This document shows positions 1 through 46,713 of a DNA stretch of 46,713 nt, in pieces (the stretch's first letter is position 1; the number at the start of each line of letters is the position of its first letter). Both the position numbers and the translations under genes were made by a program. The stretch comes from a phage. The notes below the pieces were generated by a model. That model saw only the letters and a program-made list of their open reading frames with translations, was not told the DNA's origin and made no database searches. Location: the sequence record PZ379183.1. The stretch is one strand, 5' to 3'.

Positions 1-40
1 TTTCATCTTAACGAAGAGCAACCAATCAGGAGTAACGAAT

Positions 41-562
41 ATGTCAGAACATAAAGAAGCAGTAAGTTTGGGTGAAATCATTCGATACATGGCGAGTCAG
101 GCGCTCAAGTCAGAAGACAAAGTGTGCACAGTCCCTGTGACCATGATTGCTCGTCAATACTTCGGCATGAGTCGTGAGACGTTCGTATCGCTAAGTGGTG
201 AGGAGTTTCTACCTGGTGGTGAATACCACATGCCAAAACTAAAAGCGTCATACGTTTCAAACACCGTAAGCCGAATGCCTGAGATTAAGGCGGCTGACGT
301 GCGCTCAAGGTTCTCACTTAGTTTTACCGACTTTGAGGGCGAGAGTGAGACATACTGCGCATCACTTAGCCTGGTTCCTGGCGCTGTAAAATCCGGCTCA
401 AGAAGCAAAGCAGAGCAAGAGAAGGAGGGGGCTACCATTGAAAGGTTCAAGGCTCGATTGTTGAAACTATCACCAAGCGTCGCTGGTCTTGAAGGTGATG
501 AACTTAAGGGTGCAGTATCAATGATTAACGCATACCAAGAAATGATTAAGGAGACTAAATAG
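41..562 (+). CDS. hypothetical protein (173 aa)
   Basis: Long ORF with GGAG-type RBS a few nt upstream; no recognisable motifs. Confidence 0.5.
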   Translation: MSEHKEAVSLGEIIRYMASQALKSEDKVCTVPVTMIARQYFGMSRETFVSLSGEEFLPGGEYHMPKLKASYVSNTVSRMPEIKAADVRSRFSLSFTDFEGESETYCASLSLVPGAVKSGSRSKAEQEKEGATIERFKARLLKLSPSVAGLEGDELKGAVSMINAYQEMIKETK

Positions 563-564
563 TG

Positions 565-588
565 GGTATGGTAGTCTACTACCATACC
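565..588. repeat. 24-bp near-perfect palindrome (GGTATGGTAGT-CT-ACTACCATACC)
   Basis: Inverted repeat arms of 11 nt read directly from sequence just after the stop of ORF 41..562; no T-tract follows. Confidence 0.6.
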
Positions 589-670
589 ATCCGCGGTACA
601 GTGAGGATGAGGATGAGGTTGGGGTGGCTATGGATTTATATCGGAAAGCTAAATTACTACTGAATGGAAA

Positions 671-687
671 TAGCACTTTTTGCCTAA
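671..687 (+). promoter_or_regulatory. TAGCAC-N5-GCTAA motif copy (variant TAGCACTTTTTGCCTAA)
   Basis: Motif followed by CATAAT-like element and CATCGAAACGA leader before ATG at 751. Confidence 0.5.
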
Positions 688-750
688 CGCAATAATGCCA
701 TGGATGGCATAATTATCTCATCGAAACGAGAGGCACAAAGGAAAACGAAA

Positions 751-939
751 ATGGCTAAGCGCATCACTAAAGAACTTAAAGTCCTGAATAAAGAAAACGT
801 AATCACCATCCTGACAATGTTCGGATACAACGAAGAGTCAGCGATTGCAAAGGTTGAGGCTGGTTACGATGTTGCAGTACGTAGTATGCCGGAAGCAACC
901 TCAAAAGGTATCGCCGACTTCCTGGCTACCTGCTACTGA
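751..939 (+). CDS. hypothetical small protein
   Basis: ORF track 700..939, start moved to internal ATG preceded by AAGGAAAACGAAA RBS-like leader. Confidence 0.4.
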   Translation: MAKRITKELKVLNKENVITILTMFGYNEESAIAKVEAGYDVAVRSMPEATSKGIADFLATCY

Positions 940-994
940 GTTATCTTACAAGGCATCTCGCGGGGTGCCTCAATAAGACAACTGGAGAAACAGC

Positions 995-1180
995 ATGAAA
1001 ACTAAAATGGTACATAAGAGCGAAGTTAAGATTGGCGATACTGTTATCCATCGTGGCTATCTTAGAACTGTAAATGCCAACACTTTTAGTAAGGATGAGT
1101 TTATGGGACTACTTCTTTGGGGCGACTCCTACCGGCTTGGGCAGGAGATGGTTGAAGTCATAATTGATGTTAAGTTTTGA
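995..1180 (+). CDS. hypothetical small protein (61 aa)
   Basis: ORF with GGAG RBS; stop immediately followed by TAGCAC motif. Confidence 0.4.
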   Translation: MKTKMVHKSEVKIGDTVIHRGYLRTVNANTFSKDEFMGLLLWGDSYRLGQEMVEVIIDVKF

Positions 1181-1182
1181 AT

Positions 1183-1198
1183 AGCACGAATTGCTAAA
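1183..1198 (+). promoter_or_regulatory. TAGCAC-N5-GCTAA motif copy (TAGCACGAATTGCTAA)
   Basis: Exact consensus copy directly after stop of 995..1180, followed by TATAGT-like element. Confidence 0.5.
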
Positions 1199-1253
1199 CC
1201 TTCCGCAAGGCCATTTGATATAGTGGCCTTATTGAAGCAAAGCAAAAGAGGAT

Positions 1254-1487
1254 GTGATGGAAAGGAGCAAATATGAAAGAGAGATTATCGGGCTTAATGG
1301 CGAGCGTGCTATTGTTGATGTGTATCGCACGCTATCAGCGTTCAACGTTACAGACCCGGCGTGTCAGCATGCAATTAAAAAGCTTCTATGCATGGGTTTG
1401 CGAGGCCACAAGGACGTAATTACTGACCTTGATGACGCAATAGACTCACTGAACAAGATGAAAACTTACCTGGAACAAACGAAATGA
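1254..1487 (+). CDS. hypothetical protein (77 aa)
   Basis: ORF with AAAGGAG RBS. Confidence 0.5.
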   Translation: MMERSKYEREIIGLNGERAIVDVYRTLSAFNVTDPACQHAIKKLLCMGLRGHKDVITDLDDAIDSLNKMKTYLEQTK

Positions 1488-1717
1488 TTACAATTAACCT
1501 GTCAGAGAAAGATGCAGCAATCCTTAAATCGATCATAATGAAGCCGATGTACTCTACGCTCACCTTTGAGCAGATGCGTGTCGTAAAAGAGACTAGCGCG
1601 CAAATCAACAATCAGCAGTTCGACGTATCAGACTTCGAGTCATCTCGCCAGTACGAAGCTCTAAGCATCCAGAATGCTGGCTACCTCACTAACTGGGATA
1701 AGGCGACAAAGAAATGA
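1484..1717 (+). CDS. hypothetical protein (77 aa)
   Basis: ATGA start/stop overlap with upstream ORF (translational coupling). Confidence 0.5.
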   Translation: MITINLSEKDAAILKSIIMKPMYSTLTFEQMRVVKETSAQINNQQFDVSDFESSRQYEALSIQNAGYLTNWDKATKK

Positions 1718-1866
1718 TTTATTACGTTCACACATACTATACGGGAAAATTCAACAGCGTTAAGCATATTCGGGCTTATGAGTGTTACGAAGATGCAAAA
1801 TCTCAGCTGGACGTTCTTGGAGGGGGTGTTGAGTGTTATGTTCTTCGTGATGAAATCGGTGAATAG
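1714..1866 (+). CDS. hypothetical small protein (~50 aa)
   Basis: ATGA overlap with upstream ORF; stop TAG is the first triplet of the next TAGCAT motif. Confidence 0.35.
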   Translation: MIYYVHTYYTGKFNSVKHIRAYECYEDAKSQLDVLGGGVECYVLRDEIGE

Positions 1867-1879
1867 CATGAATTGCTAA
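1864..1879 (+). promoter_or_regulatory. TAGCAC-N5-GCTAA motif copy (TAGCATGAATTGCTAA) plus ~60-bp conserved leader
   Basis: Motif followed by CCGGAGAAATCCGG hairpin and CATAAT; near-identical 60-bp copy at 40758-40820. Confidence 0.5.
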
Positions 1880-1937
1880 ACAATTGCCGGAGAAATCCGG
1901 CATAATTACCACATCGACAACGAGATGGAGTATAGAT

Positions 1938-2150
1938 ATGAAAATTAAAATTATCGACGTGAACTACATACCAGAAGAAGGCGTTCTGACACTTGAAGAA
2001 TGCGGGTTTAAGGTTGGTGACGTATTAGAAGTAACCGGTCGGTTCGGGTGTGGTAGCTTATCAGCTCGAGCGATTCGTGATACTGAGTTAGTATCAATAG
2101 GACAGATGGTTAGTTTTGAAGAAGGCGAGTACAAGGTGGTCGAAGAATGA
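1938..2150 (+). CDS. hypothetical protein (70 aa)
   Basis: ORF track 1884..2150; start placed at internal ATG with GGAG RBS because 5' part overlaps conserved leader. Confidence 0.45.
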   Translation: MKIKIIDVNYIPEEGVLTLEECGFKVGDVLEVTGRFGCGSLSARAIRDTELVSIGQMVSFEEGEYKVVEE

Positions 2151-2326
2151 AATTACAGCAAAGTAACCCTAAGCTCCAGGCTAACAACTTCGATGGTTAC
2201 ACAACATTTATCATCGCCCAGGCTTTCGGTTTGCATGATGAACCTAAGGTTCATACTATCCACTTAAATGAAGAGCAAGCTCGAGAACTGGCTTTCGAGA
2301 TTCTTGATCAATTGAATAAAATTTAA
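2147..2326 (+). CDS. hypothetical small protein (59 aa)
   Basis: ATGA overlap with upstream ORF; uninterrupted frame read manually. Confidence 0.35.
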   Translation: MKLQQSNPKLQANNFDGYTTFIIAQAFGLHDEPKVHTIHLNEEQARELAFEILDQLNKI

Positions 2327-2336
2327 GGTTTATAAA

Positions 2337-2759
2337 ATGAAATTAAGCAAATCTCAAAGGGAAGAGTTGAAGGGCAAGTTCGGTGGTCGCTGCGCTTATT
2401 GTGGGTGTGAACTACCTGAGAAAGGCTGGCATGCTGACCATGTTGAACCGGTGCTACGTAAATCTGAGGTATGCATGAAGTCAGCGGAGAAAGGAACTTT
2501 CAAGCTGAAGGCGACAGGTGAGTTTAATCGACCACAAGCTGATCGAATGGAAAACCTTTACCCTGCATGTGCTCCATGCAACCTCATGAAAACTTGCTAT
2601 TCCCTTGAAATGTTCAGGGAACAGGTGTCTCTTCAAGTCGCTCGCGGGCGTAAGAGCAGCATGAATTTTCGCACGGCAGAGCGGTTCGGCCTCATCTCCA
2701 TAGTTGAGGATCCAGTTGTTTTCTGGTTTGAGAAGTTTGAGCAAATTAACAAAATCTGA
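2337..2759 (+). CDS. HNH-family endonuclease
   Basis: Cys pairs CAYCGC and CAPCN flanking H-x-D-H-V-E-P and conserved Asn, typical HNH zinc-finger nuclease signature. Confidence 0.6.
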   Translation: MKLSKSQREELKGKFGGRCAYCGCELPEKGWHADHVEPVLRKSEVCMKSAEKGTFKLKATGEFNRPQADRMENLYPACAPCNLMKTCYSLEMFREQVSLQVARGRKSSMNFRTAERFGLISIVEDPVVFWFEKFEQINKI

Positions 2760-2769
2760 GGATAGAGAA

Positions 2770-2904
2770 ATGCATACTGGGTTAGTGATGGGTGAAGTTC
2801 TGGTTGAAGCATTGCCATGGTTACTCTGGTCATTGGGCTTCATGATTATTTACATGATTTCAGCAGCCGTAGATGACGCTAAAAGCGATCCTAACGAACA
2901 ATAA
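2770..2904 (+). CDS. small hydrophobic (membrane) protein
   Basis: Internal ATG of ORF 2704..2904 with GGATAGAGAA RBS; translation dominated by one hydrophobic stretch. Confidence 0.3.
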   Translation: MHTGLVMGEVLVEALPWLLWSLGFMIIYMISAAVDDAKSDPNEQ

Positions 2905-2922
2905 TTTAAAAGAGGTGATTAC

Positions 2923-3084
2923 ATGATTAAGATCGTATTCATTGGTGAGGATGATTATATGGCTTGTTTGAAGCATGGTGACGTATTCTATGCAGAGCCT
3001 AGCGAAGATGGCAATGGGTACTTCATTAAAAACAAGCACGATGAGGAGCTTTACATAGCAAACCACGAGGCTCTTGTTTACTAA
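2923..3084 (+). CDS. hypothetical small protein (53 aa)
   Basis: GAGGTG RBS then ATG; stop overlaps next ATG. Confidence 0.35.
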   Translation: MIKIVFIGEDDYMACLKHGDVFYAEPSEDGNGYFIKNKHDEELYIANHEALVY

Positions 3085-3224
3085 TGGATAACTACGAAAC
3101 ACCAAGCCAGTGGGCTAAACGGATGATGGATGAGGCTAAGACTGGCGAGGTTGCCATGATGTACTTCGAGCTAATGAATCTATGGAAAGAGCGTGAAGAT
3201 AAAATGGATAGCACGAATTGCTAA
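3084..3224 (+). CDS. hypothetical small protein ending in -DSTNC
   Basis: Frame checked manually; last codons are encoded by the TAGCACGAATTGCTAA motif itself. Confidence 0.35.
   Translation: MDNYETPSQWAKRMMDEAKTGEVAMMYFELMNLWKEREDKMDSTNC
3209..3224 (+). promoter_or_regulatory. TAGCAC-N5-GCTAA motif copy
   Basis: Exact consensus copy, followed by CCATATAAT and CATCAAACAACGAAGAG leader before ATG 3284. Confidence 0.5.
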
Positions 3225-3283
3225 ACATGACAGGCATGGATGCCATATAATTAACCCATCAAACAACGAAGAGAGATAGAGAT

Positions 3284-3421
3284 ATGAAACGAATGAGATG
3301 GTTCCCTTACGAATTTGAATTCATTGATGACTTGATTTACTTCCACGAAAAACAAGGTACCGAATTCATTTGCGATGGTGATAATCGCGAAGTCTCATGG
3401 ATGCAGGAGGATGATGAATAA
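3284..3421 (+). CDS. hypothetical small protein (45 aa)
   Basis: ATG after GAGAGATAGAGAT leader; stop overlaps next ATG. Confidence 0.35.
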   Translation: MKRMRWFPYEFEFIDDLIYFHEKQGTEFICDGDNREVSWMQEDDE

Positions 3422-3657
3422 TGTTCGGATTAAACGACGCATACTTTAACGCAGTCAAGCGCCAGGCTGATAAGCTGAATGAAGAGTACGGCAAACTTGG
3501 CGCAAAGAAGAAAGATGATAAGGTAGTGGCAGCGCTGATTACTCAAGTGTGGGGGCCGGTTTCGACACTAATTGCTCGAGACAAATTTGTGTGGATTGCT
3601 GGTTATAGAAAATGTCGCGTAGGCCATGATCAGAATGGGAATAGCCTTTATGAATAA
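3421..3657 (+). CDS. hypothetical protein (78 aa)
   Basis: ORF with GGAGGATGATGAATAATG context. Confidence 0.45.
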   Translation: MFGLNDAYFNAVKRQADKLNEEYGKLGAKKKDDKVVAALITQVWGPVSTLIARDKFVWIAGYRKCRVGHDQNGNSLYE

Positions 3658-3841
3658 TAAAGAAATCAATCACAAGCATCGCTACGTTTACGTGTTCACA
3701 TCAAATATTAACGATTTTGACATTAAAGCGCTAAACGACAAGTACCATGAGTCAACAAAACAAAGTCTATTTGTTGGTGAAAGCTGTTCATTCTACGAGT
3801 GCAAAGATTGTGGCAAGATGCTTATAACTGAGGAGTTTTGA
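3650..3841 (+). CDS. hypothetical small protein with C-x-x-C pair
   Basis: Internal ATG of ORF 3626..3841 overlapping upstream stop; CKDCGK motif near C-terminus. Confidence 0.4.
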   Translation: MNNKEINHKHRYVYVFTSNINDFDIKALNDKYHESTKQSLFVGESCSFYECKDCGKMLITEEF

Positions 3842-4038
3842 TGAATAAAATTATTAAGAAAGGCGATGCTATCAAGTGCACAAAGGCGGTATCTGATGAC
3901 TTCATGGATGGATGCGATTACCAGGTCGAAAAGGTATCGAAGACTGGCCACGTATTCTGCTACAGCGATAATGGCGAATTGGTGAGCATTGACTACCCGT
4001 ATGACCAGAATTATGGGAAATTCGAAAGAGTAAGTTGA
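3838..4038 (+). CDS. hypothetical protein (66 aa)
   Basis: ATGA overlap with upstream ORF. Confidence 0.45.
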   Translation: MMNKIIKKGDAIKCTKAVSDDFMDGCDYQVEKVSKTGHVFCYSDNGELVSIDYPYDQNYGKFERVS

Positions 4039-4226
4039 CACATCTAACCCTGACTGGTACATTAACAACTGTAGACAGACGAGGCCACCAAGTGGCAACG
4101 GCGCACGGAGCGCAACACAAAGTCCATAGCTCACTAAGCAGCGTATATGGCGAAATCGGTCGAGAAACTCGACGCTGGAAGCGTAACCAGCAATCCTTCA
4201 ATAGCGCAATCGCTACTCAAGGATTT

Positions 4227-4299
4227 GTTCTGCTGGCGTAACAGGATAACGCAAAGACCTCCTAAGTCTTAGTTACTGGTTCGAGTCCAGTGCGGAACA
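4227..4299 (+). tRNA. tRNA-Arg (anticodon CCU)
   Basis: Manual cloverleaf fold: 7-bp acceptor stem GTTCTGC/GCGGAAC (one G-U), U8, D-stem GCGT/ACGC with GG in D-loop, anticodon stem AAGAC/GTCTT, loop CUCCUAA (U33, anticodon CCU, A37), T-arm ACTGG-TTCGAGT-CCAGT, discriminator A followed by encoded CCA. Confidence 0.85.
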
Positions 4300-4333
4300 C
4301 CAAATTAAGAAACCAATAATCCTGGGGGATTAA

Positions 4334-4546
4334 ATGAAAAAAGTAACAATCATCGTAAAAGATATTGAAAGCGGCACTTCCCAAAAATTCAACGCAACAC
4401 TTGACCGTGAACATAAATGCTTAAAGGGTGTGATTGGCGGGGTTTCAGTTAGCGCGGATATTAAAGGCTATCTCGAGCTTGAAAGAGAAACTCAAAACTA
4501 TAGCAATCAGAGCGGGAAGATAAAAAATGCAGCTCTGGGATGTTAA
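4334..4546 (+). CDS. hypothetical protein (70 aa)
   Basis: ORF with GGGGGATTAAATG RBS directly after the tRNA. Confidence 0.45.
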   Translation: MKKVTIIVKDIESGTSQKFNATLDREHKCLKGVIGGVSVSADIKGYLELERETQNYSNQSGKIKNAALGC

Positions 4547-4715
4547 GCTTTCAATCCGATTAATGGGTCGTAGTTGCAAAAGTTGCACTCAAGAATTTAT
4601 CGCGTCGGTTACTGCTAAGTCCTCAGAGGAAGCAGTAGCGAAAGTTAAGGTAATGTCTGGTGCCGACCCGGATTACCACAAATTCCTAGTAGCTTACGTT
4701 CGTGAGCGAAAGTAA
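4527..4715 (+). CDS. hypothetical protein (62 aa)
   Basis: ORF overlapping the end of the previous one; start uncertain. Confidence 0.3.
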   Translation: MQLWDVKLSIRLMGRSCKSCTQEFIASVTAKSSEEAVAKVKVMSGADPDYHKFLVAYVRERK

Positions 4716-4768
4716 AAGAAGTTCTACTCTCTGTTTGTTTCATATCTCTCGTTGTTGTTCGATACTTC

Positions 4769-4792
4769 GCCCTCTTCTTGAGGGCTTTTTTT
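4769..4792 (+). terminator. rho-independent terminator
   Basis: GCCCTC-TTCTT-GAGGGC hairpin followed by T7 tract. Confidence 0.7.
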
Positions 4793-4839
4793 CGTTTGCT
4801 ATATGATATAATGCATCTCTAAACAAAGGAGGTAACAAA

Positions 4840-5364
4840 ATGAAAGACGAAAACTTCACCAGTCAGGCGCAAGAAAAGGTCCGCTCTGGCAACTTTAAAG
4901 CCATGTACAATAAAAAGTACTCAGACATTACAACGCTAGCCAAAAACCGAAGCATGACACCCGAACAGCTATTTGAATTCGCCGTGAAATACTTCTCATG
5001 GGCTGAGAACCAGGCAATCAAGGCAATCGAGACAGCCAGCTTCCAGGGTGTGGTAAAAGAGAGCCTGGTGCACAAACCACGAGTCTTCACGCTAACCGGA
5101 TTCTGCCTTTACTGCGGTGTCACCCATAGCGCCATCGAGAAATGGAGGAAGTCGGCTGGTTATGATGAGGTGATTGCGTTCATTGATTCCGTGATTCGCG
5201 AGCAGAAATACCAGCTTGCAGCATCTGGCATCATTAACCCTGGCATGATTTCCAAAGAGCTTGGAATCGACAAGCCGCAGGAGATTACCATCAGCAACAA
5301 CTCTTCAGCTAACGACGTCGATACGATGAAGGAAGCGCTGGAGTCTGTGATTAGTAAGCTGTAA
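4840..5364 (+). CDS. terminase small subunit (putative)
   Basis: AAGGAGG RBS; 174-aa ORF immediately upstream of the large terminase gene; assignment by position. Confidence 0.5.
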   Translation: MKDENFTSQAQEKVRSGNFKAMYNKKYSDITTLAKNRSMTPEQLFEFAVKYFSWAENQAIKAIETASFQGVVKESLVHKPRVFTLTGFCLYCGVTHSAIEKWRKSAGYDEVIAFIDSVIREQKYQLAASGIINPGMISKELGIDKPQEITISNNSSANDVDTMKEALESVISKL

Positions 5365-5380
5365 TAGTTTGGAGAGTAGG

Positions 5381-6952
5381 ATGAGTGAAACATTAGTATG
5401 GGAAGAAATGACGCCAGCAGAAAAGATGGCAGTTAAGGCTATATCCACTCATAGTTTCGAGGGATTCTTGCGGGTGTGGTTCCAACTTACCCAGGGCGAG
5501 CGATACATCCCTAACTGGCATCACAAATACCTGTGTCGAATCATTGACGAGATTATCGCTGGTGAGCGCAAGGACACAATCATTAACATCGCTCCAGGAA
5601 GTGGAAAAACAGAGATAGCTTCAATTCACTTCCCGGCCTACTCGATGGTTAAGCTAAAGAAGGTCAGGAACCTGAACATCTCGTTTGCCGACTCACTTGT
5701 TAAGCGTAACTCCAAGCGAGTTCGGGACCTGATTAAGTCTGTTGAGTTCCAGGAGTTATTCCCATGCAAGTTCGGTACGTGCAAGGATGATGAGCTTCAA
5801 GTTCTGGATGAGTCTGGTAAGGTTCGGTTTGAGTCAATATCTAAGGCTGCTGGAGGCCAAATAACCGGCGCAAGGGGTGGATATATAACGGATTCATATA
5901 GCGGAGCGGTTCTGTTAGATGATTTTGACAAACCAGCCGACATGCTTTCTGCTGTTTTTCGCGCTAACAATCACGTGATGCTAAAGAATACAATACGCTC
6001 TCGTAGGGCGAGCTCCGTAAAAGGAAAGGCGACGCCGATTATCTCTATCCAACAGCGCCTTCATGTGAATGATAGTACGTGGTTCATGATGAATGGCGGT
6101 ATGGGTATTAGCTTCGACTTGATTAAGATACCGGCGCTCGTAACTGAGGATTACGTCGACACGCTTCCTGACTGGATTAAGCGGCAATTCATTGATGACG
6201 TTCTATCAAGCGAATATATTGAGCGTGATGGTGTTAGGTACTATAGCTATTTCCCTGGCAAGGAATCTGTTCACGACCTAGTTGCAATGTGGGATTCTGA
6301 TAGCTATACATTCCTTAGCCAGTATCAGCAAGAACCAGTAGCACTTGGCGGCAACCTGATTAACGTAGACTGGCTTCAACGCATTAGCGACACTCTGCGA
6401 CCGCCAGCTAAGTACGATTACAGGTTTATGGTCCTTGATACTGCGATGACAACCAAAAGTTACAGCGACTTTAGCGTCATGCAGCTATGGGGTTATAAGG
6501 ATGGGAAGATTTATCTGCTTGACCAGCGGCGCGGTAAATTTGAAGCTCCTGAGCTCGAGGCTGAGTTATTGGATTTCGAGAAGATGGCTAGGGCATCCAA
6601 TCAGATAGATGGCATCCTTCGTAAAATCATCATCGAGAAGAAAGCCTCTGGTATTGGCCTGATTCAATCAGCCGGAAGGGTTATGCGAACGCCTATCGAG
6701 CCGTACGTTCCGGATAACGATAAGCTGACTCGCGTAATGAGTGCATTGCCGCAGATTAAAGCTGGTAACGTAATCCTTCCGGAGTCTGCTACTTGGCTTA
6801 ATGGCTTGCTAACGGAGATTGCGGCATTCACGGCAGATGATTCACATGTTCACGATGACCAGATAGACTGTTTGACAATGGCCGTAAACCTGGTACTGAA
6901 CATTGCAGAAGACCCTAAATCGAGGATGATGCGCCTCGCTGGCATCAAATAG
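5381..6952 (+). CDS. terminase large subunit
   Basis: ORF track 5369..6952; start at ATG after GGAGAG; Walker A-like GSGKTE near the N-terminus and C-terminal acidic nuclease-like region; position before portal. Confidence 0.85.
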   Translation: MSETLVWEEMTPAEKMAVKAISTHSFEGFLRVWFQLTQGERYIPNWHHKYLCRIIDEIIAGERKDTIINIAPGSGKTEIASIHFPAYSMVKLKKVRNLNISFADSLVKRNSKRVRDLIKSVEFQELFPCKFGTCKDDELQVLDESGKVRFESISKAAGGQITGARGGYITDSYSGAVLLDDFDKPADMLSAVFRANNHVMLKNTIRSRRASSVKGKATPIISIQQRLHVNDSTWFMMNGGMGISFDLIKIPALVTEDYVDTLPDWIKRQFIDDVLSSEYIERDGVRYYSYFPGKESVHDLVAMWDSDSYTFLSQYQQEPVALGGNLINVDWLQRISDTLRPPAKYDYRFMVLDTAMTTKSYSDFSVMQLWGYKDGKIYLLDQRRGKFEAPELEAELLDFEKMARASNQIDGILRKIIIEKKASGIGLIQSAGRVMRTPIEPYVPDNDKLTRVMSALPQIKAGNVILPESATWLNGLLTEIAAFTADDSHVHDDQIDCLTMAVNLVLNIAEDPKSRMMRLAGIK

Positions 6953-6965
6953 CACGTTTTGCTAA
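6950..6965 (+). promoter_or_regulatory. TAGCAC-N5-GCTAA motif copy (TAGCACGTTTTGCTAA)
   Basis: The TAG is the terminase stop codon; followed by GGATGGCTTATAGT and ACGAGAGGAG leader. Confidence 0.5.
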
Positions 6966-7021
6966 AGACGTGCCGCCAAGGATGGCTTATAGTTACTTCA
7001 CGCAAACGAGAGGAGTAAAAA

Positions 7022-7375
7022 ATGAAAGCAGTATTTAAAGGGTATAAAAAATATGGTTATTTTGAATTTACCGTTGGTAAGATTTATGACTTATCAAGAA
7101 CGTCTGAAAGTAATAATGAATACGTCAAAGTTAAGGATGATAAAGGCTATGTGGGCGTAATTAATCTTAGTGTTTATGATTTCGAAGTTATAGAGCCTAC
7201 CGATTTTGTCGTTAAAGGTGATAATTTTAAAGTTGAAAAGGCTGGGATTAAATACTTCATCAACAAAGACATAGTAACTAAAGAGGCATTTTATGAAGTC
7301 AGAAGGGAGGTTCGCCAGTTAACACTTAATGGAGTGAAAACATCATCAATCAAGTTCGAAGTAAAATTCGAGTAA
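7022..7375 (+). CDS. hypothetical Lys-rich protein (117 aa), moron-like insertion
   Basis: AT-rich ORF with its own upstream motif and downstream terminator, inserted between terminase and portal. Confidence 0.5.
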   Translation: MKAVFKGYKKYGYFEFTVGKIYDLSRTSESNNEYVKVKDDKGYVGVINLSVYDFEVIEPTDFVVKGDNFKVEKAGIKYFINKDIVTKEAFYEVRREVRQLTLNGVKTSSIKFEVKFE

Positions 7376-7397
7376 CCATAAAAGCTATGCTAAACTA

Positions 7398-7418
7398 AGC
7401 CCCTAAATGGGGCTTTTT
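7398..7418 (+). terminator. rho-independent terminator
   Basis: AGCCCC-TAAAT-GGGGCT hairpin followed by T5. Confidence 0.7.
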
Positions 7419-7433
7419 ATTGGAGCAAATAAA

Positions 7434-8711
7434 ATGGTAAAAGCAGATTCATACGCCACGCAATTTCTTGGTGGCTCCAGTGATGGTAGCGAGATTTACG
7501 GGCACTTTGGCAACACGTATCTTACACCTCCTTTCGCTGATTCACTGTACGCATCAAACTCAATTGTACGCCGCATCGTCGACACCATACCGGAGACAGC
7601 AATCGCCGCAGGTTTCCATATCGATGGTATTGATGACGAAGGTGAATTCTGGTCCAGGTGGGATTACCTGAAGGTTAACGAGTCAATCTCTGACGCATGG
7701 TCATGGGCGAGGTTATTTGGCGGCTCTGCAATTGTGGCTATCGCTAAGGACAATCGTGCGCTAACTAGCCCGGTACGTGAAGGCGCGGAACTTGAATCAC
7801 TTCGCGTTTATGAGCGTAGCCAGGTAAGAGTTCAGACTAAGGAGGAAAACCCTCGCAATGTGCGATTCGGTAAGCCATTAACGTACCGCATCACGCCAGA
7901 AGGTGGCGCCATGTTTTATGATGTGCACTACTCGCGAGTTCACATTATGGATGGCGAGAAGATTCCTAGTTCATTGCGTCGCGGTAATGACGGGTGGGGT
8001 GCTAGCGTTCTGGTTCCTGACCTGCTTGAATCAATCAAGGATTATCAGACGTGTGAGAAACTGGCAACTCAGTTATTGCGCCGCAAGCAGCAGGCGGTGT
8101 GGAAGGCTAAAGGCCTTGCTGAACTGTGTGACGACGCGGAAGGTTTTGGTGCGGCCAGGTTGAGGCTTGCCCAGGTTGATGATAACTCTGGCGTTGGTCG
8201 CGCGATTGGTATCGACGCTGAAGCTGAAGAGTACAGCGTTCTTAACTCGGATATTGGTGGGATTGATGGATTCCTCGATAAGAAGTTCGACAGAATTGTT
8301 GCTCTGAGCGGTATCCATGAAATCATTCTCAAAGGTCGTAACGTTGGCGGGTTATCATCTAGCCAAAACACAGCGCTAGAGACATTCCATAAGTTGATTG
8401 ACCGCAAGCGTAACGAAGAGCTACTTCCAGTTCTTGGGTTCTTAATCCCGTTCGTCACAACCGAGCAAGAATGGTCAGTTGAGTTTAACCCTCTAGCTCA
8501 GGAATCGAAGAAAGACCGCGCTGAAGTACTGAAGAATAACGTTGATTCAATTACTGCTCTTATCACTAACGGCGTGATGGATGCAGACGAAGCACGAGAT
8601 ACCTTGCGCGCATTAGCCCCTGAGGTTAAGATTGGTGAAGGTTCAATTGAGACAGAGGTAACAATCAATGAAACCAGTGAAGACCCGCTGGAAGTACCCG
8701 CAGACAATTGA
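7434..8711 (+). CDS. portal protein
   Basis: ORF track 7407..8711, start moved to ATG after GGAG RBS because 7407 lies in the terminator hairpin; size and position after terminase. Confidence 0.75.
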   Translation: MVKADSYATQFLGGSSDGSEIYGHFGNTYLTPPFADSLYASNSIVRRIVDTIPETAIAAGFHIDGIDDEGEFWSRWDYLKVNESISDAWSWARLFGGSAIVAIAKDNRALTSPVREGAELESLRVYERSQVRVQTKEENPRNVRFGKPLTYRITPEGGAMFYDVHYSRVHIMDGEKIPSSLRRGNDGWGASVLVPDLLESIKDYQTCEKLATQLLRRKQQAVWKAKGLAELCDDAEGFGAARLRLAQVDDNSGVGRAIGIDAEAEEYSVLNSDIGGIDGFLDKKFDRIVALSGIHEIILKGRNVGGLSSSQNTALETFHKLIDRKRNEELLPVLGFLIPFVTTEQEWSVEFNPLAQESKKDRAEVLKNNVDSITALITNGVMDADEARDTLRALAPEVKIGEGSIETEVTINETSEDPLEVPADN

Positions 8712-9396
8712 GAATCAGGTAAACCGCAACCTTAGCGTTGCGGTAACTGAGCTAATATCTGCAATGAAAGAATCAGCTACGCGGCTTAAGATTGACACTG
8801 CCGAGGAGCTAGAGCAGGAAGATAATTATCTCGACGCAATCATAGCAGCGCTTATAGCTTCTGTTGTAGCTACACTTCCGGCAATTGGAGCGTCAATATA
8901 CAGGTATAATTCATCGCAGTTTCTTGTGCTGGCAATCAAGACTGGTGGCGGCTCGGTCCAGTCAGTTATGGACTTGAGACTTAACGGTATAAATGGAGAT
9001 GAAGATTGGTATCAGCCGGATTTAAACCAGTGGCTTTACACATCAAATAAGTCCGTTGAAAAGTTACTCAACAATATCAAGGACGACTTTATTCAGTCTG
9101 CATCAATCATACAGAGTGGTGACTACCTTAAGATTAACGAAAGGTACAAGATTTACCGCAAGAGAACTGCTAATATAGCCTCAGGCATCACGTCCAGTAT
9201 TAACTCTACGTTCATGCGCAGGAGGCTAGAGGATGCTGGTGTTACACATTACATTTGGCACGGCATGCTTGATGAAAGGGAGCGAATGACCCATTTCAAG
9301 AAAGAGGGCCTAAGCTTCAGGTTGGGCGGTAACGATCTCTTCCCTGGTCAGGAATACGGCTGTCGTTGTTGGGCTGTGCCGGATTGGGAGTCATAA
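8668..9396 (+). CDS. head morphogenesis / minor capsid protein (putative)
   Basis: Overlaps portal 3' end in another frame with GAGG RBS; position typical of SPP1 gp7/Mu F-like genes. Confidence 0.5.
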   Translation: MKPVKTRWKYPQTIENQVNRNLSVAVTELISAMKESATRLKIDTAEELEQEDNYLDAIIAALIASVVATLPAIGASIYRYNSSQFLVLAIKTGGGSVQSVMDLRLNGINGDEDWYQPDLNQWLYTSNKSVEKLLNNIKDDFIQSASIIQSGDYLKINERYKIYRKRTANIASGITSSINSTFMRRRLEDAGVTHYIWHGMLDERERMTHFKKEGLSFRLGGNDLFPGQEYGCRCWAVPDWES

Positions 9397-9444
9397 CATG
9401 AGGATGAAAGATGAATTCGATGGATTTTAGTGAGGAGAATTGGG

Positions 9445-10551
9445 ATGTATAAGAATCGCTTTGATACAGCAACATTCAAAGCCACCATTGACGAGAATGG
9501 TTTTCTCGTCGATACGCCAGTAGTAGCAAGGGTTGGTGTGCAGGTTTATTTCACAGAGGATGGTTCGACTGTTCGAGAGTTCAGGCCAGCAGAAGAAGTC
9601 TTCAAAGAGGAGTCGCTAGCCAGTTACCAGGGTAAGCCAATGACTCTTGACCACGTCTTTGTAAACTCCGATAACGCTAAAGACGTAGTGGTCGGCTCGG
9701 TAACTGGTAAAGCTGAGGCTCTAGGAAGTACGGTAATTGCGCCAATTGTCGTATACTCTCAAGAAGCTATTGACGAGGCTCGCTCAGGTAACGCTAAGGA
9801 ATTATCTGTAGGTTACTCGGCAGTTCTTGATGAAACTCCAGGTTGGGGCGACCCGGCAACTGGTAAGTACATTCTTAGGACTGACAACACGCAGGGTTTG
9901 GATATACCCCCTGACTGGCAAGAGTTCGACGCAATCCAGAGAGACATTAAGGTAAACCATTTAGCTATGGTCTTCAGGGGTAGGGCTGGAATTGCTAAGC
10001 TAAATATGGACGGGCAGCAAGAAAACCCGTATACTGACAACGTTGATTTAAATACTAAGGAAAACAAAATGACAGTTAAGATTAAGATTGACTCTGTTGA
10101 AGTTGAGGTGTCTAAAGAGGTTGCAGACCACATCTCCAAAATTAACTCCGCTGTTGAAGCACAGAAAGCTAAGGTTGATTCCATCGAAGCTGAGCGTGAC
10201 GCACTGAAAGCCAAAGTAGACGCAATGCCCGCTGAAATCGAGAAAGCAGTCAAAGCTGCCAAAGCTGACGCTGAAGCACTTGCCGCTCTGGTTACTGTAG
10301 CCACTGAAGCTGGTGTTAAGACTGATGGCCTGGATGCTAAAGGCATTAAGGTATTATACGTTAAAGAAGTTTCCGGCCTTGATGTTTCCGAGAAGTCCGA
10401 CGCATACATCGATGCAGCGTTCGACATTGCCAAAGATTCTGATAAAATGGCTGAAGTTCGCAAGGCAACCGCAGCTTCCGACAAATCTGATGCTGCCGAC
10501 GCACCTAAGAAATTAGACCCGCGCGCTCGTTTAGCAAAAATTAAAAAGTAA
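9445..10551 (+). CDS. scaffolding protein, possibly fused to prohead protease domain
   Basis: C-terminal half is Ala/Lys/Glu-rich coiled-coil-like (KAKVDSIEAERDALKAKVDAMPAEIEKAVKAAKADAEALAAL); start at ATG after GAGGAGAA RBS. Confidence 0.5.
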   Translation: MYKNRFDTATFKATIDENGFLVDTPVVARVGVQVYFTEDGSTVREFRPAEEVFKEESLASYQGKPMTLDHVFVNSDNAKDVVVGSVTGKAEALGSTVIAPIVVYSQEAIDEARSGNAKELSVGYSAVLDETPGWGDPATGKYILRTDNTQGLDIPPDWQEFDAIQRDIKVNHLAMVFRGRAGIAKLNMDGQQENPYTDNVDLNTKENKMTVKIKIDSVEVEVSKEVADHISKINSAVEAQKAKVDSIEAERDALKAKVDAMPAEIEKAVKAAKADAEALAALVTVATEAGVKTDGLDAKGIKVLYVKEVSGLDVSEKSDAYIDAAFDIAKDSDKMAEVRKATAASDKSDAADAPKKLDPRARLAKIKK

Positions 10552-10562
10552 GGAGATAGATA

Positions 10563-11093
10563 ATGGCAATTCGTTCTGTAGCACTGGCAGGTATGGTGGC
10601 TGATACTTCCCTGTACAATATCGATGGCGCTTGTGTAGTTGACGGTACTGCCGCCACACGTATCCCTGTTGGCACATTCGTGGGTGTTAGCACCGCTCAG
10701 CCTGTAGATGGTCACAAGGTTGTCGCCCTTCCAGCCGTATCAGGGACTGCAATTAAACCTTACGGTGTTGTTGTTCGTTCTCACTACGAGACTCCGGATG
10801 GTCAGGCTCGCGGCCTTGAAGCAGTTAACATCATGACCTCTGGCCGTATTTGGGTTCGCACCACTCTGTCTGCGGCTCCGGCATTTGGCGATAAAGTTTA
10901 CGTAAATGCTTCTGGTGTTGTGACAGCTAAAGCAGCTACTAAAACTTGGGAAACTGGTTACAAGTTCGCTGGTGGTTTCCTTTCTGGTTACGCTCCCGGA
11001 AGCGACCATATCAAGCAAGGTGAGAGCTACGACGGCGCTCTGGTTGAAGTTCAATTGATTCAATCCGCAGATTCGGTATTAGCTACTGCTTAA
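10563..11093 (+). CDS. capsid-associated protein (decoration or minor capsid, putative)
   Basis: AAGGAGA RBS; Gly/Ala/Val-rich 176-aa ORF between scaffold and major capsid, followed by strong terminator. Confidence 0.35.
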   Translation: MAIRSVALAGMVADTSLYNIDGACVVDGTAATRIPVGTFVGVSTAQPVDGHKVVALPAVSGTAIKPYGVVVRSHYETPDGQARGLEAVNIMTSGRIWVRTTLSAAPAFGDKVYVNASGVVTAKAATKTWETGYKFAGGFLSGYAPGSDHIKQGESYDGALVEVQLIQSADSVLATA

Positions 11094-11115
11094 CAATATT
11101 TGAATGCATGAATAA

Positions 11116-11136
11116 GCCTCCTTCGGGAGGTTTTTT
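11116..11136 (+). terminator. rho-independent terminator
   Basis: GCCTCC-TTCG-GGAGG hairpin followed by T6. Confidence 0.8.
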
Positions 11137-11178
11137 GTGTCTTTTGCCATCCAGATTTAAGCCTCATGTATGATGCTA

Positions 11179-11206
11179 TTGTAACAACCACAAAGTCGTG
11201 TATAAT
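11179..11206 (+). promoter_or_regulatory. sigma70-like promoter with extended -10 (TTGTAA-16-TGTATAAT)
   Basis: TTGTAA, 16-nt spacer ending in TG, then TATAAT, about 40 nt upstream of the major capsid ATG. Confidence 0.55.
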
Positions 11207-11244
11207 TGACTCGTACATACCTAACTGAAAAGGAATAAACAAGA

Positions 11245-12186
11245 ATGGCCATTAAATTTGATGCAGAACAAGCAAAAATCACCGCTCACCTTGAGCAAAT
11301 GGGTGTAGATAAAGCTGATGCTGCTGGTATCTGGACCGTCAAGCAGTTGACCGCCAACCTGGCGCGTGCGTACGAAGCAGAATATCCGGAAAACTCCGTA
11401 GTTAATATCTTCCCAGTAACTAACGAAATCCCGGCCCATGCAAAGTATTTTGAGTACCCTGAGTTTGACGGAACGGCAATCGCACAGATTATCGCTGATT
11501 ACTCTGATGACCTTCCGCTGGTTGATGCGTTCATGACCGAGAAGCAAGGCAAAGTTTTCCGTTTTGGTAACGCGTTCCTGATTTCCACCGACGAAATCAA
11601 AGCTGGCGCAGCAACTGGTCAGTCACTGTCAGCTCGTAAACAGGCTTTGGCTTTTGAAGCTCATGACAACCTGCTCGATAAACTGGTATGGTCTGGCTCT
11701 GCACCGCACGGCATTCCTGGCGTATTCAATGCGCCGAACGTTAACCAGGTTGTTGCTGGTACTTGGAACTCCGCGGCTGCTGCTATGACTGATATCACAG
11801 CGCTTATCGATGCTATCGAAACAGCTACCAATGGTGCTCACACCGCGACTGATATCCTGCTGCCTGCTTCCGCTCGCCGCCTGATGCAAGAACTGGTGCC
11901 GAACACCTCTATCAGCTACGCGCAGTTGTTTGCAACCAATAACTCCGGCATCACTCTGCGTTATCTGCAATTCCTGGATAACTACGACGGTGCTGGTGGC
12001 AAAGCTGCACTGGCATTTGAAAAAAATCCGCTCAACCTGAGTATTGAGATTCCGGAAGTGACGAACGTGCTACCTGGCCAGCCGAAGGATTTGCATTTCA
12101 AGTACCCGGTAACCTCTAAAGCGACGGGCTTGATCATCTATAGGCCGCTAACTGTATCAGTACTGAAGGGCATTACCTACGCCTAA
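11245..12186 (+). CDS. major capsid protein
   Basis: AAGGAATAAACAAGAATG start; 313-aa ORF flanked by a strong promoter and two terminators, typical of the most highly expressed structural gene. Confidence 0.75.
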   Translation: MAIKFDAEQAKITAHLEQMGVDKADAAGIWTVKQLTANLARAYEAEYPENSVVNIFPVTNEIPAHAKYFEYPEFDGTAIAQIIADYSDDLPLVDAFMTEKQGKVFRFGNAFLISTDEIKAGAATGQSLSARKQALAFEAHDNLLDKLVWSGSAPHGIPGVFNAPNVNQVVAGTWNSAAAAMTDITALIDAIETATNGAHTATDILLPASARRLMQELVPNTSISYAQLFATNNSGITLRYLQFLDNYDGAGGKAALAFEKNPLNLSIEIPEVTNVLPGQPKDLHFKYPVTSKATGLIIYRPLTVSVLKGITYA

Positions 12187-12193
12187 TAAATCG

Positions 12194-12215
12194 CCCTCTA
12201 CGGAGGGTTTTTTTT
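12194..12215 (+). terminator. rho-independent terminator
   Basis: CCCTC-TACG-GAGGG hairpin followed by T8. Confidence 0.8.
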
Positions 12216-12279
12216 CGCCTGTACCAAAATGATATGATGGGTTATAATCAACCATCAATTAATAAAAGGAGAGCAATAA

Positions 12280-12525
12280 ATGATTCGTTTAGAACACACT
12301 GGCGCGTGCATGATTACCTTTCGTGGAGTGAATTACATGCCAGGTGAATTCATTGAGGTTGAGGAAATCAACGCTGGACTTAAAAGCCTCATTGCAGAAG
12401 GTCGCTTGCAGGTTGATGGAGACGCGAAGGCAACCAAAGAGATTATCGCAGAGGTTAAATCAAAATCTAAGCGCAAAGAACCGAAGACCATTGACGAAGC
12501 TCAGACTGGTCAGGAATATAAATAA
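12280..12525 (+). CDS. hypothetical protein (81 aa)
   Basis: AAAGGAGAGCAATAAATG RBS; bracketed by terminators on both sides. Confidence 0.45.
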   Translation: MIRLEHTGACMITFRGVNYMPGEFIEVEEINAGLKSLIAEGRLQVDGDAKATKEIIAEVKSKSKRKEPKTIDEAQTGQEYK

Positions 12526-12531
12526 CCAAAT

Positions 12532-12553
12532 GGGCGCTTAGGCGTCCGTTTTT
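12532..12553 (+). terminator. rho-independent terminator
   Basis: GGGCGC-TTAG-GCGTCC hairpin followed by GTTTTT. Confidence 0.6.
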
Positions 12554-12566
12554 GTATGGAGGTTTT

Positions 12567-12962
12567 ATGAACGAACAAGCATTAGCCTTTATGAAGTCGC
12601 TGGTTCCTGCTCTTAAGAATATTCCAGATGAAACGCTGGACGTATGGCTTGAGTTAGCTAAGCTATACATCTGCACCAGTAAGTTTGGTGATGATGCTTA
12701 TAAAGCGCTGTCGCTATACACTCTGCACATTGCCTTTCTTGATGGCGCGCTTAAGCAGAATGAGTCGCTGGATGATTATGGCAAGAAGGTGGCAAGTTAC
12801 TCCCTGAGCGGTGAATTTTCTATCAGCTATGAATCCACCTCGCAAACTCAATCATCATTGACAGCTACGCCGTGGGGCCGACTTTACTGGAATCTCCTGC
12901 GCAAGAAAGGCGGCGGATTTGGCTTGATTACGTCCGCTGGGCGTGAGTGCGGTTGCCAATGA
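12567..12962 (+). CDS. head-tail connector / head completion protein (putative)
   Basis: ORF track 12552..12962, start at ATG after GGAGG; position in head-tail joining block. Confidence 0.45.
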   Translation: MNEQALAFMKSLVPALKNIPDETLDVWLELAKLYICTSKFGDDAYKALSLYTLHIAFLDGALKQNESLDDYGKKVASYSLSGEFSISYESTSQTQSSLTATPWGRLYWNLLRKKGGGFGLITSAGRECGCQ

Positions 12963-13330
12963 ATTACTCCCAAGTAGAATCATTAATGCGCACGGGCATC
13001 AATATCTTTAGTGATGGCGATGGTACATTCACGATGAATACTGGTAAAGGTGGTGTCGAAATTGTTGACGGCGTTGAGGTTCCTGTAGCTGGCGGCACTG
13101 CATTAATCAAGGGGCTGGTGAGGGAGATTAAAACCAGAGATATTGATGGCGAATATATCCAGTTTGGTGACAAGCGTGGAATTTTCACTTCTGAAGTCCC
13201 AATCTTGCAGGGCTACAGGATTATAGTTGAAGATGAAACTTACACTGTAGTCGACCCGAGGCCAGTCAAACCAACAGGAACTATAGTGGCTTACAGACCA
13301 ATTCTAAGGAGGGTTGCTACCTATGGCTAG
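12959..13330 (+). CDS. head-tail joining protein (putative)
   Basis: ATGA overlap with upstream gene; position. Confidence 0.4.
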   Translation: MNYSQVESLMRTGINIFSDGDGTFTMNTGKGGVEIVDGVEVPVAGGTALIKGLVREIKTRDIDGEYIQFGDKRGIFTSEVPILQGYRIIVEDETYTVVDPRPVKPTGTIVAYRPILRRVATYG

Positions 13331-13760
13331 AAATATTGGTGGGTTGGCTACATTTACGAATAGTATTGCTGATTGGATTGATAGAGCTGATGATAACTTC
13401 TCTGATATTGTTTCTGGCACTGTAATTAAGGCTGCTAACGCCATCGTTGATTTATCGCCTGTTGATACTGGTAGGTTTAAGGCTAACTGGCAGATTACAG
13501 CGAACTCCCCAGCCGCTCAGTCTCTGAATGATTACGACAAAACAGGTGGAGATACAAAAAGGTATCTGGCAAGGCAAGCTCGAGCTGTGGCTAATTCACC
13601 AGCGACAAAGGTTATCTACATAACTAACAGGCTTGATTACGCCTCTGACCTTGAGTATGGAGCGTCACGACAAGCTCCAGCAGGTGTCCTTGGCGTTGTG
13701 AATATCAGGTTAGGAAGATACTTCGAAGAGGCAGTTGCCGAAGCAAGGAGTAAAAGATAA
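13323..13760 (+). CDS. neck / tail completion protein (putative)
   Basis: ATG after AAGGAGGG RBS; position. Confidence 0.4.
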   Translation: MARNIGGLATFTNSIADWIDRADDNFSDIVSGTVIKAANAIVDLSPVDTGRFKANWQITANSPAAQSLNDYDKTGGDTKRYLARQARAVANSPATKVIYITNRLDYASDLEYGASRQAPAGVLGVVNIRLGRYFEEAVAEARSKR

Positions 13761-14158
13761 TGCAGTATGAGCTATCCTTAGCAGCAAGGAGGTTTGTGAC
13801 TGATTTGGTTGAAACGTTTCCAGTCAGGTATCCAATTTCCTATGAAAACGTAGCCTTCTCTCCTCCCAATAATGGTGGTATGTGGCTGAAATACGATTAC
13901 ACAGAGGCAGATACCGTAACCTACAGCCTGAGTCGCAAGTGTAAGTACTATGTTGGCATGGTTCAGGTATCCGTCTTTTTCTCACCAGGTGATGGTGTCG
14001 ACAGTGCAAGGAGATTAGCGAATCAATTGGCAGAATCAATGCTTGATGGTACAATGCTTGACACAGGCTACATTTATAAGGGCGGAGTAGTTCACCCAGT
14101 CGTGAAGTCAAAATCTGGCTGGTTTATTCCAGTTCGTTTCTATGTTCGTCTTGACTAA
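13760..14158 (+). CDS. tail terminator / tail-to-head joining protein (putative)
   Basis: AAGGAG RBS; position immediately before major tail region. Confidence 0.4.
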   Translation: MQYELSLAARRFVTDLVETFPVRYPISYENVAFSPPNNGGMWLKYDYTEADTVTYSLSRKCKYYVGMVQVSVFFSPGDGVDSARRLANQLAESMLDGTMLDTGYIYKGGVVHPVVKSKSGWFIPVRFYVRLD

Positions 14159-14168
14159 AAGGTTGCAA

Positions 14169-14651
14169 ATGAAAGAGTTCTTGAATTCTCTTTACGATTA
14201 TCGTGATGGTCAAATCTTTAAAAAAGGAAAAGGCAATCCTGCTGGTTATGGTTCTAGTAACGGATACGTAAAGACTTACGTATCAAAGACTGGTAAGATG
14301 TATATCCACAGGATTGTTTGGACGATGCATAATGGAGATATTCCTGAAGGCATGCAAATTGATCACTTAAACGGAAATCGAAGTGATAATCGCATTGAGA
14401 ATTTAAGGTGTGTTACTGCAACTGAAAATAGAAGGAATCAAGGCACTAGAAAACGTTCATTCCCAGGCGTTAATGGTGTAAACTACAATAATCGTGATAA
14501 CCTTTGGCATGCGATGATATCAGATAATGGCAAGAAAATTAGTCTTGGTCACTATAAGAGTTTCATATCCGCATGCGAAGCAAGAATTGTTGCTGAGGTA
14601 TCACTTGGTTATCACATAAATCACGCAAGCCGAGAAAGGCACGTATCTTAA
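14169..14651 (+). CDS. HNH homing endonuclease
   Basis: YIHRIVW...IDHLNGNRSDNRIENLR signature; paralogous to ORF 33821..34300; inserted inside the tail gene block. Confidence 0.75.
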   Translation: MKEFLNSLYDYRDGQIFKKGKGNPAGYGSSNGYVKTYVSKTGKMYIHRIVWTMHNGDIPEGMQIDHLNGNRSDNRIENLRCVTATENRRNQGTRKRSFPGVNGVNYNNRDNLWHAMISDNGKKISLGHYKSFISACEARIVAEVSLGYHINHASRERHVS

Positions 14652-14655
14652 GTCA

Positions 14656-15333
14656 TTGATTTGGAGGTGTATTATTGCTCATTTATCAAACGGCACTCAG
14701 GTCTTCGTAGAAGGCACTAGGGGAGCTGCTATCGACGTAACTGCAATTTCCAATGCTGTTACTCCTGTTTTAACTTTGTCCAGCGTTGCCGATATTGCAC
14801 GCGGTGATTACCTGCTATTTACCAGCTCAGCTTCGACCCTGCTGGCTGATAAGCAAGTTCGCGTTACCGAGGTATCTGGTTCAACCGTAACTGTTGAAGG
14901 TATTGATACCTCCAACACCACTAAGTTACCAGCTGGCTTAACTGGTGAAGTTGTTAAGATTCTTACTTGGTTTGAAGTTCCTTGTGTTCAGGACGTATCC
15001 ACTGATGGCGGCGAACAGCAGTTCGTTAACTTCCAGTGTTTATCTGATGATCGTGAGCAGCAGATTCCAACTTATAAGTCTGCGGTAACCAACACCTACA
15101 CGTTTGCGCACGAATACACCAACCCGGTATATCCGATTCTGCGTAACTATGACGAAGCTGGTACTGTTGTTGCTATTCGTCTGTTCGTACCTCGAGCTAG
15201 CGAGATGCGTCTCCAGTCTGGCACTATCGCTTTCAACGACACCCCAAGCATTGGTGTTAACGAAATCGAAACGGTATCCATCGCGGTATCTATCCGTGGT
15301 AGGTTGAGTTCTGTAGCTTCTGAACTGTCATAA
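14656..15333 (+). CDS. major tail protein (putative)
   Basis: 225-aa Thr/Val/Ser-rich ORF followed by strong terminator and preceding chaperone genes; start codon uncertain (TTG at 14656 or in-frame ATT after GGAGGTG). Confidence 0.55.
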   Translation: MIWRCIIAHLSNGTQVFVEGTRGAAIDVTAISNAVTPVLTLSSVADIARGDYLLFTSSASTLLADKQVRVTEVSGSTVTVEGIDTSNTTKLPAGLTGEVVKILTWFEVPCVQDVSTDGGEQQFVNFQCLSDDREQQIPTYKSAVTNTYTFAHEYTNPVYPILRNYDEAGTVVAIRLFVPRASEMRLQSGTIAFNDTPSIGVNEIETVSIAVSIRGRLSSVASELS

Positions 15334-15340
15334 ATATAAA

Positions 15341-15360
15341 CCCTCTTCGGAGGGTTTTTT
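15341..15360 (+). terminator. rho-independent terminator
   Basis: CCCTC-TTCG-GAGGG hairpin followed by T6. Confidence 0.8.
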
Positions 15361-15365
15361 ATTGA

Positions 15366-15382
15366 TAGCACTTTTTGTTAAA
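15366..15382 (+). promoter_or_regulatory. TAGCAC-N5-GCTAA motif copy (variant TAGCACTTTTTGTTAAAG)
   Basis: Followed by TGTATAGT and CATTCATCGAAACGAAA leader before ATG 15442. Confidence 0.5.
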
Positions 15383-15441
15383 GACCAAATCGCGGATTGC
15401 TGTATAGTTCATTCATCGAAACGAAATGAGATATTAGTGAA

Positions 15442-15690
15442 ATGAACAACGTTAAAAACATCATCAAACTTGCTGCTGCTCTTGGTGCTTTCTACCTGGC
15501 AATTCAGATTGTTAACCCAACTGGTGGCGAAACCGCAAACTCTGATGCAATAAAGTATGAACATGAATTTAATAGTGCATACTCGCATTGTGAAAAAGTA
15601 GCTGGCGATAAGACAAACCAGATTCTGCACTATGGTCGTGAAGTGTGCACCGAAGTTGCTCACAACATTGTAAAAAACGAATCAAAGTAA
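15442..15690 (+). CDS. small secreted/periplasmic protein (signal peptide, 2 Cys)
   Basis: N-terminal MNNVKNIIKLAAALGAFYLAIQIV hydrophobic signal-like segment; own motif-type promoter; inserted between major tail and chaperone genes. Confidence 0.45.
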   Translation: MNNVKNIIKLAAALGAFYLAIQIVNPTGGETANSDAIKYEHEFNSAYSHCEKVAGDKTNQILHYGREVCTEVAHNIVKNESK

Positions 15691-15725
15691 TATAATCATT
15701 CAACACAAACAAAGGAGATAACGAG

Positions 15726-16040
15726 ATGGCAAAATTTAAACTTTCACTTAAGGCGCTGCCTGACTTTAAACTTCCGGTTAAGTTTCAGTTAGCGAATGGT
15801 GAAGATGCAGAGGTGGTACTAACAGTTAAGCACAAGAAATCATCTGAACTTCAGGAGATTCTTAATCGTGAAAACTTCAGCACTAAAGAATTGATTAACG
15901 AAATCTGCTCTGACTGGGATTTAGAAGAACCATTTACCGATGAGAACGTAGATGAGTTTGCCAACCTTTTCCCTGGTGCCGTTCCATCACTGATGGATAG
16001 CTACATGAAAGCGCTAGCAGGTCAGCGAGTAAAAAACTAA
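15726..16040 (+). CDS. tail assembly chaperone (G-like)
   Basis: GGAGATAACGAGATG start; acidic 104-aa ORF immediately upstream of tape measure; ends at slippery heptamer. Confidence 0.6.
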   Translation: MAKFKLSLKALPDFKLPVKFQLANGEDAEVVLTVKHKKSSELQEILNRENFSTKELINEICSDWDLEEPFTDENVDEFANLFPGAVPSLMDSYMKALAGQRVKN

Positions 16041-16354
16041 AACGCGCAGTATACTTACAATACCAGTCACCGCCAACGGATGCTGAACTCGAAGCTATCG
16101 GAATGAAACGTTCCGATTATGAAGGTGATGAGCCTGAAGAGTTATACTTCGATGAAACAATGATGCAAAGCTGGGATGTGTACTGTGCCATGTCAACTCA
16201 ATGGCGAGTAGGGGCTTGCGGTGCCACAGGCCTTGATTATAATTGCCTTCCATTCTTGTTCAAAGTCTATAAAATAGATGATGACGAAATGGTACTTAAC
16301 GACATCAGAATACTTGAGGGTAAAGCCTTAGATATGATGAACGCCAAGAAATAG
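15726..16354 (+). CDS. tail assembly chaperone GT-like fusion via programmed -1 frameshift
   Basis: Slippery heptamer A-AAA-AAC at 16031-16037 in frame of upstream ORF; -1 frame is open from 16037 through ORF 16103..16354 with no stop (checked codon by codon). Confidence 0.55.
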
Positions 16355-16377
16355 CCATCCTTCGGGGTGGCTTTTTT
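16354..16377 (+). terminator. rho-independent terminator
   Basis: GCCATCC-TTCG-GGGTGGC hairpin followed by T6. Confidence 0.65.
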
Positions 16378-16391
16378 ATTATGGAGACAAC

Positions 16392-19373
16392 ATGGCAACT
16401 AACGAAATTGCTGGTATCACGCTAGCCGTCGACGTAGCTCAGGTCGATAAGGGTACGCAATCCTTACAGAAATTCAGGCAAGCAAACGAGCAAGCTGCAA
16501 CAGGCATTAATAGCTTCGTCAACGCCGAACTTGTAGCCAAGACTCAAGCAAGGGACACTGCAAGGCAGCTTGAGGAGCAGCGCAAATCTTTCGCATCACT
16601 TCAGCAAGCCATAGACCCAACCGCTGCTAAATTCCTGAAGTTGCAGAAAGCAGCAACAGATTTGGACAAAGCATTTGAATCCGGGATAGTTCCTGATGAT
16701 GAATTCTTCAGGCTTGGCTCTGTTATTGAAACTCAAATCAATAAGCTAAACAGGTCTAAAGCCGCTCTTAGCGAAGAAGGCAGGGCTGCACTACAGGCAT
16801 CAATAGATAAAGAGAAAGCAACAACAGCAGCGCAAAAGTTCATTCAATCTCTTGAGAACGAGGCGAATGCAGCAAGCCTGACAAGGACTGAACTTCTTCA
16901 GCTTAAGGCTGCTCAGCTAGGAGTTGGTGACCAGGCTGCACCGATTATCGACAGGATTGGAAAGGCTGCCGAGGCATCTGCGGTACAATTGCAGAAGCAA
17001 AGCTCCGCTTTTGTTAAGTCTGGGCTTAGTGCCGGTCAATACAAGCAAGCAATTCGACAGCTTCCAGCGCAGATTACAGATATCGGAACCTCTCTAGCTG
17101 GTGGTATCCCAATCTGGCTAATTGCAATTCAGCAGGGTGGGCAGATTAAGGATAGCTTTGGTGGTATTGCTAACACCGCAAGGTTCGCACTGGCAGCCAT
17201 TAACCCATTAACGGCAGTTGTTGGGACTTTGGGCTTGGCCCTCGGCGCTCTTGGTGTTGCTGCTTATCAGGCTGACAAGAACACTCGCGGACTAGCATCA
17301 ACGATAACATTGGTTGGCAACTCAACTATCACGTCGACAGCGCAGATAAATCAGGTTGTTGATGGAATTGAGAGTTCAACACTAGCCACGCGCGGACTTA
17401 TCCAGGAGATAGCTAACAGCCTGGTAGCAAACGGTAATCTGACTCTTACGCAGATAGATAAGATAACCAAGGCGACAGCACAATGGGCAACTGTAACATC
17501 AACAGACTCGAAAACTATTCTTGGATACTTTGATCAGATTACAAAGGACCCAATTCAAGGTCTGATTGCACTCGATAAGCAGTTCAACTTCCTTCAGTCT
17601 GGGCAATTGAAATACATTGAGAATATCAGGAAGACGGCTGGAGAAACAGAGGCTGTAACCGCAGCTACTGAGCTATTCGCTAACGTTATGGAAAACAGGC
17701 TAGCAGACGTAGCACTAAGCCTTAACCCTCTTGAGAGCGCATGGAATAGCTTCAGGAAGTTTGTAAGTGAGATTTGGGATGATATAAGCAAAAGGACGCT
17801 TGGGGCGCTTAACTTAATAACTGACGTTGTTGCTGGGACTATTGAGCAGATAAGGTCGTTAATAAACTCCGGTGATATCCTATTGGGCGAGTTTGCAATA
17901 GCAGCAACCAAGACACTTCAGTCAATACCTGGACTTGGCGATTTAGGCAATGAAGCAATCGCTGAGCAGCAAAAGATTGTTGATGCAGCTAAGAAGCAAA
18001 ATGAGGAGTTAGCAAAAAGCATAGCTGAGCGAGATGCGAGAATCAGGAAGGGTGAGCTTGGTTATGTCGAGAACAACAATAACACCAACCTTAGCGGCAA
18101 TAATGCATCAACCGATAAGGAGTTTGCAGCAAGGAAGAAGGCTCTTGCCGATGAGTATGATGCGATAAAGAAAGCAAGGAGTGAGAGGAAAAAGGCTGTA
18201 AAAGAAGAAAGTGATTTAACTTTATCTTATGAATCTGGCGTTCTTGCACTTCAGGCTCAGTTAAAGGTCTTACAAGAGCACAGAACGATAAATGATGTAA
18301 TAAGCAATGAAAGAAAGCAGTTATTCCAGGAAGAAGCGAAGTTTGCAATACTTGAACAAAGACAAGCGGATGGTACGCTTACAAAATCACAGGCTAAGCT
18401 ACTTGCGCAGAAGAATATCATTCTTGAACAGGCTAAACAGAAGGCTGAACTTGGTGACCAGATTGTGCTTCAGGAGAGGTCAAACAAGTTACTTGATGAC
18501 AACCTTAAGAAGACAATACAGATTACCAATGAGGCGAAGAATGTTTCACTTGCTGCGGGTCTATCCGAAAGGGAGCGGCAAAGGGCAGGAGAACTTCAGG
18601 CGCTAGAGTCCAATCAGGTAAACAAGGGTGGCTCTGTAAATGATGTTGATTTCCAAAATCTGCTGGAAGCAAGAAAAGAATACTACAGGCAGGAAGATAA
18701 CCTAAGGTCAGACTGGCAAGCTGGTGTAACTTCAACGCTTGCTGACTTAACTGAGAAGTACACTGACTTCAACCAAATTGCTAAGGATTTGACTGTCGCA
18801 GCTTTTGATGGAATTACCGACCAGATTACAAACCTTGTAACCACTGGAGAGACTAATTTCAGGGAGTTCACGGCAAACATACTGAAAATGATTGCGAAAA
18901 TTGCAACTCAGCTACTTTTGGTAAAGGCTATTGAATCTACAATTAAGAGCTTTGGTGGTGACACTGGAGCAGGTAGTGCCTTTGAGTCAATAAAGTCAGC
19001 AATTGGCTTTGCTGGTGGCGGCTACACTGGAGACGGCGGGAAGTATCAACCTGCTGGAACTGTGCACCGCGGTGAGTTTGTATTCACAAAAGAAGCTACA
19101 AGCAGGATTGGCGTTAAGAACCTGTACAAGCTAATGCGAGGTTATGCAAATGGCGGCGCTGTTGGTGGGCCCTCTGGCTATGCTAATGGTGGAGTTGTTG
19201 GTGGCACGAATGTCAGTGTTGGCGGCGTGACGGTTAACGTAAACTCTGGAATTGGTGGCGGAAATGATGCTAAGGCGATAGAATCTGGAGTCAAGGTTAT
19301 CGTTGCTGAGGAAATCAGCAAGTCATTCCAGCAGGGCGGAAGAGCCTTTGCTTATCTGAGGGGTTACAACTAA
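16392..19373 (+). CDS. tail tape measure protein
   Basis: 993-aa ORF, Ala/Gln/Leu-rich helical repeats with Gly-rich C-terminal region; position after chaperones. Confidence 0.85.
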   Translation: MATNEIAGITLAVDVAQVDKGTQSLQKFRQANEQAATGINSFVNAELVAKTQARDTARQLEEQRKSFASLQQAIDPTAAKFLKLQKAATDLDKAFESGIVPDDEFFRLGSVIETQINKLNRSKAALSEEGRAALQASIDKEKATTAAQKFIQSLENEANAASLTRTELLQLKAAQLGVGDQAAPIIDRIGKAAEASAVQLQKQSSAFVKSGLSAGQYKQAIRQLPAQITDIGTSLAGGIPIWLIAIQQGGQIKDSFGGIANTARFALAAINPLTAVVGTLGLALGALGVAAYQADKNTRGLASTITLVGNSTITSTAQINQVVDGIESSTLATRGLIQEIANSLVANGNLTLTQIDKITKATAQWATVTSTDSKTILGYFDQITKDPIQGLIALDKQFNFLQSGQLKYIENIRKTAGETEAVTAATELFANVMENRLADVALSLNPLESAWNSFRKFVSEIWDDISKRTLGALNLITDVVAGTIEQIRSLINSGDILLGEFAIAATKTLQSIPGLGDLGNEAIAEQQKIVDAAKKQNEELAKSIAERDARIRKGELGYVENNNNTNLSGNNASTDKEFAARKKALADEYDAIKKARSERKKAVKEESDLTLSYESGVLALQAQLKVLQEHRTINDVISNERKQLFQEEAKFAILEQRQADGTLTKSQAKLLAQKNIILEQAKQKAELGDQIVLQERSNKLLDDNLKKTIQITNEAKNVSLAAGLSERERQRAGELQALESNQVNKGGSVNDVDFQNLLEARKEYYRQEDNLRSDWQAGVTSTLADLTEKYTDFNQIAKDLTVAAFDGITDQITNLVTTGETNFREFTANILKMIAKIATQLLLVKAIESTIKSFGGDTGAGSAFESIKSAIGFAGGGYTGDGGKYQPAGTVHRGEFVFTKEATSRIGVKNLYKLMRGYANGGAVGGPSGYANGGVVGGTNVSVGGVTVNVNSGIGGGNDAKAIESGVKVIVAEEISKSFQQGGRAFAYLRGYN

Positions 19374-19404
19374 TTAACGGGGCTTCGGCCCCTAAGGATT
19401 TTAA

Positions 19405-19755
19405 ATGGCATTGCAAACATTTAACTGGTGCTTGAACGTTCTCAACGGTGGATCATTATTTAGTAACAAGAACAACGTTAGAATTGTATCCTTTGGCAAC
19501 GGCTTTGAACAAAGGGGTACTGGAGGATACAGGACAAACAAAAGGACGTATACGGTTAGCTACGTTGGTCGTGAGTGGGAGGCAGTAATGAACTTCTGCT
19601 TTGATCACATTGTAAAACCTTTCGCATGGACTACGCCACAGGGTGAATTAAAGCTGTTTGTTATTCAGCAGGATAGTATCAGCGTCACTCCTAGCACAAA
19701 AGAAGTCCAGACTGTTAGCATGCAATTTACTGAAGTTTTTACTTCAATGAGTTAA
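19405..19755 (+). CDS. minor tail protein (lambda gpM-like, putative)
   Basis: 116-aa ORF directly after tape measure; order M-L-K-I-J as in lambda-like tails. Confidence 0.55.
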   Translation: MALQTFNWCLNVLNGGSLFSNKNNVRIVSFGNGFEQRGTGGYRTNKRTYTVSYVGREWEAVMNFCFDHIVKPFAWTTPQGELKLFVIQQDSISVTPSTKEVQTVSMQFTEVFTSMS

Positions 19756-19759
19756 ACTA

Positions 19760-19782
19760 AGGCCCATAGAGGGCCTTTTTTA
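19760..19782 (+). terminator. rho-independent terminator / attenuator
   Basis: AGGCCC-ATAGA-GGGCCT hairpin followed by T6. Confidence 0.7.
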
Positions 19783-19793
19783 TTGGAGAGAAT

Positions 19794-20549
19794 ATGGCAA
19801 GTTTAAAGTTTGAAAACCAGCTTCAATCACTTTTTCCTGGTGAAGTGGTTACGCTTATTGAGGTTGACGGAAGTAAATTCGGGGCAAGGGTTTACAGGTT
19901 TCATGGGGAGAACATCTCATACACGCCTGAAGAAATCATGCAAGCCCAAGCGTCCGGCCAGCCACTACCATCCAAGACAATCACTTTCCGTGGAGAAGAG
20001 TATGGAGCCAGGCCTTTCGGTATTAGCGGCATTAATCTTACTTCTGACGGCAAAGCAAACAAGCTCACGCTAATTTTATCAAACGTAGACCAGGCTGTTT
20101 CCGCGCTAATACGTCAGTATAATGGCATGGTTAAGGCTAAGGTGACAATTTGGGTTACTATCAGGGATAATATCAATGAGGACGGCAGCATTGCAGATGG
20201 TGATTATCGTAAGATGGTTTACTTTATTGAGCGTCCAAAGCAGGTTGACTACAAAACTGCCTCTTTTGAGTTATCTAGCCCAATTGATATGGATGGCATT
20301 TATATTCCAGCGAGGTTAGTCCAGTCAGTATGCTACTTCGCTTCCCGTGGCTGGTATCGTAGTGGTAACGGTTGTGATTATGCCGGGAATCGATACTTTG
20401 ATAAAGACAATAATCCGGTTGATGACCCTGGCCTGGATTTCTGCGCCGGAACTGTTGATGCATGTAAGTTAAGGTTTGGTGAAAACAACCAGCTATCATT
20501 TGGAGGTTGTGCCTCTGCTAGCTTGCAAGCCAAGAATAACCAGAACTAA
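19794..20549 (+). CDS. minor tail protein (lambda gpL-like)
   Basis: C-terminal cysteine cluster (C-x-Y-F...G-C-D-Y...F-C-A-G-T-V-D-A-C) like the Fe-S cysteines of gpL-family proteins; position. Confidence 0.65.
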   Translation: MASLKFENQLQSLFPGEVVTLIEVDGSKFGARVYRFHGENISYTPEEIMQAQASGQPLPSKTITFRGEEYGARPFGISGINLTSDGKANKLTLILSNVDQAVSALIRQYNGMVKAKVTIWVTIRDNINEDGSIADGDYRKMVYFIERPKQVDYKTASFELSSPIDMDGIYIPARLVQSVCYFASRGWYRSGNGCDYAGNRYFDKDNNPVDDPGLDFCAGTVDACKLRFGENNQLSFGGCASASLQAKNNQN

Positions 20550-20559
20550 GGAGTATAAA

Positions 20560-21318
20560 ATGCTTACACCAAAAGTTAAACTAGAAATCATGCGCCACGC
20601 AAAAGAGGATTACCCAAACGAGTGCTGCGGCGTAGTCACCCAAAAAGGCATGGCACAAAAATACCATAGAATCACCAACGCATCGAAAGACCCTGAAAAT
20701 GAGTTCATTCTTGACGCCAGTGAGTACATGAATATTGTCTTTAATCTTGGCTACAGCGAGTCAATTGTTTACGTAGCTCACTCACACACTGGAGATGGTG
20801 CAACTACAAGGCCTAGCCCGGCAGACATATGCAGTTGCAATGAGTGCGAGATTCCATATGTCATCGTTAGTTACCCGGAAGGAGATCTGCGAATCCTTGA
20901 ACCAGTTGATATGCCGCTAGCAGGAAGACCGTGGGGTTTGGGTAGCTTCGATTGCTGGGGATTGATAATGTCATTCCACGCAAAGCACGGCGTCAAACTG
21001 GCTGACTACCGCGTTAATTACCCATGGTGGAACAAGGAGTATGGAGAAAATATCTATGATGACAACTGGATTAAGGAAGGATTTGAGCTAGTCGAAACTG
21101 ATGATATTCCAGTTGGCTCCATGATTATGATGCAGATTCAAAGTGAGGCCACAAACCACGCAGGAATCTACATTGGAGACAATAAGTTCTTGCACCATCT
21201 TTACGGCAAGATGAGTAAAGTGGATACCTATAGTGATTACTGGCGTGAGCGTACCGTTCGAATCGTTCGCCACAAAGATTTACCAGAAGGAGCAAATTAC
21301 AATGCAGAGACTGATTAA
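20560..21318 (+). CDS. tail assembly protein (lambda gpK-like; MPN/JAB plus NlpC/P60-like domains)
   Basis: ECCGVV...HSHTG JAB/MPN-type metal motif and downstream Cys/His residues; AAGGAG RBS. Confidence 0.7.
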   Translation: MLTPKVKLEIMRHAKEDYPNECCGVVTQKGMAQKYHRITNASKDPENEFILDASEYMNIVFNLGYSESIVYVAHSHTGDGATTRPSPADICSCNECEIPYVIVSYPEGDLRILEPVDMPLAGRPWGLGSFDCWGLIMSFHAKHGVKLADYRVNYPWWNKEYGENIYDDNWIKEGFELVETDDIPVGSMIMMQIQSEATNHAGIYIGDNKFLHHLYGKMSKVDTYSDYWRERTVRIVRHKDLPEGANYNAETD

Positions 21319-21877
21319 GGTTAAGCTGGGCTTGTCACTTGGCAGAAGGTACGGGAAAGTCCATGAGTTGTGCGTGGAGTCTGTACCGGAAGCACTTCGA
21401 GCATTATCGGTAAACATTCCAGCATTTAAAGAGTTCATGCAAAGCCATGCTGGACAAAGGACTAGGTTCGCAATATTTGCTGACGGGAAGAACCTTAATG
21501 AACATCGTATCAAGGATTTTAAGGCAGTTGGTGAGATTCGTATTATGCCAATACCTCAAGGAAGAAAAAGCGGAGGGTTATTCCAGACAGTACTAGGTGC
21601 GGCGCTCATTGGTGCTAGCTTCTTCCTTACTGGTGGTATTGCAACCGCTGTTCTTGGTGCTGGTATCTCACTAGCTGCTGGCGGTGTAGCTCAGTTACTT
21701 TCCCCACAAGCAACTGGATTAAAGACGCAGGAGTCTGCGCAAAACAGGGCTTCATACGCATTCGGGTCGGCTGTTAACACTGTAGCTGCTGGATACCCAA
21801 TATGTTTGCCATACGGTTATCGAAGTGTTGGCGGCTCTGTATTTAGTGCTGGGAGTTACTCAGAAGATATCGCTTAA
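21302..21877 (+). CDS. tail assembly protein (lambda gpI-like, putative)
   Basis: Internal in-frame ATG of ORF 21233..21877; Gly/Ala-rich hydrophobic C-terminal region; position between K-like and J-like genes. Confidence 0.55.
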   Translation: MQRLIKVKLGLSLGRRYGKVHELCVESVPEALRALSVNIPAFKEFMQSHAGQRTRFAIFADGKNLNEHRIKDFKAVGEIRIMPIPQGRKSGGLFQTVLGAALIGASFFLTGGIATAVLGAGISLAAGGVAQLLSPQATGLKTQESAQNRASYAFGSAVNTVAAGYPICLPYGYRSVGGSVFSAGSYSEDIA

Positions 21878-21883
21878 ATTAAG

Positions 21884-21905
21884 ACCCGCCTAGTGCGGGT
21901 TTTTT
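21884..21905 (+). terminator. rho-independent terminator
   Basis: ACCCGC-CTAGT-GCGGGT hairpin followed by T5. Confidence 0.7.
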
Positions 21906-21917
21906 ATTTAGTGTAGA

Positions 21918-24900
21918 ATGGCACAAATGGTCAAAACAAATGCGGAGCTATGTGATATGGCGGAAGAAATTAAGATTTATGGAAGTAAGGGCGGACAGCC
22001 AAAGCAGCACCAACCTGTAGAGCAGCCTGATAACCTGATATCCGTAAACAAGGTTAAGGTTTTGCTAGCTGTTTCTGATGGTGAGGTTGATAGCTCATTC
22101 TCCCTAAAGGACCTTTACCTTGCTGACGTTCCTGTACAGAACCAGAATGGCACATACAACTACGAGGGTGTAACGGCAGAGTTTCGCCCTGGCACACAGA
22201 GTCAGGATTACATTGCCGGGCTAGAGGGTGCTAACTCGGAAGTGCAAGTGAACAGGGAGATTAAAAACTCAACTCCTTACATCATTGCTGTTAATAACAC
22301 CCAGCTATCAGCGATTAGGGTTAAGCTGTTTTGGCCTCGTCTGATTAATCAGGAAAGTAACGGAGATCTTAACGGTACCACTTGCGAGTATGCGATTGAC
22401 CTGTCCGTTGATGGCGCTACATACACTGAGTACACGCGCGGAGTAGCTAATGGCAAGACAACTAGCGGGTACGACAGAAGTATCAGGGTTAACCTTCCTG
22501 CTGAGTTCTCGAGTGCGTTGGTGAGGGTTCGTAAGATCACGGCAGATTCAGAAAGTTCGACGCTGGTTAACAATATGCAAATTACGACCTATCAGGAAGT
22601 AATTGATGCGAAATTCCGCTACCCACTTACAGCGCTGGTTTACGTTGAGTTCAGTTCTGACCTCTTCCCTAACGGAATCCCGACGATTTCAATCAAGAAG
22701 AAGTGGAAGTTGATTCGCGTTCCAACTAACTACAACCCAGAGACAAGGACTTACAGCGGAACCTGGAACGGCACCTTTAAGATGGCGTATTCCAATAACC
22801 CGGCGTGGGTTCTTTACGACTTGGTGACGAATCAGCGTTACGGACTTGACCAGCGAGAGCTTGGCATTACTATTGATAAGTGGGGTCTGTATGAGGCGGC
22901 GCAATTCTGTGACCAGATGGTTCCAGATGGTAAGGGTGGAGTTGAGCCGCGCTACCTGTGTGATGTTGTCATTCAGCAGAAAGTTGAAGCATATCAGGTA
23001 ATCCGTGATATTTGCTCTATCTTCCGTGGGCTGACATTCTATGACGGCGAGCAGATAGGGATTGTTGTCGATAAGCCGCGTCAACCATCGTACGTATTCA
23101 CCAATGACAACGTTGTTGATGGATTGTTCAACCGTACATTTGGTAGCGATAAGTCACTTTACACGGTTGCCAACGTTCAGTTTGATGACGTTGAAAACTC
23201 ATACCAACAGGATGTTGAGCCAGTATTCGAGTTAGAGGCAACAAGGCGTTTTGGTTACAACCCGGTCGACCTTACAGCTATTGGATGTACTCGCAGGAGT
23301 GAGGCAAACCGCCGCGGGCGCTGGTTATTAAAGACGAACATTCGCAGCGAGACTATTAGTTTCACTACTGGTCTGGAAGGTATGATTCCAATGATTGGTG
23401 AGGTTATTGCAGTTAATGACCAGGCATGGTCTAGCAACTACACCCTTAACCTTTCTGGTCGTATCGAGTCAGTAAGTGGGTTGCAAGTTTTTGTGCCATT
23501 TAAGATTGATGCTACTGCTGGCGACAGGATTCTAATAAACAAGCCTGATGGAATGCCGGAGTACAGGACCATTGCATCTGTATCTGAAGATGGTATGACG
23601 CTGCAACTTAATACAGCGTTTAGCTTTACTCCTCAGCCTGACACAGTATTTGCGATTGATAAGGAAAATCTTGCTCTTCAGCAATATGTTGTGACCGGTA
23701 TTCAAAAAGCAGACAGCGATGGAGATGATGCGTTTGGTTACACGATTACCGCAGTTGAGTACGACCCGAACAAATACGACGAGATTGATTACGGCGTAAA
23801 CATTCAGGACAGGCCAACTTCAATCGTGGAGCCAGATACATTACTGGCACCCGAGAATGTTCAGGTTAGCAGTTACAGTAAGGTTGTTCAGGGTTTATCA
23901 GTTGAGACAATGGTAATCACGTGGGACAAGGTTCAGTACGCGAAAACCTACACGGTACAGTGGCGCAAGGAGAACGGAAACTGGATTAACGTGCCGCGCA
24001 CAGCAAGCACAGAGGTTGATATTGAAGGTATCTATGCCGGAATTTACCAGGTTCGCGTAAGGGCCGTTTCTGATACTGAAAACGTATCCGCATGGTCTGA
24101 CATTGTTTCAGTAAGCCTCACAGGCAAGATTGGGACCCCTTCTTCACCTACAGTAATCACCGCTTCAGATGATGAAATATTCGGCATTAGGGTTAAGTGG
24201 GGATTTCCTGAAAACTCAGCCGATACGTCATACACTGAATTGCAGCAAGTAGCCGACAATGGTGATGGTACTTATACACCAGAGAATGCTAGCCTTCTGA
24301 CTCTGGTGCCTTACCCGAGTTACGAGTACTGGCATACTACACTTCCTGCTGGAAAGGTCATCTGGTACAGGGCGCGACTGATTGACAAGATTGGTAACGT
24401 CTCACCATGGACTGATTTTGTAAGGGGTATGGCAAGCGATGATGTGTCGTCAATCATTGGTGATATTAAGGTTGATATAGAAAACTCAGATGGGTTCAAG
24501 TATCTCCAACAGAATGCCATTGAGTCAAACGGAGCTATTCAGGCGCAAGCGGAATCAATAATTGAGAACGCCCTGGCTAATGATGGTGACGTGCGTAGAA
24601 TGACGAAGGAAAACGGCAAGAGGAAGGCCGAATTTGTTCAGGCTGTGAATCTTATCGCCGATGAAGAAAGGGCTCGCGTAGAGGCTCTGACGCAGCTTAA
24701 GGCGCAGATTGATGATGAGATTGTAGCTTCATTGACAAGGATTGATACGGCGCTAGCGGAAGAGACGCAAGCAAGGACCACTGCGGACACTGCTTTATCT
24801 GCAAGGCTAGGTGATAATGAGGCTGCGTTAAATGAGAAGTTGGACACTTACGTTACTGCCGATTCAATTGGTGCTCAGTACGGGATTAAACTTGGCCTCA

Positions 24901-25343
24901 AATACAATGGCGTTGAGTACAGTTCTGGCATGAGTATGGAGCTAACTGGTTCTGATGGCAATGTTCGTAGTCAGGTCATCTTTGATGCTAACAGGTTAGC
25001 AATCAGTAACGGCATTAGCTCTGGATCCGGTCAGTGGTCATTGCCTTTCGTAGTTGAAGGTAATCAGGTATTCATTCAAAGCGCAGTGATTCAGGATGGT
25101 TCAATCACTAACGCGAAGATTGGTAACCGGATTCAATCTAATAACTACGTGGCTGGTTCTCAGGGTTGGGCCATTGATAAGTCAGGCAGTGCGGAACTTA
25201 ACAATGCAACTGTAAGGGGTAGTCTGTACGCAAGTAACGGCAACTTTGCGTTTAACGGAACCAACAACACTGTTCAGATTAACAATAATGGAATTACAGT
25301 TAATTTACCGAATGGTGGAAGGGTTGTAGTTGGAGTGTGGTAA
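21918..25343 (+). CDS. tail tip / central fibre protein (lambda gpJ-like host specificity protein)
   Basis: 1141-aa ORF at the end of the tail module; length and position as for J-family proteins. Confidence 0.8.
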   Translation: MAQMVKTNAELCDMAEEIKIYGSKGGQPKQHQPVEQPDNLISVNKVKVLLAVSDGEVDSSFSLKDLYLADVPVQNQNGTYNYEGVTAEFRPGTQSQDYIAGLEGANSEVQVNREIKNSTPYIIAVNNTQLSAIRVKLFWPRLINQESNGDLNGTTCEYAIDLSVDGATYTEYTRGVANGKTTSGYDRSIRVNLPAEFSSALVRVRKITADSESSTLVNNMQITTYQEVIDAKFRYPLTALVYVEFSSDLFPNGIPTISIKKKWKLIRVPTNYNPETRTYSGTWNGTFKMAYSNNPAWVLYDLVTNQRYGLDQRELGITIDKWGLYEAAQFCDQMVPDGKGGVEPRYLCDVVIQQKVEAYQVIRDICSIFRGLTFYDGEQIGIVVDKPRQPSYVFTNDNVVDGLFNRTFGSDKSLYTVANVQFDDVENSYQQDVEPVFELEATRRFGYNPVDLTAIGCTRRSEANRRGRWLLKTNIRSETISFTTGLEGMIPMIGEVIAVNDQAWSSNYTLNLSGRIESVSGLQVFVPFKIDATAGDRILINKPDGMPEYRTIASVSEDGMTLQLNTAFSFTPQPDTVFAIDKENLALQQYVVTGIQKADSDGDDAFGYTITAVEYDPNKYDEIDYGVNIQDRPTSIVEPDTLLAPENVQVSSYSKVVQGLSVETMVITWDKVQYAKTYTVQWRKENGNWINVPRTASTEVDIEGIYAGIYQVRVRAVSDTENVSAWSDIVSVSLTGKIGTPSSPTVITASDDEIFGIRVKWGFPENSADTSYTELQQVADNGDGTYTPENASLLTLVPYPSYEYWHTTLPAGKVIWYRARLIDKIGNVSPWTDFVRGMASDDVSSIIGDIKVDIENSDGFKYLQQNAIESNGAIQAQAESIIENALANDGDVRRMTKENGKRKAEFVQAVNLIADEERARVEALTQLKAQIDDEIVASLTRIDTALAEETQARTTADTALSARLGDNEAALNEKLDTYVTADSIGAQYGIKLGLKYNGVEYSSGMSMELTGSDGNVRSQVIFDANRLAISNGISSGSGQWSLPFVVEGNQVFIQSAVIQDGSITNAKIGNRIQSNNYVAGSQGWAIDKSGSAELNNATVRGSLYASNGNFAFNGTNNTVQINNNGITVNLPNGGRVVVGVW

Positions 25344-25350
25344 ATGATTA

Positions 25351-25375
25351 GGCCCCTTTCGGGGCCTTTTCTTTT
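25351..25375. terminator. terminator hairpin between convergent genes
   Basis: GGCCCC-TTTC-GGGGCC hairpin followed by TTTTCTTTT. Confidence 0.7.
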
Positions 25376-26345
25376 AGTAGAAGTTTGGTATGAATGGTAG
25401 AGCCATTGATATGTTTGTGTCGAATGGGAATTGGGCCCCCGTCTGCGTTGAGTAGTTCCCTATCACAGTGCCTGGAACTGCCCTTACGGCACCACCAGAC
25501 ATGCATATTCCCTTGTACCTTAAGTTGTTATACCCTCCAGTAACTCTTGTTGTAGCGCCGCACCTGAGCAGTGGGAAGAACCCTCCATTTATTGACTGGA
25601 AACCATTGGTTATTTGTATAAAGCCACCAAGCACGAACGGTCGCCTGACGCTTGAAAAAACAATCTGTCCAGAACTATTAGACATTGTGAGTCCTGGGCC
25701 AGCTACTGGAGGGTCATTCCTGAATATCACTAACTGTACGTAAGTACTTGCTGCAACGTCATCTATGCCGCTGTAGTTTATGTTGCGGCACCAAATTGTA
25801 TTACCGTCGCTCTCCAGAGAAACGTTTGGGTTATCCCATTTACCAAATGGAATCCCACTGACTGGTAGTGAGGCGGCGCCGTTAACCTGTATTCCACCAA
25901 CCCATGCCGCAGACATTAACCGCGAATTGCTTGAAATTGCCAAAAAGTCAGTTGAGTTCTCAACCAGTATTCCTGGGCTTGATGAAGACGAGGCTGGGAG
26001 TATTTCAAAGCAATTTCCAGCAAAGTCAATTATACGACCTCTTGCGCCATTGAAGTCACTAAGCGTTATCCTGCCAGTTCCGTCATTTACCTTCTGGAAC
26101 CCGTTCATATAATAAACTTCAGGTACAACATCATAAGCGTCAACGTGCACAGCCTTTGTTGGAAGGCAGAATGCTGTTGAGCCTGGGGACATGGTTAAAC
26201 CAAAATCCCATGATGATGCTGGCGTCGAAAGTCCATTGGTATTTATTGAGCCAGTCACAGCGGGCGCTCTTAATCCTGCCGTTATTTCCATAGGTGGCCT
26301 TCCATCATTAAGGTCAATCAATATTCCTTGAGGCATTATTTCCAC
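25374..26345 (-). CDS. putative receptor-binding / tail fibre-associated protein
   Basis: 323-aa Gly/Ser/Asn/Thr-rich ORF convergent with the J-like gene and co-oriented with the lipoprotein gene; function inferred from context only. Confidence 0.35.
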
Positions 26346-26581
26346 TCCTTAGACCCATGGTCAGCAACAGAGCCACCGTAACCGCCGCCAGCCTTGCTCT
26401 CAATACCAGCGTATCGCACATCAACTTCACCAGACGGTACAACCACACCATTTTCCCATTTAGCCACGCACACGCCGTTTGCTTGCGTTGCACACCATCC
26501 GTCAGGACGCGGAGCAGAAGAACAACCCACCATCATGATTGCTGCTGCTGCGATGATTGAAAGTTTGATTAAGTTAGTCAT
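26336..26581 (-). CDS. small lipoprotein, Cor/Llp-like superinfection-exclusion candidate
   Basis: N-terminal signal peptide with lipobox-like MVGC, mature part ~60 aa with Cys pair; AAGGAATACGAAAATG start with own motif-type promoter. Confidence 0.55.
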
Positions 26582-26649
26582 TTTCGTATTCCTTAGAAGG
26601 TGTGTTTCGTTTCAATGGAGTAATGATATCTCATCCTTGAGATTTGTCT

Positions 26650-26665
26650 TTAGCAATTGGTGCTA
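26650..26665 (-). promoter_or_regulatory. TAGCAC-N5-GCTAA motif copy (minus strand, TAGCACCAATTGCTAA)
   Basis: Encodes the C-terminal STNC and stop of the methyltransferase; followed on the minus strand by GATATC-type element and CATTGAAACGAAACACA leader. Confidence 0.5.
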
Positions 26666-27339
26666 TTTGCAATGAAGACGGCTTTTGCAAAACCGCGAGG
26701 AGTTAGGCTGCGAATTACCTTTGTCTTATTGCTCTTCCCGCCTAGCTTCTTGTATTGGTCAGAGAATCCACCGTTAACGTCCACTGGAATTGCCTCTGGC
26801 CATTTAAACCCATTGCCATACCAAATGCATGTCTTCTTGGGATATGCGTCTTTTGGCTTTATTAGGTCGCTAAAAAACGGGTGTAAATCATCTTCCGGCA
26901 AATAGCCTCCGTATTCATATGGGTGGAAGGTGTTATCAGGTTTTCGCCAAAGTGATGACAGTACGCTGATTGGGTTCTCGATCATGTATGGTACTCCGTA
27001 TTTTTCAGCAAGATTAAAAGCAATCTTGCACGTCTCCGCAGCTTCAATTTGGAAGTTAGGGTTAGCTATACACTTGCGTTCAAAGTGTCTTGATCCGCTC
27101 ACGGCTAAGTCAGTGCATGGAGGGAACGCCATTATAAAATCAGGTTTCACATCAAAATCGAAGTCAGCATCTATCCATGCGTTAACGTATGTGATGTTCT
27201 CATGCTCAACCTTTGCATTTAAGTCACTGTAGCTGCCGTGGTCAGACTCATCAAAGTTGAAACAGTAGCAAGTGTGGCCAGCTTCAGCCCAATCCTTTAC
27301 CGCCAGACCAGAACCATCAAATAAAGACCAGATAACCAT
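26650..27339 (-). CDS. DNA (cytosine-5) methyltransferase (putative, short)
   Basis: N-terminal SLFDGSG (SAM-binding motif I), FPPC (Pro-Cys catalytic motif) and IENP (ENV-like motif) in C5-MTase order. Confidence 0.55.
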   Translation of the reverse strand: MVIWSLFDGSGLAVKDWAEAGHTCYCFNFDESDHGSYSDLNAKVEHENITYVNAWIDADFDFDVKPDFIMAFPPCTDLAVSGSRHFERKCIANPNFQIEAAETCKIAFNLAEKYGVPYMIENPISVLSSLWRKPDNTFHPYEYGGYLPEDDLHPFFSDLIKPKDAYPKKTCIWYGNGFKWPEAIPVDVNGGFSDQYKKLGGKSNKTKVIRSLTPRGFAKAVFIANSTNC

Positions 27340-27397
27340 TTTAAAATTCTCTCTCGTTGTTTGTGTTGCTAACTATACCCGGTTTTGCGGATCAGTT

Positions 27398-27413
27398 TTA
27401 GCAATTAGTGCTA
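27398..27413 (-). promoter_or_regulatory. TAGCAC-N5-GCTAA motif copy (minus strand)
   Basis: TAGCACTAATTGCTAA on minus strand about 60 nt upstream of the methyltransferase start. Confidence 0.45.
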
Positions 27414-27439
27414 TGTTTACGCGTAACCGATGTAACTCG

Positions 27440-27720
27440 ATGTATGCAATCTCATCCGCGAAAAATGATATACGCAATGTTACGCCAATTTACGCATTGG
27501 TTACATTAAAATATATATATATATCAACCTTTTACTCTTATTATTATTATTATATATATTACTATGTATATCATGTAACTGCTCTTATGGAGTGTTTCGG
27601 TTATAATTTTAATATCATGTGGATTTATACAGTATTGCGCGGTAGCTATACCAATGCACCCTCAGCAATAAATGATATACATGATATACGCACTATTTAC
27701 ATTGAGCTATAGCTTGGCTC
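27440..27720. repeat. AT-rich iteron and microsatellite region
   Basis: TACGC repeated three times at 10-bp spacing (27474-27500), GATATACGCA copies at 27466 and 27681, (AT)n and (TTA)5 tracts; 85-bp segment 27491-27575 duplicated at 46416-46500. Confidence 0.7.
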
Positions 27721-27883
27721 AGGTACCAAAAAACGTAACTAGTTCCAATGTACACACGGAATTACAAGAATTCACGCGTAAACTTAAATCAACGATTGGC
27801 GAAACCAATTGGACTGGGTGCGGCGCTGAATATATAGTTAAACCATCGAAAGCAAGCAAGCAAGCAAACAGAGAGATACAGAA

Positions 27884-28078
27884 ATGACCTACTACATTAT
27901 CAAAGAGAAAAACAACCCACTGTTCGGAGACTGCTACTTTGGTGGCCCAGCTGGATACACTACCAACAAATCTGAAGCCGACCAATTCGAGACAAAGGAA
28001 GAGGCCAAGGAGTTGCTGACCGGGTACTTCACTGAGGAAGATTTGAAAACAGTTAAGATTGTTAAAATTAAGGATTGA
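27884..28078 (+). CDS. hypothetical protein (64 aa)
   Basis: GAGAGATACAGAAATG start; first gene of the recombination operon. Confidence 0.45.
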   Translation: MTYYIIKEKNNPLFGDCYFGGPAGYTTNKSEADQFETKEEAKELLTGYFTEEDLKTVKIVKIKD

Positions 28079-28081
28079 ACC

Positions 28082-29053
28082 ATGACATTTAAAGTTTATA
28101 CGAACGACGAGCTAACAAATGAATCCTATCACGAAGAGCAAGACCATATCTCTGGCTCTTCACTGGCTGAGATTCTTGCTACCTCACCAGCTAAATGGAA
28201 GTTTAAGCAGCGCAATAACTCTAGCGCAGCACTTAAATTTGGCACACTAAGTCACTGCATGATGCTAGAGCGCGAGGTATTTGACTCAACATACATGCGA
28301 GCTACTGACTTTGACGAAGTGGAAGGATTGATTACTAGCCAAACGGCTTTATCCGCAGCGCTTAAAAAAGTTGGAGTTTCAGGCACGTCAGGGAAGGGAT
28401 ATAGCGAGCTCGTGGAGATGATGTATAAATCTGGTGAGGATTGGCCTGTTAAATGGTTAATTGAGCAGCAGGAGAGCGCTGAGGCGTTAATTAGTGGCAA
28501 AGAGCTCGTTACTGCGAAAGATTACGATAAGGTAATCTCAATGCGCGAGGTTCTTACTAATATCCCAGCTTACGATGCGATTATTAACTCACCAACAGCA
28601 CAGAAAGAGCTATCAATCTTTGGTGAGATTCTTGGGTGTGGTGTTAAGGTTAGGCTTGATCACGTGGATGTTGTTGATGGCGTGGTTTTCATTACTGACT
28701 ACAAGACGACGGCGGACGCAAGCCCGAGAGGATTTGGCAAGTCAGCTTATGACCATGGATACCTGTGCAAAATGAGCCTTCAGCGTGACTTGTTCGTGAA
28801 GGCATTTAACGAGAAGCGTAAGGTTGTGGTTCGACTTCTGGCGCAGGAAAAAACGGAGCCTTACTTACCAATGAGCTACACGCTTACAGATGAACAGCTT
28901 CGCATTGGTCGTTTACAATATTGTGAGGCACTAGCAACATACAAACAGTGCAAGGAGCTTGATGTATGGCCTGGGTATAGCAATGGGATTACAGAGCAAG
29001 ATTTGATGATTCCTGAGTGGGTAAGTAAGCAGTATCAAGAACTTCTAAAATAG
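28082..29053 (+). CDS. PD-(D/E)XK exonuclease (YqaJ/RecE/lambda Exo-like)
   Basis: VRLDHVDVVDGVVFITDYKT region resembles the Asp...Asp/Glu-x-Lys nuclease core; adjacent to the annealing protein gene. Confidence 0.6.
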   Translation: MTFKVYTNDELTNESYHEEQDHISGSSLAEILATSPAKWKFKQRNNSSAALKFGTLSHCMMLEREVFDSTYMRATDFDEVEGLITSQTALSAALKKVGVSGTSGKGYSELVEMMYKSGEDWPVKWLIEQQESAEALISGKELVTAKDYDKVISMREVLTNIPAYDAIINSPTAQKELSIFGEILGCGVKVRLDHVDVVDGVVFITDYKTTADASPRGFGKSAYDHGYLCKMSLQRDLFVKAFNEKRKVVVRLLAQEKTEPYLPMSYTLTDEQLRIGRLQYCEALATYKQCKELDVWPGYSNGITEQDLMIPEWVSKQYQELLK

Positions 29054-29066
29054 CACTAATTGCTAA
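29051..29066 (+). promoter_or_regulatory. TAGCAC-N5-GCTAA motif copy (TAGCACTAATTGCTAA)
   Basis: The TAG is the exonuclease stop codon; followed by GGTATGAT and ACGAAAGAGAG leader. Confidence 0.5.
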
Positions 29067-29123
29067 AGACAAAATCAAAAGGTGAGGTATGATTGCCCCA
29101 CTTAAACGAAAGAGAGATAGTTA

Positions 29124-29774
29124 ATGAAAACTTCAGATCAAAACAAGCAAGTATTGAAGGCTTTATTTGAGGCCAAATCAAAGTTTGCAAAGGCTGAAAA
29201 GTCAAAGCAGAACTCGCACCTAAAGAACAGGTACGCCACCCTGGAAGACGTACTGGCGGCTGTAGAGCCTGGCCTTGCAGATAGCGGCCTGGTCATGTTT
29301 CAAGGCATGATTGATGATGAAGCCACAACTAGAATTAAGGTTGAAACAACTGTCTATCATGCAGAATCTGGAGAGTGGGTCAGCTTCCTGACAATCGTCC
29401 CAATCAGCAAGCAAGATGCTCAAGGTTACGGCTCATCACTTACATATGCTCGCCGTTATGCAATTACAGCGGCATTAGGATTGAGCCAGGCAGATGATGA
29501 TGGTCAGCTTGCAGTTAAGGGTATCAACTCATTTAAGAAAGATTTAGCTAAGTGCAACACTCTTGATGACCTGCGTGATGTATACAAAGAAGCCAAGCAG
29601 TCTCTTGATTCAGCTGGTTGGCTGGTGATTGAACCTCACATCATTGAGCGTAAGGCAGAAATTCAGGCTAATGCAACTAACGGCTTCAATCCTGCAAAAC
29701 CTAAACAGGTTGCACAAAAGTCTGTTCAAGAAGAAAAAGTTGAAGTACAATCTCAAGAAATCGACACATTCTAA
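29124..29774 (+). CDS. Erf-like single-strand annealing protein
   Basis: SSLTYARRYAITAALGL segment typical of ERF-superfamily annealing proteins; position between exonuclease and SSB. Confidence 0.7.
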   Translation: MKTSDQNKQVLKALFEAKSKFAKAEKSKQNSHLKNRYATLEDVLAAVEPGLADSGLVMFQGMIDDEATTRIKVETTVYHAESGEWVSFLTIVPISKQDAQGYGSSLTYARRYAITAALGLSQADDDGQLAVKGINSFKKDLAKCNTLDDLRDVYKEAKQSLDSAGWLVIEPHIIERKAEIQANATNGFNPAKPKQVAQKSVQEEKVEVQSQEIDTF

Positions 29775-29814
29775 TTTAACGGGGCTGCGGCCCCAACATT
29801 AAGAGAGAAAGAAA

Positions 29815-30252
29815 ATGAGTCATGTAATCACTGGTGTTATCCGTCGCGCTCCGTTCACTAAAGAAGGTCAGAATGCAAATGGCAGTTGGAAGATGTACGC
29901 GGTTGATTTAAGTGAGCGTTACAAGGATAAAGATGGTCAATCTCAGTATAGCAACTATCGTGCCGTCTTCTTCGCAAAGGAATCAATGCTTACATGGTAT
30001 AACGAAGCGTTTCAGGAAGGGAAGATTGTTAGCGTAAGTTGTGAGACGTTAGCATTAGATGTTCGAGATAAAGATGGCAAGACTTACATAACAATTAACA
30101 TGAACAATCCTCGTCTTGAGTTTAGTCAGCGTGGTGAGGGTGCACAGCAACATAAAAATACAGAGCAACAACAGCGCCATCAACCGCAACATCAACAGCA
30201 ACAACAACAACAACAACAGCAAAACACATTCGACGGAGATATTCCATTCTGA
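29815..30252 (+). CDS. single-stranded DNA-binding protein (SSB) with poly-Gln linker
   Basis: OB-fold-like N-terminal domain, Gln-rich linker, acidic C-terminal tail FDGDIPF matching the canonical SSB D-D-D-I-P-F tip. Confidence 0.8.
   Translation: MSHVITGVIRRAPFTKEGQNANGSWKMYAVDLSERYKDKDGQSQYSNYRAVFFAKESMLTWYNEAFQEGKIVSVSCETLALDVRDKDGKTYITINMNNPRLEFSQRGEGAQQHKNTEQQQRHQPQHQQQQQQQQQQNTFDGDIPF
30163..30225 (+). repeat. CAA/CAG trinucleotide repeat (poly-Gln coding)
   Basis: Runs of CAA and CAG codons inside the SSB linker. Confidence 0.8.
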
Positions 30253-30260
30253 TAAAAGAT

Positions 30261-30285
30261 AAAGCCCCTTTCGGGGCTTTTTTTT
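30261..30285. terminator. bidirectional rho-independent terminator
   Basis: AAAGCCCC-TTTC-GGGGCTTT hairpin flanked by A-tract upstream and T8 downstream, between convergent SSB and tail fibre genes. Confidence 0.8.
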
Positions 30286-32815
30286 ATGCAAGAGAAACTC
30301 TTGAGTTTGCAAATATCAAGGCGTCCCTTTGATTATCAAATTTTACAACAAAATAATCAGCAAGGCTTAATACCATACCAGTTAATCCATTGAGGTTAAT
30401 GTTAAGGTTTGCAACGCCAGAAACCGAAGCCTTACCAACGCCAAATGTATGAACCCACTTACCAGCTTCTGTGAATACAGTTCCTAATGATGCGCTACCA
30501 AAAATGTTTATAATACCATCAGCACCGCCTTGAATCCTGTTTGCAGAAATACCCCAAGCATACCATTTGCCGGAAGTTATATTAAAGCCACCATTTATCA
30601 ATTCGTACTGAGCCGCACCAGCCAATTCGTAGTATCCAGATGATTGCGAGTGTATACCCCTTGTATCAGAACCTTCACTTGCCGACCCTGTTCCACCAAA
30701 GTTGTTCCCACCAGTACCAAAAGGCCTCCTGACTAAAACAGTTCCGGAATCGGGATTAAAAACTCGACCCTTAGTAACATATCCTCTAACAGATAGGTTT
30801 GAAGTGCCAGTTATCTTGGCTGTCTGTGATACCAGCGACTCAACTATAACGTTTGATGTTGAAGATCCATTCAGGTATGCATCCTTAGCAAAAATAATAC
30901 TGTTCGAATCAAGAGAGAAACTTTGGTGCCCATCAGCGTTATCAAACCTGCACCCATAAGTTACAAGGTTTGAATTTGATAACTCAATGTTATTAATATA
31001 AGAATGCTCAGCAAAGAAAACGGACGTATCGATGAGCTTCAAAACCCTTGGGAGTTCAGCTCCCTCACCTACGTTAATTGCCCCACCAGTTGCTATCGCT
31101 TCAAACCATACGTTAGACAATCCGCAAGGTGATGTTGGGCAATCTCCAGGTTTATTCTTTAACCTTATACCGCCGCCAGCAGAGGCCTCCATTATTGAAT
31201 CCCTAATCCACCACCCACCAATTCCTCCAGCACCAGGGTTCGTTGCGCTACTTGTGCTTGTCGCATCTAGCATTACTGAATATTGAGAGATTGTATCTGA
31301 GTGGTATCCGTATAAAGTGTCCGCTCCTATATGCATTTTGTCATGAGCTTTTGCTCTATACCCGTAATTCGCATTTCTAACACTTACGTTTCTGTAGGTA
31401 TTTCCAATGTTGCCAGCGTTTTTACGTATACCAACATCAATGTCGCTGAAGTACAGCCTATCCATCACAATCCTGCCAGCATAAGGGTCATTCGGGAATT
31501 GAAAGCCGTTATTACCTTGTATTGCAGTACCTGTAAACTGCAAATCCGATAAATGCTTTTGCCTCCAGTGAGGAACCGATAGCGTTGAGGTGAGTCCGGT
31601 TTCAAAAGGTTTAACACTTATTACGGTATTATATCCAGAGCCTGATATGTTCCTGCCAGCAAAGGAGTAGTTATTACTCTCATAAGTTCCCGGACTTATA
31701 ACTACCGACCCGCCATCGCCAGCGGCTTTTATTGCTGAAGATATTGAGCCGCTATAGCTTGATGTGCTTTTTGAATCTGTATTTAAAATTGATGACACCT
31801 CACCCTTTGAGTAAACATCAAGGTTGGTTCTTGCCACGGACTTATCTGCAATGTCTGAAAGATTCAATGATTTTTGAAACGTCTCGGATTTTGAATAAAC
31901 ATCAATCAAATCCCTAACCCTTGATGAGCTTGCTCCTCCACTTATACCTCCTGATGGAATTGATAAAATCTCCCTTGTATAAAACGTTCTTACTGAGTTT
32001 GACACTGAGTATCTAATAGATAAGTTATAGTAGTTTGCATTTGATGTTGTTGCTGATGATAAAAGCAACTCTCCAGTTCCTGCTGTAACAATCTTGCACT
32101 CAATTACATAATCAAGACTAGCACCGGCACTTGATATAAGGTCATTTACACTAGAAGGAGTGTTTACCATTGCTGACTTTGACACTAAAACTTTTGAGCC
32201 GTTTTTAAATGCGTAAGTTTGCCAATCAAATGAGGTAGCTCTAATTGCTACTGAGTTTGCTATATTGTAAGATGCAAGCGTTGCTAATGTTCCGGCGTCA
32301 CCAGCATTATTAATTGCGCTAATAGTAGCATCGCGTGCCTCTGTCGTAGCGTCTCTTGCTGAGGCGGCTGCACTCGCACTTTCAGCGGCAGCGATCTGAC
32401 TAGCTAGCGCCTCAGCAGCCCCAGTGGTTGATTGGGTTGCAAGCTGCTCGAAGCGAGGCCAATCGAAAGTATCTTGCCCGATAAATTGCAGTAGACTTTC
32501 AATAGAAGTCTCTTTTGACTGGTAGTAACGCAATGTTTCCGCAACATCCTGCGCCAACCCCTGAACAGTAATTCCATCATGAGCAAGAATTGCGTAACCA
32601 GTACCAGCGGGAACAGTTTCAGAACTTGGATTATAAACATTAACCTGAGTATCGCTGATGATTTCAGAGATGGTGTAAATTTTCAGAGGGCTGGTTTTGA
32701 AAATGATAGTAGCACCTACACGAATCAGTGTAAGAGGTGCTTTCCATGTAGTACCTACGCCAGTAACCTCGCCATTTGAGGCTAGTGATGCTGTTCCTAA
32801 GTCATAAATTGCCAT
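30284..32815 (-). CDS. tail fibre / tailspike protein
   Basis: 843-aa ORF; Ala-rich coiled N-terminal segment then long Ser/Gly/Asn/Thr-rich region consistent with beta-helix fibre; located apart from the J-like gene on the opposite strand. Confidence 0.6.
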   Translation of the reverse strand: MAIYDLGTASLASNGEVTGVGTTWKAPLTLIRVGATIIFKTSPLKIYTISEIISDTQVNVYNPSSETVPAGTGYAILAHDGITVQGLAQDVAETLRYYQSKETSIESLLQFIGQDTFDWPRFEQLATQSTTGAAEALASQIAAAESASAAASARDATTEARDATISAINNAGDAGTLATLASYNIANSVAIRATSFDWQTYAFKNGSKVLVSKSAMVNTPSSVNDLISSAGASLDYVIECKIVTAGTGELLLSSATTSNANYYNLSIRYSVSNSVRTFYTREILSIPSGGISGGASSSRVRDLIDVYSKSETFQKSLNLSDIADKSVARTNLDVYSKGEVSSILNTDSKSTSSYSGSISSAIKAAGDGGSVVISPGTYESNNYSFAGRNISGSGYNTVISVKPFETGLTSTLSVPHWRQKHLSDLQFTGTAIQGNNGFQFPNDPYAGRIVMDRLYFSDIDVGIRKNAGNIGNTYRNVSVRNANYGYRAKAHDKMHIGADTLYGYHSDTISQYSVMLDATSTSSATNPGAGGIGGWWIRDSIMEASAGGGIRLKNKPGDCPTSPCGLSNVWFEAIATGGAINVGEGAELPRVLKLIDTSVFFAEHSYINNIELSNSNLVTYGCRFDNADGHQSFSLDSNSIIFAKDAYLNGSSTSNVIVESLVSQTAKITGTSNLSVRGYVTKGRVFNPDSGTVLVRRPFGTGGNNFGGTGSASEGSDTRGIHSQSSGYYELAGAAQYELINGGFNITSGKWYAWGISANRIQGGADGIINIFGSASLGTVFTEAGKWVHTFGVGKASVSGVANLNINLNGLTGMVLSLADYFVVKFDNQRDALIFANSRVSLA

Positions 32816-32837
32816 TGTAAAGTCTCCATTTGTAAAG

Positions 32838-32853
32838 TAGCACTAATTGCCAA
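32838..32853 (+). promoter_or_regulatory. TAGCAC-N5-GCTAA motif copy (variant TAGCACTAATTGCCAA)
   Basis: Between primase stop and tail fibre start; plus orientation although flanking genes are minus. Confidence 0.4.
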
Positions 32854-32880
32854 AATTCATTCTACCATCTTTCAGGCAAT

Positions 32881-32900
32881 AAAAAACCTCCCGAAGGAGG
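32881..32900 (-). terminator. rho-independent terminator (minus strand)
   Basis: CCTCC-CGAA-GGAGG hairpin preceded on plus strand by A6 (T-tract on minus strand), right after primase stop. Confidence 0.7.
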
Positions 32901-33824
32901 TTAGTTTAGCAAGTCGTTTGCTTTGTACACTTTCTTTCGTATGCCTGTTTTAAATGACTCACCGTCATTAGGAACTACAACATCAACACCCCTATCGTCA
33001 GCAACAGCGAGTATATCGCTATCAGAATCACGGCAAGCAATTCTGAACTTCCTTGACTTGTCGCGGTGGATAACCATCTCCATATTGTAACAGGAGAAAG
33101 CAACAAACACTTCGCGCCCACCAGTAGCAAGGTGAACACGTATGCCATCAATATAATTGTCAACAACATAAGTATAACTATCATCCAGCTTAGAACCAAT
33201 AACGGAAACAGAATCACGAGTGTAATCACCAGCAAGGAACTTAACATTTGAATCCTCATCAATAAACATTACGTTACAGAACTCATCACTAAGCCCATCT
33301 TCATAAACCATCGAACAAGGGATTGCGTGAATCATTGAACAATTTTTAGCTATACCAACATCAAAACCAAACTCGTCATAAATACCCTCGTATGTCGTGA
33401 GTGGACTAGATTCAACTCGCTGAGTCCTCTCCATGACCTCAAGAACTTTCTTGTGGTCTACTTGAGCGCAAATTTTATAACGCTGCGTTCTTGATGCTTG
33501 CTTGTTTGCTTTAACTATAACCTCAATTGGTATTAAGTTCAGCCAGTCACCAAGCAAATTTACTGAATCAGCGAAGGACAATCCAGTGCACTTCATGACC
33601 CATCCTATACCGGAGTCACTTCCGCATTTCGAACAAACTGCCGCGCCATTTCCTTTTTCACTGCCTATTTCGTCGGTAAATCTGAATCTGTCAGTGCCAA
33701 AGCAGTATGGGCATGGTCCGTGCTTCTTACTTAGGTGTCTATCATTCCAACCAAGTTCCTTTGCATAAAATGATTTCCACAATCCGGCCATCTTAGGTAT
33801 AACTTCATTCTTATCGTAATTCAT
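32901..33824 (-). CDS. DNA primase (zinc-finger primase, putative)
   Basis: N-terminal zinc ribbon C-P-Y-C...C-S-K-C followed by acidic catalytic-like region; upstream of helicase in the replication block. Confidence 0.65.
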   Translation of the reverse strand: MNYDKNEVIPKMAGLWKSFYAKELGWNDRHLSKKHGPCPYCFGTDRFRFTDEIGSEKGNGAAVCSKCGSDSGIGWVMKCTGLSFADSVNLLGDWLNLIPIEVIVKANKQASRTQRYKICAQVDHKKVLEVMERTQRVESSPLTTYEGIYDEFGFDVGIAKNCSMIHAIPCSMVYEDGLSDEFCNVMFIDEDSNVKFLAGDYTRDSVSVIGSKLDDSYTYVVDNYIDGIRVHLATGGREVFVAFSCYNMEMVIHRDKSRKFRIACRDSDSDILAVADDRGVDVVVPNDGESFKTGIRKKVYKANDLLN

Positions 33825-34300
33825 TTGCTTAACCCGTGATTTTCGTGAAAGTTGTATTTTCCCTCTGCTTCAATTCTTACTTTATACGCCCGCTCTGGAG
33901 TATCGAAGTTCCCAAGGTGTAGCTGCTTGCCGTCAACCTTGATGTGAGCCTTAAATTTTCCGTGATTTAGCTTTGCCACTCCACAATAACCAGTTGTTGA
34001 TAAAACGCTAAGCTTGCAATTTCTTGAGTTACCTTGATTTGTTGTTACTCTTAGGTTTTCTATTCTGTTATCTAATTTGTTATGGTTTATATGATCAATG
34101 TAGTCGCCATTTTGAAGTTCTCCATTAAACATCTCCCACACAACTCTATGTACATAAGTCCTAAAGCCATTAACAGACACTTTGTAATAGCCAGATGTAG
34201 ATAGTGAGTTGCACTCATCGCCAACCTTAACACGTCTTGCAGTGCTAATCTTCCAATGCAATTTGCCATCTACATAGTAAAAATAATCATGCCAGTTCAT
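33821..34300 (-). CDS. HNH homing endonuclease
   Basis: YVHRVVW...IDHINHNKLDNRIENLR signature; paralogue of 14169..14651. Confidence 0.75.
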   Translation of the reverse strand: MNWHDYFYYVDGKLHWKISTARRVKVGDECNSLSTSGYYKVSVNGFRTYVHRVVWEMFNGELQNGDYIDHINHNKLDNRIENLRVTTNQGNSRNCKLSVLSTTGYCGVAKLNHGKFKAHIKVDGKQLHLGNFDTPERAYKVRIEAEGKYNFHENHGLSK

Positions 34301-34351
34301 TTTCTTCTCTCCAATAAAAAAGGATGTACCGATTATGGCACATCCAATTAT

Positions 34352-34825
34352 TTACTCTTTAGCTTTTCGTGCGGCTTCGTTGGCAATCTTATTCTTGCGC
34401 CACGGTCGACAAGGTGGCTTTGTTGCTAGTTCAGCCTCAGTAACCACGCGTAGCATGTGGCGCTTCTTGCATCTAAGCGTCAGAGGCTTACCGTTACCGT
34501 CAAATTGCAGGTCTGGTCGGCAGAAAGTAGCTCGGAACCCTCCCTTATTTCTCTTGTACGCATTATGTGCTCGCTGGGCGCCTCGAGCCGAAATCATACC
34601 GCGATCAAACCATTGTTCTACAGTCTGGTGAGATACATTTAACTGCTTGGCGATATTGGCCTTCGTGCCGTAGAAGTCAAGAACCATCTCCAGACGAGCT
34701 CTTAGCCCAGCCTTTACTTCATCTTTCAATACGTAGTAGCCTGACGGTCGTTTGCGCTGTTTCTTGTCTTGCGTGCGGATGGTTCCGTTATTGCCGTTGA
34801 TAGTTCGCTTGTCAATTTCACACAT
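34352..34825 (-). CDS. Cro/YdaS-like HTH DNA-binding protein (putative regulator)
   Basis: GTKANIAKQLNVSHQTVEQWF helix-turn-helix segment, basic C-terminal region; first gene of a minus-strand operon from a divergent control region. Confidence 0.4.
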   Translation of the reverse strand: MCEIDKRTINGNNGTIRTQDKKQRKRPSGYYVLKDEVKAGLRARLEMVLDFYGTKANIAKQLNVSHQTVEQWFDRGMISARGAQRAHNAYKRNKGGFRATFCRPDLQFDGNGKPLTLRCKKRHMLRVVTEAELATKPPCRPWRKNKIANEAARKAKE

Positions 34826-34848
34826 CTCATTACCTCAATAGCATTTTT

Positions 34849-34864
34849 TGTTAAACAATAGGGT
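34849..34864 (+). promoter_or_regulatory. TAGCAC-N5-GCTAA motif copy (variant TAGCATTTTTTGTTAA)
   Basis: In the divergent intergenic region between the HTH gene and the helicase gene. Confidence 0.4.
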
Positions 34865-34921
34865 CGATAGTTGTTATTATACAGCAATGCAACGAACTAA
34901 CAAAATGTCGGGATATTTAAA

Positions 34922-36916
34922 ATGCTTCCAGTAGAGCGCTTAGTAGCCAACTTCGATCAAGAGAAGATTAAGCAGATTCAGAGAGATTACCAGTTTGGAG
35001 AAATCACTCCTTACCCATTCCAGTGTGTGACATTTGATGCAATTGGGAAGGCTATTGGAAAGTACGAGGCCCCATTCATCGCAGACCTGTCTGTATCTGC
35101 TGGTAAGACAATTATTCTTGCCATGATTGGAAAGCGCATGGAACAGCTTGGGCTTCCTTACATGGTGCTTTCTCGCCAGTCAGAAATTATCAGCCAGAAC
35201 GCTGAAGAGCTTCGTAACTTCGGCATCCGTAATAGCGTCTATTGCGCTGGCCTTAACGTTAAATCAGTTTACTACCCAACCATAGTGGCTAGTGAGGGCA
35301 CGGCTGCTAACGGCTTGTTTAAGGGCCTTGGTGACTATGTTCCTGCCGTTATTGCGATAGATGAATGTCATATGGTTGACCATATGGATATCGTAGAAGC
35401 TGAAGAGAACGAGGAAACATTCGAGCAGATGAGCACGAAGAAGGGTGAGATGGTTTTCAAGGATGGAGTGAATACCGGATTGCTCGGAACTGGTCGTGCG
35501 CAGTACACGCTAATCATTACTGAGATGAAGAGACGCTGCAAAGAGAAGTATGGTCGCGAACTACGCATCTTCGGTTTGACTGGCAGCCCGTACCGTAACA
35601 ACGACCACATTGTAGTTAGTAACCCAAATGTCCGTGGATTCTGGCGCAAAACTGTAATGCAAGTGCCAACCAGCTACCTTGTTGACTTGGGGTTCGTTGT
35701 TCCTACTGTCTACGGTGAAGTTGGTGATTTGGGCTACGACCTTAGTGAGTTCACTCCTGATGGAAGTGATGGGGTTAAGGACTTCAGCAAGAAAGAAATG
35801 GATGCGATGGCTGCAAAGATTCACGAAAACCAAACGATGACACAAAAGATAATGGGATTTGCTGCTAAGTTTATGGAAACAAGGAATGCTGCATTGGTAA
35901 CTTGCGCTGGCAAACAGCATTGCGAGGAGGCGGCAGCCGCACTTCCAGAAGGTGTTACTTGGGCGATAGTTACCAACTCCACTGGTGAGAAGAAGCGTAG
36001 AGAGATACTTGAGAAGGCAGCCAACGGAGAATATAAGTTCATATTTCAGATTGGTTGCCTCACAACTGGCGTAAACTGCCCCCCGTGGGATACAAGCATT
36101 ATCCTGAGGAAGGTTGGTAGCATTACTCTACTCATTCAGTTGCTTGGTCGTGGTATGCGTATCCTTAAGAAGAAGCACAAAGAAGCTGGAATGGTAAAAG
36201 ATGACCATGTTGTTCTTGATTTTGCTGGAACGCTTGATGATATGGCTGAACTTTACTTCGACCCAATTATAGAAGAGGTACAAGACCAGAAATTTAGGTC
36301 AGCAAGAAAGCGTGGTGATAAGCCAAGAATCTGTCCGGCATGCTCTTATGTGAACTCTCAATTAGCCAGGCGCTGCAATAACGTAATTGACTGGAAGCGC
36401 TGTGAGCACTTCTTTCAGTTTAGACTGTGTGAAGATATAGCGGACCCACAGACCAAAGCTATCATTAAGAAAGGATGCGGTGAGAAGAATGATATTGCAG
36501 CTAAGAATTGCAGATGCTGTGGTGAGATGCTCATAGACCCGAATGCTAAGTTATCAGGAAAAATGTATCGTAAGGGGGACTGGTTGCGAGTTTATGACTT
36601 CAAGATTGGGTTAACAAAGAACCAGTCAGGGATCGTTGCTTCATATGAGGTAATGGCTCATAGTGGAGATAAGTTCCGAGCTTATGAAACATTCTTCCCG
36701 GAGTCAGACCATCGTGTTTGTTCTGTCAAATGGAAGGCGTTTTGCTCAACTCACATCGAGAACAGGACTGAGGCTTTTAGGATTGGCAGATTGCGTAATG
36801 CTAAAATGATTATGACAAATGCACATCTTTTCCGTGCGCCGCTAAGGATTACGCACCGCAAGAATCAGAAGTCGCAAGATATTATCGCCAACAAATCATT
36901 TACGATGGAGGATTGA
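34922..36916 (+). CDS. ATP-dependent DNA helicase (superfamily 2, DEAD/DEAH-like)
   Basis: Walker A-like SAGKT, DECH box (AIDECHMVD), later helicase-type motifs and a C-terminal Cys-rich zinc-finger region. Confidence 0.75.
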   Translation: MLPVERLVANFDQEKIKQIQRDYQFGEITPYPFQCVTFDAIGKAIGKYEAPFIADLSVSAGKTIILAMIGKRMEQLGLPYMVLSRQSEIISQNAEELRNFGIRNSVYCAGLNVKSVYYPTIVASEGTAANGLFKGLGDYVPAVIAIDECHMVDHMDIVEAEENEETFEQMSTKKGEMVFKDGVNTGLLGTGRAQYTLIITEMKRRCKEKYGRELRIFGLTGSPYRNNDHIVVSNPNVRGFWRKTVMQVPTSYLVDLGFVVPTVYGEVGDLGYDLSEFTPDGSDGVKDFSKKEMDAMAAKIHENQTMTQKIMGFAAKFMETRNAALVTCAGKQHCEEAAAALPEGVTWAIVTNSTGEKKRREILEKAANGEYKFIFQIGCLTTGVNCPPWDTSIILRKVGSITLLIQLLGRGMRILKKKHKEAGMVKDDHVVLDFAGTLDDMAELYFDPIIEEVQDQKFRSARKRGDKPRICPACSYVNSQLARRCNNVIDWKRCEHFFQFRLCEDIADPQTKAIIKKGCGEKNDIAAKNCRCCGEMLIDPNAKLSGKMYRKGDWLRVYDFKIGLTKNQSGIVASYEVMAHSGDKFRAYETFFPESDHRVCSVKWKAFCSTHIENRTEAFRIGRLRNAKMIMTNAHLFRAPLRITHRKNQKSQDIIANKSFTMED

Positions 36917-36917
36917 T

Positions 36918-37337
36918 ATGAAAATCACAGACAAAGGTGATTACCTCGAGTTCTATGGCGGACCGGTGAAGTCATGCCCAAAGGAAGACGATGAACAAAT
37001 CTTCTGCTCTGATTGGGTGAAATACAACTATCCGCAGATTGTTTACTGGCACACGATTAACGAAAATAAAAAGAGCATTGGTCAAGCAAGAAAAGACCAA
37101 GCCAAGGGGCTTCTCAAAGGTGTGTCAGACTGCTTATTTCTGATACCTGAGTCATTGCGTGGCGGTTATCCATTTGGCGCCATAGAGTTAAAGAGGGCTG
37201 GTAAAACGCAAGCAAGCCCAGTTAGCAATGAGCAAAAGTCATTCCTAAAAAGCGTAAGGGAATCAGGCGGTTTCGCAGCGGTGGCTTATGGAAGAGAGGG
37301 TTTTCTTGCGGCATTCGCAGAGATGATAAGAAAATAG
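36918..37337 (+). CDS. VRR-NUC-type nuclease (putative)
   Basis: Small PD-(D/E)XK-like core with D...E-L-K (GAIELKRAG); translationally coupled to helicase (stop/start overlap). Confidence 0.5.
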   Translation: MKITDKGDYLEFYGGPVKSCPKEDDEQIFCSDWVKYNYPQIVYWHTINENKKSIGQARKDQAKGLLKGVSDCLFLIPESLRGGYPFGAIELKRAGKTQASPVSNEQKSFLKSVRESGGFAAVAYGREGFLAAFAEMIRK

Positions 37338-37350
37338 CACGAATTGCTAA
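37335..37350 (+). promoter_or_regulatory. TAGCAC-N5-GCTAA motif copy
   Basis: The TAG is the stop codon of 36918..37337; followed by TGTATTAT (extended -10-like) and CATCGAAACGAAACACA leader. Confidence 0.5.
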
Positions 37351-37415
37351 AGACGAATTGGTGAGTTGGTGTATTATCAACTCATCGAAACGAAACACAC
37401 AAAGAGAGAAAGAAA

Positions 37416-37610
37416 ATGGCTACTATCTATACTGGTAAATTCTACGAATCACGCAAGACTGGCTACATCTACGAGATGCAAGTAACTGAAGATGGTTATG
37501 TTTTGGTTGACATTGAAGACTGCACATATGCATTCGAAGTTAGCCCAACTTACAGATATGATCTGGAAACTGTTAAAAACGAATTCGGCGAAAAATTTGA
37601 TGAGGTATAA
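37416..37610 (+). CDS. hypothetical protein (64 aa)
   Basis: GAGAGAAAGAAAATG start after conserved leader. Confidence 0.45.
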   Translation: MATIYTGKFYESRKTGYIYEMQVTEDGYVLVDIEDCTYAFEVSPTYRYDLETVKNEFGEKFDEV

Positions 37611-37615
37611 GAGTA

Positions 37616-37837
37616 ATGGCAATTTTAACATTTGACAAACAATGGGAACTATTTCAGGCAATGGGGGTTCAGGAGCTACACAATGCTGGTTATAAAGGTG
37701 ACTCATGGTTTTTAGCAGGATGCCTTGATTACAGCTTTGAAGAAGATTACTTGCGAACGGACATCGAAACATGGCGCGAACGCATGGTTGCAGACATTGC
37801 GGAAATGAAAAAAGATTGCCCGGAGGATTTTGAATAA
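37616..37837 (+). CDS. hypothetical protein (73 aa)
   Basis: ORF with AAGAGTAATG start. Confidence 0.45.
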   Translation: MAILTFDKQWELFQAMGVQELHNAGYKGDSWFLAGCLDYSFEEDYLRTDIETWRERMVADIAEMKKDCPEDFE

Positions 37838-37958
37838 TGAAAATCGTAGATAAGGAGATGTTTAGGATTGCCCAACATTTTACTGAGTTTGCAGTTGAGT
37901 TTCAATCAGAAGAGCATTGGATGTGTGCGCGTGAATACCTGAAATTGGCATACGGCTT

Positions 37959-38201
37959 ATGATAGTTGAAACAGGACGGGCCGCAGTCTGGGCCCACTGC
38001 GCAGAGGCTGGCATTCAGGACGACATTAAGATGATATCTAAGTACTTCGATATAAAAGATATCAGTGTCATCTTCAACGGTAAGTTTACGTACATGGATG
38101 AAAGGCCGCGCAAGTATGTCAGTGTTAAACCTGGCGTCACGATAAACACGAATGAGTTCCTGAAAGAACAGGGATTCAAATTTAAGATAACGAAGGTTTA
38201 G
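37959..38201 (+). CDS. hypothetical protein (80 aa)
   Basis: ORF in operon context. Confidence 0.4.
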   Translation: MIVETGRAAVWAHCAEAGIQDDIKMISKYFDIKDISVIFNGKFTYMDERPRKYVSVKPGVTINTNEFLKEQGFKFKITKV

Positions 38202-38203
38202 TT

Positions 38204-38455
38204 ATGTTGGGATTAGATTTTCAGCCTGGGCATTATGACTTAGTACATGGTAGTAGTGGGAATAAGTTTAGAGCAATCCCTATTTCTGACTGGTTTCCTC
38301 CTGACTACGTAGATGTTAATGCGAAGACTAAAGATGGCAAGTGGGTACAGATTTATTATTCACCATCATGTGGAAACCTGTGCATGACTGACCTGGACAA
38401 GAAATTAGCAATTTGTGCTACTTTGTTGGACTTTTGGTTGAAAGAGGTTGAATGA
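38204..38455 (+). CDS. hypothetical protein (83 aa)
   Basis: ORF in operon context. Confidence 0.4.
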   Translation: MLGLDFQPGHYDLVHGSSGNKFRAIPISDWFPPDYVDVNAKTKDGKWVQIYYSPSCGNLCMTDLDKKLAICATLLDFWLKEVE

Positions 38456-38536
38456 AATATGTAGCCCTAGTAGCATTAGCACCACTGGTTAGCTTTACTA
38501 TCTTATATTTTATCGTGATGAACTAAGGACTTAAAA

Positions 38537-39670
38537 ATGGCAGCAGCAAAAATTACCACCGAGCAGTTGATCGAAGAACTGAAAAACGGCCTGACTAACA
38601 AGGCGATTGCAGAGAAGTACGGAATGAACATTCGAAACGTTGAGCTTCGTCGTAGCAAGTTGGCTAAGAGTGGGGTTGGGCATGGTAATGAAGGCATCAA
38701 GAAGCTAGTTCCTGATGGCTATCTTGTTAAAGGCACTTCAACAATGATTGATGCGGATGGTAATGAGAAGCTTCGCTGGGTTAAAACTTCCATCGACGAA
38801 CAGAAACAAGAAGAGATGCTTCAGCAGATTGTTCAGGCGCTTACAGATGAGCTCCCTCGAGAGACTCCGAAACCACTCAGTGAATCAAGCTATGAGGACA
38901 CCTTGAGCCTCTACCCCGTGTTTGATATGCATATTGGCGCAATGGCTCACCATGCAGAGTGTGGGGAGAACTACAGTACAGAAATTGCAGAGCGAGTGCT
39001 TAACCAATACTTTGATTATGCAGTTGCTAAGGCCCCGAATTCATCAAAAGCCGTATTACTGATTGGTGGAGACTTCCTTCACTCGGATGGAATGGAAGCT
39101 GTAACTCCAACCAGCAAGCACGTACTTGATCAAGATAGCCGTTATCATAAACTTGTCTACGTAGCTGTTCGTGCAACTCGCCGCGCCGTCAGTAAGATGC
39201 TTGACAAGCATAAAGAGGTTGAGGTTCAGATTATACCAGGCAACCACGACCTTTCTGGGATGATTTGGCTTCGAGCTGCAATGGCTGCCTTCTACATGGA
39301 TGAGCCTCGTGTAAATGTTGATGCCTCACCAGCCGCTCTTCACGTGACGGAGTTTGGTAAAACATTGTTGGGTTACTGCCATGGTCATGAATTGCGAAAG
39401 CCTGACACTCGTCTTTCAACTCTTGCGCGCGACCATCGCAAAGCATTTGGTAATGCTGAATACGTTTATACACATAGTGGCCATTATCATCATCAGACGG
39501 TTACTGAGGGTAATCTTGGAATTGATGAGTCACACGGTCAGTTGGGTGCTAAAGATGCGTACAGCGCAAACGGAGGGTATCGCTCTTATCGTCAGGCCTC
39601 AGTAATTATCTATAGCTCAGAGTACGGTGAAGTTGGTCGATTCACTTGCCGACCTGAAATGTTTAAGTAA
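38537..39670 (+). CDS. calcineurin-like metallophosphoesterase with N-terminal HTH-like domain
   Basis: Ordered motifs D-M-H, GGDFLHSD, GNHD, C-H-G-H, T-H-S-G-H-Y-H-H matching the metallophosphatase signature; N-terminal ~110 aa contain a sigma-region-4-like HTH. Confidence 0.65.
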   Translation: MAAAKITTEQLIEELKNGLTNKAIAEKYGMNIRNVELRRSKLAKSGVGHGNEGIKKLVPDGYLVKGTSTMIDADGNEKLRWVKTSIDEQKQEEMLQQIVQALTDELPRETPKPLSESSYEDTLSLYPVFDMHIGAMAHHAECGENYSTEIAERVLNQYFDYAVAKAPNSSKAVLLIGGDFLHSDGMEAVTPTSKHVLDQDSRYHKLVYVAVRATRRAVSKMLDKHKEVEVQIIPGNHDLSGMIWLRAAMAAFYMDEPRVNVDASPAALHVTEFGKTLLGYCHGHELRKPDTRLSTLARDHRKAFGNAEYVYTHSGHYHHQTVTEGNLGIDESHGQLGAKDAYSANGGYRSYRQASVIIYSSEYGEVGRFTCRPEMFK

Positions 39671-39686
39671 TAGCATTTTTTGTTAA
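39671..39686 (+). promoter_or_regulatory. TAGCAC-N5-GCTAA motif copy (variant TAGCATTTTTTGTTAA) plus hairpin
   Basis: Directly after the phosphoesterase stop; followed by GCCTCAAAGGATTGAGGC hairpin. Confidence 0.4.
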
Positions 39687-39743
39687 TAAAGCCTCAAAGG
39701 ATTGAGGCAAAATGAATAAACGATAACGAGATGAGGAGTTGTA

Positions 39744-40217
39744 ATGATTTACGTGTTTGATATTGATGGAACTATTGCTAACAATGAACATAGAAGCCAC
39801 CTCTTACCATCTAGTGACCTTCACTTGACTTCAAGTTGGAGTGATTACAATAGAGCCTGTTCTGGAGATTCACCGATAATTCCAATGATAAACATGATGA
39901 ATGCGTTAGCTGAGTTATCGCCAGTTTACATCATGACTTCAAGAAGTGACGAAGTCGAATGTATGACGCTTGAATGGCTTCAGTATAATAATATTAATTA
40001 TGATGGAATATATATGAGGAGTAGATTGGATAACAGAAATGACTATATCATTAAAGAGATGTGGCTAAATGATTTGTGTAATGGTGACAAAGCAAGTGTG
40101 ATAATCTTTGAGGATAATCCTAATGTTATCAGTCACCTAAGGAATTGCGGATATACTGTAATGTCAGTTTGTGAATATAAAGAATTACCAAAAGACTGCG
40201 AATCTCACGGAGAATAA
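39744..40217 (+). CDS. HAD-family phosphatase (polynucleotide 3'-phosphatase / nucleotidase-like)
   Basis: N-terminal FDIDGTI motif (DxDGT, nucleophile Asp of HAD phosphatases); AT-rich coding sequence. Confidence 0.55.
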   Translation: MIYVFDIDGTIANNEHRSHLLPSSDLHLTSSWSDYNRACSGDSPIIPMINMMNALAELSPVYIMTSRSDEVECMTLEWLQYNNINYDGIYMRSRLDNRNDYIIKEMWLNDLCNGDKASVIIFEDNPNVISHLRNCGYTVMSVCEYKELPKDCESHGE

Positions 40218-40218
40218 A

Positions 40219-40773
40219 ATGAAAAAGTTAATCATCCTTAATGCACCCCCTGGTGCTGGAAAAGATACAGTTGCAGATATCATTGTTAATCTTGGAATTT
40301 GCAAGGATAAGGTTTCATTCAAGTCACCAATGTTTAATGTTGCAAAAGGAATACTATCAAGCGATGAGTTTGATGAATTTATTAAGAATTACGATGACCG
40401 AGAGTACAAAGAATCACCACATGAATTTCTTGGTGGAATGACGGTTCGTGAATTTATGATTTGGATTAGTGAGTCAGTTATGAAGCCAGTCTTTGGTGAT
40501 GATGTTTTCGGTAAAAGGCTAGCGCAATCACTTGGTGATGGTTGCTATATCTGTGCTGATGGTGGCTTCGCTAGCGAGATTAATACTCTCATTGATTCAG
40601 GGGTTGAAGTTACTTTGATTAGACTTTTTAGGCCTGGCTATACTTTTGATGGAGATAGCCGCTCCTACATTCGCGGTGTCTGCGCAAGAGAAATTGACGT
40701 TCATGTTGTAGATGGTGATATTGATGGAACCTCTGCTTTGGTAATGCACGTAATAAATAGCACGAATTGCTAA
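40219..40773 (+). CDS. P-loop kinase (polynucleotide kinase or dNMP kinase-like)
   Basis: Walker A LNAPPGAGKDT at N-terminus; ATG 2 nt after the HAD stop with GGAG RBS; ends in -INSTNC encoded by motif. Confidence 0.55.
   Translation: MKKLIILNAPPGAGKDTVADIIVNLGICKDKVSFKSPMFNVAKGILSSDEFDEFIKNYDDREYKESPHEFLGGMTVREFMIWISESVMKPVFGDDVFGKRLAQSLGDGCYICADGGFASEINTLIDSGVEVTLIRLFRPGYTFDGDSRSYIRGVCAREIDVHVVDGDIDGTSALVMHVINSTNC
40758..40773 (+). promoter_or_regulatory. TAGCAC-N5-GCTAA motif copy plus ~60-bp conserved leader
   Basis: Exact consensus; following 60 nt nearly identical to 1864-1925, including CCGGAGTAATCCGG hairpin and CATAAT. Confidence 0.5.
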
Positions 40774-40831
40774 ACAATCGCCGGAGTAATCCGGCATAAT
40801 TACTACATCGAAAACAACAGAGGATTCAAAA

Positions 40832-41005
40832 ATGACTAAATTATACTGCGTTAAAAACAACTCAAAGACACTGCCGTTCACCGAAAACCAGCCGTACAGC
40901 GCAGAGTCTCTAGGTGACGGTTACTACAAAGTTTACGGTGACGATATGACTCACATCCTTGCGCCGATTGATGGCTCTTTGGTGGAATTTATTATCGCAG
41001 ATTAA
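40832..41005 (+). CDS. hypothetical small protein (57 aa)
   Basis: ATG after AGAGGATTCAAAA leader; frame read manually; followed by terminator. Confidence 0.35.
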   Translation: MTKLYCVKNNSKTLPFTENQPYSAESLGDGYYKVYGDDMTHILAPIDGSLVEFIIAD

Positions 41006-41031
41006 CACATCAAAAACATAGATTTGCATGC

Positions 41032-41058
41032 GGGGGGCCTTTTGGCTCCCCTTTTTTT
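41032..41058 (+). terminator. rho-independent terminator
   Basis: GGGGGCC-TTTT-GGCTCCC hairpin followed by T7. Confidence 0.75.
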
Positions 41059-41110
41059 GCTTATAATTTGCCACCGCCTAATGTATGATATTTGCACTAT
41101 GTATTGACAA
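41059..41110 (+). promoter_or_regulatory. candidate promoter region of lysis cassette
   Basis: TATAAT at 41062-41067 and TTGACA at 41104-41109 are both present, but no pair with canonical spacing was found. Confidence 0.25.
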
Positions 41111-41132
41111 ATTAGGATTTAAAGGTGATCAC

Positions 41133-41348
41133 ATGAGGGAAGTAATTAACGCCGCCACGGCATCAACCGGCGGAGCCGCTGTAACTGGTGCCGCAACTGG
41201 TCAAATGACTATAGCAATAATCAGCCTTGTGGCTCTTGTTGTTTTCGGGCTGTGGGGAGCATATTGGAAGTTTAAGGACAGTCAGGCAATCAGGAAGGCT
41301 CTAGAGTCGGGTGATTTAAAGACAGCTATCAATATTAGGAGTAAGTAA
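41133..41348 (+). CDS. holin (pinholin-like, putative)
   Basis: Internal ATG of ORF 41085..41348 with AAAGGTGA RBS; Gly/Ala-rich weakly hydrophobic N-terminal segment plus one strong TM segment and charged C-terminus; immediately upstream of endolysin. Confidence 0.55.
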   Translation: MREVINAATASTGGAAVTGAATGQMTIAIISLVALVVFGLWGAYWKFKDSQAIRKALESGDLKTAINIRSK

Positions 41349-41833
41349 TGAAGCAGAAGCTGGTAATTAGTGCAGCGACGGCTGTGGCAATATACATCGC
41401 AGCGCCGATTATTGAGCTAGTAGAAGGTGTGGAATACAAGCCTTACATGGACATTGCAGGCATTCCTACGGTTTGTTCAGGTATCACTGGTCCTGATGTG
41501 GTGTGGGGTAAAAAGTACAGTGCAAGGGAGTGCAGGAACTTACTGGAGAAACACATCCAGATTCATGGAAAGTATGTGCAGGATGCAGTAACTTACCCAA
41601 TCTCTCCACAGACAAGGGCGGCGTTAATCAGCTTTAGCTACAACGTTGGTGGCGCTGCAATGAGGAAGTCAACGGCAGTAAGGCTGATTAATCAGGGCAA
41701 GATTGAAGAGGGTTGTAATGCTCTCGCCTCCTGGAATAAAGCTCGAGTAAATGGCAAGCTAAAAGTTGTTAAAGGCCTCGTCAACAGGCGCAACGAGGAG
41801 ATTAAATTATGCTTAAGTGGGGTGGGTAAATGA
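41348..41833 (+). CDS. endolysin, GH24 lysozyme with SAR-type N-terminal signal-anchor
   Basis: N-terminal Ala/Ile-rich segment (LVISAATAVAIYIAAPI) followed by the catalytic Glu context IIELVEGVEYKPYMD...G-I-P-T, resembling SAR lysozymes such as P1 Lyz. Confidence 0.75.
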   Translation: MKQKLVISAATAVAIYIAAPIIELVEGVEYKPYMDIAGIPTVCSGITGPDVVWGKKYSARECRNLLEKHIQIHGKYVQDAVTYPISPQTRAALISFSYNVGGAAMRKSTAVRLINQGKIEEGCNALASWNKARVNGKLKVVKGLVNRRNEEIKLCLSGVGK

Positions 41834-42216
41834 AGGCTGCGTTAATTGCTGCGGTAATTATACTTTCTGGTTGCTCGGCAACATCTGCGCTGACCGGGTT
41901 GATTGGTAGTAGGCCAGAGATTAGCGCTCAAGCAGGTGCGGAGAATAACAAGGTTGGAGTGGGGATAACTAATAAGGTTGATTCAAGTTCCAGCGCAAAG
42001 GCTGAAGTGAAGAACTCTAAGGTTGACACTCTTGATAGTTCAAGCGGTAAAAAGACTTCTGATAACTCAATCAAGGCATCAACAATCACGGCTGAGAAGA
42101 TTGAAATCACCAACAATGATTCGTCTGCAATCCCGTGGATTGGGAGTGGAATCATGTTTTGCGTCATCATCATTCTGCTCTTAATGATATTCAGGAAAAA
42201 CAAAAAAGCCCCGTAA
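41830..42216 (+). CDS. unimolecular spanin (u-spanin, T1 gp11-like)
   Basis: N-terminal lipoprotein signal with lipobox LSGC and a C-terminal transmembrane segment (IPWIGSGIMFCVIIILLLMIF); immediately after endolysin. Confidence 0.65.
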   Translation: MKAALIAAVIILSGCSATSALTGLIGSRPEISAQAGAENNKVGVGITNKVDSSSSAKAEVKNSKVDTLDSSSGKKTSDNSIKASTITAEKIEITNNDSSAIPWIGSGIMFCVIIILLLMIFRKNKKAP

Positions 42217-42229
42217 TGGGGCTATTTTT
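42202..42229. terminator. bidirectional rho-independent terminator
   Basis: AGCCCC-GTAAT-GGGGCT hairpin flanked by A6 and T5 tracts between convergent operons. Confidence 0.75.
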
Positions 42230-42563
42230 ATGCAAACAATTCGTCATCACTCATGTTGGCTATGTTCATCATCTCACTGACGTAATCACTGGACCTACCT
42301 TCAAGGCTCATGAATTCAAACTGAAATGGTCGCTTAATTGAACCCTTACACCAGTACACTCCATTAACTCCATCAAGATACCCAGCCGTAAGCATTCTCG
42401 CCATAAACTCCTTCGAGCAACTTGAGGCAAAATACCTTTCATCAACCCCGGCAGCCTTGGCCATCCTTGCGCAATCCTTGTGCTTATAGATGAATCTTGC
42501 CAGGTGCTGGCGGTTGAAGTTCTTGTATCCTTCGCAGAAATTATACAGGTCGAGCAGGTACAT
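42228..42563 (-). CDS. hypothetical protein (111 aa)
   Basis: Last gene of the minus-strand right-end operon. Confidence 0.45.
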   Translation of the reverse strand: MYLLDLYNFCEGYKNFNRQHLARFIYKHKDCARMAKAAGVDERYFASSCSKEFMARMLTAGYLDGVNGVYWCKGSIKRPFQFEFMSLEGRSSDYVSEMMNIANMSDDELFA

Positions 42564-42566
42564 AAA

Positions 42567-44165
42567 TTACCCCAGCAATCGTGGATTAATGTAAATTTTA
42601 TCACCAATCAGGCATGTGTAGTTTTTCTCATCAAGCATAGGAATCAAGTGGTCCTTAATGCGAGTCATAATTCCAGCCTGAGCTTCAAAAGGTTTAACCT
42701 TGCGTGCAGCCTCATACAACGAGCGAACACCAACAACACCTTTACCATTCTTGCCCTGCTTAATCAGGATATCAACCAGCTTGTTCATCTCGGCATTGTC
42801 ACCAGCATGACCAGCAGCACTAGCGGATGATAAATAAGTCTTGCTTAGTTCGTTGAAAATCATAACCGCTTCCTGCATTGTATCCAGTTCAATCTCTCTT
42901 GACTTTTGAGGGCTGGATCCGGCTGGTGAGAACCAGTTACGAATTACGTGCAGAACAGAAGCGATGCGGATTGCTTGCTTATCAAACTTACCAAGAGCAC
43001 CGCGCAACATTGTGTGAGAATACTTGCCACCATCACCAAGATGAGGCTCCATCTCTTGACGAGCGCGGTTAAGGTAACGCATTGATGACGCGCTTACAGT
43101 AAGTTTCACTTCAACTTCATTCATAATCTCATGAACAAGACGGAAATAGTCTGCTTTCAGGCCGCCATCAATAGCCTCATAGGTTGAATCACCATTTTCA
43201 TCAACAAATACACGGTCGCCAAGAAATGATTTTTCACGCACCAGAAGGAAACGCTCAGATACACCAATACCACGCGCACCAGCATTCATAATGGCATTGA
43301 TTGTTTCATCCTGAGCAATTACGGAGATGCATCCCATAGCCACAAAGCTCATGTTATTTTCTGCGTTCGCACGGGCAATTGACACATTACCTGCATCCCA
43401 TGCTTTCAGCACGAGCTCGCTGTTCGTTTTCTTCGAGCCATCACCGTAAGTCATGCCTAACAGTGAGTTGACGCTAGTAGCCTCATCAGAGATTACCGCA
43501 AAATTACCCTGGCGATTGTTGATTCGCGCAAGACCTTCCGGAGTAGTATCGGAGACAGGGAATACTATATCGCATAGCTTCTCGAGCTTCTCCTCTAAAT
43601 CCTCCTTCTCCTCAAAAAGTGAAGCCATTTCAGAAGGTGATTTCTCCTGCTTCATCTCTTTAGCCAGAGCGGACAGTTTAGCCATAATCTTTTTTCGATC
43701 ACGTTTACGTACTTCATTCAACCGCTCAGTCTCAGCAATCATCGGCGCAATTGATAGCGAGTTAATGGCTGATTTACCAGTTGAAGGCGGCTGACTTGTT
43801 ACCACGTACAAAGATGTTGGCTGTTGGGTTCCATGATACTCGACAGTAAAACGCCCAAGCATTGCAGCAGAAACACAACCAAGAAAGTGCATGTAAGCTG
43901 ACGACTCAGGGAACTGAACCGAGCGAGCGATATTAGCCGATAGCTTACCAACAACATCAATATCATTACCGAGTGAGATTACTGGATACTTATCATTACC
44001 TGTATCAATCTCGACAGGTGCTTTCCAGAACGATTGAGACTGTCGATAGCCATTGGCATTAATAGCCACGCGAAGCGGTGGTAGGTTGTCATTGGCAGCG
44101 ATCGCCATAACTTGCTCAACAGATAGTTTATCTTCATTGAAATCAAACATTACTTCTCTCCGCAT
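42567..44165 (-). CDS. P-loop NTPase of unknown function (Walker A and B)
   Basis: Walker A SQPPSTGKS and Walker B-like FAVISDEA; 532 aa; early-type operon position. Confidence 0.5.
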   Translation of the reverse strand: MRREVMFDFNEDKLSVEQVMAIAANDNLPPLRVAINANGYRQSQSFWKAPVEIDTGNDKYPVISLGNDIDVVGKLSANIARSVQFPESSAYMHFLGCVSAAMLGRFTVEYHGTQQPTSLYVVTSQPPSTGKSAINSLSIAPMIAETERLNEVRKRDRKKIMAKLSALAKEMKQEKSPSEMASLFEEKEDLEEKLEKLCDIVFPVSDTTPEGLARINNRQGNFAVISDEATSVNSLLGMTYGDGSKKTNSELVLKAWDAGNVSIARANAENNMSFVAMGCISVIAQDETINAIMNAGARGIGVSERFLLVREKSFLGDRVFVDENGDSTYEAIDGGLKADYFRLVHEIMNEVEVKLTVSASSMRYLNRARQEMEPHLGDGGKYSHTMLRGALGKFDKQAIRIASVLHVIRNWFSPAGSSPQKSREIELDTMQEAVMIFNELSKTYLSSASAAGHAGDNAEMNKLVDILIKQGKNGKGVVGVRSLYEAARKVKPFEAQAGIMTRIKDHLIPMLDEKNYTCLIGDKIYINPRLLG

Positions 44166-44210
44166 TGTTTCTGAGCGGCCATTATATCAATAGCCGCTTA
44201 TAATGCATTA

Positions 44211-44223
44211 TCAATTAGTGCTA
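44211..44223 (-). promoter_or_regulatory. TAGCAC-N5 motif copy (minus strand, variant TAGCACTAATTGA)
   Basis: Followed on minus strand by TTGATATAAT (TG-extended -10-like) upstream of the ATPase gene; also encodes the C-terminal STN-stop of the upstream small ORF. Confidence 0.45.
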
Positions 44224-44381
44224 TTTAGTAAGATGCAATCTATCTTGTAGTAGTCAAAGTGATTTTCTGAAGATATTTCTTTGTTATATTTAAACTCCTG
44301 TGCTTTGAATTCTTCATCGAAAGCGGCAATCACTTCGCTTCCATCATAGTGTGTGCAACCACTTACAATGTATAATTTCAT
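44211..44381 (-). CDS. hypothetical small protein (56 aa) ending in -NSTN
   Basis: Manual translation; ATGA overlap with upstream gene. Confidence 0.35.
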   Translation of the reverse strand: MKLYIVSGCTHYDGSEVIAAFDEEFKAQEFKYNKEISSENHFDYYKIDCILLNSTN

Positions 44382-44767
44382 TTGTATTGAGCCTCAAAGT
44401 GGTAAGTTTCACACAACGTATAAAAGCCAACATCTTCGCTGCGATATAGCTGCCAGGCGTTGCCATCTTCATCGTAAATGTATCCAGCTGACTGACCAAG
44501 TCCGCTATGCATGTTGACCTGGTATCGCTTACCTTCTTTGAAGTCTTTCTTAACGCCAGACTTATGGTTAACCTTTGTGCAGTAAAGAGTTTTGGTTTTA
44601 ATGTATTTTCCACGTTCTTCCAGGTTGATCCATTTGCCGTCTTTTTTGATTTGCTCAAATTCAACTTCCTCAGCGACACCGTTAACCCACTGGTGAATCT
44701 TTTTAACGCGAGCTTTAAATAGCTTGTTGTCGTTGCTAATGAAATTTTTGGTTATCGTAGTAGTCAT
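44378..44767 (-). CDS. hypothetical protein (129 aa), Lys-rich
   Basis: AT-rich ORF in minus-strand operon. Confidence 0.45.
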   Translation of the reverse strand: MTTTITKNFISNDNKLFKARVKKIHQWVNGVAEEVEFEQIKKDGKWINLEERGKYIKTKTLYCTKVNHKSGVKKDFKEGKRYQVNMHSGLGQSAGYIYDEDGNAWQLYRSEDVGFYTLCETYHFEAQYK

Positions 44768-44808
44768 TATTTTAATCTCTTAGTTTTCCACATGAATTTG
44801 TTTGGTAC

Positions 44809-44928
44809 TTATTTGCGCACAATACGCACAACAATCTTATCAAACTTCTGAACTAAACCGTAAATCTTACCATCTAGCGACGCCATGAAAACCGCCTCTT
44901 CCATCTCGTCATAAAAGTTGTCGAACAT
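44809..44928 (-). CDS. hypothetical small protein (~39 aa)
   Basis: Internal ATG of ORF 44809..44994; the 5' part of the track ORF overlaps the conserved motif and leader. Confidence 0.3.
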   Translation of the reverse strand: MFDNFYDEMEEAVFMASLDGKIYGLVQKFDKIVVRIVRK

Positions 44929-44987
44929 GATCTCTTGCTCTCTTTCGTTTCGATGGAGTAAATATACGCCATCCGTGGCGGTGAGTT

Positions 44988-45003
44988 TTAGCAATTAGTG
45001 CTA
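44988..45003 (-). promoter_or_regulatory. TAGCAC-N5-GCTAA motif copy (minus strand)
   Basis: Followed on minus strand by GTATATTT and CCATCGAAACGAAAGAGAG leader. Confidence 0.5.
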
Positions 45004-45152
45004 TTTTTTCTGGCCTTCTCAATTGCCTTCAACATAATCTCGTGAGACTCAAGCAGGTCCTCGTTAAACCAGTCCCCGCAAGGCCAACCCTTTCCGCTGT
45101 AAGCACTAATTATTTCCAGATCGAAATAGTTTATATCAGATGGTAAAAGCAT
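44988..45152 (-). CDS. hypothetical small protein (54 aa) ending in -NSTNC
   Basis: Manual translation on minus strand; C-terminal residues encoded by the motif. Confidence 0.35.
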   Translation of the reverse strand: MLLPSDINYFDLEIISAYSGKGWPCGDWFNEDLLESHEIMLKAIEKARKNSTNC

Positions 45153-45355
45153 TATTCAATCACCTTAAAAGTTGCGATGCCGTGGATGATTACGTAATCA
45201 AGGCATTTAAGCGCCTGGAACGTGTCGTGATGCTTGTGTGGACGTTCGCCGGTAACAAGGCACATATCATCTTTAAACTCGGTAGCGTTGTATTCAGAGC
45301 CCTTATTGAAGGCGTCGTTAAAGTCTTTAATTATGTTAGTGCAAAGAAGTTTCAT
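45152..45355 (-). CDS. hypothetical protein (67 aa)
   Basis: GAGGATTAACATG RBS on minus strand; preferred over the overlapping plus-strand ORF 45140..45394. Confidence 0.45.
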   Translation of the reverse strand: MKLLCTNIIKDFNDAFNKGSEYNATEFKDDMCLVTGERPHKHHDTFQALKCLDYVIIHGIATFKVIE

Positions 45356-45356
45356 G

Positions 45357-45548
45357 TTAATCCTCTAAAATTTCAAAAATCAATCGACGCTTAACAGCGG
45401 CAATAACAAGGCCATTTTCAATGTAGCAGTAAACTGGCTTGAAGTTATCACCAACTACGTAACCATAAATTTCATCATAACTGTAATGCTTTCCACTACT
45501 GAATTCCCAGGTTCCATCATTAAGATTATTTAAGCACTTAACTTTCAT
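45357..45548 (-). CDS. hypothetical protein (~63 aa)
   Basis: Internal ATG of ORF 45357..45602 with AAGGAGCCGAATAATG RBS. Confidence 0.4.
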   Translation of the reverse strand: MKVKCLNNLNDGTWEFSSGKHYSYDEIYGYVVGDNFKPVYCYIENGLVIAAVKRRLIFEILED

Positions 45549-45559
45549 TATTCGGCTCC

Positions 45560-45745
45560 TTACCAGGGTAAACATTCGTCGCAGCCAAGGCCATCGCAGC
45601 ACAGATATTCATCATCTGACTGGAATTGCTTAGCAAGGTCGATATCGATGCGTCCGCGTAAAACCATATCAGTATAGTCACTGTTCAATCCAGTCAGCGC
45701 ACATTCCTGCTTTAATTGCTCAAATGCTTCGTCTTTAAGTTTCAT
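45560..45745 (-). CDS. hypothetical protein (~61 aa) with Cys-rich C-terminus
   Basis: Internal ATG with AAGGTGG RBS; C-terminal CCDGLGCDEC cluster. Confidence 0.4.
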   Translation of the reverse strand: MKLKDEAFEQLKQECALTGLNSDYTDMVLRGRIDIDLAKQFQSDDEYLCCDGLGCDECLPW

Positions 45746-45896
45746 TTTTAAACCACCTTTCTTTAAGAACCTGAACCCAAGACTTTGCATCATCTTCTGT
45801 CATGAAGAAACTTAATTTTGGGTACTTGTGAAACCCTTTTAACTCAACAACCCAATGACCATTACTGTAACTGTAACCAACTGTTTTTTCTGTCAT
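45735..45896 (-). CDS. hypothetical small protein
   Basis: Internal ATG of ORF 45735..46034 with GAGAG RBS; upstream part of the track ORF lies in a structured leader. Confidence 0.3.
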   Translation of the reverse strand: MTEKTVGYSYSNGHWVVELKGFHKYPKLSFFMTEDDAKSWVQVLKERWFKNET

Positions 45897-46137
45897 CACT
45901 GTCATCTCTCTATGTTTTCTTGTTATCGAAATCTCTTCAACGTACTCACTACAACTCGGGATTTTAAACCCGGCCCGGCATCCTATCAAAAGGACCCGCA
46001 AGGCGCTTTGGTGGGTAAGGTAACGCTTCCTCACATTGCGCGGTGTCGTTCACTCTTTTTGGTTCCTTTCGGAAGTGACTCAGAGTCCAGCACCGTTTCG
46101 ATGAATACATAGTAGCAACTTACTAATGATTGTGCAT

Positions 46138-46153
46138 TAGCAAAAAGTGCTAT
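46138..46153 (-). promoter_or_regulatory. TAGCAC-N5-GCTAA motif copy (minus strand, variant TAGCACTTTTTGCTAA)
   Basis: Followed on minus strand by CATCGAAACGG leader toward the right-end operon. Confidence 0.45.
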
Positions 46154-46159
46154 TCGTTG

Positions 46160-46270
46160 GATTTATAGATTGTTGCAGCTATTGCAATGATTCATCTCAT
46201 TATTGCACATATAGCAATATTGCATCGAATGCAATGATGTTTTTGATTGTTGCAGAATTTGCAATGATCG
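46160..46270. repeat. array of TTGCAATGAT direct repeats and TTGCA-based palindromes
   Basis: ATTGTTGCAG-N-TTGCAATGAT at 46160-46185 and 46244-46270; ATTGCACATATAGCAAT and TTGCATCGAATGCAA palindromes between them. Confidence 0.65.
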
Positions 46271-46415
46271 ATGTGGGGTGAATGAATGGTGGATGGACTA
46301 CCATACAAGTTGATTTTGATTCTTGCTGAGCCAATTTGGATATACACGTTATCGAAGTTATGGTGTGTATATGAGGTGCGCTTCCGAAGAATCATACACG
46401 CCTACCACGCTAGAT

Positions 46416-46500
46416 TACGCAATGGTTACATAATAATATCTATATATATCAACCTTTTACTATATTATTATTATTATTATATATATGTATGTATATGGTG
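46416..46500. repeat. second copy of the 85-bp AT-rich element with (TTA)n microsatellite
   Basis: TACGCAATGGTTACATAATAATATCTATATATATCAACCTTTTACT...(TTA)6...TATATAT is near-identical to 27491-27575. Confidence 0.7.
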
Positions 46501-46713
46501 TAGATTGGTCGTATGGATGGGTCGATAGTTTTTCTATGAAAACTACTAATTTTATCTATATAGATACATATGCATACCCCCGGCGAATCCGCGTAAAATC
46601 TTACACAGGGTAATTACACCAGCTATAGCTGGGCTGAGAGGTCAAAAAGCGTAACCAATGCAGATATAAACACAACATAACACTTGATAACGCGTATATT
46701 CATGATACCATGG

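Follow-up and report, generated by a model that had tools for sequence, protein, structure and literature searches.

A probable −1 programmed ribosomal frameshift joining two tail assembly chaperone reading frames in a T1-like siphophage

We analysed a 46,713-nucleotide stretch of phage DNA (sequence record PZ379183.1; hereafter the window) and conclude, at a probability of about 0.9, that the tail assembly chaperone gene it carries contains a programmed −1 ribosomal frameshift site. The source phage is a T1-like coliphage, a siphophage of the Drexlerviridae, subfamily Braunvirinae. In the mechanism we propose, most ribosomes would read 15726..16037 and stop at the UAA at 16038, giving a 104-residue analogue of lambda gpG. 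A small fraction of ribosomes would slip back by one base on the heptamer A_AAA_AAC at 16031..16037, where the tRNA-Lys on AAA and the tRNA-Asn on AAC would re-pair with AAA AAA. Reading would then restart at the CUA at 16037..16039 and end at the UAG at 16352..16354. The rare product would be a 209-residue fusion with the junction ...GQRVKN-LKRAVYLQ..., bearing a DUF1799 domain as the analogue of gpT. Under a slip of both tRNAs, the predicted Asp-N/Glu-C junction peptide is DSYMKALAGQRVK-N-LKRAVYLQYQSPPT, and a K in the place of the N would add 14.05 Da. We infer both the efficiency of the shift and its ribosomal nature.

Megablast with 15400..16700 as the query returned 16 Escherichia phage records, all of them Drexlerviridae of the subfamily Braunvirinae. 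The best matches (ES, AN_ECEAS, TR2, TR3, Rao1 and CY1) were 95% identical over that query. The genes of the region follow the order major tail protein, chaperone, DUF1799 ORF, tape measure protein (Table 1). Both chaperone ORFs therefore lie between the major tail protein and tape measure genes, the position characteristic of the chaperone frameshift class considered below. A preliminary description of this DNA, made from the sequence alone, had taken the product of 15726..16040 for a tail assembly chaperone, the −1-frame ORF for its second partner and the gene downstream for the tape measure gene, and profile searches bore out all three. The first ORF matched Pfam PF08748 (Phage_TAC_4; E=1.2e-32, residues 1-104) and the −1 frame matched Pfam PF08809 (DUF1799; E=4.8e-14) and phrog_680. 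Both Pfam matches passed their gathering thresholds, with 113.2 bits against 21.1 for Phage_TAC_4 and 52.8 bits against 26 for DUF1799, and the T1 and HK578 proteins matched these two families as well. The tape measure gene matched TMP_2 (5.8e-48), Tape_meas_lam_C (3.6e-16) and phrog_24 (E=2e-238), and the tail tube gene matched Phage_tail_3 (E=5.6e-66) and phrog_584. In most homologues AGGAG or AGGA stands before G at the same place as the Shine-Dalgarno sequence of the source phage.

Table 1. Features of the tail chaperone region (coordinates are those of the window)
Feature	Coordinates	Strand	Remarks
Major tail tube protein gene	14656..15333	+	Presumed partner of the T domain
Shine-Dalgarno sequence AGGAG of G	15713..15717	+	8 nt 5' of the G start codon
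Chaperone ORF, gpG analogue	15726..16040	+	104 aa, 11.8 kDa; TAA at 16038..16040
Two-frame overlap	16001..16037	+	12 codons; only stretch permitting a productive −1 shift
Slippery heptamer A_AAA_AAC (candidate slip site)	16031..16037	+	P-site AAA (Lys), A-site AAC (Asn)
Zero-frame stop TAA	16038..16040	+	Adjoins the 3' end of the heptamer; position conserved
−1-frame extension, putative gpT analogue, DUF1799	16037..16354	+	105 codons and TAG
ATG used by gene callers for the 83-aa 'TfmS'	16103..16105	+	No Shine-Dalgarno sequence upstream
Terminator-like hairpin and T-run	16353..16378	+	Separates the T frame from the tape measure gene
Tape measure protein gene	16392..19373	+	993 aa; presumed client of G and GT

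Several further elements were seen around the two ORFs. After the tail-tube terminator and before the chaperone gene lies an 82-aa ORF (15442..15690; phrog_22925). At this position T1 has no gene and phage TR1 has a different ORF of 126 aa, and the 82-aa ORF seems to be a variable insertion. At its 3' end there is a promoter-like TTGTAA-17-TATAAT (15668..15696), just before the chaperone ribosome-binding site. The GC-rich terminator-like hairpin that follows the T frame recurs in 34 of 34 distinct homologous contexts inspected, with stem sequences that differ and apparently covary. At least five T residues follow a stem below −8 kcal/mol in 24 of these 34 contexts, and the T1 and HK578 records list the equivalent hairpin as a rho-independent terminator. 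A second terminator-like element follows the major tail gene (15338..15357). The two terminators could set the stoichiometry of tube protein, chaperone and tape measure protein by transcription.

The heptamer had been described as lying in the zero frame of the chaperone ORF just before its stop, and the sequence bears this out: 16029..16040 reads GTA AAA AAC TAA in the frame of ATG 15726, after the upstream codons ...CAG CGA, which puts A_AAA_AAC in the X_XXY_YYZ register. ORF 16103..16354 is in the −1 frame relative to ORF 15726..16040 and is the portion of that frame from its first ATG onward. The −1 frame is open into this ORF as the preliminary description had it; however, it does not open at 16037, as was also proposed, but is already open from 16001, following a stop at 15998..16000, and runs to the TAG at 16352..16354. 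Within the 12-codon overlap of the two frames, the only in-frame Z_ZZN or X_XXY_YYZ motifs are A_AAA and A_AAC, both inside the heptamer. Joining 15726..16037 to 16037..16354, with base 16037 read twice, gives a conceptual GT of 209 aa and 23.9 kDa. The alignment to phrog_680 begins at residue 10 of the −1 frame, well 5' of ATG 16103. In phrog_17368, a profile of 213 positions, G covers 1-107 and the −1 frame covers 108-211, and this split match identifies the profile as one of fused G and T with its junction at the slip site.

We compared the arrangement across phages using the conceptual fusion as a tblastn query against phage records. The pair was found in 1130 records, 912 of which cover at least 80% of the query as two pieces. 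Identity in G ranged over 40-99% in the 95 loci retrieved, eight of them twice. In all of these loci but L054, no stop interrupts the −1 frame for at least 104 codons past the G stop. L054 (IMGVR_UViG_2974632794, ~1480..1500 of the locus) has A5 where the others have A6, with the T frame at +1 and the usual G stop lost; it is otherwise identical to five sequences of the L004 group. It was set aside as a counter-example, the A5/A6 difference being the sole one from five near-identical sequences. On this comparison a sequencing error in the homopolymer is the probable source of the A5, with a natural or laboratory variant as the less likely one.

Directly after the G stop, the −1 frame encodes the peptide LKRAVYLxYQxxPTDAELEAxG, which is conserved and gapless in all lineages. 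Over the 22 nominally intergenic codons before ATG 16103, the entropy per −1-frame codon position was 0.69/0.54/1.40 (63 distinct DNA contexts), highest at the third position, a pattern like the one obtained with the same measure within G (0.75/0.42/1.57). By this measure the linker evolves as coding sequence in the −1 frame, from the first codon past the G stop. Most homologous lineages have Leu or Phe where ATG 16103 encodes Met, and the first ATG of the −1 frame falls, according to lineage, at codon 5, 17, 20, 35, 39 or 48 past the G stop. Shine-Dalgarno matches before second-ORF starts in homologues amount to 0-3 bases at the first ATG and do not exceed 5 where a GTG or TTG occasionally offers a start, and a convincing Shine-Dalgarno sequence for any second-ORF start was found in none of the homologous loci. 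To judge from these alignments, ATG 16103 is probably just an internal methionine codon of GT. Together, the comparisons of frame, linker, ATG and Shine-Dalgarno sequence indicate that the second ORF is translated but has no start of its own. The proposal that it is joined to the first ORF is thereby upheld, with no conserved start in the second ORF and with coding constraint that reaches the slip site.

In the source phage, ATG 16103 is buried in the stem of a 9-bp hairpin (16097..16117; AUCGGAAUG AAA CGUUCCGAU). This hairpin is present in the closest relatives and is not conserved family-wide; where present, it would make separate initiation at this ATG still less likely.

With the T part as query, a full HMMER scan matched 447 clusters among 1.84 billion representative proteins. 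Among the best 150 of these, with lengths of 50-142 aa, no in-frame G-T fusion was found. A word-indexed search of 5.8 billion proteins with the 209-aa fusion gave no match, which, set beside the 1130 tblastn records and the 447 HMMER clusters, is a property of the index and not of the biology.

Variation at the slip site was examined in 42 distinct homologous contexts. The fourfold-degenerate position 16031 is A in all 42, with the codon alternating between GTA (Val) and GCA (Ala), and the fourfold sites of four upstream codons (16016, 16019, 16022 and 16028) take all four bases. The Lys codon at the slip site is AAA in 40 contexts and AAG in two, and the codon that follows is AAC in 33, GTT or GTC in eight and GCC in one. 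For the G stop the counts are 40 TAA and two TGA. The −1-frame Leu codon overlapping this stop is CTA in 35 contexts, TTA in five and CTG in two; the restriction to these three codons means that a zero-frame stop directly past the heptamer is preserved. In its structural genes the source phage prefers AAG for Lys (65%), yet the slip site has AAA; among the Val codons, 28% are GTA. The invariant A at 16031 and this use of AAA show selection on the slip-site nucleotides.

The only nucleotides invariant over all Drexlerviridae contexts are A_AAR (42/42). Klebsiella webervirus relatives (L005-L007, L056-L090) have GCA AAA GTY (or GCC) TAA in place of the heptamer, and in L025-L029 the site reads GCA AAG GTC TAA; in both groups only the A_AAR tetramer is left, at the same codon and with one codon between it and the stop. 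Both the webervirus A_AAA_GTY and the A_AAG_GTC of L025-L029 look like derived tetramer-type sites. Phages that carry the same two Pfam families at a greater distance include HK578, a Ralstonia phage (CGG GGA AAC TGA), a Stenotrophomonas phage (GAG GGA AAC TGA) and a faecal phage (CTG GGA AAC TCC TAA), and in these alignments X_XXA_AAC is a recurrent motif among the distant relatives. A slippery motif is thus conserved in register within the overlap, as A_AAR in the Drexlerviridae and as X_XXA_AAC farther away.

Four other explanations were weighed against a ribosomal shift of both tRNAs. One is that the heptamer is a chance occurrence next to a non-functional downstream frame, and the frequency of the string would allow it: AAAAAAC occurs 12 times on both strands of the window, against 15.0 ± 3.5 in shuffles. 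The in-frame X_XXY_YYZ rate in the window's long ORFs is 0.0024 per codon, so about 0.03 slippery heptamers are expected in the 12-codon overlap; the chance of a 118-codon frame staying open is about 0.001, estimated by hand from the base composition of the window. Decisive against chance is the conservation of the slip site and of the frame relation in homologues. With the DUF1799 match and the 447 clusters that match the T part, the chance reading is effectively refuted by these comparisons. Another possibility is that there is no recoding and that the second ORF is an independent 83-aa gene, 'TfmS', translated from ATG 16103. This is how phages IMM-001, TR1-TR3 and CY1 are annotated, and an ATG is indeed present, but we regard an independent gene as very improbable. 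Besides its missing Shine-Dalgarno sequence, its position in a hairpin stem and its unconserved Met, the 22 codons before the ATG show protein-level conservation, with −1-frame variation of the wobble type and no indels or stops in any lineage, and the T1 RefSeq version of such a gene has to begin 50 codons into the frame. The same frame change could also be made during transcription, if RNA polymerase added one A within the A6 run at 16031..16036 to give GTA AAA AAA CTA with the fusion in frame. The run exists, but homologues with A4 (webervirus), A3 (L025-L029) or GGGAAAC keep the identical arrangement, and the conserved register of run to codon is relevant to ribosomes and not to RNA polymerase. 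Baranov et al. in 2005 reportedly found that efficient slippage of E. coli RNA polymerase needs longer runs, about 8-9 or more, and A6 falls short of this. Slippage by the polymerase therefore seems to us a very slim prospect.

The remaining alternative concerns the number of tRNAs that would move. We lean towards a tandem slip of both, a detail made uncertain by the webervirus and L025-L029 sites, which let only tRNA-Lys re-pair. If a single tRNA slipped, tRNA-Lys (mnm5s2UUU) would re-pair from AAA 16032..16034 to AAA 16031..16033 on a Z_ZZN tetramer; the next codon would be AAA 16034..16036, the junction ...RVKK-LKR... and the AAC incidental. Such a slip would suit the invariance of A_AAR alone within the Drexlerviridae (42/42 contexts), as well as the A_AAA_GTY and A_AAG_GTC sites, which cannot re-pair the A-site tRNA and have nevertheless kept the frame arrangement; A_AAG and A_AAA tetramers are, moreover, used by IS elements (PMC4066793; PMC5009743). 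It is at odds with the retention of AAC in 33 of the 42 contexts. It is equally at odds with the three distant lineages that have G_GGA_AAC, which alter the first codon and keep the second, as a tandem X_XXA_AAC site predicts, and which have no A_AAA tetramer in register. On balance a slip of tRNA-Lys alone is a tentative, rather unlikely account of the source-phage site.

We looked for elements that might stimulate the shift. A stable, conserved stem-loop or pseudoknot 5-9 nt 3' of the heptamer, as at canonical programmed frameshift sites, was not found. The minimum free energy fold of the 83 nt past the site (16038..16120) had z = −1.9, mainly owing to the hairpin 60 nt away at 16097..16117, and the 181-nt context (16000..16180) had z = −0.8. 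RNAalifold with 29 homologues gave 0 consensus pairs downstream, and Rfam had no relevant match at the slip-site context. An upstream Shine-Dalgarno-like stimulator was considered and rejected, its candidate G-rich bases being freely varying third-codon positions.

In E. coli lacZ reporters, A_AAA_AAC gave 0.163% frameshifting when bare, 0.189% with IS911 stimulators and 0.739% with the IS3 pseudoknot; the corresponding values were 0.164%, 0.222% and 0.888% for GGGAAAC and 0.277%, 3.80% and 43.0% for GGGAAAG, the lambda motif (PMC4066793 supplement), over a reporter background of ~0.055% (PMC4066793). Bare X_XXA_AAC, at about 0.16%, ranks with the weakest motifs in these reporters. Stimulators raise the lambda G_GGA_AAG strongly (3.8-43%) and A_AAA_AAC hardly at all (0.19-0.74%) (PMC4066793). 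Given this weakness of A_AAA_AAC in E. coli, the GT fusion may be much rarer than that of lambda, where the frameshift occurs ~1 in 30 times (PMC5009743). A bolder reading, which we consider doubtful, is that a weak but strongly selected X_XXA_AAC abutting the stop would reflect either a GT:G ratio at least 10-fold below that of lambda or an undescribed stimulator in the form of the adjacent stop or the nascent peptide. The most conserved G peptide, YMxALAGQR-V/A-K, lies directly before the slip site, and it is our speculation that the adjacent stop and/or this conserved nascent peptide, YMxALAGQR(V/A)K, help the shift in its native context.

Because the word-indexed search gave nothing, structure prediction had no deep alignment. 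A single-sequence AlphaFold2 model of the fusion had a mean pLDDT of 47, with 60-75 in the G part and below 50 in the T part. Foldseek with this low-confidence model against the PDB gave a best E of 0.4, and no PDB sequence matched the fusion.

The preliminary description had called the two products G-like and GT-like, as in lambda. As an analogy of position and mechanism the comparison is sound; detectable homology was not found. As in lambda gpG/gpGT, two overlapping ORFs lie between the major tail and tape measure genes with the second in the −1 frame, a heptamer is placed near the end of the first ORF, and a long fusion would be made at a low level with no RNA stimulator required. The lambda site is G_GGA_AAG with a stop five codons downstream, whereas here the site is A_AAA_AAC and the stop directly adjoins it. 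The protein families also differ, PF06894 (Phage_TAC_2) and PF06223 (Phage_tail_T) in lambda against Phage_TAC_4 and DUF1799 here, and no homology to lambda G and T was detected by hhalign of the family alignments (probability 0.1-1.5%) or as a Pfam match to the lambda families. The lambda tape measure protein is coated by G and by the G portion of GT, and the T portion brings in the major tail protein. Virions contain neither G nor GT, and the frameshift efficiency determines the ratio of the two. The lambda system is said to have been worked out by Levin, Hendrix and Casjens in 1993 and by Xu, Hendrix and Duda in 2004, 2013 and 2014. By analogy, the G and GT analogues of the source phage would have the same chaperone roles.

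Two further systems are close in one respect or another. IS1 insA-insB' has an identical A_AAA_AAC that works in E. coli as a low-efficiency −1 shift fusing two ORFs; it is a proven frameshift site with no established stimulator (PMC4066793). The proteins, however, are unrelated, and the shift there controls the dose of transposase. Dhillonvirus HK578 gp15/gp16 has the same two Pfam families, the site GAA AAA AAC TAA and a terminator after the second ORF. It differs in belonging to another genus, in an overlap that consists of the heptamer alone and in a second ORF annotated from the G stop. Since the −1 frame of HK578 opens two codons before the G stop, a shift in that phage must fall inside the heptamer.

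The arrangement we describe is correctly observed but not new; it is the ordinary, already described one of T1-like and most other long-tailed phages. By gene order, frame relation and conserved slip motif, the site of the source phage fits the conserved chaperone frameshift class of Xu, Hendrix and Duda (2004). Among T1-like phages the frameshift is already on record: the entry for Klebsiella phage KLPN1 annotates it as a joined CDS, and genome announcements state it for Citrobacter phage Stevie (PMC4319613), E. coli phage U136B (PMC8104045) and Klebsiella phage Skenny (PMC6763657). These four Drexlerviridae phages have orthologous Phage_TAC_4 and DUF1799 proteins in the same gene order and with the same −1 relation. 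The Klebsiella relatives have A_AAA_GTY where the source phage has the full heptamer A_AAA_AAC, and T1 reads CGC GCA AAA AAC TAA at the same place. In the literature searched, the fusion of Drexlerviridae phages appears in annotation statements only, and experimental proof of it was found for none of these phages.

Elsewhere the fusion is missing from the records. T1 RefSeq lists ST40 and a truncated ST39, which begins 50 codons inside the frame, with the fusion unannotated, and the same omission applies to the closest relatives ES, AN_ECEAS, TR1-TR3 and IMM-001. AN_ECEAS is annotated with the first ORF only, and IMM-001 and TR1 have the second as a separate 'TfmS'. Product names at the chaperone locus are inconsistent or wrong in OR466728 (ES), NC_005833 (T1) and NC_049828 (haarsle): the small chaperone ORFs appear as 'minor tail protein', 'exonuclease' or 'tail length tape measure protein', and the second ORF as 'TfmS'. 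The practical value of the result lies in annotation. The second ORF should be given as a joined CDS, 15726..16037 with 16037..16354, whereas the closest deposited relatives and the T1 reference either give it an entry of its own (under the names 'TfmS', 'minor tail protein' and 'tail length tape measure protein') or leave it out. The flanking genes, too, gain firm support for their identification as tail tube and tape measure genes.

For the biology of these phages, the site is a further instance of the near-universal G/GT device. It is of mild interest for three features: a motif of low strength in E. coli, a stop that always adjoins the heptamer and a slip site that varies within the family. 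The slip-site variants form a natural series in one orthologous gene, including two sub-lineages with a bare A_AAA or A_AAG. If the weak-motif reading is true, this series would be useful for studying how frameshift efficiency is tuned.

Follow-up and report, generated by a model that had tools for sequence, protein, structure and literature searches.

Analysis of a 46,713-nt phage sequence (record PZ379183.1; this whole stretch is called the window here) revealed three co-oriented minus-strand open reading frames (ORFs) facing a J-like tail tip gene. The ORFs lie where a preliminary description of this DNA had placed them, at 25374..26345 (323 amino acids when read from a GTG codon), 26336..26581 (81 amino acids) and 26650..27339 (229 amino acids). 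They are convergent with the J-like gene (21918..25343, plus strand), also as described, and the gap between this gene and the nearest ORF is 30 nt. Gene structures, family memberships, identities and motif statistics were established directly on this DNA.

The J-like protein (1141 amino acids) matches the Pfam families FNIII-A_GpJ (1e-39), Phage_Tail_Tip (5e-38) and Phage-tail_3 (4e-17) as well as PHROG 31 'central tail fiber J'. It is 83.8% identical to Rtp43, 84.6% to the J protein of OzMSK and 97% to that of phage ES, and it is presumed to be the platform that carries the receptor-binding protein (RBP). A GC-rich hairpin (AGGCCCC-TTTC-GGGGCCT, 25350..25367) occupies the space between the convergent genes. 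The terminator scan of the plus strand found seven pairs, six of them GC, with a T-rich tail, and SU57 carries annotated ARNold terminators in either direction at the corresponding site; the hairpin is probably a bidirectional intrinsic terminator. No NCBIfam family matched any of the three cassette proteins. Plus-strand ORFs of up to 110 amino acids occur within the three minus-strand genes. These were dismissed as shadows of the latter, given the strong family matches on the minus strand and the lack of any annotated plus-strand gene here in the five relatives examined.

Probable receptor-binding protein

The ORF of 323 amino acids named in the preliminary description is present, but its GTG start at 26345 is less likely than the ATG at 26336. 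The gene therefore most likely spans 25374..26336 (minus strand) and encodes 320 amino acids, because this ATG overlaps the stop codon of the lipoprotein gene by 1 nt (TAATG) and is preceded by AAGGAG, and because the orthologues of OzMSK, ES and SU57 are annotated with a length of 963 nt and likewise overlap the lipoprotein gene by 1 nt. The reported richness in glycine, serine and asparagine was reproduced (11.9%, 10.0% and 7.5%, respectively). The protein belongs to the DUF6453 / Rtp44 / RBP_Oeko family. It matches PF20051 (DUF6453) at 8e-138 with 459 bits against a gathering cut-off of 25, its residues 7-300 aligning with profile positions 1-291 of 291 and hence with the full length of the family. 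Among PDB sequences it matches 9rpt_C, the Oekolampad protein, at E = 6e-67 (query residues 5-323, chain residues 2-321).

Comparison with individual homologues revealed 99.7% identity to the protein of phage ES, 93.1% to that of OzMSK (OzMSK/MSK gp038, an LptD RBP of the same length), 45.7% to that of Oekolampad and 41.3% to Rtp44, a different RBP subtype of 311 amino acids. Identity to the two proteins nearest to structural work, Rtp44 and the Oekolampad protein, is thus only 41-46%. Against the Oekolampad protein, conservation peaks in the first 40 residues (60%), and against Rtp44 the same residues share the top value (50%), which fits the placement of conserved RBP residues at the tail-proximal base (Black 2025). 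Gln299 of the Oekolampad protein, which contacts loop 4 of LptD in the structure, aligns with a glutamine in the window's RBP. The arrangement of the locus, with a 30-nt gap and convergence with J, is the same in Rtp, OzMSK, Bas01 and Bas18.

PHROG 1265 carries the description 'membrane protein' and the category moron, and RefSeq records use this label too, so the 320-amino-acid protein might be taken for a moron product absent from the virion. The label was rejected: the maximum Kyte-Doolittle value over 19 residues is 1.11, too low for a membrane-spanning segment, and the gene occupies the receptor-binding locus downstream of J. We regard a membrane moron as extremely improbable and retain the assignment as RBP.

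Predicted exclusion lipoprotein

The middle gene (26336..26581, minus strand) encodes an 81-amino-acid precursor whose lipobox pattern fits (Cys20, Lys6), leaving a mature lipoprotein of 62 amino acids, in good agreement with the approximately 60 given earlier. It matches PF24052 over its full length (3e-40; 136.6 bits against a gathering cut-off of 27) and PDB chain 9rps_D, which is Rtp45, at 8e-38 with 85.5% identity. Cysteines occur at positions 20, 30 and 38, of which Cys30 and Cys38 are conserved and shared with Rtp45. The strand that pairs with LptD (residues 30-35) is shared as well and reads CATQAN, against CATQAS in Rtp45. The C-terminal segment is different and five residues longer than in Rtp45, which has KGSSGSVRDY. 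This subtype-specific tail co-varies with the RBP subtype in all six loci compared. OzMSK/MSK gp039 is 85.2% identical to the lipoprotein, has the same length and shows the same 1-nt overlap with the RBP gene.

Cor lipoproteins of phages phi80, N15 and T1 are small exclusion lipoproteins encoded near tail-tip genes. The lipoprotein had been called 'Cor/Llp-like', and this holds in the sense of a functional analogue but not as a sequence relationship, which was not detectable in Pfam, PHROG or PDB searches. Its match to PHROG 1119 'Cor' (E = 0.007) is confined to the signal peptide and lipobox (residues 6-34). Pfam gave no Cor or Llp family at E <= 0.1, and a phmmer search of PDB sequences with a limit of E <= 1 returned only Rtp45 and chance hits, with nothing besides Rtp45 at E < 0.3; the FhuA-Llp complex of PMC9586334 is expected, though unconfirmed, to be within the PDB sequences searched. 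The pair pb5 (oad) and Llp of phage T5, acting on FhuA, is alike in combining a separate tail-tip RBP with a small periplasm-facing lipoprotein that stops binding, according to PMC12685063, but no sequence relationship to it is detectable and the T5 receptor is a TonB-dependent transporter. The same paper contrasts the long-range allostery of Llp with a physical loop displacement by Rtp45; the published mechanism for the latter is steric, not allosteric.

Predicted receptor and superinfection exclusion

The preliminary description proposed that the large protein determines receptor specificity, with the adjoining lipoprotein masking the receptor that the phage itself uses. The proposal holds, supported by close homology to experimentally characterised proteins, namely those of OzMSK and Oekolampad and Rtp45. 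Its candidate receptors, FhuA and BtuB, did not hold up. The type of locus predicts LptD instead, since the receptor can be predicted from the alleles of this locus, and the gene layout of LptD-linked loci is considerably different from that of loci for FhuA, BtuB, YncD and further receptors (Maffei 2021). AugustePiccard, in which LptD dependence is experimental, matches the window in locus position and arrangement, as do Rtp and OzMSK. The pairs rtp44/rtp45 of Rtp and bas01_0028/0029 of AugustePiccard share the locus, gene order and strand, being convergent with J and having the lipoprotein gene immediately upstream of the RBP gene. The Oekolampad (Bas18) RBP and bas18_0026 (PDB 9rpt, 9rpw, 9rqi) represent the same two families in the same arrangement downstream of J, although Oekolampad belongs to a different genus (Dhillonvirus) and its lipoprotein is only 35.6% identical to that of the window.

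LptD dependence, complex structures and the exclusion mechanism come from published work on such homologues. OzMSK is unable to infect the loop-deletion mutants lptD delta(Y658-Y678)::H and delta(L394-V396)::Y, its LptD dependence being based on host mutants and not on direct binding of the RBP (PMC13035648). According to PMC12685063, the Oekolampad RBP was solved in complex with LptDE, and Rtp45, called a superinfection-exclusion factor there, was solved on the periplasmic face of LptDE with extracellular loop 4 of LptD displaced; the exclusion role of Rtp45 is presented there as a structural rationale. AF3 models of Rtp45 and of its LptDE complex are stated to be wrong in Dunbar 2025.

Two other receptor assignments were weighed. 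A Cor/Llp-family lipoprotein could inactivate a TonB-dependent transporter (FhuA or BtuB) to which the large protein, of 323 amino acids in that account, also binds, as the T5 oad/llp-like gene arrangement and the weak 'Cor' match would suggest. Cor does target FhuA; the match of the window's lipoprotein to it is limited to the signal peptide region, neither Pfam nor PDB searches place it with Cor or Llp, both proteins belong to families solved on LptDE, and the FhuA, BtuB and YncD loci have the different arrangement noted above. OzMSK was, moreover, isolated on T1-resistant (FhuA-disrupted) strains, and we consider a transporter receptor very improbable. It is somewhat less improbable, and still unlikely, that a divergent DUF6453 subtype binds a different outer-membrane protein, or requires a second receptor, in the natural host. 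RBP tips evolve fast, the subtype is divergent (41% identity to Rtp44), and related proteins are found in phages of Klebsiella, Vibrio and Yersinia as well as in podophages with unknown receptor. Against this stand the 93% identity to the counterpart in OzMSK, which depends on LptD, the co-encoded lipoprotein that is so close to LptDE-binding Rtp45, and the fact that members as distant as the Rtp44 and Oekolampad types all map to LptD. LptD is hence predicted as the receptor of the RBP, and the lipoprotein is predicted to exclude superinfection by masking LptD.

Overall, with a probability of about 0.9, the phage is an Rtp-like coliphage (Braunvirinae, Drexlerviridae) and the locus is its central-tail-fibre locus for host recognition, with an LptD-binding RBP, a receptor-blocking lipoprotein and a methyltransferase candidate. 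For the PZ379183.1 phage itself, receptor identity, exclusion phenotype, promoter activity and methyltransferase activity are predictions from its sequence. The 320-amino-acid beta-sandwich protein, a separate RBP, would be docked at the distal end of the J-like tail tip through its conserved N-terminal part. Its opposite end would enter the LptD barrel, part of the LptDE lipopolysaccharide translocon, from the extracellular side, so that LptD would be the terminal receptor. The mature lipoprotein, made in the infected cell and lipid-anchored, would bind the periplasmic face of LptDE beside LptE and LptM, where its beta-hairpin would push extracellular loop 4 of LptD outwards, so that the receptor could not adopt the conformation that the RBP needs. 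Blocking of the receptor would exclude superinfection and spare progeny from loss on cell debris. The lipoprotein and RBP genes would be translationally coupled through the TAATG overlap, behind a phage-specific promoter-type box.

Promoter-type boxes and the methyltransferase slot

The lipoprotein gene had been credited with its own motif-type promoter, and a promoter-type element is indeed present upstream of it (26606..26667, minus strand). It contains one copy, AATAGCACCAATTGCTAA at 26650-26667, of an 18-nt box, AATAGCACnAATTGCTAA, present in 14 copies in the window where 0.19 would be expected. A hairpin, ATCTCAaggaTGAGAT, follows 3' of the box at 26628-26643, then a -10-like TATCAT at 26623-26628 and a conserved leader, ATTACTCCATTGAAACGAA, at 26606-26624, the leader motif having three copies against 0.03 expected. 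Rtp, ES, SU57, OzMSK and Bas01 all have the conserved element, whether or not a methyltransferase gene lies upstream. The promoter scan gave a match at 26650..26623. The -35 region is poor (AAGACA), and promoter-like sites found by the scan in this region were no more numerous than in shuffled sequence; promoter function is proposed because of conservation and repetition. A second copy of the element (27372..27415, minus strand), which the preliminary description did not mention, precedes the methyltransferase gene, with the box CATAGCACTAATTGCTAA at 27398-27415 followed by 20 nt and then TATAGT (27372-27377).

The spacer palindrome ATCTCA-N4-TGAGAT was considered as a repeated operator and rejected, since the window has a single copy, which is no more than chance would give. 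The repeated element near it is the neighbouring 18-nt box. Wietzorrek et al., describing the Rtp genome in 2006, reportedly noted conserved inverted repeats and a putative regulator, Rtp52.

The slot between the two boxes varies among relatives. It holds a Dcm-like gene here and in Bas01, an unrelated PF01555-type methyltransferase gene in OzMSK, and none in Rtp, ES and SU57. The unrelated methyltransferase genes are flanked by two copies of the box, which supplies their final five codons and stop; in the window, the last codons and the TAA stop lie inside the box at 26650-26667. The OzMSK methyltransferase accordingly shares with that of the window only its last residues, INSTNC, which the box encodes. 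It is conceivable, though improbable, that the box is also a recombination joint for cassette swapping in Braunvirinae besides a promoter or operator. Another such possibility is that the lipoprotein's C-terminal tail adjusts exclusion between phages that target LptD.

The slot gene of the window (26650..27339, minus strand, 229 amino acids) had been named a C5-methyltransferase candidate. The fold and motifs bear this out, but the score lies under the Pfam threshold (PF00145, 16.4 bits against a gathering cut-off of 22, over the N-terminal 85 residues only). In 8 of 25 homologues PF00145 matched at E <= 0.01 (best 1.3e-6). The C5-methyltransferase consensus comprises FxGxG in motif I, PC with the catalytic cysteine in motif IV and ENV in motif VI. 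Residues F7-G9-S10-G11 (motif I), P74-C75 (motif IV) and E121-N122-P123 (motif VI) are invariant in 25 sequences, and the protein agrees with the C5-methyltransferase fold. The C-terminal GFAKAV bears only a loose resemblance to GNAV of motif X. Classification relied on fold and motifs because searches of PDB sequences, by phmmer and by a 25-sequence family profile, returned nothing. The protein is 93% identical to the "Dcm-like" gene product of AugustePiccard.

It is plausible that this minimal Dcm-like protein is a cytosine-C5 methyltransferase. There is an appreciable, though minor, chance that it is instead an inactive remnant, an RNA methyltransferase or an enzyme that attaches a different group at C5, considering that it is about 100 amino acids shorter than typical C5 methyltransferases, that the region for a target-recognition domain is small (about 75 residues between WR at 131-132 and RSLTPR at 210-215), and that the PF00145 score and the PDB profile search gave the results above. 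Methyltransferase genes and restriction resistance also show no simple link (Maffei 2021). As a C5 methyltransferase behind its own box copy, the protein would probably modify phage DNA against host restriction.

The cassette type has already been described for Rtp-like (T1-family) coliphages, and our results do not extend the biology given in Maffei 2021, Black 2025 and Dunbar 2025; in the portions of this literature available, only the methyltransferase slot flanked by promoter-type boxes and the uncharacterised minimal Dcm-like family are not clearly covered. The sequence allows the prediction that this phage uses LptD, an outer-membrane protein that is essential and conserved, as its terminal receptor, and the lipoprotein is expected to cross-protect against other LptD-dependent phages. 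Possible uses are phage-resistant production strains, where the lptD loop-11 deletion known from the literature should be effective, and the swapping of RBP modules.

Gene layout and the receptor-binding protein

Analysis of the window confirmed three co-oriented minus-strand ORFs, exactly as located in the preliminary description, convergent with the J-like tail tip gene (21918..25343, 1141 aa; domains FNIII-A_GpJ, Phage-tail_3 and Phage_Tail_Tip). These are the receptor-binding ORF, first reported at 25374..26345 (323 aa from a GTG), the lipoprotein gene at 26336..26581 (81 aa) and the methyltransferase-like gene at 26650..27339 (229 aa). The 30-nt gap between the J-like and receptor-binding genes contains a GC-rich hairpin (25350-25367), and terminators are annotated on both strands at the equivalent position in SU57. 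The GTG start was revised. An ATG preceded by AAGGAG shares a nucleotide with the lipoprotein stop (TAATG), and annotations of the orthologues in OzMSK, ES and SU57 give a length of 963 nt and the same 1-nt overlap. The most likely extent of the gene is accordingly 25374..26336 (320 aa), with the GTG at 26345 falling within the Shine-Dalgarno sequence.

The 320-aa protein is a full-length member of DUF6453 (PF20051, 8e-138) and matches chain C of 9rpt, 9rpw and 9rqi (6e-67). Its identity is 99.7% to the phage ES protein, 93.1% to OzMSK, 45.7% to Oekolampad (Bas18) and 41.3% to Rtp44/AugustePiccard (Bas01). Conservation in the N-terminal 40 residues is the highest along the protein against Oekolampad (60%) and joint-highest against Rtp44 (50%); conserved residues are located at the tail-proximal base (Black et al. 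2025, PMC13035648). The match to Citrobacter phage HCF1 is limited to residues 1-52 (52.7% identity). Since HCF1 matches this segment only and the first 40 residues are best or joint-best conserved, the N-terminal ~50 aa (26180-26336) suggest a shared J-docking module fused to differing receptor-binding bodies. The label "membrane protein" (PHROG 1265 and several RefSeq records) is a misnomer, because no membrane-like hydrophobic segment was found in the receptor-binding protein.

Predicted receptor and putative exclusion lipoprotein

Maffei et al. 2021 (PMC8594841) showed that the terminal receptor can be predicted from the allele at the locus downstream of gpJ, and used spontaneous resistant mutants to assign AugustePiccard and Oekolampad to LptD, the outer-membrane LPS exporter. 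Two lptD loop-deletion mutants are not infected by OzMSK (Black et al. 2025, PMC13035648), which was isolated on FhuA-disrupted strains. The locus is of the LptD type, and FhuA and BtuB, suggested beforehand as candidate receptors, are unsupported. The proposal that the 320-aa protein determines receptor specificity is upheld by its identity to the protein of LptD-dependent OzMSK and by the 9rpt match.

The lipoprotein is a full-length member of PF24052 ("Phage lipoprotein", 3e-40) and matches 9rps chain D (8e-38), with identities of 85.5% to Rtp45, 85.2% to OzMSK, 80.3% to AugustePiccard and 35.6% to Oekolampad. All four structures come from Dunbar et al., PNAS 2025 (PMC12685063). Chain C of 9rpt is the Oekolampad protein in complex with LptDE, and chain D of 9rps is Rtp45, which phage Rtp encodes as its exclusion lipoprotein. 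Rtp45 occupies the periplasmic face of LptDE, flanked by LptE and LptM, and displaces LptD extracellular loop 4 outward by up to 20 Å, and therefore the receptor-binding protein cannot bind. Features of Rtp45 retained by the window lipoprotein are the Cys20 lipobox, a serine at +2, Cys30 and Cys38 (disulfide-bonded in Rtp45) and the LptD-pairing strand 30-35 (CATQAS in Rtp45, CATQAN here). This likeness to an LptDE-bound protein supports the idea that the adjacent lipoprotein masks the phage's own receptor.

The description of the lipoprotein as Cor/Llp-like holds for function, as T5 pb5/Llp follow the same logic, but not for descent: membership of the Cor or Llp families is not detectable. 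The sole Cor signal (PHROG 1119, E = 0.007) is confined to the signal peptide, no Pfam family beyond PF24052 was found at E <= 0.1, and nothing except Rtp45 was matched among PDB sequences. Furthermore, T5 Llp acts by allostery, whereas the mechanism published for Rtp45 is physical loop displacement.

Overall, we consider it highly probable (about 0.9) that the 320-aa protein, carried by the J-like tip, binds LptD as terminal receptor and that the co-translated lipoprotein masks LptDE from within the infected cell. Masking would occur by steric displacement of the loop. The individual steps were established in homologues and would extend to this phage by homology. Because published work already covers its protein families, gene arrangement, receptor and mechanism of exclusion, the cassette is an ordinary, already-explained feature; the reasoning of the preliminary description is sound, not new.

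Comparison of the window with five relatives' loci (L001, L002, L003, L004 and L005) revealed two forms of the lipoprotein C-terminal segment (26336-26400), tracking the receptor-binding-protein subtype in 6/6 loci. Loci with an OzMSK-type receptor-binding protein (320 aa) have the 81-aa lipoprotein, and those with an Rtp44-type protein (311 aa) have the 76-aa lipoprotein (segment KGSSGSVRDY); over their N-terminal 59 residues the two forms hardly differ. Simple linkage could account for this tracking, as could exclusion specific to the subtype.

Candidate methyltransferase, its slot and the promoter-type box

The 229-aa protein belongs to a family very common in phages (1,570 phage records; PHROG 757, 1e-84) and is 93% identical to an AugustePiccard gene product annotated as "Dcm-like C5 cytosine methyltransferase". 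Its earlier designation as a short C5-methyltransferase candidate is plausible. FDGSG (motif I), PPC with Cys75 (motif IV), ENP (motif VI) and RSLTPR (motif IX-like) are invariant, and AlphaFold2 gave a confident model (pLDDT 88). Evidence for PF00145 membership is mixed: the score of 16.4 bits is under the cut-off of 22, only 8/25 homologues match, and a search of PDB sequences with the family profile gave no match. It is filed as a putative minimal C5-methyltransferase-like enzyme, probably with an anti-restriction role; genes of this kind show no simple link to restriction resistance (Maffei et al. 2021, PMC8594841).

A stretch of about 75 nt ahead of the lipoprotein start is conserved in Rtp, ES, SU57, OzMSK and AugustePiccard, regardless of whether a methyltransferase gene lies upstream. 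The 5' part of this element is AATAGCACnAATTGCTAA, an 18-nt imperfect palindrome; the 3' part, ATTACTCCATYGAAACGAA, occurs again at 40799 and 44944. AATAGCACnAATTGCTAA is present in 14 copies in the window against 0.19 expected, on the plus strand at 1180, 1862, 3207, 6948, 29049, 32836, 37333 and 40756 and on the minus strand at 26650, 27398, 38405, 44208, 44988 and 46137. About 11 of the 14 have a TATAAT-like hexamer and a gene start about 20 nt downstream, which places the box centre near -42. The box probably acts as a phage-specific promoter or operator. The minus-strand box of the lipoprotein gene (26650-26667) is followed by TATCAT (26623-26628), in agreement with the putative promoter of its own proposed for this gene, and that of the methyltransferase gene (27398-27415, minus strand) by TATAGT (27372-27377). 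Wietzorrek's 2006 paper on the Rtp genome reportedly described inverted repeats conserved ahead of genes, together with a putative regulator, Rtp52; the box may correspond to those repeats.

In several copies a short hairpin separates the box from the -10-like hexamer, and its sequence varies while pairing is maintained (ATCTCAaggaTGAGAT at 26628-26643, GCCGGAgtaaTCCGGC at about 40777-40792 and CGCCAcggaTGGCG at about 44967-44980). At copies 1180 and 44208 a hairpin spans the -10.

The methyltransferase reading frame ends inside the box at 26650-26667, which provides its final codons and TAA stop (NSTNC*). In OzMSK an unrelated PF01555-type methyltransferase, also ending INSTNC, occupies the same slot (L002 6246-6938); the slot lies at L005 5001-5690 in Bas01, and it is empty in Rtp, ES and SU57. 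Lying between two copies of the box, the slot resembles a site of cassette exchange.

Relatives and wider distribution

The window represents a Braunvirinae genome that shares about 91% identity with phage ES across 73-85% of its length. Beyond the cassette lies a 540-nt AT-rich divergent intergenic region (27340-27883, GC about 0.39). It contains repeats of TGCGTATATCAT as well as runs of (TA)n and (AAT)n. Relatives have different small genes in this place, a KilA/anti-repressor-like gene in Bas01 and a 99-aa ORF in OzMSK. A 146-aa plus-strand ORF (27272..27712) containing a YYYYY run is probably spurious.

The E. coli-type LptD cassette also appears in records assigned to Pseudomonas syringae or Campylobacter jejuni hosts (PP134917.1, "Pseudomonas phage PsgS01F", and 14 "Campylobacter phage" records), with receptor-binding protein identity up to 94.4%. 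These are likely contaminating T1/Rtp-like coliphages or misassigned hosts.

Distant homologues of both proteins occur in Kuravirus-type podophages (phiEco32, ES17, YW01, KBNP1711 and ManiMatter_Bas94) and Klebsiella Webervirus-like siphophages (TAH8 and RCIP0011), at about 25-31% identity for the receptor-binding protein and 40-64% for the lipoprotein, with the two genes 10-45 kb apart. The BASEL-2025 paper makes no mention of LptD for Kuravirus. Both groups of phages may also engage or mask LptD.

Follow-up and report, generated by a model that had tools for sequence, protein, structure and literature searches.

The one experimentally studied member of the phage methyltransferase family considered here is the Dcm of K42, a KarlJaspers-like Drexlerviridae phage whose escapers were isolated in work on the retron Ec86 (bioRxiv 10.1101/2023.08.16.553469). 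All four K42 escapers carried lesions within or just upstream of the 711-bp dcm, and expression of this gene alone in E. coli was toxic only with the retron present (bioRxiv 10.1101/2023.08.16.553469). By LC-MS, wild-type K42 Dcm gave high 5mC in the retron msDNA; a C82A/E128A/K175A/K176A mutant or the empty vector gave low msDNA 5mC, and the empty-vector control was not toxic (bioRxiv 10.1101/2023.08.16.553469). A Dcm was encoded by 34 of the 35 retron-sensitive phages (bioRxiv 10.1101/2023.08.16.553469). The CCWGG target of K42 Dcm was assumed from the site of E. coli Dcm, and the sole evidence on this site is that mutation of CCTGG in the msDNA abolished defense (bioRxiv 10.1101/2023.08.16.553469).

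In the BASEL study, Drexlerviridae methyltransferase genes had no simple link to restriction resistance, and the resistance of Klebsiella phage DNAs to EcoRII is confounded by host Dcm. Our literature search returned no direct methylome data for phages carrying short Dcm-like genes. E. coli Dcm itself is extended at the N terminus and contains a large recognition domain, and vsr accompanies its gene. The mammalian enzymes DNMT3A and DNMT3B are CpG-specific and oligomeric and carry regulatory domains. CmoX is a cytosine-C5 carboxymethyltransferase that uses carboxy-SAM, recognizes GC and is linked to cmoA and cmoY; its hallmarks are an SPPC motif and an arginine at the position of HhaI Asn304.

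The window analyzed here is the whole 46,713-nt phage sequence PZ379183.1, in which a first-pass annotation had put forward an unusually short C5-cytosine methyltransferase candidate. This call is correct but ordinary: the gene is already annotated, is of a kind common in virulent phages and comes from a large family of which one member has been studied experimentally.

The 229-residue protein and its family

The mechanical ORF list places the gene on the minus strand with an ATG start and a product of 229 residues (Table 1). The coordinates, length and motif order given in the first-pass annotation, which named no strand, all match this list and its translation, in which motifs I, IV and VI follow the canonical order. 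For comparison, M.HhaI and M.HaeIII have 327-328 residues and E. coli Dcm has 472. The gene product falls in phrog_757, the short "Dcm-like" family of phages, and we consider it highly probable that it works alone as a SAM-dependent methyltransferase of DNA cytosine C5.

Table 1. Features of the methyltransferase locus; residue numbers refer to the 229-residue protein and all other positions to the window
Feature	Position	Strand	Basis or remark
Probable short Dcm-like C5-cytosine DNA methyltransferase CDS	26650..27339	-	ORF list, homology, predicted fold, conservation
Motif I, FDGSG	residues 7-11		translation
Motif IV, FPPC	residues 72-75		translation; includes Cys75
Motif VI, IENP	residues 120-123		translation; includes Glu121
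KKTC	residues 168-171		
C-terminal segment RSLTPRGFAKAV	residues 210-221		
Cys75 codon, predicted catalytic nucleophile	27115..27117	-	TGC in raw sequence; equals C82 of K42/KarlJaspers Dcm
Glu121 codon, motif VI ENV-type glutamate	26977..26979	-	GAG in raw sequence; equals E128 of K42/KarlJaspers Dcm
Insertion, residues 139-169	26833..26925	-	strongly conserved, family-specific, ~30 residues, between predicted strands 6 and 7
Variable segment, residues 177-203	26731..26811	-	site of target-recognition domain in canonical C5-MTases; lower pLDDT, higher entropy
17-nt palindromic motif copy, sense ATAGCACTAATTGCTAA	27398..27414	-	58 nt upstream of start codon
-10-like hexamer TATAGT	27372..27377	-	consensus position, methyltransferase promoter-like cassette
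Purine-rich ribosome-binding region GAGAGAGA	27348..27355	-	8 nt before ATG
Second 17-nt motif copy	26650..26666	-	encodes methyltransferase last codons and TAA stop
All 17-nt motif copies	1181, 1863, 3208, 6949, 26650, 27398, 29050, 32837, 37334, 38405, 40757, 44208, 44988, 46137		

An HMM search against methyltransferase families, suggested as a check in the first-pass annotation, gave a divided answer. In PHROGs, the protein matched phrog_757 ("DNA methyltransferase") at full length with an E value of 1e-84, residues 1-227 covering profile positions 15-220 of 247. The Pfam model PF00145 stayed below threshold, with 16.4 bits against a gathering cut-off of 22, matched the N-terminal residues 3-85 only and reached an E value below 0.01 in just 3 of 78 family members. 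NCBIfam returned no match to the 229-residue protein, and sequence and profile searches of PDB chains found nothing relevant, the sole match being a spurious kinase with an E value of 1.3. The Pfam C5-methylase model misses the phrog_757 family, which is picked up by PHROG or structure-based annotation.

Homologs were found by tblastn in 1,570 of 50,697 phage records, including phages of Escherichia, Klebsiella, Salmonella, Shigella, Vibrio and Flavobacterium, and many of these records say "hypothetical protein" because the Pfam model misses the family. The best tblastn match was bas01_0030 of AugustePiccard (BASEL Bas01), which is 93% identical, lies at the same locus and is annotated as a "Dcm-like C5 cytosine methyltransferase." A large protein collection yielded 3,330 clusters at an E value of ≤0.001, and full-length homologs ranged from 1e-147 to 1e-85. 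When a profile of homologs was run against 50%-identity representatives, it found 2,054 clusters (917 of them below 1e-10) with a median length of 235 residues, nearly all stand-alone proteins. Two metagenome members are fusions: in P0257 (563 residues) the short Dcm-like domain is joined to a D12 Dam-type adenine methyltransferase, and in P0249 (348 residues) to an HNH_2 nuclease domain. Judged on sequence, this pattern of motifs and homology is far above chance expectation.

The "Dcm-like" gene of KarlJaspers (Bas06, MZ501090), bas06_0055, is exactly 711 bp long, and its product has Cys at position 82, Glu at 128 and Lys at both 175 and 176. A full-length alignment of this product with the 229-residue protein shows 59% identity (E value of 3e-98) and puts C82, E128, K175 and K176 of KarlJaspers Dcm on C75, E121, K168 and K169. 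What we say of 5mC formation and of retron triggering comes from the literature on this 59%-identical homolog.

With E. coli Dcm the relationship is of another kind. An hhalign comparison placed FPPC on GFPCQ and IENP on LENV with the right spacing, and the match of the family profile to the single E. coli Dcm sequence, with a probability of 0.4% and an E value of 0.16, was not significant. There is no Vsr-like neighbor, the two adjoining ORFs matching membrane-protein and small lipoprotein families. We rejected an ortholog of E. coli Dcm on the lack of significant similarity, the lengths of 229 versus 472 residues and the missing Vsr-like neighbor; on these comparisons, "Dcm-like" is best read as a functional nickname and not as orthology.

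Predicted fold, target recognition and rival readings

An AlphaFold2 model of the protein, built on 50 homologs, had a mean pLDDT of 87.6 and a pTM of 0.88 and contained seven strands as in a class I methyltransferase. Confidence dropped only at the catalytic loop after FPPC, at residues 121-130 past ENP and at residues 191-200. Foldseek against the PDB returned the catalytic domains of DNMT3A and DNMT3B on top (probability of 1.0), followed by MET1 and DNMT1. The predicted fold is thus that of a class I methyltransferase nearest to solved C5-MTases, and DNA enzymes outscored the Dnmt2-like RNA enzyme. BFVD returned members of the family, named DNA-cytosine methylase, along with further viral cytosine methylases ∼200 to 250 residues long.

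Conservation was assessed on an alignment of 78 diverse members, down to ∼35% identity, with the 229-residue protein as the reference row. Cys75, Glu121, Pro123, Pro140, Tyr166, Trp173 and Pro181 are invariant and all present in the protein, while F72, P73, N122, D164, K168, T170, R210, P214 and G216 are nearly invariant, F72, P73 and Asn122 each being at least 90% conserved. The motif I named in the first-pass annotation, FDGSG, is present in the protein, but FxGxG did not hold up as a family feature: the 78 members share SLFDxTG, and only the last Gly of FxGxG is common. At the start of strand 7, the family has K168-K169-T170 (K168 and T170 at least 90% conserved), which is a candidate counterpart of motif VIII, Q-x-R-x-R. 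In E. coli Dcm, motif IX reads RRLTPRECARL and motif X reads GNSVVVPVFAAV; toward the C terminus of the phage protein, the segment RSLTPRGFAKAVF resembles both alike, and RSLTPRGFAKAV leaves room for just one of the two.

Two segments bear on target recognition. Residues 139-169 have an entropy of 1.7 bits and are conserved as strongly as the catalytic motifs, with P140, D164, Y166 and K168 invariant or nearly so and a pLDDT of 91 to 97 over the block; we infer that this insertion, a candidate element, probably supplies DNA contacts. Residues 177-203, which follow strand 7 and precede the C-terminal helices, are variable, with an entropy of 2.6 bits. From alignment and model, the target-recognition domain appears to be cut to these ∼27 residues, making the enzyme a bare catalytic domain, and the earlier remark that no large target-recognition domain is evident was borne out by this segment and by the family's median length. 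The broader proposal, that this is a short C5-cytosine methyltransferase of DNA whose recognition module is minimal, likewise finds support in the fold, the invariant Cys and Glu, the annotated relative and the 59%-identical homolog reported to form 5mC. To our knowledge, few C5-DNA methyltransferase architectures are as small as that of the phrog_757 family.

In the mechanism that we propose, which is standard for this fold, Cys75 of the FPPC loop would attack C6 of a flipped-out cytosine while Glu121 of IENP would contact cytosine N3/N4; the methyl group of SAM would then pass to C5 and the cysteine would be eliminated. The substrate would be replicating phage DNA and, incidentally, host DNA. 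We infer that the site would most likely be CCWGG or a related short sequence and that 5mC would mask the genome from cytosine-sensitive restriction, for example, by EcoRII-type enzymes; an anti-restriction role is plausible on our analysis. The same mark may also be a liability for the phage, because the activity of the homolog on msDNA triggers Retron-Eco1/Ec86 abortive infection. Phages that carry the gene are predicted to contain 5mC in their virion DNA and to be sensitive to hosts with Retron-Eco1/Ec86, BL21 among them.

On the target itself, MG1655, which we take to be dcm+, nevertheless showed low control msDNA methylation, which suggests on our analysis that the phage enzyme differs from host Dcm in amount, in access to the hairpin or in specificity. 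The 79 CCWGG sites in the window, 0.78 of expectation, are uninformative on specificity. A bolder idea, unlikely but worth stating, is that phrog_757 enzymes lack a classical recognition domain and read DNA by means of the insertion that separates strands 6 and 7 or by DNMT3A-like self-association, with a shorter or non-CCWGG site possible. In a remoter version, Arg210 may also let these enzymes use carboxy-SAM. If true, recognition without a classical domain would be a mode absent from solved C5-MTases. A phrog_757 methylome together with a DNA-bound structure would bring a modest but real gain in our understanding of how such enzymes read DNA.

The first-pass annotation had also suggested that the protein may need a partner for specificity. 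We compared the genes beside the methyltransferase in 5 to 6 phage lineages or contexts, and no conserved partner gene was found among them. The PZ379183.1 phage and AugustePiccard (Drexlerviridae, Braunvirinae) have a lipoprotein gene downstream; immediately upstream there is no gene in the former and there are three extra small genes in the latter. The neighbors are small early genes in KarlJaspers (Drexlerviridae, Tempevirinae), small hypothetical genes in JSE (Krischvirus) and in the Klebsiella siphophage Snyder, and small genes in CB7 (Vequintavirinae), where an HNH gene and a Lar-annotated gene lie nearby. In NBSal006 (Jerseyvirus), the gene stands between a DNA polymerase upstream and a helicase downstream.

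A catalytic subunit that needs a separate phage or host specificity partner, or in a milder form one that homodimerizes in the style of DNMT3A, would fit both the ∼27 variable residues at the position of the recognition domain and the top structural matches, DNMT3A and DNMT3B, which work as oligomers. We nevertheless regard it as improbable, given that the neighbors differ in every lineage and that plasmid-borne K42 Dcm, with no other phage genes, raised 5mC and triggered the retron (bioRxiv 10.1101/2023.08.16.553469). Together with the Dam and HNH fusions, these observations argue against an obligate phage-encoded partner, and the suggestion was not upheld; a host partner or self-association has a small probability. 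Transfer of a group other than methyl, such as carboxymethyl from carboxy-SAM as in CmoX, or 5mC as a mere side reaction, is very improbable: the homolog gave 5mC by LC-MS (bioRxiv 10.1101/2023.08.16.553469), and neither a cmoA-like gene or Cx-SAM synthase nor a ligase-like gene or amide ligase was named among the 31 ORFs scanned against PHROGs. The near-invariant Arg210-Ser211 could sit at the position of HhaI Asn304, as such an enzyme would have it, but the equivalence of Arg210 is uncertain because RSLTPRGFAKA matches RRLTPRECARL, which is motif IX of E. coli Dcm, at least equally well. DNMT3A, a true methyltransferase, presumably has an Arg at that position as well, which also counts against a CmoX-type activity.

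An RNA (tRNA) cytosine-C5 methyltransferase like Dnmt2 has a very slim chance of being correct, since the structure scores higher for DNA enzymes, the homolog methylates DNA and one member of the family comes as a fusion with a Dam-type DNA methyltransferase. Classical multispecific C5-MTases have several tandem recognition modules and roughly 440 to 500 residues. A multispecific enzyme had been raised in the first-pass annotation; that the protein guards many sites like the enzymes of the Bacillus phages SPR and phi3T is extremely improbable at 229 residues with a single variable segment of ∼27 residues. With so small a recognition module, the target could in principle be short and hence frequent, but short or relaxed specificity, which the enzyme may have, is a property distinct from multispecificity. 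We rejected the multispecific enzyme, the obligate phage-encoded partner, the RNA methyltransferase and the host Dcm ortholog as readings and retain the stand-alone DNA cytosine-C5 methyltransferase.

Cassette borders and the surrounding genome

Compared with phage ES, the window carries an extra 729 bp (26668..27396) that comprises the methyltransferase ORF and its 5' leader. It is bordered by an 18-nt repeat with copies at 26649-26666 and 27397-27414, and the junction in ES has a single copy of the motif. Only three records of the phage collection covered at least 80% of a 2.1-kb query (26000-28100), and several other relatives, such as phage ES, aligned over the methyltransferase flanks only.

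The repeat contains a 17-nt core, TTAGCAATTNGTGCTAT, of which the window has 14 copies versus 0.3 expected (Table 1). Nearly all copies are at gene boundaries; that at 38405 lies inside a mechanically called ORF (38204..38455). Twelve copies were aligned, those at 32837 and 38405 being left out as they have no downstream cassette. Read in the same sense as the gene beside them, the aligned copies have the sequence ATAGCACNAATTGCTAA, with half-sites TAGCA/TGCTA, and the motif often supplies the TAA stop codon of the upstream gene. A TATAAT-like box follows ∼21 nt after the motif, and most copies have, close to this box, a short inverted repeat whose sequence varies. Beyond the box come a leader that is conserved (consensus CATCGAAACGAAA), a stretch rich in purines and then the next start codon. 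If transcription starts where the -10-like box implies, the center of the palindrome lies ∼42 nt upstream of that start, the distance at which class II activators bind. A full-text literature search for the motif sequence found nothing relevant.

Since the motif, box and leader all stand upstream of it, the methyltransferase gene appears to have its own promoter-like cassette, from which it would be expressed, with its stop codon inside the cassette of the next gene: the copy at 26650..26666 stands at the head of the promoter-like cassette for the lipoprotein gene (26336..26581, minus strand) as well. These elements look like a phage promoter or regulon signal that also marks the borders of exchangeable gene cassettes. 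By its sequence context, the methyltransferase gene appears to be an accessory module exchanged at repeated 17-nt motifs, which would be gained or lost by recombination between them.

Several further observations concern the same elements. A 64-nt inverted repeat, 80% complementary, joins 26605-26668 and 29048-29111; the 3' flanks of the methyltransferase and exonuclease VIII genes are alike because both copy the same motif-plus-leader cassette. On the minus strand at 34352-34825, adjoining the primase gene, is a MerR-like regulator (phrog_2856, E value of 2e-81), which may bind the palindromic promoter motif.

The flanks of the methyltransferase gene are those of T1-like coliphages (Drexlerviridae, Braunvirinae), at 80 to 90% identity. 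The gene order runs from terminase, portal, capsid and tape measure to a J-like tip protein (21918-25343), past which a membrane protein and a small lipoprotein are encoded on the minus strand. Further on come exonuclease VIII, Erf, SSB, a lateral tail fiber, primase, helicases and lysis genes. The membrane protein has 323 residues (25374-26345, minus strand, phrog_1265), and the small lipoprotein, directly downstream of the methyltransferase gene (26336-26581, minus strand, phrog_4281), has a signal peptide and Cys. By position and type, we take this pair to be similar to the genes for superinfection exclusion, Cor/Llp-like, that T1- and T5-like phages carry.

On its other side, the methyltransferase gene diverges from a 64-aa gene across an AT-rich intergenic region of ∼470 bp (27415-27883), which is kept in phage ES at ∼82% identity. 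It holds (TA)n and (TAA)n runs, small palindromes and the direct repeats ATGATATACGCA at 27465 and 27681, and may act in divergent control or as an origin.

Elsewhere in the window there are two HNH endonuclease genes, at 2337-2759 (plus strand, phrog_2118) and 33821-34300 (minus strand, phrog_99), which probably encode homing endonucleases and arrived by insertion among early and replication genes. GATC is depleted 5-fold (40 sites versus about 200 expected), CTGCAG is absent (10 expected) and AAGCTT occurs 5 times (18 expected). With KarlJaspers Dam as the query, no Dam homolog was found in the window. The scarcity of these sites and the lack of a Dam homolog therefore suggest restriction-site avoidance rather than methylation at those sites.

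Comparison with known systems

Among known proteins, the mammalian DNMT3A and DNMT3B catalytic domains have an identity to the phage protein of only 10 to 16%. CmoX (PDB 8yf3) differs in its chain of 333 residues, against 229 here, and in having SPPC where the phage protein has FPPC. E. coli Dcm and EcoRII-type enzymes share the same chemistry and possibly the same CCWGG site.

Among phages, JeanPiccard and BEK2/BEK3 belong with AugustePiccard among the closest known relatives. The 93%-identical AugustePiccard protein is of equal length, its gene lies beside the same lipoprotein and membrane-protein genes, and its function is assigned by annotation; the difference is in the three extra upstream genes, which are inserted at another copy of the 17-nt motif. 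K42/KarlJaspers Dcm differs in the variable segment after strand 7, and in KarlJaspers the gene is found among small early genes near 40 kb, whereas here it has the lipoprotein gene on one side and the exonuclease VIII module on the other. It has in common with the protein studied here the family, the positions of the catalytic Cys, Glu and Lys-Lys residues, the host genus and the phage family.

Follow-up and report, generated by a model that had tools for sequence, protein, structure and literature searches.

T1 belongs to the seven classical T phages and is notorious as a contaminant of laboratories, and the T1-like phages rely heavily on recombination (recE/erf) for DNA synthesis, so that a defined origin may matter for the first rounds only. 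The question raised by the locus described here is whether such an origin lies in the gap upstream of the recE operon, as an earlier note on this DNA had proposed with a packaging (pac) site as the alternative. No replication origin was found in TLS or SU57 (PMC11447400; PMC7718038), and our literature search returned no transcriptome or marker-frequency study of any T1-like phage. The window analyzed, PZ379183.1 (46,713 nt), is the complete genome of an Rtp/T1-like (Drexlerviridae) coliphage. The gap, IGR1, and its neighbours are as follows.

26650-27339, minus strand: DNA methyltransferase gene (PHROG 757)
27340-27883: IGR1, non-coding, between the methyltransferase gene and a 64-aa ORF
27884-28078, plus strand: 64-aa ORF, followed by recE, erf and ssb

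The non-coding nature of this stretch of about 540 bp, as claimed in the earlier note, was confirmed. The ORFs that overlap it (27272-27712, 27672-27887 and 27719-27985) are purely mechanical and unsupported; they were rejected because an alignment of 13 relatives contains non-triplet indels and because a predicted promoter and a ribosome-binding site directly precede 27884. The longer rtp46-type annotation of Rtp was also discarded, its frame not being kept in PZ379183.1. From left to right, IGR1 contains the following elements.

27372-27414, minus strand: predicted leftward promoter of the methyltransferase operon, with box ATAGCACTAATTGCTAAA and a -10-like TATAGT
27417-27465: left arm (from the alignment), with palindrome TTACGCGTAA (27417-27426), direct repeats CGATGTAAC / CGATGTATG, and CATCCGCGAAAAAT
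27467-27505, plus strand: phased iteron array GATATACGCA, TTACGC, TTACGC, GTTACA, with starts every 10 bp, conserved in relatives
27506-27571: AT-rich core, candidate DNA unwinding element, with (AT)7, TATCAACCTTTTA, (TTA)5 and TATATATT
27511-27524: (AT)7
27522-27534: predicted IHF-consensus core TATCAACCTTTTA
27538-27552: (TTA)5
27572-27580, plus strand: right-flank iteron CATGTAACT, inverted with respect to GTTACA at 27500
27672-27700, plus strand: second repeat cluster, GATATACAT, GATATACGCA, then TATTTACAT
27705-27757, plus strand: second block common to IGR2, palindrome AGCTATAGCT, then CAAAAAaCGTAAC
27772-27838, plus strand: predicted promoter region of the recE operon, CACGCGTAAA, palindrome ATTGGcgaaaCCAAT, TGGACT-17-TATAGT, then CATCGAAA

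The leftmost element has to be separated from the rest. Box ATAGCACTAATTGCTAAA (27397-27414, minus strand) matches ATAGCACnnnTTGnTAAA with 0 mismatches and is oriented with transcription, while the -10-like TATAGT is the reverse complement of 27372-27377. Boxes of this 21-nt type occur 18 times in PZ379183.1 vs. 0.5 expected. The 21-nt direct repeat of the T1 family, aaATAGCACnnnTTGnTAAAA, has been described for TLS, and the function of such intergenic repeats was named among the open questions (PMC11447400). One copy of it thus falls within the gap; however, this is a distinct, family-wide and promoter-associated element that lies outside the duplicated AT/iteron module. The copy at 27397-27414 belongs to the leftward promoter and flanks the module without being part of it.

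In the array itself, TACGC starts at 27471, 27481 and 27491 and is followed by TTACA at 27501, i.e., in an exact 10-bp phase, as the earlier note had stated. The pattern TACGC-N5-TACGC-N5-TACGC has a single match in the whole genome and none in 100 shuffled sequences (0 expected by chance), and the three TACGC copies plus TTACA provide the helical phasing of at least three short sites that characterizes an iteron origin. The repeated units and the simple AT tracts were also found as described, with GATATACGCA at 27467 and 27683, GATATACAT at 27674, (AT)7 and (TTA)5. Among 13 Rtp-like relatives the left arm is almost invariant, and (ATT)4-TATATATATTACT..TGTATATC is kept in the alignment, the (ATT)n count being fixed in all but one. 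Palindrome ATTGGcgaaaCCAAT (27795-27809) is unique and precedes TGGACT-17-TATAGT at 27810-27838, while all four genome copies of ATGTAAC are located inside two intergenic regions, namely IGR1 and a second region termed IGR2. The relevant elements of IGR2 and its surroundings are given below.

46160-46275: probable pac zone, TGCAATGAT three times at 46183-46268, with GATTGTTGCA motifs
46385-46517, plus strand: module copy with a degenerate phased array, AT core, IHF-consensus TATCAACCTTTTA (46447-46459) and (TTA)5
46621-46673, plus strand: second block, AGCTATAGCT ... CGTAAC
46684-46711, plus strand: probable sigma-70 early promoter, TTGATA-16-TACCAT, as read from the sequence
41-562, plus strand: DUF7174 gene, the first gene downstream of the IGR2 module and a candidate for the iteron-binding protein

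IGR2 is a divergent control region that crosses the end of the record to the ATG at position 41, in agreement with the earlier placement of the second copy in the other divergent control region. The repeat is real and even longer than initially proposed, since 27459-27591 aligns with 46385-46517 over 136 columns at 80% identity (E 6e-28), and a second collinear block follows (27705-27757 vs. 46621-46673, 74% over 53 nt); palindrome AGCTATAGCT is present at 27705 and 46621 and nowhere else in the genome. Calling the original 85 bp (27491-27575 vs. 46416-46500) almost identical was nevertheless too strong, as identity amounts to 65/85 ungapped (76%) and 75/87 gapped (86%). The array of IGR2 is degenerate, with ACGC at 46398, 46407 and 46417 and GTTACA at 46425 (TTACA at 46426), corresponding to spacings of 9, 10 and 9 bp. 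The promoter at 46684-46711, whose Rtp equivalent reads TTGATA-16-TAATAT, probably drives the rightward early operon that starts at position 41. Both copies have the same orientation, and each is followed, at a conserved distance of 290-350 bp, by the first ATG of an early operon. The location between divergent operons, as reported earlier, holds at both sites in this genome; however, the module is tied to the downstream operon and not to divergent transcription as such, since the recE copy of TLS and that of Klebsiella phage Sushi do not lie between divergent genes. No copies outside phages were detected among 5,426 E. coli genomes or 72,556 plasmids.

The arrangement extends across the family. 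In all six complete T1-like genomes for which nearest-neighbour stability was calculated (100-bp windows; at least five genera), the two least stable 100-bp stretches are the IGR1 and IGR2 cores, mapping upstream of recE and in the divergent early region, with an instability of +4.3 to +6.1 SD. Among the 100-bp windows of PZ379183.1 the IGR1 core ranks first in instability (+4.8 SD relative to the genome mean) and the IGR2 core second; the AT fraction of the cores is 0.84-0.86 (0.86 for IGR1), and both thus place an AT-rich unwinding element next to the repeats, as in iteron origins. Of 80 further recE loci, all except a few have their most AT-rich 80 nt upstream of recE, with an AT fraction of 0.79-0.90 in nearly all of these; for two of the exceptions the sequence upstream amounts to less than 300 nt. 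Every genus examined has kept the two-copy arrangement, and the nucleotide identity of the non-coding core (85-91% over approximately 100 phages) is on par with that of the best-conserved genes. The core sequence is itself conserved across genera (TATAAT-like, ATATAGATA, (ATT)n TATAT), which counts against a mere unwinding element, for which such conservation would not be needed.

Each core also carries a candidate IHF site. The consensus, WATCAANNNNTTR, occurs only twice on the plus strand of PZ379183.1, once per core; several other lineages have just an approximate version, and in the L013 group another sequence takes its place. Inspection revealed no good DnaA box. GC skew follows the direction of transcription and gives no independent origin signal, Rfam returned no match for the region at E <= 1, and the single-strand fold of the core is no better than that of shuffled sequence (z -1.4).

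In contrast to the core, the short repeats around it change from lineage to lineage. They reach up to 13 copies and include GTTACA, GTGTAACA, GTGAACA/AGAACA, GAAACA, GTAAGAT, GGGACAA, ATCCTCCG and TACCGCA, those of PZ379183.1 being TTACGC/GTTACA. Their enrichment in the two regions ranges from about 10- to about 480-fold. For example, all six copies of TGTAACA/TGTTACA in T1 and all six of CCGCGGA in Rtp fall there, as do 12 copies of ATCTTAC in Sushi vs. 5 elsewhere. Tight spacing recurs in other lineages, where five ATCCTCCG-type units (complete or degenerate) follow one another in tandem every 10-11 bp and paired GGGACAA copies lie 11 bp apart. Inverted pairs directly flank the core in L041/L125, with another such pair adjoining the promoter (at about -45 to -75 in L041), whereas in T1 the inverted pair GTGTAACAC-N17-GTGTTACA covers the -10 region of the early promoter. 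Within one genome both copies use the same repeat (GGGACAA 9+10, GAAACAA 4+5), suggesting a single phage-encoded reader and concerted evolution.

The mosaic genome of ESCO41 indicates with which genes the modules are inherited. Most of its proteins are 35-66% identical to those of PZ379183.1, including RecE (48%), primase (42%), TerL (47%) and TerS (66%), while the modules share 77-85% nucleotide identity and the helicase (91%), the HTH regulator (86%) and VRR-NUC (86%) stand out. The helicase is the following protein.

42567-44165, minus strand: DUF3987 protein, co-inherited with the modules in ESCO41; according to its structure model an MCM-like AAA+ helicase whose C-terminus forms a winged helix

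On these identities, inheritance of the modules in ESCO41 follows that of the MCM-like helicase and of the HTH regulator and not that of the terminase or recE. The set inherited together extends beyond replication, as the lysis genes are also 84-90% identical to those of PZ379183.1.

Taken as sequence evidence, these observations suggest that IGR1 and IGR2 are paired origins, each made of iterons plus an unwinding element and coupled to an early promoter, a reading to which we assign a probability of roughly 45%. The origin proposed in the earlier note survives the sequence-level tests that were run and was strengthened by the family-wide comparison because of the stability minima, the lineage-specific iterons shared by both copies, the IHF-consensus core, the co-inheritance with the helicase block and the lack of any described origin in T1-like phages; it is still a hypothesis, and an array of operators explains much of the same evidence. 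We infer from the sequence that binding, melting, helicase loading and the start of replication would take place at the modules. A phage-encoded protein would bind the lineage-specific repeats on both sides of the core (TTACGC / GTTACA / ATGTAAC in 10-bp phase), a bend would arise at the central IHF-consensus site, and the resulting protein-DNA complex would open the extremely AT-rich core, where the MCM-like DUF3987 helicase and the primase would then load. The same protein, acting at the promoter-proximal repeats, could couple initiation to the expression of both early operons (recE-erf-ssb downstream of IGR1 and the one led by DUF7174 downstream of IGR2), which would resemble the ori-rep cassette of iteron plasmids.

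The most serious competitor is a transcriptional control region that contains no origin, which we regard as possible although rather unlikely. In this case the repeats would be operators for a phage regulator (e.g., DUF7174 or the HTH protein), which together with IHF-type bending and the curved AT tract would form a repression/activation loop switching the box-less recE-operon and rightward early promoters on and then off, by analogy with the O1-O2-IHF-O3 region of Mu or with arrays of repressor sites. The constant distance and orientation of both copies relative to an early-operon ATG would fit such a role, as would the repeats that adjoin or overlap the downstream promoters in L041 and T1 and the lack, at precisely these two promoters, of the 21-nt box present at 18 other sites. 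In many lineages the edge of the core has TATAAT-like hexamers, and the fixed (ATT)n count would suit a spacer constraint between TTTACT and TATATT. However, the promoters that can be proposed within the core are weak or do not agree between copies: TTTACT-18-TATATT of IGR1 reads TATATA, without the final T, in IGR2, the spacer of GTTACA-19-TATAAT is too long, and the core-edge hexamers of other lineages have no consistent -35 element. Furthermore, 9-13 sites over 500 bp, centred approximately 270 bp upstream of the start site, exceed by far what promoter control usually requires, and operators account neither for cores that are the two most extreme stability minima in every genome examined nor for modules that are inherited together with the helicase block and not with the recE operon under their presumed control.

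The remaining alternatives fare worse. According to the pac hypothesis, the signal would lie at IGR2 with a secondary or pseudo-pac at IGR1, the repeats serving as small-terminase sites around an IHF bend, reminiscent of lambda cosB, in which repeats flank an IHF site. Records of T1 (left end, repeat_region 1-2800), Rtp, OzMSK, IMM-001, ESCO41 and FP do start 170-290 bp from the IGR2 core, and restriction mapping placed the pac site of TLS in the same intergenic region (PMC11447400). These ends, however, lie to the left of the core within a different array, which is common to T1 and Sushi and absent from IGR1; the T1 and Rtp starts correspond to about 46190-46215, inside the probable pac zone, so that module and genome end do not coincide. 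In addition, IGR1 is 19 kb away from the mapped end, and in ESCO41 the modules (77-85%) do not co-evolve with the small terminase (TerS 66%, TerL 47%). Classical T1 work also pointed to a single pac site. We therefore consider packaging, the alternative offered in the earlier note, to be very unlikely. An even smaller chance is given to a recombination or break site, in which the AT-rich, partly palindromic core would be extruded or cut (e.g., by the VRR-NUC or an HNH nuclease) and would seed recE/erf-dependent replication. Palindrome-like cores are found in several lineages (TATACATATAgATATATGTATA in T1, ATAGATA ... TATCTAT pairs), one copy adjoins the recombination operon and VRR-NUC is co-inherited with the modules in ESCO41; yet the proposal is built on analogy, the core folds no better than shuffled sequence and the lineage-specific repeats are left unexplained. 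Equally improbable is the absence of any dedicated function, with AT-rich promoter/UP-element DNA carrying chance repeats, or else a small RNA gene. AT-rich divergent promoter regions are common and some core hexamers are promoter-like, but the degree of core conservation, the two copies in all genera examined, the repeat enrichment and the lack of an Rfam match or a significant RNA fold already largely refute this explanation.

A reader of the repeats is to be expected, and none of the candidates tracks the repeat type cleanly, whether the DUF7174 helix, the HTH recognition helix or the DUF3987 termini are considered. In the structure model of DUF7174, the N-terminal part resembles a winged helix and the C-terminus forms a helical hairpin. 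The HTH regulator (34352-34825) was rejected as the iteron reader, its recognition helix differing among PZ379183.1, Rtp and ESCO41 despite the same repeats; it suits the family-wide 21-nt box better, as the HTH protein is conserved across the family. The N- and C-terminal domains of DUF3987 are more variable than the protein core, and they were dismissed as the specificity domain because L125 and L129 have similar termini and different repeats. A Pfam scan detected no DNA-binding domain in 20 small ORFs (19 of the early region and the 64-aa ORF at 27884), and searches for related loci with a single recE protein or the DUF7174 alignment returned nothing. A more elaborate scheme, which we consider improbable, would give each Drexlerviridae genome two self-contained origin cassettes. 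The fast-evolving first early protein, DUF7174, would act as a Rep-like initiator of the winged-helix type, controlling its own promoter and reading the iterons, and inverted iteron pairs beside the (ATT)n/TATA core would load the MCM-like AAA+ helicase head-to-head, as a bacterial-virus counterpart of eukaryotic/archaeal MCM loading or of SV40-type origins. Through the second cassette, firing would be linked to the recE-erf-ssb recombination operon.

Known replicons share parts of this layout. Iteron plasmids with an adjacent autoregulated rep gene (pSC101, F ori2/RepE, R6K gamma/pi, pPS10) likewise have phased direct repeats beside an AT-rich unwinding region and inverted repeat copies at the promoter of the first downstream gene, and their IHF-type site in the AT tract has a candidate counterpart in the phage. 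They differ from the phage modules, in which no DnaA box was seen, repeats stand on both sides of the core and partly as inverted pairs, two copies exist per genome, one of them before recE instead of a rep-like gene, and the sequence of the candidate reader DUF7174 does not follow the repeat type cleanly. Bacillus phage SPP1, a virulent pac-type siphovirus, has two sequence-related origins, oriL and oriR, with initiator boxes beside an AT-rich segment, and its replication switches to a recombination-dependent mode (exonuclease, annealase, SSB). The two related origin-like sites with an AT-rich segment and the recombination genes are thus common features; however, the T1-like modules have no known homology to the SPP1 system, its initiator G38P is known, with oriL inside the G38P gene, and the T1-like helicase is MCM-like and not DnaB-like.

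Satellite phage P4 has two separated cis regions, ori and crr, with the same iteron TGTTCACC, which TGTTCAC/GTGAACA of the TLS lineage resembles, and the annotation of the T1 primase is P4-alpha-like. In P4, one protein, alpha, combines the primase, helicase and DNA-binding functions, whereas the T1-like primase and helicase are separate and the helicase fold matches MCM and not SF3/D5. T4 oriF(uvsY)/oriG and the primary origin of T7 consist of a promoter followed by an unwinding element and are not known to carry iteron arrays. Their promoter-associated AT-rich unwinding elements, multiple sites per genome and one site beside a recombination gene find parallels here, and the TATAAT-like core-edge hexamers of many T1-like lineages also recall them, but no consistent promoter reads into the PZ379183.1 core. 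Finally, the core origins of SV40 and papillomaviruses have an AT tract with inverted pairs of initiator sites immediately on either side. The inverted pairs of L041/L125 and the encoded hexameric AAA+ (MCM-like) helicase may be seen as analogous, although the terminal domains of the phage helicase do not covary with the repeat type.

We thus believe that there is at present no better candidate than this module for the replication origins of the T1 family. Instead of a vague AT-rich region there is now a precise object, i.e., two cassettes of about 300-500 bp with defined coordinates and genus-specific repeat motifs. Repeats that differ between genera lend themselves to swap experiments, and the list of candidate proteins is short, comprising DUF7174, the HTH regulator and the MCM-like DUF3987 helicase. 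If the modules proved to be operator arrays, they would define the early switch of the family. If they are origins, they would offer a handle on the loading of an MCM-like helicase in a bacterial system and on incompatibility or exclusion between co-infecting T1-like phages, and they may also serve phage engineering, e.g., as minimal replicons or phagemids for T1-like vectors.

With its 46,713 bp, the window holds all or nearly all of the genome of a T1-like virulent siphophage (Drexlerviridae, Rtp/Rogue-like), whose genes are ordered as in Rtp and T1. Region 27340-27883 (IGR1) was used as a search query and is 80-91% identical to its counterparts in about 120 coliphage records. Single records from Pseudomonas, Klebsiella and Enterococcus phages match this coliphage region as well, and so do those labelled Campylobacter phage A110b (MG065688), the latter at 86%; in these cases the host labels or samples are probably wrong. 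IGR1 was confirmed as the non-coding stretch between the methylase and recombination operons that the earlier note had described. The first rightward early gene begins about 40 nt into the window, and the divergent early control region at the window end (IGR2) therefore continues past that end to the ATG at 41. Elsewhere in the genome, a tRNA-Arg gene (anticodon CCT) is located at 4227-4302, the ssb gene has a (CAA/CAG)n tract at its 3' end (30143-30224), and the early and replication regions carry inserted HNH endonuclease genes (2337-2759 and 33821-34300). The features relevant here are the following:

26650-27339, minus strand, DNA methyltransferase gene, left border of IGR1
27397-27414, minus strand, 21-nt box of the T1 family (ATAGCACnnnTTGnTAAA) without mismatch, inside IGR1
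1181, 3208, 6949, 15365, 26649-, 27397-, 29050, 37334, 40757, 44987-, 46136-, example sites of the box (trailing minus, minus strand)
27795-27809, palindrome ATTGGcgaaaCCAAT, unique in the genome, just upstream of the recE promoter
27810-27838, plus strand, putative rightward recE promoter TGGACT-17-TATAGT, predicted from sequence
right of IGR1, plus strand, 64-aa ORF, then recE, erf and ssb
42567-44165, minus strand, gene annotated as DNA helicase (Pfam DUF3987)
41-562, plus strand, DUF7174 gene, first early gene after IGR2

The 21-nt box, an inverted repeat TAGCA-N5-TGCTA, has 18 occurrences in the window where 0.5 would be expected, each pointing in the direction of transcription; it has already been described for TLS, without an assigned function (PMC11447400). 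A -10-like hexamer follows the box after about 21-22 nt, a longer gap than an ordinary -35/-10 pair allows, and a small GC hairpin is often found in between. The copy at 27397-27414 belongs, together with TATAGT (reverse complement of 27372-27377), to a leftward promoter. The recE promoter is preceded by palindrome ATTGGcgaaaCCAAT in place of the box found at other promoters, and the half-sites of the palindrome are invariant or one base off in nine alignable Rtp-like relatives.

The approximately 390 bp between the leftward and rightward promoters of IGR1 are filled by the module that recurs in IGR2. The TACGC repeats at 10-bp phase noticed earlier (27471, 27481, 27491) proved to be the only match to this three-fold pattern in the window, with none in 100 shuffles, and TTACA at 27501 extends the series; the repeat units GATATACGCA (two copies), (AT)7 and (TTA)5 were likewise all found in IGR1. 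The duplication of 85 bp is real, but "almost identical" overstated it (76% identity ungapped, 86% gapped), and the homologous segment is longer (27459-27591 vs 46385-46517, 80%, E 6e-28). A second collinear block (27705-27757 vs 46621-46673) contains AGCTATAGCT, which occurs only at its two copies. In IGR2 the phased array is degenerate, with ACGC at 46398, 46407 and 46417, then TTACA at 46426. The two intergenic regions hold 12 of the 14 TATATA occurrences in the genome, and both AT cores carry TATCAACCTTTTA, which has no other plus-strand occurrence and which agrees with the IHF core consensus at every position. This IHF-like site is only approximate in other lineages, and one group is devoid of it.

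Comparison with Rtp, T1, TLS, Klebsiella phage Sushi, ESCO41 (NC_047820) and most of JulesPiccard revealed that the arrangement is family-wide. Nearest-neighbour free energy was evaluated for six genomes (the window, Rtp, T1, TLS, Sushi, ESCO41); in each of them the two 100-bp stretches of lowest stability lie upstream of recE and in the divergent early region, +4.3 to +6.1 SD above the genome mean. This is also true where the genes are arranged differently: the recE copy is downstream of a co-oriented tail gene in TLS and between primase and recE in Sushi; the position between divergent operons thus holds for the window but is not general, and the module goes with the downstream operon rather than with divergent transcription. 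In Rtp (83%) and T1 (75%), too, the two copies can be recognised as paralogues. When the most AT-rich 80 nt were sought in each of 80 4-kb recE loci from IMG/VR, they were found upstream of recE in nearly every locus; of the few exceptions, two contain less than 300 nt of upstream sequence. The AT content of these upstream maxima was 0.79-0.90 in nearly all loci, and their distance to recE was constant in most genera (-310 to -360 nt). The core is more than mere AT-richness: TATAAT-like, ATATAGATA, (ATT)3-5 TATAT and TATCTAT motifs recur across genera, while 13 Rtp-like relatives hardly vary in (ATT)4-TATATATATTACTrTGTATATCwTGTAACT, and 12 of them have the same microsatellite count.

Every lineage surrounds this core with a short repeat of its own: TTACGC/GTTACA/ATGTAAC in Rtp-like phages, GTGTAACA in T1, GTGAACA/AGAACA in TLS-like phages, GTAAGAT (11 copies) in Webervirus, and elsewhere GAAACA, TACCGCA, GGGACAA (13 copies) or ATCCTCCG (nine copies). 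Several of these words are nearly confined to the two regions within one genome, including TGTAACA/TGTTACA in T1 (6/6), ATGTAAC in the window (4/4) and ATCTTAC in Sushi (12 vs 5 elsewhere). Both copies in a genome were compared by matching recE loci to helicase loci through a common contig, and they share the same repeat (e.g., GGGACAA 9+10, GAAACAA 4+5, TACCGCA 3+4). The two modules of the related phage loci L041/L125 can be aligned collinearly for about 550 bp; the core has two direct repeats on the left and two inverted ones on the right, and an extra inverted pair adjoins the downstream promoter. The early promoter of T1 is itself covered by an inverted pair. Lineage-specific repeats common to both copies imply that the phage encodes a sequence-specific protein and that the two sites evolve in concert.

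In ESCO41, a natural mosaic, most proteins are 35-66% identical to those of the window (recE 48, erf 44, primase 42, TerL 47, TerS 66, DUF7174 39%), whereas the parts it has in common with Rtp-like phages stand at 77-91%: both modules show 77-85% nucleotide identity, the DUF3987 helicase 91%, the lysis genes 84-90%, and the HTH regulator and VRR-NUC 86% each. The phage also has a split SF2 (RadD-like) helicase gene, which an HNH endonuclease gene adjoins. No solved structure for the DUF3987 protein was detectable by sequence search; its confident model (pLDDT 87.8) has a C-terminal winged helix (residues 456-526), and MCM2-7 or archaeal MCM proteins account for all of its best PDB matches. A reader of the repeats was sought among this helicase, the HTH regulator (34352-34825, minus strand) and DUF7174, and none matched repeat type cleanly. 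The recognition helix of the HTH regulator varies among phages with identical repeats; as the protein is conserved family-wide, the 21-nt box suits it better than the lineage repeats do, and it is a plausible binder of that box. Neither the helicase termini nor the DUF7174 helix partition cleanly by repeat type. DUF7174 is the sole strongly divergent gene adjoining IGR2 between two relatives differing in repeat type. Modelled with a winged-helix-like fold and a C-terminal helical hairpin, it is fast-evolving, comes first after IGR2 in the window, Rtp, JulesPiccard, T1, TLS and ESCO41, and has 107 homologues, in T1-like contigs only; the Sushi protein at this position was not recognized by the Pfam model.

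Phased lineage repeats that flank the genome's least stable DNA to the left and right, a central bend-site consensus, inverted repeats at the next gene's promoter, and a cassette present twice and co-inherited with the replicative helicase together resemble an iteron-type origin. We give the origin reading of the earlier note a probability of about 0.45: the observed anatomy, conservation and linkage fit it, but no repeat reader could be pinned down. The repeats would be bound, the core melted and the helicase loaded. The modules are reminiscent of plasmid ori-rep cassettes and, as a pair, of SPP1 oriL/oriR and P4 ori/crr. An operator array timing the two early operons would account for the repeats close to the promoters and for the fact that the downstream gene always lies equally far away, and appears a less probable, still tentative explanation; by analogy with iteron plasmids, where both roles coexist, the same module could serve as origin and operator.

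The earlier note had also offered a pac site, which is now disfavoured. GenBank records of Rtp, T1, OzMSK, IMM-001, ESCO41 and FP start inside or beside 46160-46275, several of those other than Rtp and T1 between 46144 and 46213; Rtp position 1 equals 46213 and T1 position 1 maps to about 46190-46215, the T1 record annotating its terminal redundancy as 1-2800. This zone is an array rich in TTGCA/TGCAA, with GATTGTTGCA motifs and three copies of TGCAATGAT (46183, 46230, 46260), a word found nowhere else in the genome; the array is common to T1 and Sushi and absent from IGR1. It is likely the packaging-initiation zone, distinct from the AT/iteron module. The separate array, together with the divergence of the ESCO41 terminase against its well-kept modules, makes a packaging role of the module unlikely. 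Recombination or break sites, and lack of any function, are minor readings.

GC skew as an origin signal tracked transcription direction only. An Rfam search of the region gave no match and RNA folding no significant fold, and no module copies were found in E. coli genomes (5,426) or plasmids (72,556). Published work on TLS and SU57 reports that no replication origin was found (PMC11447400, PMC7718038), and the literature covered, which excluded the T1 and Rtp genome papers, yielded no description of paired AT/iteron modules. The paired module is ordinary in kind, an origin-like iteron plus AT-rich element. The finding is more general than one genome and is directly relevant to the open origin question of a classical phage family.

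Follow-up and report, generated by a model that had tools for sequence, protein, structure and literature searches.

A marbox-type repeat and a Cro-fold core gene in a putative promoter circuit of T1-like phages

The repeated promoter element of T1-like phages resembles the binding site of enterobacterial MarA-type activators, and copies of it lie on both sides of a small gene for a Cro-fold helix-turn-helix (HTH) protein. The window, by which we mean the whole 46,713-nt stretch of record PZ379183.1 that was analyzed, represents all or nearly all of the genome of a T1-like phage (Drexlerviridae, Braunvirinae-like). Judged from its sequence and placement, the repeat is probably a marbox-type site, a candidate target of host MarA, SoxS, Rob, or RamA, or of a phage copy where one is present, and the units that bear it are putative promoters. 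The HTH gene itself is an ordinary Cro-like regulator, already annotated in public records; what is of interest is the marbox identity of the T1 repeat and the surrounding circuit, rather than the HTH gene alone.

The initial annotation described a Cro/YdaS-like HTH protein, and fold and profile evidence concur in bearing this out. The open reading frame is a real gene whose product belongs to PHROG 2856, with ST23 of T1 and gp57 of TLS as orthologs, the latter encoded between primase gp56 and helicase gp58. Residues 1 to 157 align with positions 8 to 165 of the PHROG 2856 "transcriptional regulator" profile (E value of 1.6e-81), a full-length match. In Pfam, residues 47 to 80 match P22_Cro (PF14549) with 23.2 bits, below the gathering threshold of 30.2, and YdaS_toxin (PF15943) with 20.4 bits, below the cut-off of 30; precomputed PF14549/PF15943 matches are carried by some homologs. 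The fold is all-alpha, with five helices, and is of the Cro type (P22 Cro/YdaS branch).

The HTH region shares 93% identity with Escherichia phages TR1 and phiA2-1 and 88% with CEB_EC3a and DTL, in whose records the ortholog is annotated as "transcriptional regulator" or "hypothetical protein." The family is narrow, comprising 114 clusters at 90% identity. Among 1.84 billion cluster representatives there are 23 matches at E < 1e-10, beyond which comes a tail of ~80-aa Cro-like proteins that align with the HTH core alone. Within the group, the gene is universal: by tblastn, 831 phage records contain it, their hosts including Klebsiella, Escherichia, Shigella, and Salmonella among others; it is a core gene of T1-like phages. 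The absence of an integrase and a CI-like repressor, noted initially, agrees with the records of CEB_EC3a and T1, in which neither is annotated, and the divergent neighbor is indeed the helicase gene. Papers on Avs7 and on daunorubicin name Drexlerviridae and contain nothing on the HTH gene, and no transcript or binding data for the T1-like group were found in the searched literature. An Rfam search of the window returned nothing but a tRNA at 4227-4299, and an IMG/VR search for relatives of P0121 and P0123 found none.

Upstream of the HTH start codon lies an 18-nt element, TTTAACAAAAARTGCTAT, which is kept in at least 80 related loci, even though the proteins encoded there are merely 50 to 85% identical. 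Across 21 relatives, the only conserved blocks of the intergenic region are the -10 hexamer of the HTH promoter and this box. The window contains 9 copies of the 18-nt element at up to 3 mismatches, versus 0.26 expected, while its core, TAGCA-N5-TGCTA, is found 18 times at up to one mismatch and is the most overrepresented palindrome in both the window and T1. The consensus marbox of MarA, derived from ChIP-seq, is gcactaattgctaaa (PMC5684230). In the window, this consensus has 21 matches at up to 3 mismatches against 1.95 expected; three are perfect (15 of 15), and six have one mismatch. The palindromic look of the box is inherent to the marbox consensus. Furthermore, the box that precedes the helicase gene, GCATTTTTTGTTAAA, is one base off the E. 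coli ypeC site, which is bound by MarA (PMC5684230).

A repeat of this kind has been described in TLS, where German et al. (Phage 2024, PMC11447400) reported a direct repeat of 21 nt, aaATAGCACnnnTTGnTAAAA, which occupies 21 sites, precedes start codons by ~76 nt, and is present also in T1, Rtp, and Rogue1; they considered a stoperator, an enhancer site, or a UP element as options. Around gp57, P57, T57, DR10, and DR11 are listed (PMC11447400). The TLS repeat is the same element that we find within the HTH leader and again where the HTH gene ends; in the TLS paper it is unlinked to the marbox, and gp57 is undiscussed (PMC11447400). Our literature search found no paper tying marboxes or SoxS to T1-like phages.

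Sixteen copies, on the other strand, share a common layout consisting of the box, ~22 nt, a -10-like hexamer (TATAGT, TATAAT, or similar), the conserved leader CATCGAAACGA, a Shine-Dalgarno sequence (SD), and ATG. A gene follows 15 of the 16, with 72 to 84 nt separating the start of the box from the ATG. These units precede small early genes at both genome ends, the genes for Erf, helicase, methylase, a PNK-like protein, and a DUF3987 helicase, and two genes inside the structural region. The distance from the end of the marbox to the -10 is 20 nt in 11 of the 16 units and 19 to 21 nt in the 14 that have a -10-like hexamer. The boxes point forward, with their centers at approximately -40 of the predicted starts, with a good -10 and no -35. 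Two other identities for the box were rejected. A sigma-54 promoter has the consensus TGGCACG-N4-TTGCW, whereas the box has AG where GG is needed and a spacing that is 2 bp short. An RNA hairpin or nut-like site is at odds with boxes that head units without upstream same-strand transcription, namely, the helicase unit and those at 27399 and 46138.

[quoted passage not shown] The phage marbox is centered near -40 and overlaps the -35 region, and the units therefore fall within the class II definition, the geometry being found for ~15 of the 21 marbox copies. For these promoters, where transcription starts and whether it depends on an activator are both predicted.

The HTH gene and its neighbors are arranged as follows.

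34922..36916, plus strand: SNF2/DEAD-type helicase gene, divergent from the HTH gene
34852..34880, plus strand: predicted helicase core promoter, TAAACA-17-TATTAT, with TG in front
34841..34855, plus strand: marbox-like box GCATTTTTTGTTAAA of the helicase promoter, in class II position
34876..34903, minus strand: predicted sigma-70 promoter of the HTH gene, TTGTTA-16-TATAAT
34352..34825, minus strand: open reading frame of the 157-aa Cro-fold HTH protein, with an ATG start and GAGG 8 nt upstream
34358..34372, minus strand: forward marbox GCACGAAAAGCTAAA of the putative HNH/primase promoter, overlapping the last HTH codons (A-R-K-A-K)
34337-34332, minus strand: -10 CATAAT of the putative HNH/primase marbox promoter, 20 nt 3' of its marbox and within the terminator hairpin loop
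34322..34345, minus strand: hairpin followed by a T-run (TTTTTTATT), terminator-like, ending the HTH unit
33821..34300, minus strand: HNH homing endonuclease gene
32901..33824, minus strand: DNA primase gene (Zn-ribbon, P4 alpha-like)
32885..32902, minus strand: intrinsic terminator 3' of the primase gene
32840..32867, minus strand: predicted tail-fiber promoter, with an extended -10, TGGTAGAAT, at 32867-32859, followed by a reversed marbox
32840-32854, plus strand: the reversed marbox GCACTAATTGCCAAA at the tail-fiber promoter, at ~+1 to +20, just downstream of the extended -10

Alignment of 21 diverse relatives shows no change in the -10 of the HTH promoter, and the TLS equivalent of this promoter, P57, is one of just three sigma-70 promoters accepted for that phage (PMC11447400). 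The HNH gene is a homing-endonuclease insertion, which many relatives lack. The HTH, HNH, primase, and tail-fiber genes had been taken for a single operon. This is contradicted by the hairpin at 34345..34322 and the terminator at 32902..32885, as well as by the marbox promoter at 34372-34332 and the extended -10 at 32867, and in T1 and TLS (T57) a terminator is likewise annotated at the equivalent site after the ortholog. Because of these internal terminators and separate promoters, the four genes do not form one operon. Rather, the HTH gene, which lies between those for helicase and primase, appears to be a one-gene transcription unit with a promoter and a terminator to itself, and separate predicted promoters appear to serve HNH/primase and the tail fiber.

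The marboxes stand in different relations to these units. The helicase box, GCATTTTTTGTTAAA, lies reversed inside the predicted HTH mRNA leader, at ~+15 to +29, and ends ~10 nt before the SD. At the other end of the gene, the final residues of the protein, A-R-K-A-K-E, are encoded by the overlapping marbox; in other lineages, the 3'-end marbox is read in another frame, giving the C terminus DST(K/N/D)(S/C) with a stop codon within CTAAA. The odd conservation of the last residues of the protein is thus due to the overlapping marbox that encodes them. The reversed marbox of the tail-fiber promoter is an arrangement kept throughout the family, as well as at the distant locus L085. The HTH and tail-fiber units are the two in which a box-independent promoter is followed by a marbox in a repressing position; in the early and replication genes, the marbox is in an activating position.

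The helicase -10 (34875-34880, plus strand) overlaps the HTH -10 (34881-34876, minus strand), and the two predicted start sites, near 34887 on the plus strand and 34869 on the minus strand, are back to back, ~18 bp apart. As the predicted starts have this arrangement and the -10 region is shared, the promoters should exclude each other and should fire alternately. An activator on the helicase marbox would send RNA polymerase rightward into the helicase gene, and the HTH promoter would be shut; with the marbox empty, the HTH gene would be transcribed. The HTH and tail-fiber units are probably coregulated, since both have the reversed marbox downstream of the promoter, and HTH protein would then be made in parallel with the tail fiber. 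Our favored reading, to which we assign a likelihood somewhat short of even, is that the HTH protein is a Cro-type regulator acting on the T1-like replication module, its own expression running opposite to marbox activation. Given its fold and the wiring, it would be a DNA-binding regulator in a switch between marbox-dependent early/replication genes and box-independent late genes; we infer promoter use, the direction of regulation, DNA binding by the HTH protein, and its targets. The temporal regulator first proposed is thus plausible in light of the -10 shared with the helicase promoter and the alternate firing expected from it, but no operator was found to go with it, as no lineage-specific dyad rose above shuffled controls in the first 11 of 21 intergenic regions.

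A closer look at the HTH protein shows where conservation is concentrated. Three segments stand out, all encoded on the minus strand.

34745..34819, minus strand: invariant basic N-terminal arm, DKRTINGNNGTxRxxDKKxRKRP, codons 3-27, from the alignment; predicted disordered (pLDDT ~50)
34598..34669, minus strand: helix-turn-helix, codons 53-76, with helices at 55-62 and 66-75
34469..34543, minus strand: conserved module GFRAxFCRPDLxFDxNGKPLTxRC, codons 95-119

In the alignment, conservation peaks in the N-arm and the C-terminal module and not in the HTH. Eighteen residues are invariant across homologs of ~50% identity. In the arm these include D5, R7, N10, G11, N12, N13, R17, D20, and R24, and in the module G96, A99, R103, D105, F108, N111, G112, and C119. 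The arm is present in all Drexlerviridae homologs and missing from the ~100-aa homologs of AAM37-like myoviruses. The FCRPDL core of the module is also found in those short homologs, and we take it to resemble the LRPD end of Cro/YdaS domains. The basic C-terminal extension described initially is present in the phage's own lineage; beyond ~aa 128, however, the sequence is variable or absent in most relatives, and the truly invariant arm and module had escaped notice. The protein has one HTH and not the two HTH motifs in a ~110-130-aa domain (HTH_18) that mark the AraC/XylS (MarA-like) family. Its recognition helix comprises residues 65-73 (VSHQTVEQW), the exposed positions of which vary widely between lineages. 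This counts against the regulator reading, since a regulator whose site is conserved would not usually vary in this way, and the protein may not read DNA specifically. With conservation highest in the disordered arm, there is a hint of a protein partner instead of DNA.

The box itself behaves in the opposite way to the recognition helix. It is identical even in the most distant homolog-bearing contigs and in Pantoea phage AAM37 and its relatives, which are myoviruses outside Drexlerviridae, so that it is unchanged from E. coli to Vibrio and Pantoea phages. The HTH homolog of AAM37-like phages, at ~100 aa, has IPFSGVRSW as its recognition helix, and no box adjoins its gene. These phages encode, in addition, a 135-136-aa AraC-family protein with MarA (E value of 1.4e-6) and RamA as best PDB matches; no MarA-like protein resembling it is encoded in the window, T1, or Vc1. 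Covariation of the box with the recognition helix was ruled out, the box being identical in distant contigs and in another phage family.

These comparisons bear on whether the HTH protein itself reads the box, GCACTAATTGCTAAA, activating ~16 box promoters near -40 and repressing its own and the tail-fiber promoters. By analogy, such a protein would act like lambda CI at PRM/PR or like Mu Mor/C. The box is an inverted repeat whose core is the top palindrome of the window and T1, it lies in the regulator's own leader in at least 80 relatives, and the HTH gene has one of the few box-independent promoters. The HTH protein is also the only recognizable DNA-binding protein common to both box-carrying phage groups, and Drexlerviridae, which lack the AAM37-type MarA-like gene, are alone in having the invariant N-arm. 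Nonetheless, we regard this reading as very doubtful. The box equals the host marbox consensus at 15 of 15 positions, from which its palindromic look follows, and it stays invariant while the recognition helices (VSHQTVEQW and IPFSGVRSW) differ completely. AAM37-like phages have the same box together with their own MarA-like protein and without a box beside the HTH gene, and the fold has one HTH rather than the two reading heads of MarA. Because the recognition helix varies and the box does not, the HTH protein probably does not read it. The box had been entertained as the operator of a dimeric HTH protein, on the basis of the TAGCA-N5-TGCTA symmetry and the leader site, and this candidate was demoted in view of the marbox consensus and the variable recognition helix.

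The N-arm suggests another role, that of a protein-protein modulator, which would mobilize or antagonize host MarA/SoxS/Rob or contact RNA polymerase, with the leader marbox giving feedback. No part of the protein is better conserved than the arm, whose predicted disorder would befit a docking peptide. Even the most distant homologs retain it, and the phage group without it is precisely the one with a MarA-like activator gene of its own; the promoter wiring would feed marbox occupancy back on HTH synthesis. Still, the correlation between arm and MarA-like gene is weak, involving two lineages only, and basic arms are common DNA-contacting elements of HTH proteins; a modulator of this kind strikes us as distinctly improbable. 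Put more broadly, the Cro-fold protein with its arm could be the phage factor that makes or breaks marbox dependence, either supplying or mobilizing the activator or antagonizing it. The leader marbox and the shared -10 would then form a feedback switch timing early versus late expression, and ~20 early/replication promoters per genome would be wired to the MarA/SoxS/Rob/RamA class. We consider this broader proposal possible, if unlikely.

The setting of the gene calls to mind replication. The order helicase, HTH, primase, with the helicase gene divergent, is conserved in two unrelated virion types (Drexlerviridae and AAM37-like myoviruses), and in AAM37-like phages and L085 the HTH stop codon adjoins or overlaps the start of the primase gene. 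A cro-like gene followed by replication genes is an order that also resembles the lambdoid early-right operon. The HTH protein might be a replication factor, that is, an origin-recognition or loading subunit that partners the helicases and the split P4 alpha-like primase. P4 alpha protein also includes an ori-binding domain. In T1-like phages, the primase and the DUF3987 helicase are separate genes, and a variable recognition helix would suit lineage-specific origins. Weighing against this are the lack of iterons or origin-like repeats near the HTH gene, a terminator between the HTH gene and the primase in most Drexlerviridae, and a GC skew that tracks transcription direction only, rendering origin mapping uninformative. 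Further, the sole repeat array in the genome coincides with the genome termini. We judge this role to have a low probability.

That array had been put forward, at 46160-46280, as a target of the HTH protein. It is real, consisting of four TTGCA-N5-TGCAA palindromes at 46173-46265. The same palindromes occupy nucleotides 1-50 of the T1 record, and the Rtp and ESCO41 records also begin there; Vc1 lacks the array. Since the T1, Rtp, and ESCO41 records start at it, the array is more likely a packaging (pac) or terminus element, and it was rejected as an HTH target or origin.

It had also been suggested that the gene is a relic of a temperate ancestor. A decaying, role-less cro would account for the Cro fold, for the cro-like position ahead of replication genes, and for the lack of a CI or integrase partner annotated in CEB_EC3a and T1. 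Yet the gene is intact as a core gene in the 831 records, which are of virulent phages, its invariant residues and motifs are under clear selection, lineage-specific modules have been added, and the -10 of its promoter does not vary. This conservation speaks against a functionless relic, which we hold to be exceedingly improbable, and as an account of the gene's function the suggestion finds no support.

Returning to the Cro-type regulator that we favor, the locus amounts to a compact, testable circuit bearing on the timing of T1-like transcription, with a box-independent HTH promoter, a -10 shared with the helicase, two flanking marbox promoters, and a box in repressing position at the tail fiber. 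MarA/SoxS/Rob-type stress regulators are also antibiotic-resistance regulators, mar/sox/ram mutations are common in clinical Klebsiella and E. coli, and Drexlerviridae are widely used as therapy candidates. Were host stress regulators to drive Drexlerviridae early genes, susceptibility to these phages could shift with host physiology and with such clinical mutations.

The closest known systems include the all-alpha lambdoid Cro proteins (Xfaso 1 Cro, 3BD1; P22 Cro, 1RZS; N15 Cro, 2HIN/6ON0; PF14549). Lambdoid Cro has ~60-70 aa, whereas the protein described here has 157 aa and adds the invariant disordered N-arm and the extra C-terminal module. In contrast to the lambdoid systems, moreover, this phage is virulent, and its HTH locus lacks a CI partner, OR-type operators, and a dyad at the gene's own promoter (first 11 of 21 regions). 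YdaS of the cryptic prophages Rac and CP-933P (PF15943; PDB 8C7K and 8CO2) is likewise Cro-like, with a match here below the family cut-off, and is partnered with YdaT in the prophage immunity region, while the HTH protein is without such a partner.

The marbox likeness concerns the context of the HTH gene and not the HTH protein. As in enterobacterial class II promoters of MarA/SoxS/Rob/RamA, the boxes match at up to 15 of 15 positions, face forward, and sit at approximately -40 with a good -10 and no -35. They differ in being predicted sites of a virulent phage, numbering ~20 per 47 kb and placed before early/replication genes. Like lambda PRM/PR and the C proteins of restriction-modification systems, the locus places a small HTH gene at two closely packed promoters, divergent or overlapping; in those systems, whether a single site is occupied decides which way or when transcription proceeds. 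Unlike at those loci, the switch site here is apparently that of a MarA-type activator, and the -10 elements are shared outright.

aaATAGCACnnnTTGnTAAAA, already published as the 'T1/TLS direct repeat', is a match to the marbox consensus (MarA/SoxS/Rob) gcactaattgctaaa, a link for which no publication was found in the literature searched. At ≤3 mismatches, the window contains 21 marbox matches, of which three are perfect; ~2 would be expected. Early and replication genes are preceded by these copies, as follows.

1184, 1866, 3211, 6952, 15368, 29053, 34841, 37337, 39673, 40760, plus strand: marbox copies
about 673, plus strand: further marbox copy
26663, 27411, 34372, 44221, 45001, 46150, minus strand: marbox copies

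[quoted passage not shown]

Two further elements recur in these box promoters. Of those located downstream of another gene, most have a short GC-rich hairpin in the spacer from marbox to -10, conserved in position and variable in sequence; the first-in-unit promoters (helicase, 27411, and 46150) have none. The hairpins probably also terminate the preceding unit, and this predicted termination of upstream units matches the 'transcriptons' of T1. About 10 nt 3' of the -10, the initial transcribed sequence is conserved in most box promoters; this leader, (T)CATCGAAACGA(G/A)AGAG, runs into the Shine-Dalgarno sequence.

1885-1900, 3230-3245, 6970-6985, 39690-39707, 40779-40794, 44960-44975: spacer hairpins, examples
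725-740, 15425-15440, 44935-44950: leaders, examples

The gene for the HTH protein and the divergent helicase gene have in common a single palindromic -10 region (window 34869-34887; for example, GTGTATAATACAC in relatives), with predicted start sites ~18 bp apart. Symmetric bidirectional promoters have been described for bacteria, and the shared -10 resembles these. At its 3' end, the HTH ORF is overlapped by the marbox of the primase promoter (34358-34372, minus strand), which sets the final residues of the protein. Across the HTH ORF 3' ends of loci L004 to L083, the Braunvirinae-like phages use one marbox frame, ending in A-R/L-K-A-K-E, and other subfamilies a different frame, ending in D-S-T-K/N/D-S/C-stop, with the stop codon within CTAAA. 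This lineage alone has an HNH homing-endonuclease gene (33821-34300, minus strand) as an insertion separating the HTH unit from primase, and the stop codon of the inserted gene overlaps the start of primase.

The promoter of the tail-fibre gene lies immediately after the primase terminator; it is of the extended -10 type (TGnTAnAAT) and is followed by a marbox in reverse orientation at roughly +1 to +20. This arrangement, which is conserved across subfamilies, suggests that the marbox-binding factor may repress the tail-fibre promoter.

32840-32867, minus strand: tail-fibre extended -10 promoter and reversed marbox, window
about 5050-5100, distant locus L085: extended -10 and reversed marbox
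about 3990-4480, loci L004 to L048: extended -10 and reversed marbox

The same marbox promoters are also found in a myovirus group outside Drexlerviridae, which includes Pantoea phage AAM37 (L088) and the AAM37-like L092. This group encodes a small AraC-family protein of its own, with MarA and RamA as top PDB matches; no homologue was detectable in Drexlerviridae (window, T1, and Vc1).

36758-37168, AAM37: small AraC-family gene
32331, 35209, 37166, 40844, 44321, 46075, 46346, AAM37: boxes
10570-10977, L092: small AraC-family gene
6344, 8934, 10987, L092: boxes

The only small proteins common to the window phage and AAM37 are the HTH protein and an 80-amino-acid protein of PHROG 2817 (37959-38201, plus strand), to which no function is assigned.

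A conserved non-coding region contains an array of four TTGCA-N5-TGCAA palindromes and, after it, a repetitive tract that is very rich in AT. As the T1, Rtp, and ESCO41 records begin at this array, it is probably a pac site or terminus (or an origin).

46173-46265 and 46430-46570, window: palindrome array and AT-rich tract
1-50 and 220-300, T1: palindrome array and AT-rich tract

Elsewhere, the window has a tRNA gene (4227-4299, plus strand; Rfam RF00005, 58.9 bits); tRNA-Arg(tct) is annotated in the matching region of the close relative CEB_EC3a.

Box-independent promoters, of the sigma-70 or extended -10 type and directly following terminators, serve the genes for the small terminase subunit, the major capsid protein, and some tail proteins.

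4804, 11179, 12230, 15668, plus strand: box-independent late promoters

The late genes therefore look 'constitutive' and the early genes activator-dependent, as predicted from their promoters, which is opposite to the pattern usual in phages.

Follow-up and report, generated by a model that had tools for sequence, protein, structure and literature searches.

A stand-alone Pnk-type phosphatase and a predicted T4 gp1-type deoxynucleoside monophosphate kinase encoded by adjacent genes of a T1-like coliphage

Results

Layout of the locus and its transcription unit

The DNA analysed here, a stretch of 46,713 nucleotides referred to as the window, is essentially the 46.7-kb genome of one Drexlerviridae phage. 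All matched relatives of the window are Drexlerviridae (T1-like siphophages) of the subfamily Braunvirinae. Escherichia phages ES and AN_ECEAS match the region 39000-41500 with 95.7% identity, other Rtp/ACG-M12-type phages with ~77-80%.

Two genes on the + strand abut in this region. The open reading frame (ORF) at 39744..40217 (ATG 39744, TAA 40215-40217; GAGGAG 8 nt upstream) encodes a stand-alone HAD phosphatase of 157 aa without a kinase domain, starting with MIYVFDIDGT. It is followed at 40219..40773 by the gene for a predicted T4 gp1-type deoxynucleoside monophosphate (dNMP) kinase of 184 aa (N-terminus MKKLIILNAPPGAGKDT; P-loop NAPPGAGKDT). A mechanical ORF list has the second ORF begin at GTG 40171. 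Since the position of ATG 40219 is the start in 120 of 120 kinase homologues (M-K/A-K-x-I-I-L-N-A-P-P-G-A-G-K-D-T), we place the gene at 40219..40773. The initial annotation, made from the letters of the DNA, had let the second gene start 2 nt after the stop of the first, and indeed a single base (40218) separates the phosphatase stop from the kinase ATG. Due to a GGAG at 40209-40212, inside the 3' end of the phosphatase gene and 6 nt upstream of the kinase ATG, the arrangement is consistent with translational coupling of phosphatase and kinase.

The pair has a GC content of 37.2% (HAD gene 35.0%, kinase gene 39.1%) as compared to a genome mean of 44.0%; among 1030-nt windows of the genome (sd 2.5%) only 0.5% lie below the pair, which bears out the AT-richness noted before. 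Other AT-rich stretches occur at 7001..7500 (34.8% GC) and 27501..28000 (36.0% GC). G+C-rich hairpins are found directly 5' of the phosphatase gene (39691..39708) and directly 3' of the kinase gene (40779..40796), both lacking a T-run on the + strand. They may serve RNA processing or stability, or mark the borders of a cassette.

Directly upstream of the pair and in the same operon lies a gene annotated as 'DNA repair exonuclease' (38537..39670, + strand), the 377-aa product of which matches phrog_704 (4.9e-150) and combines an N-terminal HTH-like region with a metallophosphoesterase domain. Pfam Metallophos matches this protein weakly and below the cut-off (E 0.0013), and a PDB sequence search gave no match. 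Downstream of the pair follows a gene for a 57-aa DUF7244 protein, a stand-alone SH3-clan protein (40832..41005, + strand; PF23896 4.7e-28, phrog_4788). It is the last gene before an intrinsic-terminator-like hairpin (41032..41051, + strand; 8-bp stem with 7 G-C pairs, T7 tail), which closes the transcription unit of the pair and is followed by the holin, endolysin and spanin genes. A stand-alone SH3 (DUF7244) has been described as part of the Drexlerviridae lysis module, and seven phages only were found to have it alongside PNK and dNMP kinase (PMC13164509). Since the terminator-like hairpin, a strong one, separates DUF7244 from the holin gene, DUF7244 is here grouped transcriptionally with exonuclease, phosphatase and kinase. 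A promoter scan found 11 sites as compared to 8.8 expected from shuffled sequence, and no promoter is claimed.

The pair as such is already known: near-identical sequences have been deposited, the genes are annotated in many relatives, and published work has already treated them as a pair. The PNK and dNMP kinase of Drexlerviridae (T1, TLS gp09/gp14, SU57_00064/65, AN_ECEAS) are the same genes as those studied here, and their position behind the 'DNA repair exonuclease' is the one described for the family (PMC13164509).

The first gene encodes a phosphatase without a kinase domain

The 157-aa protein matches Pfam PF25109 HAD_PNKP (polynucleotide kinase PNKP phosphatase domain) with 55.5 bits against a cut-off of 27.6 over residues 3-142, and phrog_415 with 1.3e-48 over residues 1-155. 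No other domain was detected, and NCBIfam gave no match. The ORF, first noticed for its FDIDGT motif, is thus a real gene. phrog_415 carries the label 'polynucleotide kinase'. Since T4 Pnk matches it through residues 154-298 only, the full-length T4 enzyme being phrog_505, phrog_415 is a phosphatase-only family. A PDB search with a profile of 18 homologues returned Capnocytophaga Pnkp1 first (1.3e-07) and T4 Pnk next, while the single sequence yielded just a weak Pnkp1 match. In hhalign the protein covered T4 Pnk residues 162-298 with probability 93. Its fold, too, is matched best by Pnkp1 and T4 Pnkp. The likeness to the 3'-phosphatase domain of T4 Pnk proposed in the initial annotation is well founded, and by its sequence the first gene product is a stand-alone phosphatase of the T4-Pnk phosphatase clade.

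The nucleophile motif D6-I-D8-G-T10 is invariant in the 18 homologues and aligns with D165-V-D167-G-T of T4. Further equivalents (T4 = phage) are R176 = R17, S211 = T65, R213 = R67, R246 = R92, D254 = D100, K258 = K104 and D277/D278 = E123/D124, the register of T65-S66-R67 being taken from the Pnkp1 alignment. Nearly all residues matching T4 catalytic positions are invariant in the family. An AF2 model (mean pLDDT 75) has a good Rossmann core and is poor at residues 10-41, likely the substrate-facing insert.

With T4 Pnkp (PseT; PDB 1LTQ, 5UJ0) and Capnocytophaga Pnkp1 (4XRP) the 157-aa protein has in common their C-terminal DxDxT phosphatase domain. Unlike T4 Pnkp it stands alone, without the N-terminal P-loop kinase domain, and no ligase partner was found for it. 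Moreover, it has a highly conserved insert of ~13 residues after Arg17 (LLPSSDLHLTSSW) and a conserved C-terminal tail, PKDCESHGE, both of which are not in T4 Pnkp. The roles of T4 Pnkp Asp165, Asp167, Ser211, Lys258 and Asp278 were established by Das and Shuman (PMC3592404). As T4 Pnkp also hydrolyses the mononucleotide 3'-dTMP (PMC3592404), membership in this family leaves room for a polynucleotide as well as for a mononucleotide substrate.

The second gene most likely encodes a T4 gp1-type dNMP kinase

The initial annotation had compared the second gene, on account of a Walker A motif PPGAGKDT near its start, with the kinase domain of Pnk or with dNMP kinases. The motif is present and the gene is real: phrog_139, 'deoxynucleoside monophosphate kinase', matches the protein with 6e-42 (profile positions 82-260). 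T4 gp1, the sequence of which was confirmed against PDB 1DEK, matches the same profile with 1.8e-65 over nearly the same positions (83-261). The protein has the NMP-kinase fold with gp1 as the closest fold. In a comparison with predicted viral structures, the named matches were mostly dNMP kinases and none was annotated as polynucleotide kinase. The P-loop reads G14-K15-D16-T17, with Asp after the Lys; among 44 homologues its first three residues do not vary, and T17 is conserved in at least 90%. gp1 has the same signature (S-G-K-D-T), as compared to G-K-S-T of T4 Pnk.

Alignment with hhalign covered 75 columns of gp1, comprising the P-loop and the NMP-binding region, as compared to a 27-residue P-loop alone for T4 Pnk; in a direct HMM comparison the aligned part was limited to the N-terminal 47 residues of gp1. 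An HMM of the Pnk kinase domain, small and built from T4 and three fused environmental Pnkps, gave no better than E 3.3 with the phage kinase. Pairwise global alignment gave z 4.4 with gp1 and z 4.8 with the T4 Pnk kinase domain, the P-loop accounting for both scores. Since these scores do not discriminate gp1 from T4 Pnk, the kinase was assigned by its PHROG profile and its fold. No Pfam or NCBIfam family matched the kinase; a PDB search with the single sequence returned nothing useful, and the alignment profile generic P-loop matches only.

Taken together, the second gene most likely encodes a dNMP kinase of the T4 gp1 type, as predicted from profile and fold. As compared to T4 gene 1 dNMP kinase (1DEK/1DEL; PHROG 139) it is only 18% identical and 57 residues shorter (184 versus 241 aa), and in direct sequence comparison the confident alignment with gp1 is limited to the N-terminal 47-75 residues. 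Of the two comparisons made initially, the one with dNMP kinases therefore stands, whereas that with the Pnk kinase goes no further than the P-loop. The idea that the pair represents a split polynucleotide kinase-phosphatase of reversed order thereby loses its support for the kinase half.

Distribution of the two genes in other phages

By tblastn, the kinase is found in 1,449 and the phosphatase in at least 1,359 phage records from many families. The pair recurs, phosphatase first and kinase second, in T1-like phages and some podophages, often behind the metallophosphoesterase 'exonuclease'; each gene is also found alone elsewhere. Among 80 kinase-anchored IMG/VR loci, 32 also contain the phosphatase, and in all 32 it lies upstream of the kinase, on the same strand and as a separate ORF, with gaps between the aligned parts of 26-2,173 nt. 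A phosphatase-kinase fusion protein was therefore rejected (0 of 32 two-gene loci with one ORF). Fused T4-like Pnkps of ~300 aa are confined to the weak end of the phosphatase match list, and the Pnk-kinase HMM detected no Pnk-type kinase within 6 kb of stand-alone phosphatase loci. Linkage depends on relatedness: the phosphatase lies within 6 kb in 30 of the 40 kinase loci closest to the query and in 2 of the 40 more distant ones, and none of 24 distant phosphatase-anchored loci has this kinase within 6 kb. The triad of exonuclease, phosphatase and kinase is contiguous in loci L038-L041, L043, L044 and L088 (T1-like and ~45-kb contigs).

In phage T1 the pair lies at a different genomic place, before the terminase genes, with a homing endonuclease between its two members, which may be the reason why the distance between them varies among other loci. 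Other genes between phosphatase and kinase have been described for TLS and T1 (PMC11447400), whereas here the two abut. The podophage Lidtsur carries exonuclease, endonuclease VII, a homologue of the 377-aa protein (43% identity) and, immediately behind it, the phosphatase, with no kinase. In Drulisvirus KPPK108.2 the phosphatase comes after a 5'-3' exonuclease and endonuclease VII. The T4-like Krischvirus W115 has a stand-alone phosphatase of 42% identity directly behind nrdA-nrdB, with the phosphatase start overlapping the nrdB stop. A few kilobases away it encodes a full-length polynucleotide kinase as well as an RNA ligase. Since W115 has a full Pnkp and RNA ligase too, the stand-alone phosphatase is not simply a Pnkp substitute, which argues that it does something the bifunctional Pnkp does not. 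Together, L007 (3501-3977) and L115 (6684-7562) cover the stand-alone phosphatase and the full-length Pnk of W115.

Exchange of the two genes among close relatives

Megablast matches to phages TR1, TR2, TR3, CY1 and Rao1 begin at 40213, the phosphatase/kinase boundary. In these phages, TR1 among them (L004, 2409-3561), a phosphatase allele of 182 aa and only 40% identity precedes a kinase that is 84% identical. The start of similarity at 40213 together with the divergent phosphatase suggests that recombination took place at the border of the two genes. In AN_ECEAS the phosphatase is 99.4% and the kinase 87% identical. In the close relative phiA2-1 two small ORFs (52 and 65 aa) replace the pair (L005, 3232-3589), so that the pair is dispensable for this type of phage. 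As judged from these sequences, phosphatase and kinase genes are accessory and exchanged independently of each other. With alleles swapped or both genes absent in near relatives, the two may lie side by side owing to common descent or to a mobile cassette, and not because their functions are coupled.

Search for further end-healing functions

A PHROG scan of ten large non-structural ORFs of the window identified HNH endonucleases, a DNA methyltransferase, a primase, two helicases, exonuclease VIII, a regulator and a membrane protein. The search for a ligase suggested by the initial annotation found none among these ten ORFs and none in the annotation of the nearest relative AN_ECEAS; W115, as mentioned, has an RNA ligase. 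With an approximate T4 Stp sequence as query, the best match to an Stp-like peptide had a non-significant E of 0.7. A second, Pnk-type kinase hidden elsewhere in the window was rejected, as the Pnk-kinase HMM finds nothing else. With neither a Pnk-type kinase nor a ligase found, tRNA repair would be short of two of its three activities, which are absent or undetected, and the proposal that the pair heals tRNA cut by host anticodon nucleases lacks candidates for them here. Free-standing HNH homing-endonuclease genes are located at 2337..2759 and 33821..34300 (- strand).

Discussion

From the sequence comparisons we consider it probable that phosphatase and kinase belong, as separate enzymes, to a module for DNA and nucleotide turnover and are not the halves of a Pnkp. 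Their substrates and physiological role we infer as follows. In the phosphatase, Asp6 would attack the phosphomonoester and Asp8 would serve as general acid/base, according to the DxDxT acyl-phosphate mechanism; the phosphate would be held by Thr65 and Lys104, and Mg2+ by Glu123/Asp124. By analogy with T4 Pnkp, the enzyme would remove 3'-phosphates, either at the ends of DNA or oligonucleotides or in 3'-(d)NMPs. The kinase, in analogy to T4 gp1, would convert 5'-dNMPs to dNDPs. Once the phosphatase has unblocked 3'-phosphate ends, the upstream metallophosphoesterase 'exonuclease' could release 5'-dNMPs, which the kinase would then phosphorylate. Hereby degraded DNA would be turned by nuclease, phosphatase and kinase into precursors for phage DNA synthesis. 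Because the phosphatase is expected to be 3'-specific and the kinase 5'-dNMP-specific, there would be no futile cycle and the enzymes could act in sequence.

A gp1-type kinase fits the suggestion, made in the initial annotation, that the pair remodels nucleotide pools. T1 and TLS degrade the host chromosome and reuse its nucleotides, and they have no DNA polymerase of their own (PMC11447400). The same hypothesis, that PNK and dNMP kinase contribute to the supply of nucleotides in Drexlerviridae, was put forward in the KanT1 paper (PMC13164509). We favour a role in salvage since T1 and TLS recycle host DNA, and since the phosphatase repeatedly adjoins nucleases, ribonucleotide reductase or a dNMP kinase. 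Counting against it, linkage of the pair is facultative, as seen in the 2 of 40 distant kinase loci and 0 of 24 distant phosphatase loci, and the AF2 model of the phosphatase is poor in the very part that likely faces the substrate. For the stand-alone phosphatase and for dNMP kinases of T1-like phages, the literature search found annotation-level statements only and no experimental work. To our knowledge, no nuclease leaving 3'-phosphates has been identified in T1-like phages.

Two bolder ideas go beyond salvage, and it is unlikely that either of them applies. According to one, nuclease, phosphatase and kinase would form a dedicated pipeline that moves between phage families and turns nuclease-cut DNA into dNDPs in three steps; fragments that host or defence nucleases leave blocked by a 3'-phosphate would be part of its input. 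According to the other, the large phosphatase-only clade would have a substrate unrelated to end healing, for example a 3'-phosphorylated nucleotide of host defence.

Much less probable than a turnover module, but the best of its competitors, is an interpretation of the two as unrelated accessory genes kept in synteny. The phosphatase, together with the upstream nuclease, would then clean 3'-phosphate DNA ends for host polymerase and ligase or for phage RecE/Erf recombination, while the kinase would independently boost dNDPs. RecE-like and Erf-like genes are present in the phage, phosphatase and kinase are distributed independently, and in Lidtsur exonuclease and phosphatase are adjacent without a kinase (exonucleases 43% identical). 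Moreover, TR1-like phages carry another phosphatase allele, exchanged precisely at the border of the gene. Against a lack of any relation speak the order kept in 32 of 32 two-gene loci and in at least two genomic contexts, and the probable translational coupling of the two genes in this window.

It is quite unlikely that the pair is a split Pnkp, in which the phosphatase would heal 3'-phosphate or 2',3'-cyclic phosphate ends and the kinase phosphorylate 5'-OH ends of cut tRNA or DNA and thereby counter PrrC- or RloC-type nucleases. Admittedly, the phosphatase does belong to the Pnk phosphatase clade, the two genes appear translationally coupled, and the genome note on the T1-like phage Stevie ties an Stp-like peptide and a 'polynucleotide kinase' to anticodon-nuclease evasion (PMC4319613). 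Even so, the kinase is of the gp1 type with an NMP-kinase fold, and what aligns with T4 Pnk is the P-loop alone (Pnk-kinase HMM E 3.3). No Pnk-type kinase is found within 6 kb of any stand-alone phosphatase locus, and W115 possesses a complete Pnkp and ligase besides its stand-alone phosphatase. Neither the ten scanned large non-structural ORFs nor the AN_ECEAS annotation contain a ligase, and the best match to an Stp-like peptide is at E 0.7. Removal of the 3'-phosphate would, moreover, deprive the host ligase RtcB of its substrate.

A counter-defence function, with the kinase offsetting dNTP-depleting defences and the phosphatase destroying a 3'-phosphorylated signal or toxin or masking products of DNA breakdown, would fit the AT-rich, accessory and mosaic nature of the cassette and the description of defences that sense host-DNA breakdown products (bioRxiv 10.64898/2026.01.26.701840), but is very unlikely, as both genes lie in DNA-metabolism contexts in other phages and no match to a known anti-defence family was seen in the libraries searched, a set distinct from PADLOC- and dbAPIS-type collections.

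The analysis bears above all on annotation, where a Pnk-type phosphatase without kinase domain is to be told apart from the adjacent gp1-type dNMP kinase. Many of the listed GenBank relatives label the phosphatase-only protein 'polynucleotide kinase' or '3'-phosphatase, 5'-polynucleotide kinase', names which overstate the 157-aa protein because it has no kinase domain. The label 'polynucleotide kinase' invites the wrong inference that these phages repair cleaved tRNA. As seen in W115, the stand-alone phosphatase is retained even where a full Pnkp is present.
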